DNA of 64,000 bases from Octopus sinensis. Its lineage: Eukaryota. The translations under genes and the position numbers were made by a program. Below, in pieces: positions 1-64,000 of this stretch. The stretch's first letter is position 1; every line of letters begins with the position of its first letter. The notes below the pieces were generated by a model. It was not told where the DNA came from. It saw nothing but the letters and a program-made list of their open reading frames with translations, and searched no databases. The DNA is taken from NCBI RefSeq assembly GCF_006345805.1, contig NC_042997.1, positions 199,578,001 through 199,642,000 of the forward strand, written 5' to 3'.

Positions 1-1842
1 TGAAAGAGAGGAAGCATTATTTAGATATTGTCATTGTTCTTTGAGTTACTAAGAAGAGTCTAAAATTATTTGATTATATCAGAATCCTTGTTTTCTCTTT
101 TTCCTAAGCATGTTACTGAAATCTACCAGAGAATCAGTTATTAGGGAAGCAAGAACACTGGATTATTAGTCGGAAATACGATGGATGGATTTAGAAATTC
201 AAGTTTTATTGAAGATTGTGTCAGTATTGTCGTCATAAACCCGTGTTCTGTTATGAAATAATCAGCTTAAACCTCAATGATAGACACCAGCTTATGAGAG
301 TTTATACACTCACATTTACTTGCAGACATACAGAAATATCTTTGTTCAGCTGTGTGTGTGTGTGTTGTAAAGAAAATAATGTATTGTGTATCCACACGCC
401 TCCTCTACAGACTTGTTCGGTGCTGTATAATGTAGGATGAATGATCAATATCTAACTTATGTAACTCAATTGATCAATCCTGTCTCTCTTCAAAATTTGT
501 TCTGACAAATGCAAAACAGAATTTCTAGTTGTTTATAAATATTAAAATGGAGCAACAACATATTACAGCAAGAAGGTTAGGAGTTTCGTTCTAACTTTAA
601 CAGTTTACAGTGACTAGTTCAAAATGAACAGAGGTTCTGTGTAGTCACTTGATCTAATAGAAATAACAACAACATAACACTCCACACCATCTTAATGTAA
701 TGAAATGGCAGTCGTTAGAGTGTCAGCTTAATGTCTTGTCTAATATTTGTCCCGGATCTCTGTGCTCCCAGTTCAAATCAGACCAAGTTCAACTTTGCCT
801 GACATTTTTTTCAGGGTCAATTAAAAGGAAAAGTATTTGAGAAAAAAAAAAAGAAAAAAAAAGAAAAGAAAGGTACCAATCCAGGGTGGTAGATTTGCAG
901 AAGGATAAGAATGTTGAAGTGGGTGCTTTGCAGTATTTGTTTCAGCTCTTTGGATTTTAAGTTCAAATCAAATCATGGTCTACTTAGGTGGTAGACTTCA
1001 TTTATTACTTGGTTTAACGCCACTAAAAATACCCATGTACTAGATGGAGGCGACTATTCTGTTGCAAGCATTTGAACCAGGTCCCTAGTTTAAGGATACT
1101 TCCCCATCACACAAACACACACTCACTCACTACTCTCAGAGAACCTACCTTCTCTCTTGATTAAAAGATAAAAGAAAATGTAGTCTGAAATTAGGCAGGA
1201 TGGTCATGATTGGAACACCTTTCATCATACATTCGCTAATCAAGGCTGATCTGGGTCATAAACAACATATTCCCAATATTCATTGGTAAAAGTTTCTTTT
1301 GATGCATTTAATTTATTTTTGTCTTGATTAATGATGCAACCTAATAGAGGACTGTATTATCAGCACTCAGACCTCAAATCTTCAAACTCTCAGCACCTTT
1401 ATATAAACTAAAGAAACACTCTTCTATTTTACAACACTGCTGCTGCTTACACCAACGAGTTATGTCGCAGAGTAAAACCTGTAGGTAGTAACATAATACG
1501 AATCCCTCACTTTGTGTTGGCTATGCTTGGTGGCCATATCCTTTAGATTATTAAGTCTTTTATTATGAACAAAATACATTTTCTTTGTTCAATATTTTCC
1601 TATTAACATTCTATCTTCACCTAAATCTAGCCTTTAATTTCTGGGGTCAAAGTATTACTACTGCTCTAATGGACAATAAGAGACATGTTTCCCTCACTTA
1701 AAGTAATACGGACAAAGAATAAAATTACTTCAAATATTTCATCGTCACATTCAACATGCTTTATTCACCTGTTGTAAAGTAGCTGTATAAATTCTAACCT
1801 AGATTTCTTTTCACAGTAACATCTATTAGTGTTTTTTTTTCT

Positions 1843-2215
1843 CTTTTACTCGTTTCAGTCATTTGACTGCAGCCATGCTGGAACACCACCTTTATTTGAG
1901 CAAACTGACCCCAGGACTTATTCTTTGGAAGCCTAGTTCTTATTCTATCAATCTCTTTTGCCGAATGGCTAAGTTACAGGGACGTAAACACTAAACACAC
2001 CAGCATCGGTTGTCAAGTGATTTTGGAGGGACAAACACAGACACACAAACATATACACACACATACATACGTATATATATATATACGACAGGTTTCTTTC
2101 AGTTTCCATCTACTAAATAGAAGATACTTGCCCAAGGTGCCATGCAGTGGGAATGAACTCGAAACCATGTGGTTGGTAAGCAAGCTACATATCACACTGC
2201 CACTCCTACTCATAC
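1843..2215 (-). mobile_element. tRNA-derived CORE-like SINE (family A)
   Basis: Reverse complement has a head with A/B-box-like motifs (GAGTGGCAGTGTG...GAGTTCATTCCC), a CORE-like CCTTGGGCAAGT, an internal (TA)/(TG) tract and a tail ...ATGACTGAAACGAGTAAAAG. More than 10 similar copies occur in the window. Confidence 0.8.
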
Positions 2216-2825
2216 GCTAATTACTTTTGGCAGCAAATTAGTTTCACCTCTAATTCCTAGGAACATATTCAAAAGAAAGACAAAATTAGAAAGATAGTTT
2301 CAGTCATTCCGTATCTCTCACAATACCTAAGACTTCAAGAGGTGCAATTGTAGTCGGGTTGCAGTAATATCAGTAAACAATATAGTTTACAATACATAGA
2401 AGAAGTCAGCCAATATCTCGAAATAAAAGCTATTTACCCCATGCTGCAACATCCACAAAACAATTCATGAACAAACTAAAGCATGCCTTAAAGCATTGTT
2501 GGCAGAGAAATAGAATAATTAATTGAGGAAGTGAGGATGTGTAACAGTTTAATTAAGTTTAGACTAACCACAAGTAACACAACAGCAAGTTAACTCTGCA
2601 TATACAAAACAATGAAGACTGACAGAGAAGTTAAATGGCTGCTTATATGAAGATTTCTTGCAGACTGCCACAACAGTGAATGGTGGTAACCTTATAAACA
2701 CAGCTGGTTATTTAAAAGATATTGAAGCAACACCATGTTAGATTTTCAGCACACATTGGGGTTTGTGGATATGGTCCACAGAATGCAGAAGAATCTAGGA
2801 TCCTGGAATCCTTTGACACAAAAAG

Positions 2826-5006
2826 CACTGGTTCACAGAGAAATTGAAGCAAACATAAAAATAGTTGTTCTAGCCTAAATTGTGGGTGCTGATTTCAGAT
2901 ACAAAACCAGTTTTCACTCGTCACCTCTAGGTTTTGAGATATACATAATTATGAGTTTGTGACAATTTACATAACCATATATATGATCAATTTTTATTTT
3001 GTTTTCCAGATTTTTGTGATATATATATATATATATATATGATACATGTCTCTACAATGGCATCAGGTACTTCAAAGCACTGAGGATGCATCAACAAAGC
3101 AAATTCATTCTGCTACATTTGTGTGGATTTCACGAAAGTTACACAGCACCAAACAATTGCATCCCTCCTGGGAATTGCTTACTTTCATTATTTTGATAGT
3201 AAAACTGGAGATCAGAACATATCCTGGGACCCACACATTTGTTGTAAACCCTGCTACAATGAACTAATTGCATGGTCTAACAGCAAGAAAGCATCCTTCA
3301 ACTTTGCTGTCCTGATGGTCTGGAGAGAGCCATGAAGCCATGCAGATGATTGTTATTTTTGTCTAACAAACTTAACGAATTTCAAGGCTTTTTCTAGAAC
3401 AAAATCAAATGTCCCAACCTTTCCTCAGCTATGAGACCTGTTCCCCACTCAGATGATCTCCCTGTCCCTACACTCCCAACAAATAAGGATTTTCTTCCTT
3501 CATCAGGGGAAGATTCTGCCAAGTCAATCTCTTCTGAAGACAATGACTCTGTTTATTCATGAGCAAGTGGCACTGGATCACACAGGAAGACCTCAATGAC
3601 CTTGCCCATGATTTGTATCTATATAAAGCAGCAGTCAGAGCTCCTGGCATCCTGGCTTTAGCAGTGGAATCTGGTCAAGGCAGATGTAAGGATCACCAGT
3701 GTCAGGACACAAAACTAGGACTTTGCTTCATTCTTTGATATGGAAAACAGGTTGTGCTACTGCACAACTGTCTCTGGCTTGTTCCCCTTCCTTGGTTTCC
3801 CACACAATTCCTCAGACAGGCATCTTTTCATAGACTCTCCCAAGCAAAGTCTGAAGGCTGTGCTTTTGCACAATGGAAATTATTACCCCAGCATTCCCAT
3901 TGCCTACTCAGCCCATTTGAAGGAGTTGTATGACCATATGGAACTACTTTTGGAAGCTATCAAGTACCAGTGGAATCTATGTGTGGACCTCAAGGTCATT
4001 GGGCTCCTAATGGGTATGCAAATAGGCTTCACAAAGTACTGTTGCTTTCTTTGTCCTTGGGACAGTTGGGTTGTGTCCAAGCACTACAAGCAGAAGGACT
4101 AGGGATCTAGGAGCACTTTCATGCCTAGTGAACACAGTGTCCAAGAAAATCCTCTGGTGGTCATGAACAAGGTGCTTCTTCCTCCTCTTCTTGGTTTGAT
4201 GAAGCTTGGTTTAACGAAGAATTTCGTGAAGGCCATAGACAAAAATAGTGCTGCCTTCCAACACTTGTTTCTCAGTTCTAAGTTCTGCTAAGCTCAAAGA
4301 GGAAATCTTCTTCGGACCTCAGATCTGAGAGGTGCTGAAGGATAAGGACTTTGAGAAGCTTCATACCTTAAAGGAACTGAGTGAGGAAAGCATTTAAGTC
4401 AGTCTACCATGGCTTCTTTGGTAACACACAGGTACTAGATTACCAAGAGTGTACTGAGAAGTTGTTACAGTCTTATGAGGATATGGGATGCCAAATGACA
4501 CTCAAAATTCACTTTCTTTACTCCCACCTCAACCTCTTCCCTCCAAAGCTCGGAACAGTGAATGATGAGCATAAAGAAAAGTTCCATCAAAATGGAGAGC
4601 AACTACCAAGGCAAGTGGAATCCCAGCATAATGGGGGACTTTGCTGGATGCTCCTGATGACATCCCAGGGGTAAAGTACAAAAGATCATCCAAAACAAAC
4701 TCACTTATAGATGTCTGCTATACTATGATTTTGTGTGTATTGTATTATCCAAGTAATTTGGTTCAATGTTCTGTATCTACGCTGAATTTTTTTCTGTAAT
4801 ATGCCTTTGTAACAGATGAAATAAACACACTATATTTTGAACTTATATACAGTTTAATTAAAATGGGATATGTGAAAGCAAAAAGCTAGAGGCAATAGAG
4901 CAAAACTGTTCAGAAAATTGAGTTCACCACATGAAAGTTTGTAAAAAAAAAACACCCATTCATACCCTTGTCTCAGAGCAAAAAAACATTTTCTTCTAAA
5001 CCAGTG
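2826..5006 (+). mobile_element. Decayed Chapaev3-like (CMC superfamily) DNA transposon
   Basis: Termini CACTGGTT (2826) and AACCAGTG (ends 5006) form an inverted repeat enclosing a broken transposase. The right flank is TAA; a matching TSD is not preserved on the left. Confidence 0.75.
3084..4700 (+). pseudogene. Chapaev-type transposase pseudogene (stops and frameshifts)
   Basis: Fragments read GCINKANSFCYIC...GDQNISWDPHICCKPC...MVWREP*SHADDCYFC (N-terminal Zn domain), LFIDS..SLKAVLLHNGN..PSIP, DLKVIGLLMGMQIGFTKYCCFLCPWDS and MTLKIHFLYSHL...VNDEHKEKFHQ. I recognise these motifs as Chapaev-type transposase. Confidence 0.8.
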
Positions 5007-5419
5007 TAATTTAAACATTTACCACATTAACTTCAAGAAACCAGCCAACTACCTGACTACCAACTAATCAAACACTTGCACAAGGCAGACTTCATTTCAC
5101 TAGGGAAAGGAATAGGCAAATAGTTGTATATACTGAGTCCTTCACTCATTGTTTCACTGATCATTGGCTAGTGATCAGTGATGTTAAGATAATAAGCTAA
5201 ATGAACTGAGAAGTACAAACCAAGAAAATTATCTGAAGATACTGAAGCTGAAAGATACCTCAGCAAGATGTAAGTTCAATGAAGATTTTGGTTGATGTGT
5301 ATTAAAAGAAAAAGAAAATAGAGACTTAGAGGAAGCGGAGGAAGACAGACTACTGCAGAGCAAGGTTCCAGCTGCAAAGAAGATGACGTGGTAGTGAAAT
5401 GGCACAGCAGATATGTCGA

Positions 5420-5558
5420 CCTGAATGGCATCCAGCTGTAGAAACTCTGCCAAATCAAGACTGGAGCCTGGTGCAGCTATCTGGTTCATCAGCCCTCAGT
5501 CAAAATCGTCCAACCCATGCTAACATGGAAAGTGGATGTTAAACAATGATGATGATGA
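5420..5558 (+). mobile_element. RTE-clade LINE 3'-UTR fragment (family C)
   Basis: GGCATCCAGCTGTAGAAACTCTGCC...CCAACCCATGCTAACATGGAAAGTGGATGTTAAACAA followed by a (TGA)n tail. The same tail is linked to RTE coding remnants at 40920 and 62221. Confidence 0.7.
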
Positions 5559-6274
5559 TAGATCCACTAAAGCTAAGATTTAGGAATAGAAGAAGAGATG
5601 GAGCAAGAAACAATACTGAATAGTTAGAAGAGAATATTAAGTAGTATCAGGTACTTGTAGCTTAGAGGCTTAAATGGTAAGAGGTTTGCCAATGTTCTAC
5701 AAAGAGATGGTGACAGGCATGAGGTATTCCTAATTGTAAATCAATGTATCAGTGCAATTCAAGGTATCATTGGGATTCAGTGTGCAACACTCACTCATTC
5801 TCTCTCTTACCGACAACAAGAAGAAAGAGACTTGGAAATTATTCCCTCTCCTACTACTTTGTCTGGAAAAAAGGGCAGTACCCATAACCCTTTATTTTTT
5901 TCAGGGCTGGTATCATTGGTGAATGAAAGGTAAGAAGTTATCCTTAAAAATCAGTGACCTGATCCAAAAGCTTCAATGGAATGAACTCTGGTAAAGGAAT
6001 CTCAAAAATCAGGTAGTGGTGTTAAACCAGGTATGAATTATATCAACTACCCAAGGAGCACCCAGAACAAATACCACAAGATATCTTACATGACACAACT
6101 AAATAGATATAAATATAGTTGAGATTTTTTTCTGAAGGGTTTATTGAATTATTATTTCAGAATTTTGTATTATTTTCACTACATCCACCTCATCCCCCTA
6201 TCCAAACTCTACAGTTGTCACCTACACTCCCCTACCCACTACTTAATCATCAATACCTGTTCTTTATTCATATC

Positions 6275-6440
6275 ATTAGCATACTGGATAAAATGCTTAG
6301 CAGAATTCCATTCTGAGTTCAAATTCTGCTGAGGTCAACTTTGCTTTTCATCGCTTAAGAACTGGTAAAAAAAAAAGTACCAGTTGAGTACTGGGGTTGA
6401 TGTGAATTTCAAGTCTTGTGCCTATAACAGAAAGGATTAG
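6275..6440 (+). mobile_element. SINE family B (degenerate)
   Basis: AAATGCTTAGC...TTCTGAGTTCAAATTCTGCTGAGGTCAACTTTGC...TTGTGCCTATAACAGAAAGGATT matches the other family-B copies. Confidence 0.65.
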
Positions 6441-7124
6441 ATTCATTCCTTCACCCATTCAACATCCCTCAAACTCCCATACACTCATGCAACCTCTACC
6501 ATATACACTGATAGTTCTTCTGTCCCCACTCACTCCTACTCACCTTGAGCCTTAAGAGAACATGCAGACATCAGATCACAACTATTTTAATCTCTTCCCA
6601 GCTCCACAGCCTCTTTTCTAAAACACAAGTAATTGTGTTGCTCTTCCACAGCAAGAAACCTGTTTGCTATGGCCCCCTTCTCTCATAATTTAAGCCCTTA
6701 CCTCTCAGCACAAAGCCATCTACAGAAACCATGCCACAGACACTGGAGCATGTTACAGTCTCTGGACCCATCGGATCCTGTCAAATCATTCAACTGATAC
6801 CATCATGGAACATGGATGTTGATGATGAAAAGGAGGAGGGGTAGTTTATATCTAAATTGTTGAATGACAATAATAATTGAGAACAATTGTGGAAACTTCC
6901 AGAAGGATTAGCTCTCTAAAGTCAGAAAAACAAAATGATTCTAGCAAACGTGTGCTAAATTTTAATGATACTTGTTGTGTATCATTAAAACAACTTAAGG
7001 TAAAACAAATGAAAATAATAAAGGTACAATATTTTAATCAATGAAAAATATCAGTTTAGAGAAGAAATTACAGCATTTACACACACTCATTATTTAAAAA
7101 GAAATGTCGGTGCTACATAACTAC

Positions 7125-7460
7125 AACCTGTGCTGATGGCACATAAAAAGAACCTTTTCAGCGTTGAGCCTCACGGAGGCAATGACAAATGACTGAGACC
7201 TTCGGCAATAAGCTGTGCTTAAGTAGTAGACTCATCAGGTCAAATGTAATTGTAGTTGTGGCAGATACTGGCATCATGCCGGTGGCATGTAAAAGCACCT
7301 ATTACACTCTCAGAGTGGTTGGTAATAGGAAGAGCATCCAGCTGTAGAAACCACGCCAGATCAGACTGGAGTCTGGTACAGCCCTTCAGCTTACCAGCTC
7401 TGGTCAAACTGTCCAACCTATGCCATTATAGACAACAGACATTAAATGATGATGATGATT
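7125..7460 (+). mobile_element. RTE-clade LINE 3' end (family C)
   Basis: ORF C-terminal remnant (LSLTEAMT...) followed by the family-C UTR with the GGCAYRTAAAAGCACC motif and a (GAT)n tail. Confidence 0.7.
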
Positions 7461-8397
7461 ATTTAAAGAGAAATACTAGAACTATGGTAAAACTGGGATG
7501 TTGTAGAAAATACATCTCAGTGTCAACTATGAGATAAAATTGGCTGTTAAAGTCTAACCTTTTGTTAAATGTTGTAATAGAAAGGTAAACTCAGTGTTCA
7601 GTAGCTGAGGAAAACAAAAGAAAAATTGTAAAAGTCAGTTGGCAAAAGTTGCAGACCAGATACTATCAGAAGTGAGGAAATGTACATTATGTTGAACATT
7701 AACTGAATAATAATGAATACACGCTGAGAATGACACATCAATGGAACAGACAGTTTAGATATGAAAGCGGATTTAGCAGGAGATAAGAATTCCTAGTGTG
7801 TTGTGTTGTATCAGTAAATATCATTTGACAGAATAAATAGAGAAAAATCCAATGTACATTTACGACAATAACAACATTTTTTTTTTTTGCACCATATATC
7901 AAAGGAAGCTCTTAAGTAAATGGTAATGTTTACAACACAAATCTCATTACAAGATAAGGAGGAGGAGGGGGGAGGGTCTCGACAACTACATCTTTGTCAT
8001 CAATAGCCTAAAAACCAATATTATGAAGAAAATATTTTGCAATAACATGTAAGAAATCCTACAAAGTAGCCTAAGCACATTAAATTCTATACAGTAAACA
8101 TGTTTAAGTGGTTATTTGGGAGGATTTGCTAAACTTCAGTGATTTCACCTCAACTACCAAATGTCATCGCTACAATGGTTAGAGGCTTAAGAAGACAAAA
8201 ACCCGCATGCACGTGTGTGTGTACGTATATATATATATATAAAATGAAAATAAGCAACAAGGATATCCTTATTACTTATTTTGATTATAATCACCCTGTT
8301 TGATTTATGTGGATAATACCATACAAAATTCTGGTGCATTTAACTTAAGTACCATATTTATCTGAATCTAAATTTTGCTGAACTTAATATATATATA

Positions 8398-8612
8398 TAG
8401 TTAATCCAAACAAAAAAACACAAAAAACAAAAAAACAACAACGCGAGGACGTGGAACAAATAAAGTATTATTTGATGCTCAGGAAAGAAGGGAAGAAGGA
8501 GGGTTTAACGTTTCGAGCGGAGCTCTTCATCGGAAACACAGGAGAAGGAAAGATCCCGAGAAGGGAAGACAGAGGAAAAAAAATTGCCAATGGTACACAC
8601 GAGGTCACATAT
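8398..8612 (-). mobile_element. Penelope-type pseudo-LTR-like repeat with hammerhead motif
   Basis: Follows a (TA)n tract and contains a minimal hammerhead-like motif on the minus strand. A truncated copy of its end (TAGTTAATCCAAAC) recurs at 39059. Confidence 0.55.
8503..8537 (-). ncRNA. Minimal type I hammerhead-ribozyme-like motif (core U->C variant)
   Basis: Minus strand reads GTTT-CCGATGA-A-GAGC-TCC-GCTC-GAAA-C-GTT-AAAC: stem I GUUU/AAAC, stem II GAGC/GCUC, palindromic AACGTT at stem III. Confidence 0.55.
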
Positions 8613-8874
8613 TGATGTATCATACTTCAGCTTCTCAACACCTGGCATAATGCCACCTGATGAGGTTGAAGTATGATAGAGGGACAGGCACAAGTGTCTT
8701 GCTATGGAGGCGATACATGCTACCCAACAGTTTTAAAAATCATACCTTTGATTTTCATACTGGGGAACATTGACAAGCATCTTCCTTTCTGCTTCTCTTC
8801 TCTAGCTACCTAATATGATTCTCTGCTACACCCATCATTCCAATATTTTCAATCCTGTCTCTTTGCTCTGTTTT

Positions 8875-9099
8875 ATAATAATGAAATTATTGTATACAGT
8901 GCTCAGGTGCACCACAACTTGTCAGACAGTGCATATAAAGCACATGTAGTAATGTAGAAATGTCTGGAAAGCGAACAATGCATGAGTCAGATACATGCTG
9001 GTGTGTATATATGGAGGGGAGAGAATCAGGTGTAGTGTTGGCGAATCTCAGAAAGCATGGAAATTTTGAAGGATGCAGTGCTCCGACAACTAACAACTG
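8875..9099 (-). mobile_element. CR1-type LINE 3'-end fragment (long-UTR subfamily)
   Basis: Reverse complement matches the ORF2 C-terminus and 3' UTR of the LINE at 16280-20740, including the GGTGC-ACCTGA-GCACT hairpin and an (ATT)n tail. Confidence 0.85.
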
Positions 9100-9409
9100 T
9101 TCTACCATCACATCACCCTTGTTCTTGATGGAACTTTGCACTAGCCACAGACTTGGTCCAATACCCTCAATAGGCTGCTCTAAAGGAACTCCCAGTTCTC
9201 TTCTATGCTATACATCTCTATCCCCTCCGTCTCCTTGTCAAATACTTCAACTTGTACTTCTCTACATTTCTGACTGCTTCACTAAGTTTTCCATAGCTTT
9301 CTCTTCCGACTGATTTGTGTCTCTGTGTTCTTCTAACCCTAAGTTTGAAGTCACTAACTACTAACCTATGTAACCTTGTACATTCCTCACTTTACATTCA
9401 CAGACAGTA

Positions 9410-9783
9410 CCATACGAGTGAGATCATTGCCAGAGCAAGATACTGGCCTTCGTGCGTGATTGTTACCGCATTGCCTTACTAGCACTTGTGCTGGTGGCAC
9501 GTGAAACATTCGAATGAGGAAGTTGCCAGTGCCGCTAGACTGACTCCTGTGCAGGTGGCACATTTAACGCACCATTTGGACGTGGCCGTTGCCAGTACCA
9601 CCAAACTGGCCCTCGTGCCGTTGGCACATAAAAGCACCCGCTACACTCTCAGAGTGGTTGGCGTTAGGAAGGGCATCCAGCTGTAGAAGCTCTGCCAGAT
9701 CAGATTGGAATCTGGTTTGCCAGACCACAGTCAAATCGTCCAACCCATGCTAGCATGGAAAGCAGACGTTAAATGATGATGAA
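9410..9783 (+). mobile_element. RTE-clade LINE 3'-UTR fragment (family C)
   Basis: Internal repeats (GCCAGT...ACTGGC, GGCACATAAAAGCACC), GGTTGGCGTTAGGAAGGGCATCCAGC and a (GAT)n tail. Confidence 0.75.
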
Positions 9784-10469
9784 ACATCTGTTTATCCCAT
9801 TTTCTGATGAGAATGTAACCGGTCTGGCTGGTGTGCCCCCCCAACTTGGTAGGTAATTACATGACTAGATAGTTTCTTGATGTTCATGCAGCAGATCATC
9901 TGGTCATTTGCATAATAGAACTCCAAGAGGTGAATGTAGTAGATGAGAAGGGATGATCCATGATACATATGAGTTGGGGAGTAGGTGTCGATTGGTACTA
10001 CAGGAAGGTGAAGGGCAGCAAGATAAAAAGAGATGATGTATGTGGCAGAGGTATAGGTAACAAGAGTGTGAATAACAAGAAGTTGAAAGAGTTTGTGCAG
10101 AGAGTAGTGCATGAAGAGAATGAGAGATGTATGGTGATATGGGAACAGGAAGTGGCTTAGTGGAAAGGGAGACGTAATTTGGTGGCATATAAGGGTGGAG
10201 AGATCAATGTAAAGTATGACTGAAGAAGAACAATATATGAATGAAGGATGGAAGTTAATTGAAGCAGTTCAGAGTAGAGATAAAGATAACTGGTATCATA
10301 GAAAAGATGCAGCTATACTTTCATTTGCTTACAGCAGTAGAATACTGCAGTTGACAAGAGATAGATCAGTGATGGAAAATAAAAGAGTAGAGGGAAAATT
10401 AGGTGAGATTCTTAAATGTGTATATATAGGCCTTTTGATTCCAGATCCTCAGTTTTAGCAAGACAGTTG

Positions 10470-11660
10470 GTCATCTTGAGCACGTCTCTCTTCCACAAGT
10501 TTCATCCACACTAAGAGATCAACACTTTATACAGCTGTTCTCATCCATATGCAACACAGGGCCATACCAGCACAAACTTCACTCTTGCACAGTACATCTG
10601 ATTCTGCTTATAGTACGCATGTAATTTTTGTTTATATATCGACTACTTCAAATTTTACGGCTTATCATATACTTTATAAGAAGTACATGTAGATGTTAAT
10701 ATCCGAAGCATTAGAATGGCAGATCTGTAAAGAAATCCGAATAAAGATTGATAATAAAAACTGTGTATATACTTAAGCATTCTCAATTCTCCATTAAATC
10801 TCATGTAGCATATATAAATATAAACTAATTCTATTGCTATATCAGCTTGATGATTTAACTTCTATAGATTTATCTAGATTTTCCTGGCACGTAAAAAGCA
10901 CCAACCGATCGTGGCTGTTGCCAGCCTCGCCTGGCACATAAAAAGCACCCACTACACTCTTGGAGTGGTTGGCGTTAGGAAGGGTATACAGCTGTAGAAA
11001 CACTGCCAGATCAGACTGGGCCTGATGCAGCCTCCTGGCTTCCCAGACCCCAGTCGAACTGTCCAACCCATGCCAGCATGGAAAGCGGACGTTAAACGAT
11101 GATGATGAAGCTTGTTGCTGTTGTCACATTTTGAAAACAGTACCATAAGCAATTTACCTTGCAACATGTTTGCTCTTTATCATAAGCACACTGATGCTGC
11201 ACATCCAACGGAGACGATAGCTTAATTTCTTTCTCATCTTTGCATGTTCTCTGCATTGAGAGTCCACATCTCACTATCAAGGAGCAGAGTTATTTGAACA
11301 CAAGCATCATACAATCTGTCTTCCACTTGGAAAGAAACTTTTTCTTACCAACAGAAATAACAGCTTATTCTTATACCAGCAGCTGTATTTTCAGAACAAC
11401 TTCTCCCATTGCTAATTAGGTCAGCTAGATAAACTACAACCTCTAGAGAATCTACTGGGCATTTGATAAAATCTACTTCCTGTGCACCCTTAGTGATTAT
11501 TGCTCTTGTACATCCACCACATACAAAATTTTTGTCTGTTAACCTGTGTGTAATATCACATGCACCTCGTGTGTTCACTATTCGTACTGGGCACATCATA
11601 TGTAATTTCAACTCATTCCTTATCTACATAATGAGCAAGGATCGTTCCCTGACATACCCT
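10470..11660 (-). pseudogene. Decayed RTE-clade reverse transcriptase fragments
   Basis: Minus-strand fragments FVCGGC...SLEVVVYLADLISNGRSCSE (LEVV..F.YLG motif), SEMWTLNAENMQR and LCWYGPVLHMDENSCIK. Interrupted by a family-C copy at 10884-11108 (+). Confidence 0.65.
10884..11108 (+). mobile_element. RTE-clade LINE 3'-UTR fragment (family C)
   Basis: GGCACGTAAAAAGCACC motif twice, family-C body, and CATGGAAAGCGGACGTTAAAC(GAT)n. Confidence 0.8.
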
Positions 11661-12100
11661 CAATGAAACTGTTTAAAACCATTTTAGTTTAATATCCATT
11701 TTCTCAAATATGAGAAATTTTTTTTTTTTTTTTAGCTTCATCCATTGAAATTTTTAATACGTAAATCAACTCTGAAAGATTCACTTTGACTGGTTAAAGG
11801 GAAATAACTCCGCAATATAGCGCTAAATTACCTTCATACTTAATTGTACAAGACAGCAACAACCAAACACTTCCAAAATGGCCATTTAAAGACTACAACT
11901 TTTATTCCGTCATCTGAAGATCTTTTGGCTTAAAATTAATTTATTATTTAAGTGTTATGATGCAACTAATTGGTGAAATTCGGGGCAGTAGCTTTACTAG
12001 ACCTGCAGACTATATATCATAGACCTTTATAAAGGTTTATGTCATGAAACCTTTATAGCTCCATGTATTAAGCTCAATGATTACCAGCCTTTATAATATA

Positions 12101-12480
12101 CTAGCAGTATCGCCCGGCGTTGCTCAGGTTTGTAAGGGAAATAACTATAAAGCATTTTTAGAGAGTTATAGCCAAAAAATAGCAAAAAAATGGGAAAAAA
12201 ATGATGGTAAATTTTTTTGAGAGTTAAAAAGGTGGAGTTGCGTCCCCTAGACGGTCTGTGGTTTGGGTTTCTGATTCTCGACCCCATGTCGAATTTATCG
12301 ATTTTTTTCAGAACTGGGGGAACTTTTCAAAATTTTCGCTGCGTTAGTTTTGAATTATGACATTGGGCTATGTGTGTGTCAAGTTTCATCAGAATCGGTT
12401 GAAAGCCGTGGTCAGAGTGAGGGTACGAGAAAACAGACACACAGAAAACGCACAGACAAACTGCCGTTTATATATAGAGA
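12101..12480 (-). mobile_element. Non-autonomous Helitron-like element (380 bp)
   Basis: Minus strand begins A|TCTCTATATATAAAC and ends with the hairpin CCTGAGCAACGCCGGG plus CTAG|T. This gives TC...CTRR termini, insertion between A and T, and no TSD. Confidence 0.75.
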
Positions 12481-12523
12481 TATATATATATATTATATAT
12501 ATATATTATATATATATATATAT

Positions 12524-12794
12524 TGTTGTATTTCAGGATGGTCATTTTATTTATTTTTTTAATTTTGTTTTTGTCAAATAAACACGTGCACTAGGTTTTT
12601 TTTTCTTCTTCACTCGTTTATTACTGTTATTTTATTCTTTTCACACCTGTCCATTATCCAAAAACCTTTCATCACACACCTGTGACCTCCTCAGTGACAC
12701 TTTTCTTTTCTGTGTGTGTTCTTGCTCCACTTACTCCATTCAAAAAAGAATATATATATATAGCATGGAAAGCAGACATTAAATGATGATGGTA

Positions 12795-12861
<67 letters not shown>

Positions 12862-13123
12862 ATTTCAGGATGGTCATTTTATTTATTTTTTTAATTTTGT
12901 TTTTGTCAAATAAACACGTGCACTAGGTTTTTTTTTCTTCTTCACTCGTTATTACTGTTATTTTATTCTTTTCACACCTGTCCATTATCCAAAAACCTTT
13001 CATCACACACCTGTGACCTCCTCAGTGACACTTTTCTTTTCTGTGTGTGTTCTTGCTCCACTTACTCCATTCAAAAAAGAATATATATATATAGCATGGA
13101 AAGCAGACATTAAATGATGATGG

Positions 13124-13160
<37 letters not shown>
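12524..13160. repeat. Near-identical ~331-bp tandem duplication separated by (TA)n
   Basis: Units starting near 12524 and 12855 differ only in homopolymer/microsatellite length. Confidence 0.9.
12655..12699 (-). ncRNA. Hammerhead-ribozyme-like motif (second copy at 12986-13030)
   Basis: Minus strand reads TGTCA-CTGAGGA-G-GTCACA-GGTG-TGTGAT-GAAA-GGTTTT-TGGATA: CUGANGA and GAAA cores flank a 6-bp stem II. Confidence 0.5.
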
Positions 13161-13164
<4 letters not shown>

Positions 13165-13675
13165 GACATCCATATGCCGTTAGCCGACCTTCGCTGGACG
13201 ATACTTCAACTTCAATTCCCACCATCCATACAGTGTAATGAGGGATTGCTCACTGCCTAAAACATCGAGCAAAGAATATAAATAGCAATCGTGATCCCCA
13301 CCACGAAGAAATTATCAAGCTCAGTAACAATCTATTAAGCAACAACTACCCCAAAAACATACTATCCACTCCAATTATGAAGAAAAGAGAAGATGAAATC
13401 AATAAACTGTCGACAGTCTGTCTACGCAATGTGAAAATCTTCTCCAAAAAGATACAAAAGATATGTGGCCCATATGATATCAGGACAGTATTCAAGAGTA
13501 ATACAACACTTTGCAAATATCTCCGAGTAAAACCACCAATAGAAGAGAATATGACCAAAAACTGTGTGTATTCCATCCCATGCAGCTGTGGTAGGTTATA
13601 CAAAGACGAAACATGCCGCTCCCTCAAAATATTGATAGACGAACATCGCAAAGCTGTGACACGAGGAGATATTGA
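13165..13675 (+). pseudogene. Penelope-like element remnant (RT C-terminus + GIY-YIG endonuclease)
   Basis: PTFAGRYFNFNSHHPYSV...LKHRAKNI (PLE RT C-terminal motif) is followed by NCVYSIPCSCGRLYKDETCRSLKILIDEH (GIY-YIG with CxC, ORF 13377-13691). Confidence 0.85.
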
Positions 13676-15569
13676 AGTGTATTTGTATTAGTATGATTGA
13701 GATTTCTTCTGTAATGACTGACTGGGTGTTATTAGCACCATTATGGTAATCTTAATAGTAAGAATTAGCAAATATTACAATGAAATTTATAATTCTGCTC
13801 AACTATAGCAACACCACTTGTTTAAACCTAAGACTCTTATAAAGCCCAATATTTCAAAGCATTGGCCATAAAGTAGAGTGAATTCACTGGCAGATCAATA
13901 TTGGTAGAGAATACTAGAATTTGAGACTTATAAATAAGTCAGAGTTCTTCAAAGTAAACTACATTTACACTAATTACAACTCATGAAGTCAAGGAAATAT
14001 TTTTAAACCAATCACATAATCAATTTAGGTAAAATAAGAAAAACAAATAAACACACACACACACCAGTTTTGGTTTAGTTGATTCCAAACTTCATGAAAG
14101 AGGAGAAAATAGTGTAATCTTAAATAGACAAGTATAGTTGCTGGAAGTCTTCTTTCAATCATTGCTATTAGTTAATGGTCTTTAGTATTGAATAGAAATC
14201 AGGCAATAAACATTTGTTGATTAAATTTCATGTAGAACTCAATCTGTACAGTAGAAATAAGAAATCTCAAAGTAAAAACAAATATGCAACAAGAACCAAT
14301 TACTGCTCTGTCTAAAACTATATCCTCAGGTAAGAGGGGAAACAGATTTTGAAAAGAAGGAGTGTTGCTGAATGACTTCTTTAGAGGGAGGTAAAGAGAT
14401 GGAGGAGAGTTACTTTGAAGATGAAATCAAGAGTTTGTTATTTACCAATGGTTTTGTGTGTTTTGAGGGATATTTTTTTTGTATCTTGGACAAAAAGTTC
14501 TGACACTTTTTATTCTTCATGGCAACAAAATCTACATTTCCTGTGAATTTTGTTACTCTTCCTGCCAATACAAATCATCACCGATTCCCTCAGATTCTGA
14601 ATTGTCTTCACCCATAAAAGATGAAAGGAAGAAAAGGGAAGAAAAAAAAAGGAAGGAATGAAGGGGTGATAGACAGACAGACAGACATAGAGAGATAGAT
14701 GGGTAGGTAGACATAGATAAATAGATGGACACACAGACAAATGGCATGTAGATAGACAGACAAATGGATAAGTAGATAAAGAGACAGACAAATAGATACA
14801 CAGATAAATACTTGTCTAAATGGATGGATGGGTGGGTGGGTAGGTAGACAGATATGTGTATAGCTGGAATTTTTGTTTGTAGGGTAAGAAAAGGAAAATA
14901 TTCAAGTAGCCTTAGCTTGTGATTTGAATTCAGTTAGAAAAGTGGATGACATGATGGAGAACTTCAGTACAGAAATGGGTAGTCGTGTTGATATGAAAAG
15001 GAAAATAATAGCAAGTGAGAAATTAAAACAAATATGAAAGCAGCAGCAGTGGTAGTAGTTACAGCACTAAATATGAGAAATGAGAGTAAGTGACAGTTTC
15101 AGAACTGCATAAGTCACTTGAGGTTTTAATTACTGGCATGAAATTTGTTGAACTTGAAATCAAAATTAGAAAGTAGTATAAATCATCTTAAAGATTTAAT
15201 GATTAAAAACATCCTCTGAGATCACTGTATCTTGTACCAGAGCCTTATATGATGTGCACAAATAAGACAAAGAGTCAAATGTTGAGGGGAGGAGATCAGT
15301 TGAATACTAGATGCAAAGTAAACATTAGATACACATTGTGTTTTCAGAGCAAATATAAGAGCTTGGGTCTGAGCCAAAATATCAGATATTGATGCTGTAC
15401 TCATGGCATAATCTAAAGCAGTAACTTCCAAGTAGACATGCCAGTCGTTAGAATGCTGGCTCATCTAATGTAATAGAGTTAAAAGACATACGTGTAGTCA
15501 TAGCATCCAAGTCTTCCTCATATCACTACCTATCATTATTTAACTCAACTGAATAATGTAGTTCATAAT

Positions 15570-15790
15570 ATCATCATCATCATTTAACATCCGTTTTCCA
15601 TGCTAGCATGGGTTGGATGGTTTGACAGAAGCTGGTAAAGCGAGGAGCTACACCAGGTTCGATTGTCTGCTCTGGCATAGATTCTACATCTGGATGCCCT
15701 TCCTCATGCCAACGACCTTTACAGAGTGTACAGGGTGCTTTTTATGAGGCATCTGCACCAGTACTTTTTATGAGGCACAAGCACCATATT
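15570..15790 (-). mobile_element. RTE-clade LINE 3'-UTR fragment (family C)
   Basis: (CAT)n-TTAACATCCGTTTTCCATGCTAGCATGGGTTGG... is the reverse complement of the family-C tail. Confidence 0.7.
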
Positions 15791-16062
15791 ATTGTAGGAA
15801 GCAAAACAGGGCAGTCACAACTGCAAAGCATTTTTACTACTGTACTTGCTTACATATAAGACACACACTTGCATAAAATACACTATTTTACAAACATATT
15901 TTGTGGAGAAAAAGCAAATTTGGTATGTTTCATCATACACTTACTGAAAGATATTTTAAAGAAGTTTTACAGAGTAAAATGTTTGATTCTCTGCATGTGA
16001 ATACAATGCTGAAACAGTTTACTGGAATAAAGTATGAAACCATAAATTTATTATTCATAAAT

Positions 16063-16278
16063 TGTTGTTAGTTGTCGGAGCACTGCATCCTTCAAAACTT
16101 CCATGCTTCCTGAGATTCGCCAACACTACAGCTGATTTTCTCTCCTCCATGCACACGCAAGCATGTATCTGACTCATACACTGTTCTCTTCCCAGACTGC
16201 ATATGCTTTATATGCACTGTCTGACAAGTTGTGGTGCACCTGAGCACTGTATACAATAATTTCATCATTATTATTTTT
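16063..16278 (+). mobile_element. CR1-type LINE 3'-end fragment directly upstream of the full-length copy
   Basis: Matches the ORF2 C-terminus (CACTGCATCCTTCAAAACTTCCATGCTTCCTGAG), the long UTR, the hairpin and an (ATT) tail. Confidence 0.85.
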
Positions 16279-16697
16279 TAAAAGTTGAGGGTAAAAGAAA
16301 ACGTTGAACGACAGTAAGTACGTCCAAAATTTATAAAGCAGTGACATACATACATAGATACTTGTAGCACACATATATATACGTGCAGAGTGAAAATAAG
16401 TCACACTATTTAATGTGACGGACTACACTGCAAAAGAAATCAAAAAATCACTGATTTCATTTCTGTTTACAAACTTTCTCCGTGTCTACACTAAACATAC
16501 GCACAAATCCTTTTATATATACACACGCAATATTTAAGAAAAAAAGGAATATACACAAAAAAGAACGAAACATGTGTATATATACACACGCAATATTTAA
16601 GAACAAAAGGAATATACACAAAAAAATAACGAATTAAAAACAAATATTTTATATTTTACTTTTATCGTATTGTTGTTTACATTTTCTGTCTCTACGG

Positions 16698-17849
16698 ATG
16701 ACCAGAACCAACAGAATCGCCATGGTGGAATCCATAGCGGCGTGCGATAAGACTGGTCGCTGCTCCAAAATAGAACACTGCCCAGAAAATCACACCTGCC
16801 ACATCTGTACGGAACCCGAAAATACGTTCCGTAATCGCTGGGTCGAATGTGGGACATGCCTCATCTCTGTCTGCCTCCAATGTGCCACGGATTTTCAGAA
16901 GATCCCAGGCCAAAAAAAGAGCCATCATAATGCTATGATGGATAGACTCTGGAAGATGGTTCAGCTTAAATCTTGGACTTTTCAGTGTCAGGCCTGCGTG
17001 CCTCCACAACCGACGATTGTGTCTCCCCCTGCCACTCCCGTGGAGGAGGCGGAACAGCAACAGCAGCAACAACAAAATCAACCACAACTAGAGCAGCAGC
17101 AGCAGCAACAACAACAACAGCAGCAACAACAAAATCAACCACAACCAGAGCAGCAGCAACAACATCAACAACAACAGCAGCAACAACAAAATCAACCACA
17201 ACCAGAGCAGCAGCAGCAACAACAACAACACCAATTGACCAGTGCGGTTCTTGCAGAACTGCAACAATCGATCTGTGCTTTAAGAGGGGAAGTAGCAGGA
17301 ATAAAAGCAAGCATTCAGGTTGGACTCCACAATGAGGGGTCTTATCGGAATGCTCTGCTAAAGAACCTCCCTGTACCTGTACCTCTTGTCGCATCTAAGA
17401 CCGAGGATTCTGCTACCCATGAAGTCATTGCCATTGGGGTGCCTGAAGACATGGCTGATCTTCAGGCATTTGCTGCCAACTCAGCCAAAGACCTAGGCTG
17501 CGTTCCCCCAACGGGTGCTATCCGCCTTGGACGGCCTGGCCCAAAACCTAGGCTCATCAAGCTGTCTTTTTCGGACCACACTGAGGCAACCTCTTACCAT
17601 CTGGCCTCAGTTAAAGCTGGGCGTGAAAATCGGACCACCTTCCGAACACGCCCAGGCTTACCGTCCGATCTACGTGTAGCGGCTTCCCTGAATAGGAACT
17701 CAGCTCTACAGGAAAGCTTCAGTCTTCGGGAAGATGGACAAATCTGGAGATTTGTCAAGACTGATGAAACGTGGAAGAGAGATACCAGCTGGTCTGAGTG
17801 CTCTCTACCCACAATAACTAAAAAGACTACAGCAACTCAGGGAAACTAA
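16698..17849 (+). CDS. LINE ORF1 protein (PHD-like Zn finger, polyQ repeat, coiled coil, RRM-like region)
   Basis: Intact 383-aa ORF containing CHIC..CGTC..CLQC..CQAC, (Q)nNQPQ(L/P)E x3, the heptad VLAELQQSICALRGEVAGIKASI, and EVIAIGVPE / IRLGRPGPKPRLIKLSF typical of CR1/L2 ORF1. A second ATG in a strong Kozak context (GCCATGG) lies at 16722. Confidence 0.88.
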   Translation: MTRTNRIAMVESIAACDKTGRCSKIEHCPENHTCHICTEPENTFRNRWVECGTCLISVCLQCATDFQKIPGQKKSHHNAMMDRLWKMVQLKSWTFQCQACVPPQPTIVSPPATPVEEAEQQQQQQQNQPQLEQQQQQQQQQQQQQNQPQPEQQQQHQQQQQQQQNQPQPEQQQQQQQHQLTSAVLAELQQSICALRGEVAGIKASIQVGLHNEGSYRNALLKNLPVPVPLVASKTEDSATHEVIAIGVPEDMADLQAFAANSAKDLGCVPPTGAIRLGRPGPKPRLIKLSFSDHTEATSYHLASVKAGRENRTTFRTRPGLPSDLRVAASLNRNSALQESFSLREDGQIWRFVKTDETWKRDTSWSECSLPTITKKTTATQGN

Positions 17850-19270
17850 GCCAGGACAATCTGCCATCCTCCACACACCATCATAAACTGCGAGCAGGGT
17901 ACAAATTGTTGTCCTTAAATGCTCGCAGTTTATGCAACAAAATACATTTGTTCAACGCCTACGTCAGAAGTGTTGACCCTGACTTCATCACTGTCACGGA
18001 AACATGGGCGCATTCCTTACTCTGTGATGGGGTTTTCAACATCACGGGGTACAACCTCTTCCGTAAGGACCGCACTAACCGCCATGGTGGTGGTGTGATG
18101 GTCTACGTTCGTTCAAATTTTTTGGTAATTCCTTGTGCCGATTTGAACGAATCACAAGAAGAAGTTTTTTTCTGTGACGTACGTATGACCATGTCAACAC
18201 TCCTGCTTGGCGTTGTTTATCGTCCCCCAAATTACCATCAGGACACACAGCTTGGCAACATCCTCCGAGCTGCAGCCAGGAAAACAGCCACTTATGTGTT
18301 TATTGCAGGCGATTTCAATTATCCTGAGATTGATTGGGAAACCTTCCGTTGGTCACAGAGTGCAAACGATTTTGTTGAGCTTGTGCTGGACTCAAACTGG
18401 TCACAAGTAGTCACCTCTCCAACAAGAGGCGACAACACCTTGGACCTGCTCTTCACCACAACTCCTGAAGCAGTTATCAATTGCACTACGGAGGAAACTC
18501 TAGGTGACTCTGATCATGCTATGATCATCGCCAATCTGGCTCTTGCGGGCAACAAACACCTGAACCATCTCCAATCTGCTTCCTTCGATTGGAAGAGAGC
18601 AGATTGGAACCTGTACCACACTGAACTACAGCACCCAAACTGGCGTGAATTCTACAACTCTGGAGATGTGAATACTATACTCCAGAGTATCCTGGACTCA
18701 ATATGGGCAGCATGTGCAGCATCAGTGCCACGTAAACAAAAAAAGAAGAACCGCCCCAAAAGGGCAATTTGGGAAACTTCAGCGGTCCGACTTGCCAGGA
18801 AGGAACGTCGGACTGCTGAACAGGAATACAAGTTGCATAAATCAGACACCAACAGGAAGAAGCGGAATAAATCCTCCAACCATCTCAAGCAAGTGACAAA
18901 AAATGCAGTGCTTGAATTTGAACAGTGCATAGCAGCCAATCCTGACAGCAAGGTTTTCTGGAAATATGTGCATTCAAAGCAGAGACCTCACTCTCCAGTG
19001 GGCCCTCTTCGCAACCCTCACACGAACCAGATCACTGACGACCCCAAGGAATGCGCAGAACTCATTGCCGAGTGCTATGCAAACATATTCACTGTCGAAA
19101 GTCAAAATGTACCATCTTCACCATCACTAACAGCAAACTCCATAACAACTATGGAATTTACACCTGCAATGCTGCGACGTCACCTTCAAAATAAGCACAA
19201 CTATGCCTCCCCTGGTCTCGATGGAGTTACATACCTGCTTCTCAAATGTGGCAGGCACTTCCTTTTACAT
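17840..19270 (+). CDS. LINE ORF2 N-terminal part: APE endonuclease + linker (no ATG before 18098)
   Basis: Frame is open from 17822. Motifs LNARSL, VTETW, YRPP, GDFN, LDLL, SDH, FWKYV and SPGLDG are present. The ORF track starts it at TTG 17906. Confidence 0.88.
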
Positions 19271-20670
19271 TGCTTTCTATTTTCTTCCAGTACTGTCTCA
19301 ACAATGGCGCTACTCCGGAGCAGTGGAAAACTGCCAGTGTCATTCCTCTGTTCAAAAAGGGTGACCGCACATCACCTGTCAACTATCGCCCAGTCAGTCT
19401 CACTAGCTGTATTGCAAAACTGATGGAATCGTGTGTCAGAGAAACACTCTGGAACTTCTGGAGCTCTCACAGTCTCATCCGACCCTCACAATATGGATTT
19501 GTCCCTAACTCCAGCTGCAGTGACCAGCTTGTCGAGTTCCTTGAGGACATTACTCAGATCACTGACAGTGGCTCATGGGTGGATGTTGTCTACCTTGACT
19601 TTGCTAAGGCTTTCAACTCTGTGCCACACAAAAGGCTTATGGTGAAACTCTCTGCAATGGGTGTGGGGGATGACCTTTTTAACTGGTTGAAATCCTTCAT
19701 CCTCAGCCGAAAGGAGGTAGTCACAGTTCTAGGACAGCACTCTACACCATATGAGATGTCATCGGGTGTACCACAGGGATCTGTCCTTGGTCCCCTCCTG
19801 TTTGTGGCATACATTAATGACATAGATGCCAATTTAAAGAATGCCACAGTATTGAAATATGCAGATGACATCAAGCTGTACCTTGAAATCAAGAGGACTG
19901 ATCCTGATGTCTACAGCTCTTTCCTGCAATCAGACCTAGACACAATGCAGCAATGGATCACAGACTGGCAACTGAAACTGGCTGTGGACAAGTGTACCAC
20001 CATGCATTTTGGGAGAAAAAACCCTGCGTCCACATACTCCCTCCACAACACTGATATCAAGAAATCCTCTTGCGAGCGTGACTTAGGCATCACTGTCAGC
20101 AGTGATTTGCGTTGGACAAAGCATATCTCTAAAATTGTCAAGAAGGCCGAGGGTGTCTTGGCATCACTCAGCAAGACTTTTGTTAGCCGCTCTCCAGCCA
20201 TCTATTTAAAACTGTATACAGCTATGGTACGACCACACTTGGAATTCGCATCATCAGTTTGGAATCCCTATCTTGCTCAGAACATTGACCTCCTGGAATC
20301 TGTCCAGAGACGTGCAACCAAACGCATACCCTCCATCAGACACCTACCATATTCTGAGCGCCTTGTTTCCCTGGGCATGGATTCACTGAAGCTCCGGCGT
20401 CTGGCGACGGACTTGGTAAACACCCACAAGGTTATCAACCACCTCACCAACAACAACACTGAACACCTTTTTGATCTCCATGTGTCTAACACACGTGAAC
20501 ATGCCTACAAAATCAGAAAACAGCACAGCTCCCATGACTTTCGGAAACATTTTTTCACGCTCAGGGTTGCTGAAGCGTGGAATAAACTGCCTGCATCAGT
20601 TGTTGACTGCCATGACACTGCATCCTTTAAGGCCCTCATGCTTCCCGAAATCCATCGAAAATACACCTGA
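19270..20670 (+). CDS. LINE ORF2 C-terminal part: reverse transcriptase (after 1-nt frameshift)
   Basis: WKTASVIPLFKKG, NYRPVSL, QYGF, YLDFAKAF, SGVPQGSVLGPLLF, YADD (19858-19869), ERDLGI and the CR1-type C-terminus FFTLRVAEAWNKLP. Confidence 0.93.
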   Translation: MLSIFFQYCLNNGATPEQWKTASVIPLFKKGDRTSPVNYRPVSLTSCIAKLMESCVRETLWNFWSSHSLIRPSQYGFVPNSSCSDQLVEFLEDITQITDSGSWVDVVYLDFAKAFNSVPHKRLMVKLSAMGVGDDLFNWLKSFILSRKEVVTVLGQHSTPYEMSSGVPQGSVLGPLLFVAYINDIDANLKNATVLKYADDIKLYLEIKRTDPDVYSSFLQSDLDTMQQWITDWQLKLAVDKCTTMHFGRKNPASTYSLHNTDIKKSSCERDLGITVSSDLRWTKHISKIVKKAEGVLASLSKTFVSRSPAIYLKLYTAMVRPHLEFASSVWNPYLAQNIDLLESVQRRATKRIPSIRHLPYSERLVSLGMDSLKLRRLATDLVNTHKVINHLTNNNTEHLFDLHVSNTREHAYKIRKQHSSHDFRKHFFTLRVAEAWNKLPASVVDCHDTASFKALMLPEIHRKYT

Positions 20671-20693
20671 TTATATATACACTTTAGATGAGT

Positions 20694-20740
20694 TGTAGTG
20701 CACCTGAGCACTGTACACAATTATTATTATTATTATTATT
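20694..20740 (+). other. LINE 3' terminal stem-loop and (ATT)n tail
   Basis: TGTAGTGC-ACCTGA-GCACTGTA followed by (ATT)7. The hairpin is conserved in seven other copies in the window. Confidence 0.8.
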
Positions 20741-21124
20741 AAACATTGAGAACTGTATTTTAACTTTATCTTCTTTCAGATCAACTGCATATTTTATATT
20801 TTGGTCGAAAGAACTGCCATATAAGATGTGAAACTAGTAATTTTAGATCTGATAAACCTTGTTACCATGTCTGGCCACCAAAGTGAAGAACCATTGCTCT
20901 CATTTTGTTGTTGTCCATTAATGAAAACAGCTGACAGATGGATGAAAGTGTATATTTCATCTGTCTTGGAGAATTTTCATTTACATAATTAAAAAAATGT
21001 TTATTAGCAGTAAACGAGTCATTAGATAATGTAAGAAACATATTAGATGTGGGTTATGTATGCTGGGAAAGAAGGTATAATCAGATGATATGACTTCTCA
21101 CATAACTGCCAACAAACTGTAGAT

Positions 21125-21604
21125 CAGGGGTCACCAAACTTTTTCTACCATTGACCCTCTTTAGCCACTTCTGCATTTACCACCCTCCTCATTTAAAATA
21201 TCTTAATACCCTACCTTACCATACCATACCTTAAATGCATACTAGGTACTGACGTTAGCAATTAAAATGTTAGTTAGAATATACATGTATGACAAATTAA
21301 GACATTCTATTGAAGATGACACACTTCTTACATTTTAAAACTACATGTACAACTATACAGTATTAAACTTTCAATTTATACGAAATTGTTTTCACAGTCA
21401 GAAAATGTGAAAAACGCATCAAATTGCTGAATATCTTTTATTGAAACTGACAACATCAATGTGAAGGATGGCCATGGCACTGACTAAGTATTTCAAGCAG
21501 TTCATCTAGGTGACCTGGTCTTTCCCACGCGGACCCCCATTTGACCCCTTGACTATCATCAACCTCTAAGGGGTCCCTCAGACCCCCTTTGGTGACCTCT
21601 TCTG
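21125..21604. mobile_element. hAT-like MITE
   Basis: Left end CAGGGGTCACCAAAC, right end TTTGGTGACCTCT, with subterminal GACCCC motifs. No clear TSD. Confidence 0.55.
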
Positions 21605-21892
21605 TAGAAGACCATTTTAAAGCTTGCACTAATGGATTGTGATATTTTGGCTTGTTTTTCCTCATCTTCAACACACAGTCTCCCATCTGTAATAGTCACA
21701 TTAGATGCAAAGTAATTTTTTTTTATACATTTAAAGAAAAAAGAAAAACAGCACATCTTATACACCAGCAAATAAAGTATATACAGATCACTATAATCAA
21801 TATTTACCTGTATAAACAACTACACATATGTGGTAGACACCCACACGATTATCTGCCATCTTTCCAACAAGAACGTTGGGCAATGCTTTGAA

Positions 21893-22228
21893 TTCTATGT
21901 CTAACACTCATGGACATGCTTACAAAATCAGAAAACAACACAACACCCATGAATTTTGTAAACATTTTTTATATGCTCAGAATTGCTAAAGCATGGAATA
22001 AACTACCTGCATCAGTAGTTGGCTGTCAAGCCACTACATCCATCAAAACTTCCATGCTTCCTGAAATTTACCAACAGTACACCCCCCACCCCTTATTTTA
22101 ACAACTCATTCACTGTTCACTTCCTGTACATTGTTCTATGTATTGTTGATGCACTTATGGATACTATTTCTGATGAATTTTTAGTACACCTGAGTACTGT
22201 AGACAATAATTTCATTAATATTATATTT
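21893..22228 (+). mobile_element. Older CR1-type LINE 3'-end fragment
   Basis: Aligns to 20480-20740 (SNTHGHAYKIRKQH...RIAKAWNKLPASVV). The hairpin variant is AGTAC-ACCTGA-GTACT. Confidence 0.85.
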
Positions 22229-22290
22229 TCAAATGAACACAATTGCTGTACTGAAGAAGACACACAACAGGATTGAGGCCCTAAACCCAT

Positions 22291-23299
22291 GGTGCCATAT
22301 AAAAAGCATTTCCACGGGTGTTGGGGCCACATAAAAAGCATTGGTGTTGGTGCCACATAAAAAGCATTGGTGTTGGTGCCACATAAAGAGCATTAGTGTT
22401 GGGGCCACATAAAAAGCATTGGTGTTGGGGCCACATAAAGAGCATTAGTGTTGGGGCCACATAAAAAGCATTGGTGTTGGGGCCACATAAAAAGCATTGG
22501 TGTTGGGGCCACATAAAGAGCATTAGTGTTGGTGCCACATAAAGAGCATTGGTGTTGGTGCCACATAAAAAGCATTGGTGTTGGGGCCACATAAAAAGCA
22601 TTGGTGTTGGGGCCACATAAAGAGCATTAGTGTTGGGGCCACATAAAAAGCATTGGTGTTGGGGCCACATAAAAAGCATTGGTGTTGGGGCCACATAAAG
22701 AGCATTAGTGTTGGTGCCACATAAAAAGCATTGGTGTTGGGGCCACATAAAAAGCATTGGTGTTGGGGCCACATAAAGAGCATTAGTGTTGGGGCCACAT
22801 AAAAAGCATTGGTGTTGGTGCCACATAAAAAGCATTGGTGTTGGTGCCACATAAAGAGCATTAGTGTTGGGGCCACATAAAAAGCATTGGTGTTGGGGCC
22901 ACATAAAGAGCATTAGTGTTGGGGCCACATAAAAAGCATTGGTGTTGGGGCCACATAAAGAGCATTAGTGTTGGGGCCACATAAAGAGCATTAGTGTTGG
23001 GGCCACATAAAAAGCATTGGTGTTGGGGCCACATAAAGAGCATTAGTGTTGGGGCCACATAAAAAGCATTGGTGTTGGTGCCACATAAAAAGCATTGGTG
23101 TTGGGGCCACATAAAAAGCATTGGTGTTGGGGCCACATAAAGAGCATTAGTGTTGGTGCCACATAAAAAGCATTGGTGTTGGTGCCACATAAAAAGCATT
23201 GGTGTTGGTGCCACATAAAGAGCATTGGTGTTGGTACCACATAAAAAGAATTGGTGTTGGTGCCACGCAAAAAGCACTGGTGATGGTGTTACATAAAAG
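22291..23299 (+). repeat. 26-bp minisatellite, ~38 copies (GGKGCCACATAAARAGCATTRGTGTT)
   Basis: Direct tandem units with no spacers. The array runs into the family-C RTE 3' UTR at 23290-23463. Confidence 0.95.
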
Positions 23300-23463
23300 T
23301 ACTCAATACACTATGTAGGGTGGTTGGTGTTAAGAAGGGCATCCAGCAACAGAAACAAAGCCAAAACAGGCTATGGAACCTGGCCCAGTCCTTTGCCTTG
23401 CCAGTTCCTGTTATGCTGTCCAACCCACACCAGAATGGAAAACATGTTAAATGTTGATGATGA
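23290..23463 (+). mobile_element. RTE-clade LINE 3'-UTR terminus (family C)
   Basis: GGTTGGTGTTAAGAAGGGCATCCAGC...CCAACCCACACCAGAATGGAAAACATGTTAAATGT followed by (TGA)n. Confidence 0.75.
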
Positions 23464-23619
23464 TACAAATGATTGATCAAAACTAAAAGTAGAGGACCCG
23501 GACATTTTGAAGTTGATTTTCTTTCATTCATTTGCAGGAAAAATTTCAATGAAGTTTGGAAACACATACATTACTAGCAATGGCAAAATGTAGTGTTTTT
23601 GTTGACTACCTTTTATTTC

Positions 23620-23845
23620 TTTCCTGCCCACAAGGGGCTATGCACAGAGTAGACAAACAAGGACAGACAAACAGATTAAGCCAATTATATCAACCCCAGT
23701 GCGTAACCAGTACTTATTTAATCGACCCTGAAAGGATGAAAGGCAAAGTCAACCATGGCAGAATTTGAACTCAGAACATAGCAGCAGACGAAATACTGCT
23801 CAGCATTTCGCCCGGCGTGCTTAACGTTTCTACCAGCTCACCACC
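23620..23845 (-). mobile_element. SINE family B
   Basis: Reverse complement reads GAGCTGGTAGAAACGTTAAGCACGCCGGGCGAAATGCT...GAGTTCAAATTC...GCCTTTCATCCTTTCAGGGTCGATTAAATAAGTAC. Confidence 0.75.
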
Positions 23846-24279
23846 TTTGACTATATCTCTTGTCATGTCAAGTGTGAAAATGGTTATTAAGCAGAGTTTT
23901 TCTTTTCTTTTTTTTTTCTTTTAATCGTACATCAGTATTTCTGCAGGTATTCTTAATTTGAGGAAAATATCTCTCAGCACTTTTGTAGAAACATTATGTG
24001 CTTCTGAAACAATCAGGAAAAGTGGTACGTTTTTAATATTACAAATGACCCAACTGTTTTTCTGCCTCGAACAGTAATTATTTTCACACAAATGAGTTTG
24101 ATAGAAAACTTTGCAGACTGGATTTCTGCAGTCTTTTTATATAAAGGGAAGCAACCCTTGTTGTGTTAGTATTTCATCTTAAATAACTTCATCTGCCAAT
24201 AATAACCTCTTCTTGTGTTTAACTTGATATACATCTACCCTTGTCTATCACTGATTCATTCACTGTCCAGGATAACATG

Positions 24280-24750
24280 GGCTGGCAATGATAAAGTTTG
24301 CTTTACAACCACATGGTTCCAGGTTCAGCCTCACTGTGTAACATCTTAGCCAAGAGTTTTCTACTATAGCCCCAGGCCAGCCAAAGCCTTCAGAGTGGAT
24401 TTGATAGATGGAAACTGAAAGAAGCCTGTCATTCATATTTGTGTGTTTGTGCATCTTCATGTTTGTCCCATATCACTGCTTGATAACCAGTGTTGGTTTG
24501 TTTACGTACCCATACCTTTGCAATTTAGCAAACAGAAACCAATAGTATAAGTAGCAGGCTTAGAAAATAATAAGTACTGGGATCAATTTGTTCGACTAAA
24601 CCCTTCAAGGTGGTGCCCCAGCATGGCCACAGTCCAATGAGTGAAACAAATAAAAGACATACTGGGGTTGATCTGTTCAACTAAAACCCTTCAAGGTGGT
24701 GCCCCAGCATGGCCACAGTCCATTGACTGAAACAAGTAAAAGATAAAGGA
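24280..24750 (+). mobile_element. SINE family A with tandemly duplicated 3' tail
   Basis: Family-A body; the tail TACTGGG...TGAAACAARTAAAAGA occurs twice (~24575 and ~24660). Confidence 0.7.
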
Positions 24751-25742
24751 TATGTCATTAAATTTTACTTTATTATTCCAACGATGAACCAATATTGTGT
24801 TTAAAATCTGTTTGGAAATATTACTTGGGTAAGGTAGTGGGGCAATGTAGAGTCTTGGAACAAACTCCATCTTTCCCGTGCACCGCATTCATTTATCACA
24901 AATGCATTTAACTTTCACTATTTAACATGGTGTATGGTGTATTAAAGTACACAATTTAACAATGTATTTTTGAAAACAAACCCCCTCAGTCGACTAGGAT
25001 AGCTGTATTAGACTGAATATCTTCTTCCATAGAAACTCTCTTCATTACAGAAATTCAGATGACTGAAAGCCTTTTCTTTTGTGGTAACAGCCAAAACTGT
25101 GACTAATATCAAAGGAGCTTATTATACGAATACCTGTTTAGGGGAACGGGAAAAATTAAGCTATGATGTCCAGACCTTTTCAAAAGCCACTGATAAGAAT
25201 GATTTTTCATTTTTACTTCAAGATATATCACAATAGTAGTCACCAAGCTGAAGACATTAAACCAGATGTTAGAAGTAAATTTGATTTATTAATCACTTTA
25301 TTGATTATTATTTGCATATTTAGTGATGACAGTATTATAGGATGTTAATGAAATAAGTGCTGCGAATAAAACAGAATTAGATTCAATATTGGCTAATAAT
25401 CAATGATAATATTGCACCCATGGTATGAGCTGTCAAGAAACCATTGCCTTGGGTGGCAGGAACAGGTTATAATAAACAGCAAATTATAAATGATAAATAT
25501 GTTAGAAACATGACAGTCAATGATTTTGACTAGACAGGACTTGTAATGTCTGGAGAAAGTGGATTTTAGAACTTTGAACAATGAAACTTAGAAGACATAC
25601 TGAGTGCAGGGAAGGGCAAAAGAATTTGATTATTGTCAAATAGTGGGTACCTTCTTCGAGTGGTTTTCTATAAACATCCTATAATGCAAATTCAATATAT
25701 CATTTTAATTAAACAGAAGCTAATTGATTATTACTTGCTATA

Positions 25743-25963
25743 TACAAAGGGGTGCTAAAAAGTTCCTGGCTTTGAGGGTATCGTGAACGGCCTAGTAGGA
25801 GAATAAACGTTCTGAGTTCTTAAACAGGGCTTAGAAAAACTAAAGGGCCACTGCAATATACATGTGAATCTGAGAGGGGAATATGTTAAATAAAATTGTA
25901 ATTAAGTGATCCTCCTGTATTTTCTTTTACCCAAAGCCAGGAACTTTTCAGCACGCCCTCGTA
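25743..25963 (+). mobile_element. mariner-derived MITE (~220 bp)
   Basis: ~30-bp TIRs (TACAAAGGGGTGCTAAAAAGTTCCTGGCTTTG / CAAAGCCAGGAACTTTTCAGCACGCCCTCGTA) with TA flanks. The interior retains a mariner C-terminus (LEKLKGHC..HVNLRGEYVK*). Confidence 0.85.
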
Positions 25964-26561
25964 TTTGTATAATTTCATCTAGTATGTGCTCATTATTAAA
26001 TATTTGTGTTAATAGCAGCTGATTCTTCCTCAAATCACACTGTACTGTTTTAAATAAAGGATACAATGTAGTCTCCAATAGACAATGGATGAGAGAAAAA
26101 AACAGGATGGTCATAGCTGGAATGTCCTTAATCCCAGACCTGACCTGGAGCTAATCAACAATACTATAAAACTAGTTTGTTGGTAAGTGGGCAGATAGAC
26201 AGAAGGAAAACTGAAGTATTAGTGGCAGGTTCTCTTTTGTCTAGGATTGGATTTGACAGTGTGTTTCCACTGGAATACTCTCTTCTTTTCTTTCAGTTAT
26301 GTTTGGAAATAATAAATTTAGTAAAATACCTTTGCTGTTACCAAGATGGTGTTTGGAACATAAATTTATTTTGGTGGAAGGCTTTAATCTACAACAGTGG
26401 TACTCAACAATTATTTGCTTGGGGAGCCCTTTGATTCCTATCTTACATGGATAGAACCTCAGAGCTACTTAATATTTGAAAACACAAAATGTATTGTATT
26501 TTTGTAATTATAAAAAAATTGTTAAAATATGTTGTGTATTGCACAAGTATGATAAATTTAT

Positions 26562-26713
26562 TGCAGGAGTGGTTAGGCACAGGCTGTAGGATAAGAAGCT
26601 TAACCATGGTTCTGGGTTCAGTCCCACTGCATGGCACCCTGGGCAAGTGTCTTCTACTATAGTCTCAGGTTAGCCAAAACCTTGTGAGTGGATTTAATTG
26701 ATGGAAACTGAAA

Positions 26714-26752
<39 letters not shown>

Positions 26753-26940
26753 CATGCATATATGTATTTATTTGTGTGTCTGTGCTTGTCCCCACACCAT
26801 CGCTTGACAACTGATGTTGGTGTGTTTACGTCCAAGTAACTTAGTGGTTCTGCAAAAGAGACTAATAGAATAAGTACTGGAATTACAAAGAATAAGTCCT
26901 GTATGGCCACAGTCAAATGACTGAAACAAACGAAAGAATA
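26562..26940 (+). mobile_element. SINE family A (inserted in a probable hAT-like MITE ~26394-27000)
   Basis: GGTTCAGTCCCACTGCATGGCACCCTGGGCAAGTG, (TG)n and the family tail. Flanks contain CAGTGGTACTCAAC and GCGGACCCCC. Confidence 0.75.
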
Positions 26941-27817
26941 AATTTTAACAACAAATCCGTTTGCGGACCCCCAAGGGTCAAGAGTTACTGATCGAGAACA
27001 ATTTGAAACACCAAGTGTGCATCAAGGAGCAGTCTCAAGCAATTTGATATCTGAAGGATTAAATAATTAAGAAGATAATCCTTGGCAAACATGTAGAGAT
27101 AAGGTGAAAATCAACAAAAACTTTGAAATAGAGTTTACAAGACATTTTAATTTGATAAACAGATTGTTTCTGACTGTAATGTAAATTATCTGAGATGAGC
27201 CAAAAATATTCCTATTTTCCTTGCACCATAGGGTCAATAAACGCATCCTCTCCCTGGTCAATTCTTTGATAAGTGCTGCTTTTCTTTAAAAACCCCTAAC
27301 TTGTAAACAAGATGCAGATAAATTGGCTACAGGGACTCAGAATGGAAACAGCCAGAACAAATACTACAAGGTATTTTGTCCATCACACTAACACAGAAGA
27401 ATAAAAACTTAAGTTGACTTTGGTGGGATTTGAACTCAGACTACAAGAAGTCAGAACAAATACTACAAAGCTTTATATCAGTCCATGTCCTCTAACAATT
27501 CTGTCAACTCCCCATTTCCCCCAAATATTAAATATTCATTAAAGCAAGTCTAAGCAATGTCTCTCAGTTCAGAATTATTGGAAATTTTATGTATTCTCTC
27601 CATTTATTATTTATATTGAGTTTCTTTTCCTAATTACACACAAGATGTATTAAGTTTGAAATCATGAAAATCAAATGTTCCATTATTTGAATTTGAATAT
27701 TATTAATGTTGAATTACTGATCACATAAGCCAAACTGTCAAAATTTATTATCAGTTATGCCTCATTTCAGAAATTTACAGTTTCAAAAATATAATAACAA
27801 TAATGATAATAATGACA

Positions 27818-28245
27818 TTCCCTTCTACTATAGGCACAAGGCCTGAAATTTGGGGAAGGGGACTAGTCGATAACATCGACCCCAGTGTTTCAATGGTACT
27901 TAATTTACCGACTTTGAAAGGCAAAGTCAACCTCGGCAGAATTTGAACACAGAACGTGAAGATGGACAAAATGCCACTAAGTATTTCGCCTGGCATGCTA
28001 ATGATTCTGCCAGCTTGCTGCCATAATAATAATAATAATAATAAGGGTTTCAAATTTAGATAGGAGGCCAGTAATTTCAAGGAATGGAGTAAATTGATTA
28101 CTTCAACACCAATACTCAACTGGTACTTATTTTATTGACTCTCAAAGGTAAAGTCAACCTCGGCAGAATTTGAACTCAGAACATACAGATGGATGAAATA
28201 CCACTAGACATTTTGCCATGAGTGCTAACAATTCTGAAAACTGCC
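27818..28245 (-). mobile_element. Two tandem SINE family B copies separated by (AAT)n
   Basis: AAAGTCAACCTCGGCAGAATTTGAAC occurs at ~27923 and ~28150. Confidence 0.75.
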
Positions 28246-28511
28246 CATCATTAATTTTTATTTGTTCTACCTTACCCTTGGAAAGGTGTCAGTTCACAAG
28301 TTGTGATATAAATAGATTTTGAAACTCGTTGTTCGATTGAGTTAACTTTTTCTGAATCACAAGAATGCATGGCCACTGCCTGTCATTGCTTTCTAAAGTG
28401 ACAATCATATTACTTGAGAGTGTTTGACTGTGTGTATGTGCGTACAGACATACACCCTTAAATATTTTTGTTACCAAAAATTCTAAAATCTTACAACTCA
28501 GTATATACATA

Positions 28512-28875
28512 CAGGTGCAGGAGTGGCTGTGTGGTAAGTAGCTTGCTTACCAACCACATGGTTCTGGGTTCAGTCCCACTGTGTGGCACTTCTTCTATAG
28601 CCTCAGGCTGACTAAAGCCTTGTGAGTGGATGTAGTAGACGGAAACTGTAAAGAAACCCGTCCTGTGTGTGTGTATGTATATATATCCCTCACCATCACT
28701 TGACAACTGATGCTGGTGTGTTTTCATCCCCACAACTTAGAGGTTCGGCAAGAGACCGATAGAATAAGTAGTAGGCTTACAAAGAATAAGCCCTGGGATC
28801 GATTTATTCGACTATAAGCAGTGCTCCAGCATGGCTGCAGTCAAATGACTGACACAAATAAAAGAGTAAAAGAAT
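28512..28875 (+). mobile_element. SINE family A
   Basis: GGTGCAGGAGTGGCTGTGTGGTAAGTAGCTTGC...GGTTCAGTCCC head, plus body and tail. Confidence 0.85.
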
Positions 28876-29784
28876 ATATAGAAAATAAAACAATTCTTTT
28901 ACTAAAGAACATTCAATAAAGCATATTTTTGGCTACTGATTTCCTACTTTTATAGCTACATGTTTCATTCACATGTGGCATCACACAGTGTATGCCTGCT
29001 CTAATAAGCAGATATATAAATATTTTATAGTACCAAATATTTTATGACTAACATGTCAATGTCAATTAGAGAAAATCTTTGACTAACTCGTTATTAGTGA
29101 AACATGAATTTATGCAATATGTTTTGCTATCTGAATATTTGGATGATATTACAGAAACTGGGGAAACTAATTTTATGGGTAACTAGCATACTAATTAGGT
29201 TTTATGTACTTATAGAGATAACGATCCACATTTTTTGTACTATTATTTTATTACTAGTAGTAGTATTATTATTAAGAAATAAATAATTAAACATTTTTCA
29301 ATGCAATAAAGAGTTGATTGCATATAAAAGAAGATTCCATCACAATTGTTGCTCATAAAATATTTGATGCCATGCAAGTATTTGGTATTTAATTGCAGAG
29401 ATAGCAAATCAAACTACCAAATCATTTTAATGAGGAGTACAATTTACAAACAGAATTTTTTCTCTCATCTAAGTGGCCTCACTCGTATTTTGCATATGAT
29501 GATCATGCTTTTACATTTGTTTGTCTTGTCATGGCTTGGACAGCCATCATCACAAATTAAATCACCTCTTATTCAGTGTTATTGCTGTAGTAGACAGATC
29601 ATGTCTTCCACATCAAATTAAACCAGTAAATCTCATTGAACTTACTTATAATTATTCAATTATCTGACGACATCTGCACATCTACAGTTGATTCCTTTAA
29701 TCCTGACAACTGATAACTTGTTGATAATATCTTAGTTTATTTATGATATACTACTAAGTGTCACCGAGAATGAAAATAATTATT

Positions 29785-30200
29785 TCAAATTTTTGTCACA
29801 AGGGCAGCCTGTGGGAGGTGGGGATGAGTCGATTACATCAACCCCAGCGTTCAACTGGTATTTATTTTATTGACCCTGAAAGGATGAAAGGCAAAGTCGA
29901 CCTCAGTGGAATTTGAACTCAGAATGTAATGATGGGGGGGGGGGGACCACTAAGCATTTCGTCCAGCATGCTACTGATTTTGCCAGCTTGCCGCTAAACC
30001 GAGAATGAAAATAATCCTTTCTATTATAGGCACAAGGCTTGAAGTTTTGTGGGAGGGGGTTAATTGATTACATTGGCCCCAGAATTTCACTGGTACTTGA
30101 TTTATCGACCCTGAAAGGTTGAAAGGCAAAGTCGAACTTGGTGGAATTTGAACTCAGAACATAACGGCAGATGAAATACCGCTAAGCATTTTGCCCAGCG
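29785..30200 (-). mobile_element. Two tandem SINE family B copies
   Basis: GACCCTGAAAGGWTGAAAGGCAAAGTCGA occurs at ~29872 and ~30107. Confidence 0.75.
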
Positions 30201-32043
30201 GATTAACTGGGAATGAAAATAATACAGGAAAACTGGTCAGAAAATTATTTTAATTTTAGAAACAGGAGTTATTTTAGAAATCGTAGTTTTATTTTAAAAA
30301 GTAGGGTTACATTTCCAACCACATCCAACAGTGTGTTCCACTGGTTACCCACATCTGAAGCCACAACACGATTTTCTCTGACTTTCTCACTCTCAAAAGA
30401 AGACAAGGCTCTGAAATGCTAGATTCTTCGTTTCTTATGCAACTGAAAACTTGGCAAATGCTGATTATTTAATCACTAACGGACACACTGGAGCATTTAT
30501 CCTTTCGATCTCTTTTCTTTCGCTACCAAAATAGTCTTTGTTCCACAAAGACTAACTGGTATCATATCCTTTACCACTCAAGCATCCTCAACCTACCCAT
30601 CTTTTACTTCTTGCCACCCTTATTGTGTCTAACCCCTCTGACCCCATCCCTCCAATAGTTTAAACGAAACATTACGCTCGCCAGTCTCAAGCAGCAGCAT
30701 GCAAAGGTTAAGGGCACTTCCACATTTACCAAGTGTAAAAAAAAATGAAGGAAAACAAAACCTGAATTTCAAATTTTGCGAACCCTTATCTTATTTGATG
30801 CACAATTGTTATGTATTGAACTTGATTCAAAGATATTTTATTCTTTTATAAAAGCAAATAAATAGTTAAACAAAAGAATTAATTATATATCACAGTAACG
30901 AGACACAATATGACTTAAATTTTATGGTAAGAGAAAATACAATCCGTAATAAATTACGATATTCTCAAGAAAGACAACTCTGAGTAAAATTCAAACAGTT
31001 GTCTCCCTTTGGAAAACGGATATTTAATGCTAAACTGTTTGTTACAGCGAGCGATAAATTTTACATTTTCTTGAACTTAATCTCTCATAGAATTTCAAAG
31101 AATTCTTATAACACTGTCACATTTACATTCTAATAGTCTCTAACGAAAAGGTATGCTGTAATGACTATGAATTCAAATACAATACACTATATTTATTTCC
31201 CATCACCCAACTTGCTTAGATCAAATCACATAGTTTATTGTAGTTACCCTCAATAGAAACATGGGTAGTCAAAGTTTTCTGAGACACAGAAGTCATTCTC
31301 AGCCTGACCTAATTATTTCTATCAGAAATGGACTCTACTAAAGGTATTCATGGAGACTCTAGCAGTCTAGAATAGGAATAATCTCTCCATATCCATTATT
31401 TGAATTTCACTCTCAAGACATATTTGTTAGCACTTTAGTAACTAATGAATTTTTTTATAAATTTGATATGATCTTATCAAGAAATTAAATATTTAAAAAA
31501 TAAAAATAATCTTTTTTTTAAATTAAAAAAAAAAAGTAATATTTTAACCCTTTCTGCCAAGAGATCAAGTATGCTCAGTTCCATGCATGTCCACTTGAGA
31601 TACAGGAACCAAGCTACCTTGATTTTGATAGTGGAGTACTTTCAAGAATTTTCCACACTTCACATGGTATAGTGTGCTGCATTTTATTTTTACTGTTTAA
31701 AAGGAAAGGATTACAGGAACAGACTTGAATATAATTAGCATGTTAAATCACCAATAAAAGTTTTCATATACATATACACAAACATATACACACACATAAC
31801 GGGCTTCTTTCAGTTTCCATCTACTAAATCCACACACAAGGCGTTGGTCGGCCTGAGACTATAGTAGAATACACTTGCCCAAGGTGCCACGCAATGGGAG
31901 TGAAACCAGATCCATGTGCAATGAGGGCTAACCTTCCATGAATTATTCAAATTAATAGCACAGTTGTTATTGTAGTGTTTTTCTAGGATTCAGAATTCTA
32001 GCCATAGAAACCAAACCAAAACGACTGGAGGCTGATGCAGCTC

Positions 32044-32212
32044 TAATAATAATAATAATAATGAAATTATTGTGTACAGTGCTCAGGTGCACTAGGACTA
32101 ATCAAAAGGTGCATGTACAATACACAGAATTATGTACAAATGTTAGGAAAGTGGAACAGTTTATGAGTCATGCGTGTGGAGTGGGGGATATCCGATGTAG
32201 TGTTGGTGAATT
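32044..32212 (-). mobile_element. CR1-type LINE 3'-end fragment
   Basis: (AAT)n GAAATTATTGTGTACAGTGCTCAGGTGCACTA is the reverse complement of the LINE terminus. Confidence 0.8.
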
Positions 32213-32559
32213 TCTCTCTGAATGGTAAACTCCTGTCAAGCCATCCAATCCATACCAGCATGGAAAATGGATATCAAATGATGATGATGATGATGATGAT
32301 ATCTTCATGACTTCAATTTTATACTCAGGGCAAAATGTTTTAAAATTTACCTGTCCTATTACTGGCATTGATTTTCTTATTCATCTCTGTACTTGTCTTT
32401 GTAATTGGCAAGAACAAAAAAAAAAAAACTACTCTTTTTCTTTGGGTAGTATAGCTGAATTATACCCTAAGGAATTATATGTAAAAATAGAAAGATATAA
32501 AGAATTTGGTGGGGTATTCATTAGTGAAAATGTCATTTCAGTTTTCTTTTATTACCTCC

Positions 32560-32885
32560 ACATGGCTCAGTTGTTAGGGCATTGAGCTTTATGATCGTGA
32601 GGTTCTGAGTTCGAATCCCAGACCGGGCTGCATGTTGTGTTCTTGAGCAAGACACTTTATTTCACATTGCTCCAATTCACTCAGCTGTAGAAATGAGTTG
32701 CGACATCACAGGCACCAAGCTGTATCTGCCTTTGCCTTTCCCTTGGATAATATCAGTGATGTGGAGAGGGGAGGCTGGTATGCATGGGCGACTGCTGGTC
32801 TTCCATAAAACAACCTTGCCCAGACTTGTGCCTGAGAGGGTAACTTTCTAGGTGCAATCCCAAAGTCATTCATGACCGAAAGGAA
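32560..32885 (+). mobile_element. tRNA-derived SINE (third family)
   Basis: A box TGGCTCAGTTG and B box GAGTTCGAATCCC, followed by TGTGTTCTTGAGCAAGACACTT...CACTCAGCTG (conserved SINE-body type motif). Confidence 0.75.
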
Positions 32886-32894
32886 TCTCAGCAA

Positions 32895-33240
32895 TATTTC
32901 CACCTTAACGAAGGTGGAGGTATTGCTTTCAGTCATGTTTGTTTGTTTGTCTGTGGACAAGATATCTCAAGAACCACTCAATGGATTCAGATGTTTGTGA
33001 TCGGCACAAACTGATTAGATTTTGGGATTGATCAGGTACCGGACAAGGAATCTGGATTATTTTCCCCTTTTTCTCTTTTACTTAATTTTTGAGAGTAGTC
33101 AGGTTCATTTTTAGTATTCTTGTTTATGAGAGCAGCCAAGTTTATTTCAGATATTCTCATTTTAAACATCATCTCTGACTAATCGTTGAGAAGATGTTGG
33201 TGCTGCCTTGATGAAGGTTTGTGCTCTCTGAGTGCTCGTT
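32895..33240 (+). mobile_element. Helentron/DINE-1-like non-autonomous element
   Basis: 5' TCCACCTT..AAGGTGGAGGT palindrome, (TTTG)n microsatellite, and a 3' subterminal copy GCCTTGATGAAGGT followed by the hairpin GTGCTCTCTGAGTGC. Confidence 0.6.
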
Positions 33241-34104
33241 ATTATTATTGTTATTATTTTTTTAGATCATATTAGTAAAAGCTGTGACTATATTGAAAAG
33301 ACATTAAAATTATGAGCACAGAAACAATTTGAGCTGAGCCAACTAGTTTTTTTTTTCATTCATAAAAATAAACTTTTACCTTTAAATTAACGATCATTTC
33401 ATATTGTAAAGGCAAAAAGACGATGTTACAGACCTCTTCAGACTCTGAGAAATACACATAAAAGTTTGCTTAATGAAGAGTGGATTGTAGACATTATTTA
33501 ATTCTCTTAATTTTCATTTATGTTTCAAAGTCTTTAATTTCAGAAATAAAAGCATTATAACTTTTTGATTACATATCCTATTACAACGCAAACATCACCA
33601 ATGTAATTTTCCAGTAGATGTTTTTCACTGCTTCAGTGGTCCACTTCATCTATAATTATACAAAATCAGTTTTTCTCTCTGTATTTAACAAAAGACTTTC
33701 TAAACTACAGGCTAGTAAATTTATGGCATTTAAATCACTGAATACTTATTACCACCATCATATCCTGCTTCACAGACTTCACAGCCAGAGACATTATTGT
33801 AGTTTAATTATTGGTTACCAAACATGAAAGATCGTCATTTTATTCTCATGACATCTTAAGTCATAAAAATGAAATTATAAGAATTATTAGAATATTGTAA
33901 TGCCATCTATGTCTGCTAATTATTGGATGGTATTAAAGTGTGCACATCACCCAAAACACAGTGTAGTTAGAAACAGTGAATCTTGAAATAATCTTATGAA
34001 TATTAATGAGGATTATGAACTAGAAATGGAATTTTTTAAAATTCTCTTCTCATAAATTTTATAAACACAAGTAAATAAACAAGGAAAATATAATAATAAT
34101 AATG

Positions 34105-35180
34105 ATGGACTCTCCTGGCTTCTGACCTAAACTGATTGGAAGCATTAACATGTACATGTTTTGTCTTGGTGTAAAAGATGAGCTACAATAAATATTCAGC
34201 TCAATACCACAGATTAGCTTGTCAGTTGCTTGACCGTAACCAGTTGAGCATGTCCCTTAGTAGCTGATGATGTGTATGTCTCTGATCACAAGCAGGTGTA
34301 GTTGGGGAGCATCATAGCCATATGCCTAGAGAAATTTTTTGGGGTTTGGATAATTCGCCTCTGGAAACATGGGTATTTTCATCATCTTTAAACAAATCTT
34401 ATTCAGGGACCTTTGGGGCAGAATGGGCTACTCAATCTAAAGAAAATTCTAACTGGGCTTTACCTCCAAGGTCATATGCTGCTTATCTTTATATGAGATC
34501 AACATGTACACATATAGTTGTGATGCATGTGCCTGGTGTACTCTTATCAGACAGGTGGTCATGATGGGTATACTGGGATTCATATCTTTGATGGCAGGCA
34601 CTGCTCTCTCACTCAATAATAATAATAATAATAATAATAATACCAGGCAGTGGCTCTCATGGCTTCTGATCTTAACTGATTGGAAGTTTTATCATGTACA
34701 TTGTTTTGTCTTGGTATAAAAGATGGGCTACAGCAAATATTCTGCTCAATACCACAGATTTGTTTGTCGGTTGTTTGACCTTAACCAGTTGACCATGTCC
34801 CTTAGTGGCTGACAATATGTGCATCTCTGATCACGAGCAGAAGTAGTGGGGGAGCATCATAGCCATCTGTTGAGAGGAATTCTTTGGGGTTTGAATAATT
34901 CACCTCTGGAAACATGGGTGGTTCTTTCAACATCCTTAAACAACCCTTATTCAGGGACCGTTTGAGCAGGATGGGCTACTCAACCTGAAGAAAATTCTAA
35001 CTAGGCCCACCTGCAAGGTCATGCACTGTTTATCTTGATATGAGATCACCATATCACGCACATATGGCTGTGATGCATGTACCTGGTGTCCCTTTATTAG
35101 ACAGTTAGCAATGATGGGTATACTGAGCTTCATATATTTTACCCTAGTGTTACTGATAGCATCCTCTGCTATCTCACTCA
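34105..35180 (+). mobile_element. Two head-to-tail copies of a ~510-540 bp (AAT)n-flanked retroposon (family D)
   Basis: Copies at 34105-34614 and 34642-35180 both end in CTCACTC(AAT)n. A third copy is inverted at 54937-55410. Confidence 0.8.
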
Positions 35181-35386
35181 ATAATAATAATAATAATAAT
35201 TATTATTATTAGTCTGTTCTTTGTTTGATTTACGGGGTGAATGTGAACGCAGACCCCACACTTAGAAATAGCGCACTCAAGTCGCCCACATTTGGGGCGA
35301 TCACAAAGGTCAACCCAACCGGAGTGCAATGGAAGGGCCTCACTCTGGGAGAACCACCTTGCTGATCATGGTTTACTCCTGTGCCA

Positions 35387-35428
<42 letters not shown>

Positions 35429-35429
35429 T

Positions 35430-35940
35430 CTTTCTATTAAAAGCACAATGCCTGAAATTTTGGGGGTGGGTCTAGTTGATTATATTGACCCCAGTGTGCA
35501 ATAGGTGCTTGTTCTATCAACCCCAAAAGGATAAAAGGCAGAGTCAACCTTGGGAGCATTTGAACTTAGAACATAAAGCTGCAAATAATGCCACTAAGCA
35601 TTTTATCTGATGTGATAACAATTTTGCCCGCTTACCACTTTAATAATAACATTTCAGATTTAGGCACAAGGCCAACAATGTTGAGGAGAAAGTTTTAATT
35701 GATACCATTGACTCCAGTACATGACTGGTATTTTATTTCAAGCCCTGAAAGGATAAAAGACAAAGTTGATCCCATTGAGATTTGAACTCAGAGTGTAAAG
35801 AGTCAGAATGGTAACAGTTTCTAATTTAAGCACAAGGCCAGAAACTTTGATGGGAGATTAGTCAATATCATTGACCCCGCCCCTTATCGCAACTGGTTTT
35901 CTGTTTTATTGCTCCTGGAGGGATGAAGCATTGAGCTGAT
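35430..35940 (-). mobile_element. Three degenerate SINE family B copies after (AAT)n
   Basis: Repeated GCACAA.GCC...GACYCC...AAAGGATAAAAG.CA motifs. Confidence 0.6.
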
Positions 35941-37801
35941 GTTCAGTGGACTTAAGTCTATTTTCAAGAGTAGAACTTCTTTAAATTTGGTTGGTGGCTC
36001 CCTTCACAGAAAGTTTGTGTCAACTTCTCATCACATCTGTCTTTATGAGTATAACATTAGATAAAAATTAATTTCATAAGTGTTAATGAGACTGAATACT
36101 CAAGTGAAAGTCACTCACACAACGAGTGTCCTATTTGTTGTACAGCAAGATGGACTTAGGCCTGATTCAGCAACAACTGCAATGATCAGAAAGTGGTCTC
36201 AAAGTGATAACAGAATTTTCATTAAATGCTAGTTCAAGAGAACGCCTGGTAAAATTAGATAGATAGAAAGATAGATAGATAAATAGAAAGATAGATAGAC
36301 AGATAGATAAAGAGATAGAGAGAGAGATAGAGAGAGAGCGAGCTCTTCCTTGTCACAGAACAAAGGGTTTTAGATCAAAAACCTCGAATAGTAAGAATAT
36401 AATGACTATCTCTGTTGGAGCTGGAAGAAGTTGTCTGAACAGTAAAGTATGACGAATACAACTACATAGGAGAGAAAATTGAACAAGAAATAGCAGAAAG
36501 ATCAATGAATCGTCAGGAAAAATGAAAATAAGTTTTACATTATAGAAGGAAAAGATATTATAGAAGAGGAAAGAAGCAAAAGATAGAACAAGATAACCAG
36601 TTTTGAAAGGAATTGAAAAGCTATGATAAGTAATAGAGAAAGTAGATAAATTAGTGAAAATCAAATTTGTGAATATAACAGATGTGCAGTCTCTGTTGCT
36701 GTAGAAATTCTTAGAGTTAAAAGCAGAGCAGAAAGATGGGTCAAAGACCTCTGGTAGAAAAGGAGACTTACGAATCAAGTTAGCTGAATAAAGATCTTGG
36801 TGGGATAAATGCCAACATTAAAAAGAATCCAGTAAAGAAATGACATAAGAGTGAGCTTCAAAGAAAGCATAACATGAGACACTTCTGACTTAAAATTTCA
36901 CAAGCATGCAAAATTATACATATGGCAGTTTCCTATTAATTGTATAGAAAATGTGCTACCAGTACGGTTGACAAAAGGAATGACAATGTTAATAGAGACG
37001 ACTGAAGAAGACGGAGAAGTCAGTAATTATAGGCCTGTTATGTGCCTGCTATTAATTTGCGAATAGCTAACTGGTCTCGTAGCAATTGAATGACAAAAGA
37101 TGCAGAAAGAAATCAAGGGTAACTGCTGGTCTACTGGATATCAATAGAATGTAACTTTGAAGAGCAGAAGGCTGAGAGCTGGCAGAATAGTTAGCAAACA
37201 AAATTCTCAGTGGTATTTCTTCCAGTTAATTCATGTTCTGAGTTCAAATCCCATCAAGGTCAATTTTGCCTTTTATCCCTAAAATAAAGTACTAATCAAA
37301 TATTGGGGTCAATGTAAGTGACTTGTCCCTTTCCTTGTTTCAGGGGATATGTTGTAGTCTCAATCACTTATACGCCGTGGAAACTGCATAACCAGTCTTA
37401 TGTGTCCTAGGGCTCGAGAAAAGGGAAAATGGGGAAACAAAGAAAAACTTGACTGTTGGTTGGATAGGCTACAAAACAGTATGTAAAATGTACCTTGTTA
37501 TTGGCATTAGGCGTGCCTGTGGACCCTTGGAGCCCATGAGAAGACAGACTTTTTTCTTTCCATGTTGAAAAAAAAAAAATTTTTTTAATTATAAAAACCT
37601 CATTGTTGGAAATGGAACTAAGTTGCAGAAGTGACTCAATGCAAGATGTGAAAATCTGGGAGAAGAATATTTCAAGAAGACTTCTTGTCTCCTTTATTTT
37701 TCATGATTGCATTGATTCTATTTACTCTTATACTGAGAGAATCTACACCTGATTATGAGTTTAAGAAGAGAAAGAAAATAAATAATCTGATATATATATA
37801 T

Positions 37802-38172
37802 TCTTTTACTTGTTTCAGATTGTGGCCATGTTGGAGCACCACCTTTAGTCGAGAAAATCGACCTGAAGACTTATTTTTTGTAAGCCTAGTACTTATTCTA
37901 TTGCTCACTTTTGCCAAACCACTAAGTTACGGGGACGTAAACACACCACCATCGGTTGTCAAGTGATATTGGGGGGACAAACACAGACACACAAACATAT
38001 ACACACTTAATGGGCTTCTTTCAGTTTCCATCTACTAAATCCACTCACAAGGCTTTGGTTGGCCAGAGGCTATAGTAGAATACACTTGTCCAAGGTGCCA
38101 TGCAGTGGGACTGAGCCCAGAACCATGTGGTTGGTAAGCAAGCTACTTACCACGCAGCCACTCCTGCACCTA
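37802..38172 (-). mobile_element. SINE family A
   Basis: Complete reverse-complement copy ending at GCAGCCACTCCTGCACC. Confidence 0.85.
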
Positions 38173-38237
38173 TATATATATATATATATATATATACATA
38201 CATAGAAATATATATTTAGCATCCAGTTTGAGATCAT

Positions 38238-38270
<33 letters not shown>

Positions 38271-38273
<3 letters not shown>

Positions 38274-38438
38274 TCATCATCGTTTAGCGTCCGCTTTCCA
38301 TGCTAGCATGGGTTCGACGGTTCAACTGGGGTCTGGGAAGCCAGAAGGCTGCACCAGGCCCAGTTTGATCTGGCAATGTTTCTACGGCTAGATGCCCTTC
38401 CTAACGCCAACCACTCCATGAGTGTAGTCGGTGCTTTT

Positions 38439-38440
<2 letters not shown>
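38271..38440 (-). mobile_element. RTE-clade LINE 3'-UTR fragment (family C)
   Basis: (CAT)n CGTTTAGCGTCCGCTTTCCATGCTAGCATGGG...GATGCCCTTCCTAACGCCAACC. Confidence 0.8.
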
Positions 38441-38480
<40 letters not shown>

Positions 38481-38482
38481 TA

Positions 38483-39040
38483 CAAGCAAAACGCCCCCCC
38501 CCCACCGTATAATGGACGGTGCTGAATCATATCTGCTGAATAAAAAGCAATCAGTGTTTTCTTTTCATTAAAAATAATTAAGCATGCCTTTATTTCAATA
38601 AAAGATTTGGTTTTGTTAAACGAAGTTAAGGCAAAAAAATAAAAACTTCTTGAGAAACCAAATAGTCTTTCCTTCCTTCATGCCAAGTTTGGAAAAAATA
38701 TCTCTTTTGTATCTTACTTTTTGGGTCTCTTAAATATACTGCATTTTGTGGCATTATCTTAAACCGGCCGGCTTTTTTTGCGCAAACTGCACATGCATTT
38801 TTCTCGCATATGCATAGTATCGATCGCAACAGCTGATGTACATGTGTGCACAAATGCAAGTTCCTACAGCTTATCAATTGCATTCTCACCGTTAACCAAT
38901 TTTTGTGATTTTTTCAAGACTTATACATGCCCTGATACTGTCGGTATCTACATATAAAATTTGAGCGCAATCGGATGGAGGATGCCCAAGATCCTAGAAG
39001 ACACACACACAGACAGAAAGAACGGATTTTATATAAAATA
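38483..39040 (-). mobile_element. Probable non-autonomous Helitron-like element
   Basis: Hairpin CACCGT..ACGGTG near one end and the architecture AATTTGAGCGCAATCGG...CAGACAGA...TTTTATATA at the other, as in the 12101-12480 element. Confidence 0.55.
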
Positions 39041-39639
39041 TATATATATATATATATATAGTTAATCCAAACATGAACAAAGAGAAAACATAACAATGCG
39101 ATGATTTCAAACTGGACACCAAAAATGGCAAAGATCTTGATTTGTGTTATCAAACAATAAGTTTATTTAGCAAGAATGTCTGTATGCAGTTTGAGGTGAA
39201 TAAGTATACAGTATTGATTATGAAAGGAGGCTGAAAGATTAAAATTTGATGGAACACAGATACTGCAAGAGGGTATCATCAGATCAATGTAAGAAAATGA
39301 GAAATACAAGCAGGGTGATAAAATATTGGAAAAGGAAATCAAAGAGAAAGTCTCCAAGGTATACAAGGGATGGGTTAGGAGGATACTTGAAACAAAACTA
39401 AAAGGAAGAAATAATAATGAAGGCAACCAATACTCAAACTTTGCCAGTGTTGAAATACTCTGCTCCTTTCCTTTTTGTGAGTAAACAAAGGCAGAACTAT
39501 AGGAATTGGACTGAAGAACATTGAAGCTTCTCACAACACACAATGTACATCAACTTAATAGTAACATCAACAAGGAAGTAAAGGTTTGTCAAATGTACAA
39601 GACAAAATAGATGTTGTGAGTTCAGGTTTGGAAAGCTAT

Positions 39640-40025
39640 AGGCGCAGGAGTGGTTGTGTGGTAAGTAGCTTGCTTACCAACTACATGGTTCCAGGTTCAG
39701 TCCCCCTGCGTGGCACCTTGAGCAAGTGTCTTTTACTATAGCCTCGAACTGACCAAATCTTTGAGTGGATTTCGTAGACAGAAACTGAAAGAAGCCCATC
39801 GTATATATGTATATATGTATGTGTGTGTGCCTGTGTTTGTCCCTCCCAACATCACTTGACAACCAATGCTGGTATGCTTACGTCCCTGTAACTTAGCAGT
39901 TCAACAATAGGATCCGATAGAATAAGTACCAGGCTTACAAAGAATAAGTCATTGGGTTGATTTGCTCAACTAAAGGCAGTGCTCCAGCATGGCTGCAGTC
40001 AACTGACTGAAACAAATAAAAGAAT
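39640..40025 (+). mobile_element. SINE family A
   Basis: Complete copy from GGCGCAGGAGTGGTTGTGTGGTAAG to ACTGAAACAAATAAAAGAAT. Confidence 0.85.
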
Positions 40026-40919
40026 AGTGAGGAGAGACTGTTATTTGAGGCTAGAAATATCAAAGAAGTTACTGAAAGTGAAGGAAGATTTCAAAAATAA
40101 GAAAGAAGCATGACTAGAGAGAAAGGCAGAATAGAACTACAAAGAAATATTTAGCCAATTCATGCAGCAAACTGAGGAAGCTGGGAGTGGAGAAAACTGG
40201 TTGTAGCTGACAGAAGAAAACCTAAAAAAAAAAAAAATAAATAAATTGCTAATATATCTACTTACAAAAAAATGAATTTATTAATGACAAGGATTGATAA
40301 AACTAAGTCAGACCTAAAACACAGAATATATGGAAAAGTGAAAATTTGCTAAGCAAATAAGGTAAGCTAGCAGAAAATGACTATAAATGCAAGCAGGATT
40401 CTGTTAGCAAAATGGTGCATTGGAATGATGGATAAATTTGTGGATTTGAAGTGAGAGAAAACTGTGAATAAGAGATTATTATAGTGAATGATAAGTATAG
40501 AATTTTATGCAATTTCTCCTTAGAGACTGACCATATAGTTGAAGGGAAGTATGCAAGATATCTTCATGGGAGATAGTGAAAGAATAAACATTGTAATATC
40601 ATTAATTTTTGCAATCCCGTATGATAACAGATCAAATATCAAATAAGCCCAGGAAACTGAAAAATATCAGTACCTAACCAGAGAGATGAAATAATTGTGG
40701 AATATCATGATGATGATCATTTAACATCCACTTTTCTATGCTTGCGCTACTCAGACAGAATTTTTGGCTGGATACCTCTCCTGTCACCAACCCTCACCTG
40801 TTTCCAAGTGAAGTAATATTTCTCATGGTCAACATGGAAGACTGAAAATGAACAACATTGCTTGTATGACAGTGATGCTTTTTCACAATCATCACATGAT
40901 GTCAAGACAAGGATAAACA

Positions 40920-41230
40920 TAGGAAGATATGGGATGAGGTGGTGAAGCATGACCTTCGAATGTTGGGCCTCACAGAGGCAATGACAGAAGATCGAGACCT
41001 TTGGAGATATGCTGTGATTGAGAAGACCCAACAACTAAAGCAAGATCACAGCCATGGCTGATGCCAGTGTTGTGTGTCTGGCCCATTTAAAAGTACCCTT
41101 AACGAGTCGGGCGATATGAAAACCAAAATGGTAGCTGTGGCCAGTGCCCTCTGACTGGCTCCCATTCCAATGGCATGTAAAACGCACCATCTGAATGTGG
41201 TTGATGCTAGTGCCCCCTGACTGGCTCCTG
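40920..41230 (+). mobile_element. RTE-clade LINE ORF C-terminus + 3' UTR
   Basis: Translates as WDEVVKHDLRMLGLTEAMTEDRDLWRYAVIEKT (RTE C-terminal motif), then family-C UTR repeats. Confidence 0.75.
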
Positions 41231-41904
41231 GAATTGAAACCTCAATCTTGAGTTCAACACCCTAGCCACTAAGCTATGTGTCTCCATTGTCACACCAACT
41301 GCATGAGGAAGTTTGATAAATATTCAATTTAAAGTCATGTTTGACAATTTTTTTGCTTGCTTTACACATTGTTAAAATATCACTTTCACCTTGACTAGAA
41401 AAAAAGAGGGAAGTTACCTTTTATAGAAATCTGTCAGGTATATAGTATCAACATTTACTTTATTCACAGAATTAACTTCTACTTTTAAGGAAAAAGTTAC
41501 AAAATGTATAAGCTCTTTTTCATGAGATTAAAAATTTATACGTTATCTTAGAGTTCTCAAAGAATTTTGCCATTAAACAACTACTGGATATCTGTATGAA
41601 GCAGAAAATGCTTATGCTAGAAGAAGATAAAGGTACGATACAGTATTCCCATAACAGTTTATAAATTTATGGCTTCATACTTTATTCAGTATACTGTCAC
41701 AGCATTGTTCTTACATGCACAGAATCATACATTTCCACCTACAAAACCATTTAAAACATTGTTCAATGAGTATCTGATGAAACATACTAAATAAGTATTT
41801 TTTACTAAGTATATTTGTAAAGTAAGAGTCTCTTACATGTTGACAAATATGATATATTAATTTTTTACTTAGGATTTAATTAAATTTTTAACCTAAAATA
41901 TAAT

Positions 41905-42111
41905 TAATAATAATAAAATAATGAAATTATTATTTACAGTGCTCAGGTGCACCACAACTTGTCAAAAGTGCGTATAAAGCATGTGCCTTAATGTAGAAAT
42001 GTCTGGAAAGTGAACAGTGTATGAGTCAGATACATGCTTGTGTGTGTATGGAGGGGAGAAAATCAGGTGTAGTGTCGGCGAATCTCAGGAGGCCTGGAAG
42101 TTTAGAAGGAT
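41905..42111 (-). mobile_element. CR1-type LINE 3'-end fragment (long-UTR subfamily)
   Basis: Near-identical to the copies at 8875-9099 and 60892-61218. Confidence 0.85.
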
Positions 42112-42529
42112 AAATGTCAAAATAGGTTAAAATAATTTATTATATAGTCATTAAAAAAAAAATTAATATTTTTTTATCCTTTCTATAAAAAAAGCACAAT
42201 TAGTATTCAGTATATATATCATATATATAACTATTCTGCTATATATATGATCAACAAAAAGGGATAAAGATCTTGGGTTTCTTATTTTATTTTCTGCCTT
42301 CTCATTCCACTTTTTGCATCAACCTTCTTTACATTTCTCTTCCCATGTCTTCTCAAAGGCCAGCTTCCTAGTTTTCAAATGCATGAAATGAACGATAAGC
42401 ACCGAGCCTGATAGATCACTTGGAGATATGGCATGTTGCATAAATCTGCCAAATTATTGTATCTCTACAGCATGAAACTATTAGTAGCTCTTCATTGAAT
42501 TGTGTATATTAAATTAAATGTTTATTTAT

Positions 42530-42736
42530 CTTTTACTTGTTTCAGTCATTAGACTGTGGCCATGCTGCAGCACTACCTTGAAGTTTTAGTCAAATGAATT
42601 GATCCTAGCACATTTTTTTTAAAGCCAGGTACTTATTCTATTGGTCTCTTTTGCCGAACTTCTAAGTTACAGGGACATGAACACTCCAATACCAGTTGTC
42701 AAGTGATGGTGGTGGACAAACACAGACACACACACG

Positions 42737-42773
<37 letters not shown>

Positions 42774-42948
42774 CCCACACATATATGACAGGCTTCTTTC
42801 AGTTTCCGCCTACCAAATTAACTCACAAGGATTTGGTTGGCCCAAGGCTATAGTAGAAGACACTTGCCCAAGGTCCTGCAGGGGGACTGAACCCTGAATC
42901 ATGAGGTTGGGAAGCAAGCATCTTACCACACAGCCATGCCTGCACCTA
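42530..42948 (-). mobile_element. SINE family A
   Basis: Complete reverse-complement copy. Confidence 0.8.
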
Positions 42949-43457
42949 TATTTAATTTATACAAATATAATCAATGTGTTGGCATAAGCAAGTGAATCAA
43001 ATATTTTCCAAGACTTGTAGCTTTGTAATTTTCCTTAATACATTTGTAAATATATTTGCAGATTCCATTCTGTGCTTGCTCTTGTGAGCCTTGCATAACC
43101 CTGTGGATTCCTTAATGCATCCTTGGGTATGCACACACCTTACTTTTGAAGCTTCTTACAAGAATTTATAGGAAAAATATTTAGAAAATGTTTGCATGGA
43201 AAATTTTTAAAAAAATGTATTTTATCATATGATAACCAGTTGCTTCTTGGTTTTATTAAAGTTATGGATGTTTCAAAATATGAAAAAATAAAAACCCACT
43301 TATTTCCAAGATAGGTGTAATAGTAGTACTACATTACCGTCGTATCAATTCTATATGTTTAGTAGTTTTGAAGGGAAAAAAAGTATTACTCTCTAAAATT
43401 TCCAAATCTCAATTGACAAGTTTCAAATAAAATATAGTACCACTCTCACAACATTGA

Positions 43458-43493
<36 letters not shown>

Positions 43494-44204
43494 CAAATTT
43501 AAATCAAAGAAAAGAAACTAAATTTCCAAACAAAAAAATCATACATTGATAATAGTAATACCATATTTATGTAACAAAACAAAATGAAAACATAATCAAA
43601 AACTATCAGCCCTAACTGACAAGCTGTGAAAATATCTCATTTGTTTTAAGATTAAATACATGTAAGTGATGCTGAGAAGAGTGTCACTCATGCTGCATGA
43701 ATCATCTGAAATATTTTAATTTCTTTCCATATCGGATAACTTAACCTGTTCCCTAATCCCAGTAAATTTTGAATAAAATAAACAAAAAAACAAAACAAAC
43801 AAAAAAATACTAGAATAAAGAGGGAAGATCTGAGAGTTAAGGATCTTTGAGCATAAAACTCTGAAGGGAACAACCTTATTTAAAATTCTAATAATCCTTT
43901 CTATTATATGCACAAGGTCTCAAATTTTGTGAGAGGGGACTAGTCGATTACATCGATCCCCACCCTGAATTTGACTGGTACTTAACTCATATATTCTCCT
44001 GGTTGCGTTTTCACAATGAAAAACCTGTTCCTCCTTGTTTGGACATGAACTAGCCAGGAAGCATCTGACTAAGCATACAAAATGTTCAGTAGGGAGTCAA
44101 CACCCATAGCTAACAGTTGCATACTGTACTTCTCTTCCAGATTGTGAAAGCTTACCATAATGTTTAATACAGTGAAATTTTAAAGACTTCATTTTTTTTT
44201 TCAT

Positions 44205-44364
44205 AGGCACAGGAGTTGCTGTGTGATAAGTAGCTTGCTTACCAATCACATGGTTCCAGGGTCAGTCCCACTGTGTGGCACTTTGGGCAAGTGTCTTCTA
44301 CTATAGGCTCGGGCCAACCAAAGCCTTGAGTGGATTTGGAAGACAGAAACTGAAAGAAGCCCGT

Positions 44365-44412
<48 letters not shown>

Positions 44413-44645
44413 TAGATGTATGTGTGTGTGTGTGTGTATGTATGTACATGTTTGTGTGTGTGTTTGTCTCCCCGACATCGCTTAACAACTGGTGCTAGTG
44501 TTTACATCCCTGTAACTTAGCAGTTTGGCAAGAGAGACTGATAGAATAAGTACTAGGCTTACAAAGAATAAGTCTTGTGGTCGATTTGCTCAACTAAAGG
44601 CACTGCTCCAGCATGGCTGAAGTCAAATAAGTGAAACAAATAACA
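44205..44645 (+). mobile_element. SINE family A with expanded internal (TA)/(TG)
   Basis: Head GGCACAGGAGTTGCTGTGTG, CTTTGGGCAAGTG and the family tail. Confidence 0.85.
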
Positions 44646-45164
44646 GGAAAAAAAAAAAAGAAAGAATCTACATCTTGACCTGGATAACTAAAATAAACAG
44701 GATGGGACTGAGAACCAAACTCAAGTGATAATTATCTGTATGTTAAAAGTCTATCACTGAGCTCATTGTTGCCAACACCTGTGGCTCTTATACCATATTC
44801 CTTTACCCCCAATTTTATAAACAATCATCCAACTACAGATCATGGAACCTAGTCAAAATTTTTCTCCAAGCTGACAAATGCTAGATATAGTGATTTAGTC
44901 TCGATTAAGATTTTCCTGTATTTACCTCAAAAAGGTACCAATAGTCTCACATTCAGGAACAAACCAAAACTGCAAAGGTCTAAACTAGTTCTCTGCCTGA
45001 TAACCTTTGTTTTTGCTCTATACATTACTTTCAGATCTTGGTACATCAGTTTAATACTTCAGTAGTTATTTCTTTAATAAGCATTTCCTTTTTTCTTACA
45101 CCATATTCTGTTGTATATGATTATGCTTGAGTGATGATTATGCCACAATATTATGAAAGCTGTA

Positions 45165-45530
45165 AAAAGCACCATTCAAACGTGATCGTTACCAGCGTCG
45201 CCTTACTGGCATGTGAAAAACATTCGAGCGAGGTCATTGCCAGCACCGCTGAACCGGCTCCTGTGCAGGTGACACATAAAAAACACCACTTGAGCATGGC
45301 CGTTGCCAGTACTGCCTGACTGGCCCTCATGCCAGTGGCATGTAAAAAGCACCCACTACACTCTCGGAGTGGTTGGCATTAGGAAGGGCATCCAGCAGTA
45401 GAAACTCTGCCAGGTCAAGATTGGAGTCTGGTGCAGCCATCTGGTTTGCCAGTCCTCAGTCAAAACGTCCAACCCATGCTAGCATGGAAGCGGCGGCAGA
45501 GGAGGAGGATGATGATGACGATGACGACAA
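45165..45530 (+). mobile_element. RTE-clade LINE 3'-UTR fragment (family C)
   Basis: Internal repeats and a family-C body ending in a GAG/GAT tail. Confidence 0.75.
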
Positions 45531-46689
45531 CAGAACAGCAATGTGCATCTTCTGAAACGTTTACTTACCCACAACCCAATTAATGACACTCCTTTCTACA
45601 ACTTTTTCTCTTTCTACCACTTTGTGACCCTCAGGCATAAAACAAAAGCCAGAAAATTTAGATTCTTCACACCAAGCAACAGCTGAATGTACCAAACTCT
45701 TCAATGCACTTACTTTTACTTATATAACATTTACTTATAATAAAAGTAGTGTCAAAATACTTGTTCAATAACTTGATATATTAAAAGCATGTTAACTCCA
45801 GTTCAGAAATTAATAGTCTGCATCAGGATAAAAAGAGAAGCTTTCAGTTTCTATTTCATGTCTAAAGTTACTAAAATACAATTTGTCTGTATTAGGCTGA
45901 AAAAGTATTTTCATTTAGGCCAGTGGTTCTCAACCATCTTTTATCTATGAACCCCGCTTGATTTCTATTTTACCCAGGGGGTCTTTCATTGCTGTTTGAT
46001 GTTGAAAAAATCCTATTATATTTTTATTATCAAATATTCTTTGTTGCCTTGTTGGTTTGTGTGGATGGATGGAGTGAGGAAAGCTTTGGTGGTTAGAGAT
46101 GTTGGAGTGAAAGAGGCAAGAGAGTTTATTAATGATAGGAAAGCTTGGAGAGTGTTTGTGGATGGATAAGTGAATTGATGTTGCTTGAAGGGGTACAGAA
46201 CCAGCATGATGCAGCGGGGGTAAACCAGCATATGCTGTCGGGCACCGCTGCTGATACCAGGGGTTGCTTTCTATGCCTTGACCCAAGCATAGGACGGGGC
46301 TTGCCTATTTTATCTGGGAAATGAATGATATGCCTGATGTGTGTCTTGTTGTAGTTGCCCCCTCCTATGGGGAATAGGCCTTGGTAAATAAAAAAATAAA
46401 TTAGTTAAATATTATTAAGAATTGTATAAAAAAATTTCAACTAAGTTTTGCATGGGCCCCAACTGAAAACTGTCGATTTAGACTTCTAGAACAATTTTTT
46501 TGTGTCTATGAAAAAAGAACGATCAAATGTCTATGCAGTAAAGATTATATGTTTTGAGACTGTAATATTTCAATTTCCCATGATTGTATTCAACTGGTAA
46601 AGTTGAAACAGTTTCTAGAAGCTGACTGAAGTTCAATCAAACAAATAAGTGTATAAGTGACGATATTCTTGATAAGGAACTATATCTTT

Positions 46690-47068
46690 ATCTTTTACTT
46701 GTTTCACTCAATAGACTTCAACCATGCTGGGGCAGAGCCTTGAGGAATTTTTAGATGTAATAATTAACCCCAATACTTTTCTTAAAGCCTGGTACATATT
46801 CTATCAATCTTTTTTGCTGAACCACTAAGTTAGAGGGATGAAAACATACCAACAGTGGTTGTCAAGAGGTGGTGGGGAACAAACACAGATGCAAGGACAC
46901 ACACATATGCACACACATATACACAACAGGTTTCTTTCAGTTTCTGTCAACCAAATTCACTGAGGCTATAATACAAGAAACTAGCCCAAGATGCCATGCA
47001 GTGGGACTGAACCCAGAACCATGTGGACGGGAAGCAAACTTCTTACTTCACAGCCATGCCTTCACCTA
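46690..47068 (-). mobile_element. SINE family A (degenerate)
   Basis: Reverse-complement family-A motifs. Confidence 0.7.
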
Positions 47069-47909
47069 TGTGTATTTTAAGGAAATTTTAATTTCTACTT
47101 TGTTAATCATCAACATTGGGTTAACTAGTGGAGAAGATTTACTAATTTCAAAAATGAAATTTAGCACTATTACAACTGTTCTGTAGAGTGAAAAATAACT
47201 TTATAATCTCTTTGATTAAATTAACAACTTGAACTGTAAAAGAATGTTTCATAACTTTATAATTTAGATCAGAACTTTCCAAACCAAGATTGCCTAATGC
47301 AAAATAAAGACAAACTATTAGACAGTATCCACTACATTAATTTTTTAAAACTCAAATATTCAGATTAAAAATGTTTCTTTTTTAAACATCATTTGATTAG
47401 CATTAACCTAAATATCTAGGACAATAAGAATATCAAGAAAAAGCAGGTATAAACAGTCAAGTTGGTTTGTGTGGAACTTTTAGATCAGCTTCTGTCTTAA
47501 CAGAATGAAAAGGAAAGAAAAAGATTGTTAATTGTATTCCTAAAAATAACTGGAAAAAAAATGAAAAAAAAAAAAAAAACTGTATTGATGGAACAGACAT
47601 GTCTGTGTGGTTAAGAAGATTGCTTTCCAATCATATGCTAGCAAGTTCAGTCCCACTGTGGACAAGCGTCTATGATGGTCAACAAATGCCTTGTTAGTGA
47701 ATTTAGTAGATGGAAACCGTGTGGAAGCCTGTTATATTTGTGTAACATTCAAATTGGACATATCAGTCCCAAGTATTTTACCTGTTTTGTGTTCATACTG
47801 ATAAGATGAGGTGTCACACACCTACCCTGAAATGTCGTTCTAAAACTAAACAAACACATCATCAAAGTCTCAATGCTACAAGATAAAGGAATGAATAATT
47901 CAAAACAAG

Positions 47910-48425
47910 CTGCACAGATGCAATGACTAGTGACTGAAACCTTTGGCAATATGCAGTGCTTGAGAAAAAGACACATCAAGCCAAGTGAAATTGTAGTCGT
48001 GACCGATGCTGGCGTCACATAACTGGCACGTAAAAAGCACCTTTTGAGTGTTGTGCCTCACGGAGACAAAGTGGCCAATGATGCAGGTGGCACAAGAAAA
48101 GCTCCTTTCAAGTGTTGGGCCTCATAGAGGCAATGGCGATTGACCAAGACCTTGGCATTATGTTGTATTTGAGGAGAAGACGCGTCAAAGCAAATAAAAT
48201 TGCAGTTGTGGCAGACTCTGGTGTCATGCAAATGGCACCTGTGCCGGTAGCATGTAAAAGCACCCATTACACTTACGGAGTGGTTGGCATTAGGAAGGGC
48301 ATCCAGCCATAGAAACCACACCAAATCAGACTGGAGTCTGGTGCAGCCTTCCAGCACGCCAGCCCTGGTTAAACCATCCAACCCATGCAAGCATGGACAA
48401 CAGACATTAAATTATGATGATGATG
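47910..48425 (+). mobile_element. RTE-clade LINE 3' end with duplicated ORF-end segment, lying between two halves of a family-A SINE
   Basis: LGLIEAMA.DQDL-type segment repeated, family-C tail (GAT)n. SINE head at ~47595-47735 and SINE tail at ~48481-48620. Confidence 0.65.
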
Positions 48426-48712
48426 AATGAGAATAAATAAGCATTTCATTTGACAGGGTAATTTGAATGCTAACGGTTAAGTCCCCCTAACTTAGCAGTT
48501 AATCAAAAGAGAATGATCGAATAAATACCAGGCTTAAAAATGAGTACTGTGGCCAATGTGTGTTCAACTAAAGGCAGTGCTCCAGCATAGCCACAGTTCT
48601 ATGACTGAAACAAGTAAAAAAAAACATGTTCCTAAGAATGATTCAATGACTGATTTAAATCAGGAATACACTTTTTATTCCAACCTTCATTCATTACTGT
48701 TCTACATTTTAG

Positions 48713-48965
48713 AGATGAGGAATTCTCTACAGTATTTACATTGGGCGAACATGTGTCCTAATCTTGTTTGTCGTAACCACAACGTTTTGACTAATTTACA
48801 GCCTTCATCAGGTGTCCTGGTAGAATTTTGAATCCAGCCCTGAGATTCAAAATTCTACCAGGACACCTGATGAAGGCTGTAGAGTAAATCAGTCGAAACG
48901 TTGTGGTAACAACAAACAGGATGAGGACACATGTCCGCCCAATGTAAATAATGTAAATAGTCATC
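48713..48965. repeat. Long inverted repeat (palindrome) of a hammerhead-containing Penelope-type repeat
   Basis: Perfect 38-bp inner arms (48797-48834 / 48844-48881) around a 9-nt loop, extending imperfectly to ~120 bp. Confidence 0.9.
48861..48906 (+). ncRNA. Minimal type I hammerhead-ribozyme-like motif
   Basis: GGACAC-CTGATGA-A-GGCTG-tagagtaaat-CAGTC-GAAA-C-GTT-GTG: intact cores, 5-bp stem II, AACGTT palindrome, CAC/GTG stem I. Confidence 0.65.
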
Positions 48966-49429
48966 ATTCATTGATCGGAATTAAATTTCACAGATTTTGT
49001 TTCAGTCTTGTTCTGTGTAATTTATGAGACAATTCTGATAGACACTGTTATATTTCTTTGGAAATTCAGAGAAATCTCTTTGATCAATTCTAAATGAAAC
49101 TAACCAAGCAGAAACACTTAAAATATTATTAACATGAATAAATAGTCAATTATTTTGTTAAATTTAGTTACAGACATATGTGAATGGAAGAATTAGCTTT
49201 GTTTCAAGCAATATAAGTGCAAGCATGACTATGTGGTTAAGAAACTCTCTTTGCAACCACATGGTTTCAAGTTCAATCCCCACAGCATGGTACCTTAGGC
49301 AAGTGTCTTCCAGTGTACCGGGCTGATCAATGCCTTGTGATTGAAAATGATAGACAGAAACTGTGAGGAAGCCCATCATGTGTGCATATATGTAGATATA
49401 TAATCCAAATGGTAAGAAGACAAAGAAAT

Positions 49430-50232
49430 TTTTTAACACATCTTTAATGGTTCATTACAACTGTTTCTGTTCCACCTTTGCCCGCAATGCCAGCTTATGC
49501 AAAACTTTTGAGTGAAAATTGACATAATATTTGTGGTTTTGTGGAAGCACATGGCCGAGGGATTGCAATTTTGATTCTCAGACCGAGCGATGTGTGTATT
49601 TATGAGTGAAACACCTAAGCACCACTCGGCTCTGGCAGAAGGTAATGGCGAACTTCTGCCGACTCTTTTGCCACAACTTTTTCGCACTCTTTCCTCCTGC
49701 ATGTAGCAGCTCACCTGCGATGGACCGTGTCCTATCCAGGTGGGGAACCTATATGCCAAGGAAACTGGGAAACCGGCCCTATGTGCCAGACATGGCTTGA
49801 GAAGGAACAAACATCAAACATTTGTGGTTTTAGACATTACAGTGGCACTTCGTCAGACTTGCATCAAAGGTGCAAAATAACATTGTGTGTCTTCTAGACA
49901 TTGCTTTTTGGCTTTTTTTCTTTCCTTCTTTTTGTTTCTTCTTCTTCTTTCTGCTCCTCCTCTATAACCCTACCACATGATCTCTATGCTAATTACTCAT
50001 CTCCTAACAACACTTTTATTTACCTTTTGTTTCCTCCTGAAATAAGCCAAAAACACAAGGTCCGGAAGACACACAATATGCCAACACACCTTTGATGCAA
50101 GTCTGATGAAGTACCTCTGTAATGTATAAAAACCACAAACATTACACAAAAGTTTGAAGTGAAAATTTACGTAAACTGGTGTTGCAAGCAGAGATGGTAC
50201 AGAAATAATTGTAACGAATCATTAAAGATTTC
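49430..50232. repeat. Diverged ~200-bp inverted repeat pair (left arm split by a SINE)
   Basis: 49430-49540 plus 49820-49915 is the reverse complement of 50044-50232 (e.g. TCAGACTTGCATCAAAGGTG / CACCTTTGATGCAAGTCTGA). Confidence 0.75.
49541..49819 (+). mobile_element. SINE with V-domain-like segment and 12-bp TSD
   Basis: Flanked by ATTTGTGGTTTT at 49529-49540 and 49820-49831; contains CCTGCGATGGACC..TCCAGGTGGGG. Confidence 0.75.
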
Positions 50233-51382
50233 TTAAGAAACACCTTGTCTTTTTATCATTTACTCTTCACCAAACCCACATGAAAGAGTGGCAGTTGCGA
50301 AACCAGGATTTTCTACACTTGAAGAATTTTGGTATTTGTCTGAAACCCAACAGTGTTGATAGCCAAGAATTCGGGGTGAGTGCTTCTCAAGAACTATCCT
50401 ACTTTTATACCCCACCAAGACATACACACACACAGAGGATCTCTTTGGTTCTAGCGTCCTGATTTGTATATTGTATAGGCCATGTGCTCAGAGCCCGGTG
50501 ATTGCTTGGAGACACAAAGCGTGCTGTTAAAACTTGCCTTGACTACATCTTCAATGCATGAAACTGTTACTAGTTCATAACTGTATATCATGTATATTAA
50601 ATAATATTTATCTCTCACTGGATGGAGTGTTTTTCTGTTGATGTTACCTTCATGGAAAAGTAAACCATGGGTATGTGCATGTGTGTATCTGTGTGTCCTT
50701 TCCATTGCGTGACAATATTGGCTTGCTTGTGTCTCCATAACTTAGCAGCTCAGCAAAAGTGAACAAATAAATAAGTACCAGACTTAAACAGAAGTACTGA
50801 GATTGATTTCTTCAACTAAATCTCTTCAACTAAAACTCCAGTATGGCCACAGTCCAATGACTGCCAAAAGTAAAAGAAGAGAAATGAAAGAATTCTAAGC
50901 AACAGATTTCTGTTGCTATCCTTTGCTGCATACAAAATCCTAATTTCACTAATGTTTATTACAACGACACCAGCATTGAAATTAAAAGCAAATTTCCAAT
51001 CCTTCCCATTCAAACAATTGGAATTTTCAGTAATTACTCATCTGAAATGAAAGTAATTTAAATTGCACTTACATTTGTGTAATCTATAAATCAAGTACAA
51101 ATTCTTTCATTGTTCACATGTCTACCTAGCTATAAGTAGGTAAGGATGTATGATTGAACACATAAGCACTATAGAAGCACAAGATAAGGTGGTAGTAATG
51201 TCATGGGGCTGCATACCTGAACACAAACAGTTCAAATATTGCTCCAGACATAAAGGCATTTGTATATTTTAAGTATCACTCTATTACTCATCAATGCTGG
51301 GTTGACTATTTGAGAGGATTTACAGATTTAAATAAGAAACCTACCACTGATACAACTGTTTCAAAGAAAAACTGTTCCCTAT

Positions 51383-51419
<37 letters not shown>

Positions 51420-51474
51420 CAATGCTCCAGTATGGTCATAGCCAATAGGCTGAAACTAGTTACCTGTTGTTAAG

Positions 51475-51680
51475 TCGGCAAGCTAGCAGAATCGTTAGCA
51501 TGCCATACGAAATGCTTAGCAGGATTTCACCTGTCACTATGTTCTGAGTCCACATTCCATTGAGGTCGATTTATCCTTTCAGGGTTGATAAATTAAATGT
51601 CAGTGAAGAACTGGGGCCAGTATAATCAACTTGTCCCCTTCACCAAAATTTCAGGCCTTGTGCCTATAATAGAAAGGTTA
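51475..51680 (+). mobile_element. SINE family B
   Basis: GGCAAGCTAGCAGAATCGTTAGC...TTGTGCCTATAATAGAAAGG. Confidence 0.7.
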
Positions 51681-52029
51681 TTTGTGCATGGCTATGGTGC
51701 ACACAAATAACAACAGGTACTAATTCAGGTATATTCTTATGTAATTAGCTGCAGGAAACACATCCATCTATAGCTATCTGAGCCGATAAAGAAAATTTAT
51801 AAGGCTACTTGACCATTGTAGACATAGCTGTCAAGTGAACAGCATCATCTAAAATGAAAAAGGTAGATTGAATAACATTATGTATAAAGATATATTGATG
51901 GGATGATCATGGCTGTAATGACTGATCATATGTGTGCTCCATGAGGTTTAGTTAGGGTTAAATAATGGTAACATTCATCTCATCTATCTGTCTCATTATA
52001 TCTTTCACACTGTCTATCTCTCTTATTTT

Positions 52030-52530
52030 CATCATCATCGTTTAACGTCCACTTTCCATGCTAGCATGGGTTGGACGGTTTGACTGAGGGCTGGCGAACC
52101 AGATGGCTGCACCAGGCTCCAGTCTTGATCTGGCAGAGTTTCTACAGCTGGATGCCCTTCCTAACACCAACCACTCCGAGAGTGTAGTGGGTGCTTTTAC
52201 GTGCCACTGGCATGGGGTGGGGTGGGGGGTAGTCATGCGGTACTGGCAATGACCTCGCTTGAATCTTTTTACACATGCCAATGGCACAGGTAAGGCAATG
52301 CTGGTAACGATCACGCTCGAATGGTGCCTCCTACATGTCACCGGCACAGAAGCCAGTTAGCCCTCTGGCAACGATCACGCTCGGACGATGCTCTTAGCAC
52401 CCTACTAGCACGGGGCACAAGTACCAGTAAGGTGATGCTGGTAGCGATCACGCTCGAATAGTGCCTTTTATGTGCCACTGGCACAGAAGCTGGTTAGCCA
52501 CCCTGTCGACGATCATACTCGTATGGTGCT
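52030..52530 (-). mobile_element. RTE-clade LINE 3' UTR (family C) with internal repeats
   Basis: Reverse-complement family-C tail, with CGATCACGCTCG repeated at ~52308, 52372 and 52445. Confidence 0.8.
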
Positions 52531-52548
52531 AGAGTTATTTTTATTCTC

Positions 52549-53797
52549 ATAGGCTGTTTCACATGAAATGCCGTATTTGAAAGATAATAAAATGTTTCAG
52601 AAGTGTTAGATAACTGATTTATTTTATCAAATTATGATCCATGCTCATTTATGACATTTATCCAACATTTCTCCATATCACATATTTCATCTTTGAAAAG
52701 AATTCATCTTTTGCTGTGATAAACTGTCCAAATGCTTCAATTACCTCTTCTCTATTTAAGAATGTTTTATTGCTTATGAAAAGCTCAAAATGCTTAAATA
52801 AGTGATGATCAGTAGGAGAGATATCAGGGGAATAGCAAGAATATTGCAAAATTTCATAATTCCGGCTTTGCAACTTTTGGACTGTAACTCGAGAAGTGTG
52901 AGGGCATGCATTGTCATGGAGCAAAATTGGGACATCTTTATTCACTAGTCTCGGCTGCTTCTTTTTCAAATTCTCATGCATACAATCAATTTCCTGACAA
53001 TACGATGTTGCTGTTACCATTTTTCCTTGTTGCAAAAATCAATAATGAATAACTCCCTTTGCAGAACACCATACAGTGACCACTAACATTTTAGGATGCC
53101 ATGGTGGGTTTGGGTAATGTTTAGGTGACTCTCCCACATCTAATCAATGTCCTGTTCTCCTGCTGTTGTCAAAGAGTACCCATTTTTTATCACAAGTAAT
53201 GATTTGATGCAAGAATGGCCTTTTTCCAGTCGAGAAAGCAATAAGGAGCACACTTCAAGGTGTCTGTTTTTTTCAATCACATTCAGTTGATGTGGAAGAA
53301 AGCTATCTGTTTTCTTAACTTTTCAAACTTTTTACAGGTGTCCAAAAACAGTTGTGCAAGATATTTGGAGTTCTGATGAAAGTTTTCGAACCTTAGTTCT
53401 TGGATTTTGTTCAACCAAAGCATTTAATCTATCATATCAAATAACTGATTTTGGCTTACCCCTTGGTTTATTTTCAAGGCTATCATCTCCTGAATGTGAG
53501 CTTTGGAACCATCTCTAAACAGTTCTGATGTCAATAGAACCATTACCAAAGGTCTGCTTGTTATTCCATAGAGCATCTGTGACAGAGTGACCCAGTTTGT
53601 ACTCATACAAGCAAATCACTTAACATAGTTTGATTGTTATCATTTTCATAAGGTCTGTGGGTATGAATTTTGTATACCAATATTGTTGGGAAAGAAAAAG
53701 AGTCAAGATTAAATGCAAGGTATACATTATTGAGTTTTTAAATGACTGAAATAACAAGTAATTAAAAATGTGACATTTCATGTGAAATAACCCAATA
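52549..53797 (-). mobile_element. Decayed mariner transposon (~1.25 kb)
   Basis: Imperfect TIRs share TTTCACATGAAATG (52557-52570 / 53773-53786). Transposase remnant LLHDNACPH...YSPDISPTDHHLF (ORF 52658-53035) is a D,D34D-type motif. Confidence 0.88.
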
Positions 53798-54709
53798 TAT
53801 ATAATCTACCAAAACTTTAATGTATGCATGTGTGTATATATAGGTATTTAAATATATTTTGGTAAATCAATATGCATGTATTTGTATGTATTTTACTAGT
53901 TTCAACCTACTGGCTGTGATTTGTAGAAGGTTTGGCTGCTATATCTAGCAGGTCAAATGATGACATTGAAACTCTTGTTGTTTAGCCCCAAGCCAGTCTT
54001 AATAGAGTATATCCATAATTAAAGGCATTCTCTTAGCTTTGCATGTCTAGAACTATATTATTCAATGCAAGCATACTTTCCAAGGTGGCAGAGCATAATT
54101 TAAAGGAAATTTGGTTGTTATATTTAGCCAGTAGAGTTATCAACTAGTGACTCTCTTTCATGTGGCATCTGTATCAGCAATTTATATATTTTTACAAGTC
54201 CTACTAATCAAGTTTTCAAAAGCAAGCTTGCAACTTGATTCCGTTTATTCTCCATTCTTTGGTTATTGCACTGTATCAGAATACATGCAAGACTCCTGCA
54301 ACATTCATCACATCTACATAACTAATTACCTTATCATTATCAACATCAATAGTGTTGATATCTTTGTGGTCAAGGCTGAAAAGACAAACCTTTTATATTG
54401 GCTTTTCCAATCATTATTCCAACAAAGGATATAAAGTTTGCAGTAAGAGGAGAAGAATTGATTTATTATTTTTTTTAACCAAGCTGGCAGAAATGTTAGC
54501 TATGAAAAAAAAAAGGCCTCATAGTATTTCTTCTAGCACTTTACAATCTGAGTTCAAATCTTACAAAAGTCATCTCTACACTTAATTTCTTCAAGGTCAA
54601 TGAAATAAAGTACCAGTCAAGTACTATGTGGCGGGTACTAACACTTTCCCCTCAAAATTGTTGAATTTGTGCCTAATTCATAAGGTATTATTATCATTAT
54701 TACTATTAA

Positions 54710-54935
54710 GGCACTGAGCTGGCAAAATCATTGGCATGCTGGGCGAAATGCTTAGAGATATTTCATCAGCCACTACGTTCTGAGTTCAAATTCTGCCGAG
54801 GTCAACTTTGCCTTTCATCCTTTCGGTGTCGATAAATTGAGTACCAGTAGAACACTGGAGTTGATGCAATCGACTAGACCCCTTCCCACAAATTTCAGGC
54901 TTTGTGCTTTTAGTAGAAAGGATTATTATTATTAT
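54710..54935 (+). mobile_element. SINE family B ending in (ATT)n
   Basis: GAGCTGGCAAAATC...GAGTTCAAATTCTGCCGAGGTCAACTTTGCCTTTCATCCTTTCGG...GAAAGG followed by (ATT)n. Confidence 0.8.
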
Positions 54936-54936
54936 T

Positions 54937-55410
54937 GAGTGAGAGATCAGTGCATGCCATCAAAGTGACACTGGGGTAAAATATACAAAGTCATGACTAC
55001 TTGTCTGATAAGGGTACACATGCATCACAACCATATGTGCATGACGTGTGGCTCAGTTAGAATTTTCTTCTGGTTGAGTAACCTATCCTGCTCAAAAGGT
55101 CCCTGATTAAGGGTTGCTTAAGGATGTTGAACAAAACATTCATGTTTCCAAAGATAAATTATCCAAGCCCCAAAGAATTCCTCTCAACACATGGCTCTAA
55201 TGCTCCTCACTACTTCTGCTCATGATCAGAGATGCACATATCGTCAGCCACTAAGGGACATGCAGCTGGCAAGCAAATCTGTGGTACTGAGCAGAATATT
55301 TGCTGTAGCCCATCTTTTATACCAAGCCAAAACAATGTACATGATAACACTTCCAATCAGTTAAGATGAGAAGCCATGAGAACCACTGCCTAGTACTGCA
55401 TCAGAGCATT
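54937..55410 (-). mobile_element. Family D retroposon, (ATT)n on both sides
   Basis: Reverse complement of the copy at 34642-35180. Confidence 0.8.
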
Positions 55411-58400
55411 TATTATTATTATTATTATTATTATTAATATTAATTGCCAAATCGTTAGTGCATCAGACAAAATGCCTAATGGTATTTTTCTTCTGGCTCT
55501 TCAATTTCTGAGTTCAAATTCTGCCAAGGTTGACTTAGCCTTTCATCCTCCTGGGTTGGAAAAGTAGGTGTGATAATGATAATGTTCTGTACTGCACATC
55601 AGAGTGGCTTAAAAGTCTCAGTAGAATATCAGTTTCTTTTTTTCTCCAAGAAATTACTTAACCATTTTGAGAGAAGAGGCTTCCTATGTGGAATGAGACA
55701 ACAGGGCACAGCTGGCTTCATATTTAATCTGGTTAAGCAACAATACTTTTTGAGTTGGAGGTAAACACACACATACATACACATGCATGTGTGGGTGTGT
55801 ACTTGGAAATATACAGAGGAAGGGAGTAGAGAGAGGGAAAAGAGAATAGCGAGGGAAAAGGAGAGGAGGGGTAGAAACAGTGGAGAGGAAGAGAGACGAG
55901 AGAAGGGGGAAGAGTAGTGGGAGAGAGGAGGAAGAAAAAGATATAATTCATTTATGTAACATGATTGACATGAATACTTTCCCTGTCTTCATATAAATAG
56001 AGAAATAAGCTCTTATGGTGAGAGAGAGAAGAAAGGAGGGAGAAAACAAGAAATTAGAGGCATTAAAACAGGTGTCAAGTAAGTCATCATCGAATCAGTA
56101 TATCATCCAATACATGGAACCAGAACATCTCATAACCCTTCCCATGACCTTTCTCAGAGTGCAATAAAGGCAATACTAGCAGAGAGAAAGATAGAGAAGA
56201 ATCAACTCCAGTGCTTGACTGGTGCTTTGTTTTATTGACCTCCAAAAGAATAAGACACAAAATGGATCTTGCAGGATTTGAACTCAGTGATCCAAAACAC
56301 ATACTGCAAGACATTCTATCTATTGCGTGCAAAGGATTGCAATTTTCCCCTAGATCATAGATAAAATAATAGATTAGCCAAATGTTATTCCAATAATAAA
56401 CTGTAAGTAAAAAAAAAAATATGTATTTAGTGGGAAATGATGGTAGAATAGAGTTTAGGGGAAATAATACAATATCCATTTCCATAATGATTTACAGTAA
56501 TAAATAAATAACAAATATGTAACAAATATAACTTGAAGACTAGATCAGAGGAATGATGACAAATTCTAGCAAGATAGCAAAATCGATCAATAGCTGCAAG
56601 ATAGATAGATAGATACGGAGACTAGAAGAGTGACGGGGTAGAAACAGTGAGTGAGTGGAAGACTTAGATGATTTAGCAGTTGTGGTCAGCTAAGGGAGAT
56701 GAATGATAGAGTAACAAGATTAATCTACTCTGCAACACACAGACAGACAGGTTGGTGAATTTGGAAATATGATAACCAGAAAATAGTCTATAATATGCAC
56801 CGTCTCTGTAGCAATTGATTACGGCAAAATCTCAATATTTAGAGTATCAATAAAAATTTTGGGAATCCCATCTAGATGCTGTCAGCTATGAAAGACTTTT
56901 ATTCAAGATACTGGGAATTGAATTTGTAAGAAGAACTTCTCTAAAACTTTAAGAGCTGTTGGTAAAACTGGTTGAAACAGACAGTTTTAAAAAATGTGGT
57001 TAAAAAAGAAGAAAACTCAAGCATTTGGCATGCATTTCAAGCATACATTTTGTGGTAAAGTCAATAAGCAGAACAGTCTAACTATAAAGGACCAATCGAT
57101 TATTACTGGTTAGAGACATATTTTCTCGGTTTTCCCTAAGAGAATAATCCTACTATAGATACAGAAAATGGATTTTCCCATGGGAAGAAATATCTGCTAT
57201 TCTCTTTATATATTGATCTGTTTCTGATGAAGATTAAAGTATGTTCTAATATTGATTTTTCTTTACATTTACAACATAATGAATATAGATAATGCACTAG
57301 CCTTCTTTCATTAATTAAAACCTCCTACATGGACACATATGGATTCTTTTCTTACTGCATAAACTGTTTACATGCACTAAACAGCTATAATGATATATCA
57401 CATGCTATCGAAATTCCTTAATCCTATGTTTATTTCTGGTGCATTTCAATTTACTAAATTTCTTTTGCTATATACTTTCATGTGTTTCATTATAGAACCA
57501 TTTAGAGAATGCTTGTCTCAAGGAATACATTTACAGCAAGGGACTGAGGCCATGGAATATATGTATCCCTATCAGGGTGGCTTTTGAAATTTTTCAGAAA
57601 GCAGCATGCCAGTAGGAACGATAATGGTGCTTGTATAACCCCAGGTTAACCCCGATGGAGCAGACAAATGATCAAAAGCAGGCTAGCTTTGGCCATTCCC
57701 CACTAGGATCACATTATACACTGAACTTTTTCCTTCTAGAACAATCAGGTATGAATTGTGGGAATTTAGTTTCTCTTTCTACCAAGCTGACTGCCTGCCT
57801 TGAGGTTACCCAGTTTGCTTATGGGTGATGTGTGTAACTGGCATGTAATCATGTGGAGAAATTTGTTTTGTTTCGTTTAGAGCTAATAGATGTAGGCAGA
57901 CAAGTCTGTAGCTGAAGGATAGCTGTCTGTGATTTAAGCAATTACTGTGTAAAGTAAAGCATTTGAACAATTGGAGAAATGAGATAAATTCTATAAGAAT
58001 TTCTGATATTGTTGTTATTAAATAATATAAAGGCCTACTATCCTGAAATTTAAGTTCTTAGCTGTTAATTTGTGCACAATCCCTGACTACCTCAATCAGT
58101 TTATCTACCTATTTCTCTGCCAAAAGTGTACATAAATCACTTATTCCATCATACTGCTAATCCCCAAAAATTTGCATCTACATTCCTTGTCTACAAGCTG
58201 TCTAGCTGAGGCACCCCGCCATCATGCCTCATGCACACACCTCCATGCCATATATAATTTATTCATTCATCATCAGTTTATCATTCACTTTATATACTTC
58301 ATATATACTTCAATTAGAGTAGTTCATGGATCAAAGAGTACTTATTGATCAAACAGAAAAGAGTGGAAACAAAATTTGAGATGCCTTAACATGGTTGAAC

Positions 58401-59499
58401 AAAACAGAGTTAATGGTGGAACCTCTATATGGTCATATTAGTTGGTAGAAATAGCAACCCGATCTTCCTCAAATCATGCACTCTGCCAGCTTTAGATAAC
58501 CAAGAAAAGGCACTGGCCTATGGTTAAACAGCAATAATACACCATTTTTAATTCATATCACATGTTCTCTTGTCTTTCTGAACAAAAATATAGACACTAA
58601 ATTAGAAAGCTAAGTTGTTGCTGTAGATATAAACTCTTTGCAGAGATTTATTACAAAACTTAAGGAATTAAGATTACCATGAATGAATGTATCTCCTTTG
58701 AACAACTTTGCTACAATTCCCATCTGAATTCCTGGTGGAATATTAGCATTATTTAACATAGTAAGTCACAATCCCAGGCTAAAACTGAAATAGAAGTCAC
58801 TATCAATAATTTTGCTGACATTTAAATTTTGACTAAGTATATGATGTCAAAGCCGTATGTTCAATATACATTTATTTAGTCTTTCTGTAAAAGTAGGTTC
58901 TTTAGTTAAACTATTAGGTATTTAGCAGCTTGGAATAAAGATCAAAGAAAGTGATTTTGTCTTATATTAGATCTCATCAGGGATCACTTACCTTTGCCTT
59001 CCAAACTGTTAAAAGACATTATTATAAATGCAAGCATGATAATGAATGGCACAATGTATTTATATAACAATGTTATTAGTGGTATTATTTTCAATAATTA
59101 ACAATTTTATGTTGATAAGGATCATGAGATCTTTTGTTTCAATGTTAGATATCTTGATCATAGAATTTCACCAGCAAAATGCCAAATATCTACTTAATAT
59201 AGCTTACTGTTACAATATTGATTCGCTATTTAATTCTTGTGAAATAATTTTACTTATGAGCTAATGTCAAATGATTGGCAAACAGATTTACATTCATCTT
59301 GAGCGACAGAAACTGAAGGATCATGTCAGTTGTTCAATATATAGTTTGGATCATCATTGGAAAAGAATGTACCTGTAGGTATAATAGTGTAAATTTAGTA
59401 GAAAATAAGAAAATGGTAATGGAGATAGCACCAACATCACCACCACTTCCTCCAGTCACTTCTAAATGTCATTTTGATTATAATACATACTAATATAAA

Positions 59500-59700
59500 G
59501 CAGTGAGCTGGTAGAAATGTTGGGCAAAATGCTTAGGGGTATTTTGTCTGTCTTTACATTCTGAATTCAAATTTCGCCGAAATTGACTTTGCCTTTTATT
59601 CTTTTGAGGTCGATAAATTATGTACCAGTTGCATACTGGTCGATCAAATCAACTGGCCCTCGCCCCCCAAATTCCAGGCCTTGTGCCTAGAGTAGAAATG
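59500..59700 (+). mobile_element. SINE family B
   Basis: Family-B head, body and tail. Confidence 0.7.
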
Positions 59701-59929
59701 AATACATACTAATACAACCACACACAGAACAGCATGCCAACATGAAGGCTTTAAGGTAGAAGCTGGGGTTGCATAAAGATAATAAAGGGAAAATCTTCCT
59801 CAAACCACACTTTAATGTCTTACATAAGGAAAAGTAACAGTTAAACCCTTAAATGGACTGGTTATCTTCACTCATAGTTGTGTTCATTCAGAGCTGATTT
59901 GGGGTTAAAACATCAACCATTCATAATAC

Positions 59930-60620
59930 TAAATAGATATGTGTCAGGAACACATCTATCAATCTGGTTGGGAAACTTGCCCAGACCAATGCAACTCTTC
60001 TATGACAGGTGTTCCAATCTTCTATAACATATCTCCTACTTGATATCCGGTACCTGCCCAATAAGTTGATCAATATATGTTCTTCTTGGACTGCCATTAT
60101 CTTTATGTCCATACAAGAACTTCTTGAGGAAGGGATCACTGAATATTTCATTCTTGCTTCTCCTGCAGTGTTCTGCATAATATGTTCTTTCTCTGATTAC
60201 AAAGGTGATGGTAGGAAGACTGCCATTAAGTCATTACTTTGTAGATTGTTGCTGCCAAGAAAGATTGAGATCGGCACAAAGCATTCTCATGTCTGTATTG
60301 TCTTCTTTTCAAGTTTCTTGTTCAGTGTCCATGCTGTAGAGCCAAATAGAAGCATCAATTTATTGGCTGCCTTAAAGAGAAATTCCTTTTCATATTGTTA
60401 GGAAGAGAGGACTTTTATACAATTCCAAGTCTGTGTAGGGTGTTCCGTGCTTTTGCAATCCTTATCTGGACATCCATTTCTGTTGAAGCAATATTACTTC
60501 CCAGGTAAGTAAGGGCATCAATCATCTTTAGATCGGTATCGTTCTAAGCATATATATCCCCTGTCACATTATAGCTCATGTACTAGCATTGTCATGTAGT
60601 CATATTTGTGCAGCAATAGA
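59930..60620 (-). pseudogene. Decayed RTE-clade RT fragment (second lineage)
   Basis: Minus-strand fragments YLGSNIASTEMDVQIRIAKA, LLFGSTAWTLNKK and HCRRSKNE...PRRTYIDQL. Confidence 0.65.
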
Positions 60621-60891
60621 TACTACTACTAACAATAACAACAACAGCTCAAGGTCACTCCTATTGCAAATATGTTAGTTTTATTCCTTTTCAGCTATCA
60701 TTATTTTTATAGTAAAATCAATCAGTCCATTAAGGGAACCTATATGTAGCTATCTTGTCTGTTAGAAATAGCTGCCAAATGTTCCTTAACCCACACTCAA
60801 TTTTATATAAATAAGTATATATTATGTAATGTAGTCTTAGATATATTCCTAAAATGACAAGATAGTCCCAATTTGGAATGCTTTTTGATCA

Positions 60892-61315
60892 TAATAATGA
60901 TAATAATGAAAGTATTGTATACAGTGCTCAGGTGCACCACAACTTGTCAAAAGTGCGTATAAAGTATATGCAGTAATATACAAATGTCTGGAAAGCGAAC
61001 TGTGTATGAGTCAGATATATGCTTGCGTGTGCATGGAGGGGAGAAAATCAGGTGTAGTGTTAGCGAATCTCAGGAAGCATGGAAGTTTCGAAGGATCCAG
61101 TGTTCCGACAACTAACAACTGATGCCGGCAGTCTGTTCCATGCTTCAGCAACTCTTAGCGTGAAAAAACGTTTCCGAAAGTCAAGGGAGCTGTGCTGTTT
61201 TCTGACTTTATAAACATGTGTATGTGTGCGTGTATGTGTGTGTATGTATGTATAATAATAATGAAGTTATTGTATACAGTGCTCAGATGCACCACAACTT
61301 GTCAGAAAGTGCTTA
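60892..61315 (-). mobile_element. Two CR1-type LINE 3'-end fragments (60892-61218, 61253-61315)
   Basis: Reverse complement encodes KVRKQHSSLDFRKRFFTLRVAEAWNRLPASVV, matching the ORF2 end, plus hairpin and tail. Confidence 0.88.
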
Positions 61316-61727
61316 TAGATTATGCATAGATTTGTTTGACCTGGAGTTAAACAACAACTGAATTTATTGGGTCAATTATAGCTGTTTCTTGGTGAGATGC
61401 AAAAACATCTCTGAAAGTGATGCATATTGTTTCTTATGTGAACAGCTGCATCTTATGGTAGTTGATTGGTAGGATGCCAGGAAAAATGACTTTGCAGTAT
61501 TTAGCTATGGTCAGCCCTTTCCATTCTGATTTCAAATCTTGCTGAGTTCAACATGTATTTCATCTTTGGTGGCTCAATAAAATAAACTACTAATCATGTA
61601 CTGAGTCAATATTATCCTCTGTTCCATCTTCCAAAGTAATAGGTCTGATCGCCTATTGCTAAATATATCTGTGATAGCAATTCTACCAGCTCACAGCTTT
61701 TGCTGTTGTTGTTGTTATTATTATTAT

Positions 61728-61930
61728 GGTGGCAAGCTAGCAGAATCCTTAGCATGCCAGGCAAAATGCTTAATGGCATTTTGTCTGTCTTTATGCTCAG
61801 AGTTAAAATTCCGCCAAGGTCAACTTTGCCTTTCATCCTTTCAGGGTCAATTAAATAGGTACCAGTGAAACTAATCCCCTCCCCACAAATTTCAGGACTT
61901 ATGCCTATAGTAGAAAGGATTATTATTATA
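61728..61930 (+). mobile_element. SINE family B
   Basis: Family-B head, body and (ATT)n tail. Confidence 0.75.
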
Positions 61931-61935
61931 TCATT

Positions 61936-62640
61936 ATTCATTTAATATCTGTTGTCCATGCTTGCTGGGTTGGATGGTTTGACCAGAGCTGGCAAGCAGC
62001 ACCAGACTCTAGTCTGATTTGGCATAGTTTCTACAGCTGGATGCCCTTCCGAACACCAACCACTTTACAGAATGTGCTGGAAGCTTTTATGTGGTACTGC
62101 ACATGTGTTTTTACATGACACTGCAAGGGCATTTTTATGTGACACCACCACAAGTGCTTTTTACATAGCACTGGCCCAGGACTCTTGCAGATCAATCTTC
62201 ACCACTGGTGGGGACTGGTCTTAACACTTCTGCAGCAGAGTATGGGTCTTCTTGAGTTCAGCAAGGCACCAGGCATATCGGTCCTTTGTCATCTCACCTG
62301 ATGGGTTCAGCATCCTGATGTCATTCTTCAGCACTTCGTCCCATGTCTTCCACTTGCATGTGCTCCATCTACTTTGAGAGATCAGCACTTCTTTATGGAG
62401 CTGTTGGCATCCATCCTCATCATTTGACCAAACCAGTGCATTCTTCTCTCTTGCACACAGTACCAATTCCACTTACGCTTCTCTTCTCTCTCAATGCATG
62501 ACCACTCTGTCGAACAAGTACACCAACATTACACATCCAGCAGAGCATACTAGCCTCATTTCTTTCTTATCTTTGCATATCCTCTGCATTCAGGGCCCTT
62601 GTCTCACTACCATGTAGAATTGCTGTCTGTATACAATGCA
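61936..62640 (-). mobile_element. RTE-clade LINE 3' portion (ORF C-terminus + family-C UTR)
   Basis: KTWDEVLKNDIRMLNPSGEMTKDRYAWCLAELKKT, upstream LHGSET..L motif, then a UTR with CATAAAAATGCC/AAAAGC repeats and the tail. Confidence 0.8.
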
Positions 62641-64000
62641 TCATACTATTCTTAATCTAGCTGCCATCTAATTCTTATTCTAGCTACCACACTCCGTGCA
62701 TTCTTCCCCACCATTACTACTACTACAATTACTACTTATTATTATTATTGTTGTTGTTATGTTACTGCATGGTAATTCAGTTATTTTAGTCATCATCATC
62801 ATCGCATGTACAATATGAAAGAAATTTATCACAATTATCTGAAAGTAAAACCATTTAACTGAAAGAAACCGAATCATCTTTAACCTTAGTACAAGAGTAA
62901 CAAATACAATTCTGTAGTTGGATGCTTCTGGATCTTACGTGAAGTAAGAAATTTAATATTTCCAATTTACCAATTGTTATTAACTAAACTACTAGAATGT
63001 GCTAGTAATATACTTTTTCCTATTTTTCTCTAGAACCCTTCGGCTTGCAAAGTTTGCCTCATCTCAAAGAAAGTTATAATTCAATGTAAGCTTACCACAC
63101 ACATGCAAGACTACTGGAGATTTCTATGAATTATATTCACAAATAAAGAAAATAAAAACACAAAAAACTTTTGTACTTATGTCTCATATACTTCTAAAGG
63201 ATGAAATATATATTTGTATTCTTCCTTTCTTATGATTAGTATACAGGCCCTAATTATGTATATTTGACATGACAGACATAACTCTTCTATTTCCTCCATT
63301 GACTTACATGATTTTGATAGATCATCTATAATGGAATAGACAATCTGTTCAATTGTATACATTTCCTTTTTTACTGTCGACACACCTTTTATCTCAGTAT
63401 ATACAGTTTTAAGTTAGTAGCTTCTGAATAGTTATCATGACACTATATTGCCATAATAGGAACAGGCAAGCCAATATTCTATTTTGTTACCAGGGAATAA
63501 AACTACAGAGTTGTCTGTGAAATGTTGCTTGAAGACAATATTCATAATGATAGAAAAAAAAATCTGAGCAAAATATTGGTTTAGTTATTTTTATTCTCTT
63601 GTTTTCAGTCATACAAAGAAATTATTTATTTTACACAGTAACACATATATAAAGACACACACACACACACACAAGTATACATAAGTATGTATTTACAATT
63701 ATGTTATAAAATTAGGTGAGCCGAGTTGAACAGCATCGGGACAAAAAAGAGCAGTTAGCGGAAAAAGGCTGCAAGGAAAATACTGTTAGCAGATTAACAT
63801 TTGAAGGAAAATTTGAAAATGGAATTCTGAAAGGGCATTATTCCAGAGGAAGGAAATATGATAAAATTTTCAGGATATAGTGTCTCGGATAAATAAAATA
63901 ATGGCCGAAAAGAGTAGTACATGGGTCTGGTTTAACCTCAGATCTGCCCTGATGAAGAAGAATTATCATCAAAGACATACAACCATGATCTTCCTGTCTT

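What the first reader, a model, noticed from the sequence alone, without database searches (positions are those of the whole stretch)
17819..17910. Retrovirus-style -1 frameshift signal joining LINE ORF1 to an ATG-less ORF2
Seen in sequence: ORF1 ends CAG GGA AAC TAA, so a perfect X XXY YYZ heptamer (G GGA AAC, 17840-17846) sits in frame immediately before the stop. The -1 frame is the ORF2 frame. It is open from 17822 (upstream stop at 17819) and reads GKLSQDNLPSSTHHHKLRAGYKLLSLNARSL straight into the endonuclease. The first in-frame ATG (18098) lies downstream of the conserved N(ARS) and E(TW) motifs, so ATG reinitiation would give a truncated endonuclease. Six nt after the heptamer a weak pseudoknot is drawable (AGGA 17853-56 / TCCT 17867-70; CTGC 17861-64 / GCAG 17894-97). 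Established: G GGA AAC is a known viral slippery site, and the characterised LINEs (L1, SART1) make ORF2 by termination-reinitiation or translational coupling. Inference: this CR1 lineage makes a gag-pol-like ORF1p-ORF2p fusion at a fixed ratio.
Basis: partly seen in the sequence, partly recalled or inferred. Interest (0 to 1): 0.85.

Follow-up and report, generated by a model that had tools for sequence, protein, structure and literature searches.

The report
LINE fuses genes by ribosome slip
A jumping gene (a CR1-type LINE) ends its first gene with the seven-letter slippery site used by retroviruses, its second gene has no usable start codon and continues one base back, and distant relatives keep the same site, so the enzyme is likely made as a fused protein when ribosomes slip back one base.

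Summary
Observation confirmed, except the pseudoknot. ORF1 ends G_GGA_AAC_TAA; ORF2 runs in the -1 frame, and its first ATG lies 60 codons past the first endonuclease motif. The heptamer is the family state (47 of 50 loci). It survives unchanged in a 74%-identical sister family and in the closest public relative, while the flanks diverge. Of 18 EN-related families with a -1 overlap, 11 carry a strict X_XXY_YYZ site (0.7 expected) and 17 carry G_GGA/G_GAA/A_AAA_AAC; 0 of 22 families in other phases carry that motif. Those others have their own phase-matched signals: UGA-C in 8 of 8 in-frame families, YCY_UUU_C in 9 of 14 +1 families. No translation data. Best reading: -1 frameshifting gives an ORF1p-ORF2p fusion (about 0.8). 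In print I found only a review statement for Dictyostelium TRE5-A/TRE3-A. This scan has noted the same kind of site on other genomes (e1-9568866, e1-7350016, e1-8041403, e1-9772336). The window's own copy is broken in ORF2.

The parts
16283..20740 (+). Full-length CR1-group LINE copy (family A): 5' UTR, ORF1, ORF2, short 3' UTR, (ATT)n tail
   Evidence: 5' end at 16283 shared by full-length copies; tail seen; 424 candidates in the genome, the 40 scored 98-100% identical
16698..17849 (+). ORF1, 383 codons from ATG: Cys/His-rich N-terminus (PHD-like by eye), polyQ tract, predicted coiled coil + RRM + C-terminal domain; ends Q-G-N-stop
   Evidence: model of the C-terminal half (pLDDT 62) has human L1 ORF1p as best Foldseek hit, E 3.8e-3; no significant Pfam hit
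17840..17846 (+). Slippery heptamer G_GGA_AAC, last sense codons of ORF1
   Evidence: kept in family B, L121, L162, L165, L222
17847..17849 (+). ORF1 stop TAA directly after the heptamer
   Evidence: stop directly after the heptamer in 5 of 18 -1-phase families plus family B
17822..17896 (+). ORF2-frame leader (-1 frame), no ATG; variable linker
   Evidence: 3 nt shorter in family B, frame kept; 10 non-synonymous against 4 synonymous codon changes A vs B, so no protein-level constraint shown
17897..18550 (+). APE-type endonuclease of ORF2; first in-frame ATG at 18098 lies inside it
   Evidence: PF03372 E 3e-14, PF14529 E 4e-15
17882..17934 (+). Predicted 15-bp hairpin 35 nt 3' of the heptamer; family A only
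   Evidence: not kept in family B; one of at least five z < -4 windows in the element
17853..17915 (+). Candidate pseudoknot stem (17853-60 with 17908-15, 6-nt spacer) into the loop of that hairpin; complete only in the youngest branch of family A
   Evidence: best of 2010 positions scanned in the element, 0 of 100 shuffles, but pair 17855 broken in 6 of 8 aligned rows and no covariation above shuffles
19260..19280 (+). Private 1-nt frameshift that breaks ORF2 in this copy
19360..20046 (+). Reverse transcriptase domain of ORF2 (ORF2 stop 20668-20670)
   Evidence: PF00078 E 1e-37
20698..20740 (+). 3'-terminal small inverted repeat and (ATT)n tail
   Evidence: shared with family B

Best explanation
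This CR1-group LINE family ends ORF1 with G_GGA_AAC and a stop, its ATG-less ORF2 lies in the -1 frame, and ORF2 is likely made as an ORF1p-ORF2p fusion by programmed -1 ribosomal frameshifting. Shown: the anatomy, the family state, and nucleotide-level conservation of the heptamer in -1-phase relatives only. Inferred: ribosomes start at the ORF1 AUG; most stop at the UAA and release ORF1p; a minority, with tRNA-Gly on GGA and tRNA-Asn on AAC, re-pair on GGG and AAA, read Q-G-N then L-S-Q in the -1 frame and run through the linker into endonuclease and RT. This would set a high ORF1p : ORF2p ratio and tether the enzyme to an ORF1p trimer on its own RNA (a simple route to cis preference). The stimulator is unresolved; my guess (about even odds) is that slow termination at the adjacent stop plus a loose, fast-evolving 3' structure does the job, not a conserved pseudoknot.
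For: Family state: 47 of 50 family-A loci. Family B, 74% identical over the element, keeps the 10 nt GGGAAACTAA between diverged flanks, with another upstream codon (TTG for CAG) that still ends in G, a leader 3 nt shorter and no ATG. L121 (EN 57%) ends CAG GGA AAC TAG, phase -1; ORF1 homologue P0001 ends V-G-N (protein only). Among 40 usable families: strict X_XXY_YYZ in the overlap in 11 of 18 -1-phase families (0.71 expected, P 2e-12), 1 of 14 +1 and 0 of 8 in-frame; the post-hoc motif (AAA|GGG|GGA)AAAC in 17 of 18, 0 of 14, 0 of 8. Given the tripeptides, about 1 of 17 sites would form the motif by codon usage. 12 of the 17 have no ATG 6 or more codons before the first EN motif. -1 families are spread over several deep branches of the EN tree. 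The other phases carry their own recoding-type signals. G_GGA_AAC is among the most shifty heptamers (PMC5009743); GGA is a tolerated XXX (PMC3542737). Contigs of guessed-RNA runs cross the junction colinearly.
Against: No translation data of any kind. No conserved stimulator 5-9 nt downstream, which canonical -1 frameshifting needs. 5 of 17 heptamer-bearing families have an in-frame ATG well before the EN motif (L162 and L165 about 14 nt after the stop), and L121 has one 2 codons before it. A CTG ten codons before the EN motif is present in both A and B, though not in L121. Families are related, so the P values overstate independence; the 17-of-18 motif was defined after seeing the data; the codon test is conditioned on the chosen sites; L121's ORF1 end was set by hand from homology (without it and the window: 15 of 16 and 9 of 16). 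One -1 family (L152, ORF1 cut by the contig edge) has no site.
Confidence: 0.8

Rival explanations
1. Termination-reinitiation at a non-AUG codon (as proposed for human L1): ribosomes stop at UAA and restart at a CUG/UUG in the leader, giving free ORF2p; the heptamer would be a by-product or part of the reinitiation signal.
For: Reinitiation or coupling is the documented mode for L1 and SART1 (passages). CTG at 17861 and 17888 and TTG at 17906/17909 are in frame; the CTG at -10 codons is also in family B. Some relatives have an ATG shortly after the stop.
Against: It does not predict a heptamer tied to the -1 phase, nor one lying 15-189 nt upstream of the stop in most -1 families. No TURBS-type UGGGA 30-95 nt upstream of the stop in A or B, and in 1 of 40 families. 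The -10 CTG is absent from L121.
Confidence: 0.11
2. Both routes operate: frameshifting gives a fusion, and reinitiation or leaky initiation gives free ORF2p that does most of the work.
For: L162 and L165 keep both the heptamer-stop and an ATG 13-14 codons before the EN motif.
Against: Families A and B have no such ATG.
Confidence: 0.05
3. The frame is corrected at RNA level: polymerase slippage adding one base in the G or A run, splicing or editing.
For: A one-G insertion at the site exists in 9 of 27 family-B loci.
Against: Runs of three bases are short for slippage. The extra-G loci are one clade inside a duplicated composite repeat that lacks most of ORF1. Among the rows shown for 4 guessed-RNA runs there is no joint, indel or base change at the heptamer (contigs only, tables cut, rare variants are dropped).
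Confidence: 0.03
4. Chance or protein constraint on a C-terminal G-N motif.
For: In one branch the site lies in a conserved ORF1 motif (EN[YF]xFxVVG).
Against: Tripeptides differ (QGN, LGN, TGN, VEN, AKN, SKN) while the codons always give the heptamer; background is 4 sites in 8992 ORF1 codons.
Confidence: 0.01

Closest known systems
Retroviral / coronaviral programmed -1 frameshifting (gag-pol type; X_XXY_YYZ + 3' structure)
   Same: Perfect heptamer G_GGA_AAC at the end of the structural ORF, enzyme ORF in the -1 frame with no start (definition from PMC3542737; heptamer ranking from PMC5009743).
   Different: Non-LTR element with no protease to cut the fusion; no conserved stem-loop or pseudoknot found 5-9 nt downstream; ORF1 is L1-type (coiled coil-RRM), not Gag.
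Dictyostelium TRE5-A / TRE3-A (APE-type non-LTR elements)
   Same: A review states that both need a -1 frameshift for ORF2 (PMC5911963, figure-legend passage).
   Different: Amoebozoan, tRNA-gene-targeting elements with a C-terminal zinc finger; the passage gives no slippery site or test; primary papers not seen.
Human L1 and silkworm SART1 ORF2 translation
   Same: Bicistronic LINE RNA, ORF2 dependent on ORF1 translation (PMC2881922, PMC3708506 passages).
   Different: Separate ORFs with an AUG (SART1 UAAUG), free ORF2p by reinitiation or coupling; here overlap, no AUG, predicted fusion.
2A ribosome-skipping in CR1/L2/Crack/Ingi elements (Odon et al. 2013)
   Same: Virus-like translational recoding just N-terminal to the APE domain in the same LINE group (PMC3708506, PMC13405545 passages).
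   Different: 2A splits one ORF into two proteins; there is no NPGP motif in this junction, and frameshifting joins two ORFs.
Drosophila R1A/R1B
   Same: [quoted passage not shown]
   Different: No slippery site or mechanism in the passages seen; different clade, rDNA-specific.

Membership tests
Programmed -1 ribosomal frameshift site | X_XXY_YYZ heptamer in the zero frame | tested here: met
   definition
Programmed -1 ribosomal frameshift site | Downstream ORF open in the -1 frame from the heptamer, without its own start | tested here: met
Programmed -1 ribosomal frameshift site | Heptamer conserved at nucleotide level beyond protein constraint | tested here: met
Programmed -1 ribosomal frameshift site | Conserved stimulatory RNA structure 5-9 nt downstream | tested here: not met
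   candidate pseudoknot complete only in the youngest A branch; not kept in older A, B or L121; no outstanding long-range partner shared by A and B
Programmed -1 ribosomal frameshift site | Transframe protein or measured shift | not testable with these tools
   no ribosome profiling or proteomics available; one search listed only contig-kept runs
CR1-group non-LTR retrotransposon | ORF2 with APE endonuclease and RT | tested here: met
CR1-group non-LTR retrotransposon | ORF1 of a type known in CR1/L2 lineages (PHD + coiled coil-RRM-CTD, type IIC of PMC4120745) | tested here: inconclusive
   L1 ORF1p best fold hit at E 3.8e-3 on a pLDDT-62 model; Cys/His-rich N-terminus without a significant Pfam PHD hit; types
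CR1-group non-LTR retrotransposon | No RNase H or C-terminal CCHC; 3' microsatellite tail (features recalled) | tested here: met
CR1 clade proper (against L2, Crack, Daphne and others) | Position in an RT tree with named reference elements | not testable with these tools
   no named reference set on hand; the EN tree only separates it from the genome's L1/Tx1-like elements
TURBS-type termination-reinitiation | UGGGA 40-90 nt upstream of the stop and an AUG at the stop | tested here: not met
2A ribosome skipping | GxExNPGP motif before the endonuclease | tested here: not met
   leader translation; motif

The most novel reading that the evidence does not exclude
CR1-group LINEs as a rule make ORF2p as an ORF1p-ORF2p fusion by translational recoding and switch between three virus-like signals matched to the phase of the junction: -1 slippage on X_XXA_AAC, readthrough of UGA-C, and +1 slippage on UUU_C or AGG_C; in at least one branch the -1 site is stimulated by pairing with the element's own 3' UTR, so that only full-length RNA makes the enzyme.
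Probability: 0.6. Interest if true: 0.88.

Novelty: new variant of a known kind. Interest (0 to 1): 0.76.

Why it matters
How LINEs translate ORF2 is a long-standing open question, answered so far from L1 and SART1 with reinitiation. CR1-group elements dominate many animal genomes. If they use viral-type recoding, ORF2p is born fused to ORF1p, which would explain the protein ratio and cis preference, change how 'intact' copies are annotated (ATG-based ORF callers truncate the endonuclease), and matter for anyone rebuilding LINE assays or insertion tools. The site is short and can be tested at once with a reporter.

Tried and rejected
My own better pseudoknot: striking in the window but not conserved, so not used as support. 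Extra-G copies of family B as proof that a fixed fusion is viable: rejected, they are one clade in a duplicated composite repeat without most of ORF1. Long-range pairing with the 3' end for families A and B: terminal windows ranked 62nd or worse of 348 for the region 3' of the site; a rank-1 pairing of the region 5' of the site with the end of ORF2 in both A and B uses different positions and would be unwound before the shift. Two shared partners (near 18085-18100 and near 20150-20165) are best-of-348 hits and unproven. Protein-level selection on the leader: not shown. Degenerate EN pattern in the own genome gave an unrelated repeat and chance hits. PF03372 search returned L1/Tx1-like families, used only as outgroup. 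Viral contigs: no relative. PDB sequence search with the EN: no hit. No RNA holder on record was listed; the runs laid are guessed RNA and contigs, so nothing is claimed on expression level. Ten literature searches gave no paper describing a slippery site in CR1-group LINEs; subscription journals, Repbase reports and Kojima 2005 could not be read, so prior mention there is possible.

Full report
1. The observation. ORF1 runs from ATG 16698 to TAA 17847-49 and ends CAG GGA AAC TAA; the heptamer G_GGA_AAC is at 17840-46. The ORF2 frame is -1, open from 17822, and reads into an APE endonuclease (PF03372, PF14529) and, after a break near 19270, an RT (PF00078). The first in-frame ATG is at 18098, 60 codons after the Asn of the first endonuclease motif and past the ETW motif; that these two residues are catalytic is recalled from L1 EN. 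Only 2 strict heptamers lie in the ORF1 frame, and only this one in the overlap.

2. The element. It is a full-length CR1-group LINE, 16283 to about 20740, in a 2.7-Gb genome. The C-terminal half of ORF1 folds (pLDDT 62, 4 sequences) as helix + RRM + small domain, with human L1 ORF1p as best, sub-threshold hit. The family is young: 424 candidates, the 40 scored 98-100% identical. This copy is dead (private ORF2 frameshift, 12-nt ORF1 deletion), but other copies have ORF2 frames of about 950 codons. The heptamer-stop is intact in 47 of 50 family-A loci. Because copies are so alike, this shows only that the junction is the family state.

3. Conservation at useful distances. A sister family B in the same genome, 73-76% identical over the element, keeps GGGAAACTAA as an island: the ORF1 tail differs (K-I-L-G-N against A-T-Q-G-N), the codon before still ends in G, the leader is 3 nt shorter, and there is no ATG. 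Of 27 B loci read, 16 have the intact site, 2 have point changes and 9 have one extra G. The closest public relative, L121 (EN 57%), ends CAG GGA AAC TAG in -1 phase with an unalignable leader, and has an ATG only 2 codons before the first EN motif. The only ORF1 homologue found in the protein database ends V-G-N.

4. Survey of distant relatives. An EN alignment brought 80 metagenome loci (best 80 of 162) and 32 loci from genome bins; viral contigs gave none. Of these 112, 79 had a readable first EN motif; with the window, 80 rows fell into 55 families at 70% identity, of which 40 had a usable ORF1 adjoining ORF2. Hosts are unknown eukaryotes. One representative per family was scored (longest ORF1; some dead members differ in phase). 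Phases: 18 at -1, 14 at +1, 8 in frame. Strict X_XXY_YYZ in the ORF1 frame of the overlap: 11 of 18 (0.71 expected from 14 sites in 8992 upstream codons; P 2e-12), 1 of 14, 0 of 8. The post-hoc set G_GGA_AAC, G_GAA_AAC, A_AAA_AAC: 17 of 18, 0 of 14, 0 of 8. Leaving out the window and the hand-set L121: 9 of 16 and 15 of 16. Seven or more different tripeptides occur at the site, and codon usage predicts about 1 match in 17 (conditioned on the chosen sites). On the EN tree (41 rows; 3 short rows dropped) -1 families span several deep, supported branches, mixed with in-frame families; they are kin, so the P values are upper bounds on the evidence, not probabilities. Against a pure frameshift reading, 5 of 17 have an ATG 6 or more codons before the EN motif.

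5. The other phases. All 8 in-frame families have TGA-C at the ORF1 stop, against 1 of 32 others; 9 of 14 +1 families have YCY_TTT_C near the stop (0.17 expected, post hoc, partly tied to a protein motif) and 4 have GGG_AGG_C. UGA-C is a known leaky context (PMC3542737 passages) and UUU_CGN a +1 motif (PMC5052127, listing and start of abstract only). That each phase carries the signal that would bridge it is the strongest indirect argument that these elements make fusions.

6. What failed. A better pseudoknot (17853-60 with 17908-15, 6-nt spacer, plus that hairpin) scores best of 2010 positions in the element and above 100 of 100 shuffles. But G17855 is A in 23 of 50 A loci and in all 4 read sets, family B keeps neither stem, there is no covariation above shuffles, and the element has several equally strong hairpins. 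Long-range pairing with the 3' end, a lead from e1-9772336, was not found for A or B but ranks first in L150 and L162. The extra-G B copies looked like a natural fixed fusion, but form one clade within a duplicated composite repeat lacking most of ORF1. The leader shows no protein-level constraint. Contigs from 4 guessed-RNA runs cover the junction, three of them bridging it colinearly, with no joint or indel listed there; this speaks weakly against splicing and says nothing on translation.

7. Mechanism. Most likely (0.8): tandem -1 slippage of tRNA-Gly and tRNA-Asn on G_GGA_AAC lets a minority of ribosomes bypass the UAA and make ORF1p-linker-EN-RT. Shown: anatomy, family state, phase-specific conservation. 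Inferred: the shift, the fusion, the ratio, tethering to ORF1p. Unresolved: the stimulator. Rivals: non-AUG reinitiation (0.11), both routes (0.05), RNA-level correction (0.03), chance (0.01).

8. Known systems and novelty. It works like retroviral gag-pol -1 frameshifting but fails one defining test (conserved 3' structure), so I call it a strong candidate site, not a proven one. Passages read: PMC5009743 (first 300,000 of 449,034 characters held) treats LINE ORF2 expression as unusual initiation and mentions frameshifting for HeT-A gag; PMC2881922 and PMC3708506 give reinitiation/coupling and 2A; PMC5911963 states a -1 frameshift for TRE5-A and TRE3-A; PMC2718515 notes overlapping R1 ORFs; PMC1965478, PMC13405545 and PMC4120745 gave background; term searches in PMC13343379 and PMC4686597 found no mention of frameshifting. 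No supplements were read. Ten searches found no report of a slippery site in CR1-group LINEs; closed journals and Repbase were not visible. This scan's notes report the same kind of junction on other genomes; these are unchecked AI notes, were read after my comparative results, and are not counted as evidence. Verdict: a real feature, new variant of a known kind, interest 0.76.

Noticed in passing
L135, L194, L203, L207, L209, L210, L211, L215 (ORF1 stops): All 8 families with ORF1 and ORF2 in one frame are separated by a single TGA followed by C (TGA-CT or TGA-CA), the leaky readthrough context; 1 of the 32 other families has it. They sit on several branches of the tree.
   Followed up: partly
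L132, L138, L144, L145, L146, L153, L155, L171, L197; L156, L161, L185, L190: Of 14 families with a +1 overlap, 9 have YCY_TTT_C shortly before the ORF1 stop (like the UUU_C +1 sites of amalgaviruses; PA-X likeness recalled) and 4 have GGG_AGG_C (Ty1-like, recalled; not significant alone). 7 end ORF1 with LNPxAxxF, resembling a PAM2 motif (recalled), which partly confounds the TTT_C count; most also have in-frame ATGs.
   Followed up: partly
L150 and L162, junction and 3' UTR: In these two related -1 families the bases 7-17 nt after the heptamer pair best (rank 1 of 250 and of 182 windows) with their own 3' UTR about 180 nt after the WNxLP motif, with different sequences in the two. Lead taken from e1-9772336. 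Not seen in A, B or L201.
   Followed up: partly
L233, L235-237, L241, L242, L248, L249, L252; L263-L270: A composite repeat of at least 6.5 kb (RT fragment of another LINE type, RTE-like by recall, joined to a 5'-truncated family-B copy and shared 3' flank); nine loci carry one extra G in the heptamer, which puts the ORF1 remnant and ORF2 in one frame.
   Followed up: partly
window 16600-20700: The element RNA is rich in strong local hairpins inside coding sequence (z -6.1 at 17566, -5.7 at 17881, -4.8 at 18556, -4.6 at 18016, -4.4 at 18061).
   Followed up: no
window 16060-16275 and 21870-22000: Short 3'-end fragments of related CR1 copies flank the element; the first lies directly upstream and matches the family-B 3' end.
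   Followed up: partly
L062-L090 (own genome): An L1/Tx1-like family whose ORF2 frame opens only about 10 codons before the EN motif with no Met (20 of the 30 loci), beside two families that start with Met.
   Followed up: no
window 17040-17238: ORF1 carries an expanded Q-rich repeat between the Cys-rich region and the coiled coil.
   Followed up: no
window 22281-23310: Minisatellite array with long open frames on the minus strand.
   Followed up: no
L201-L232: Eukaryote-type LINE contigs sit in bacterial and archaeal genome bins of the genome collection, most likely binning contamination.
   Followed up: no
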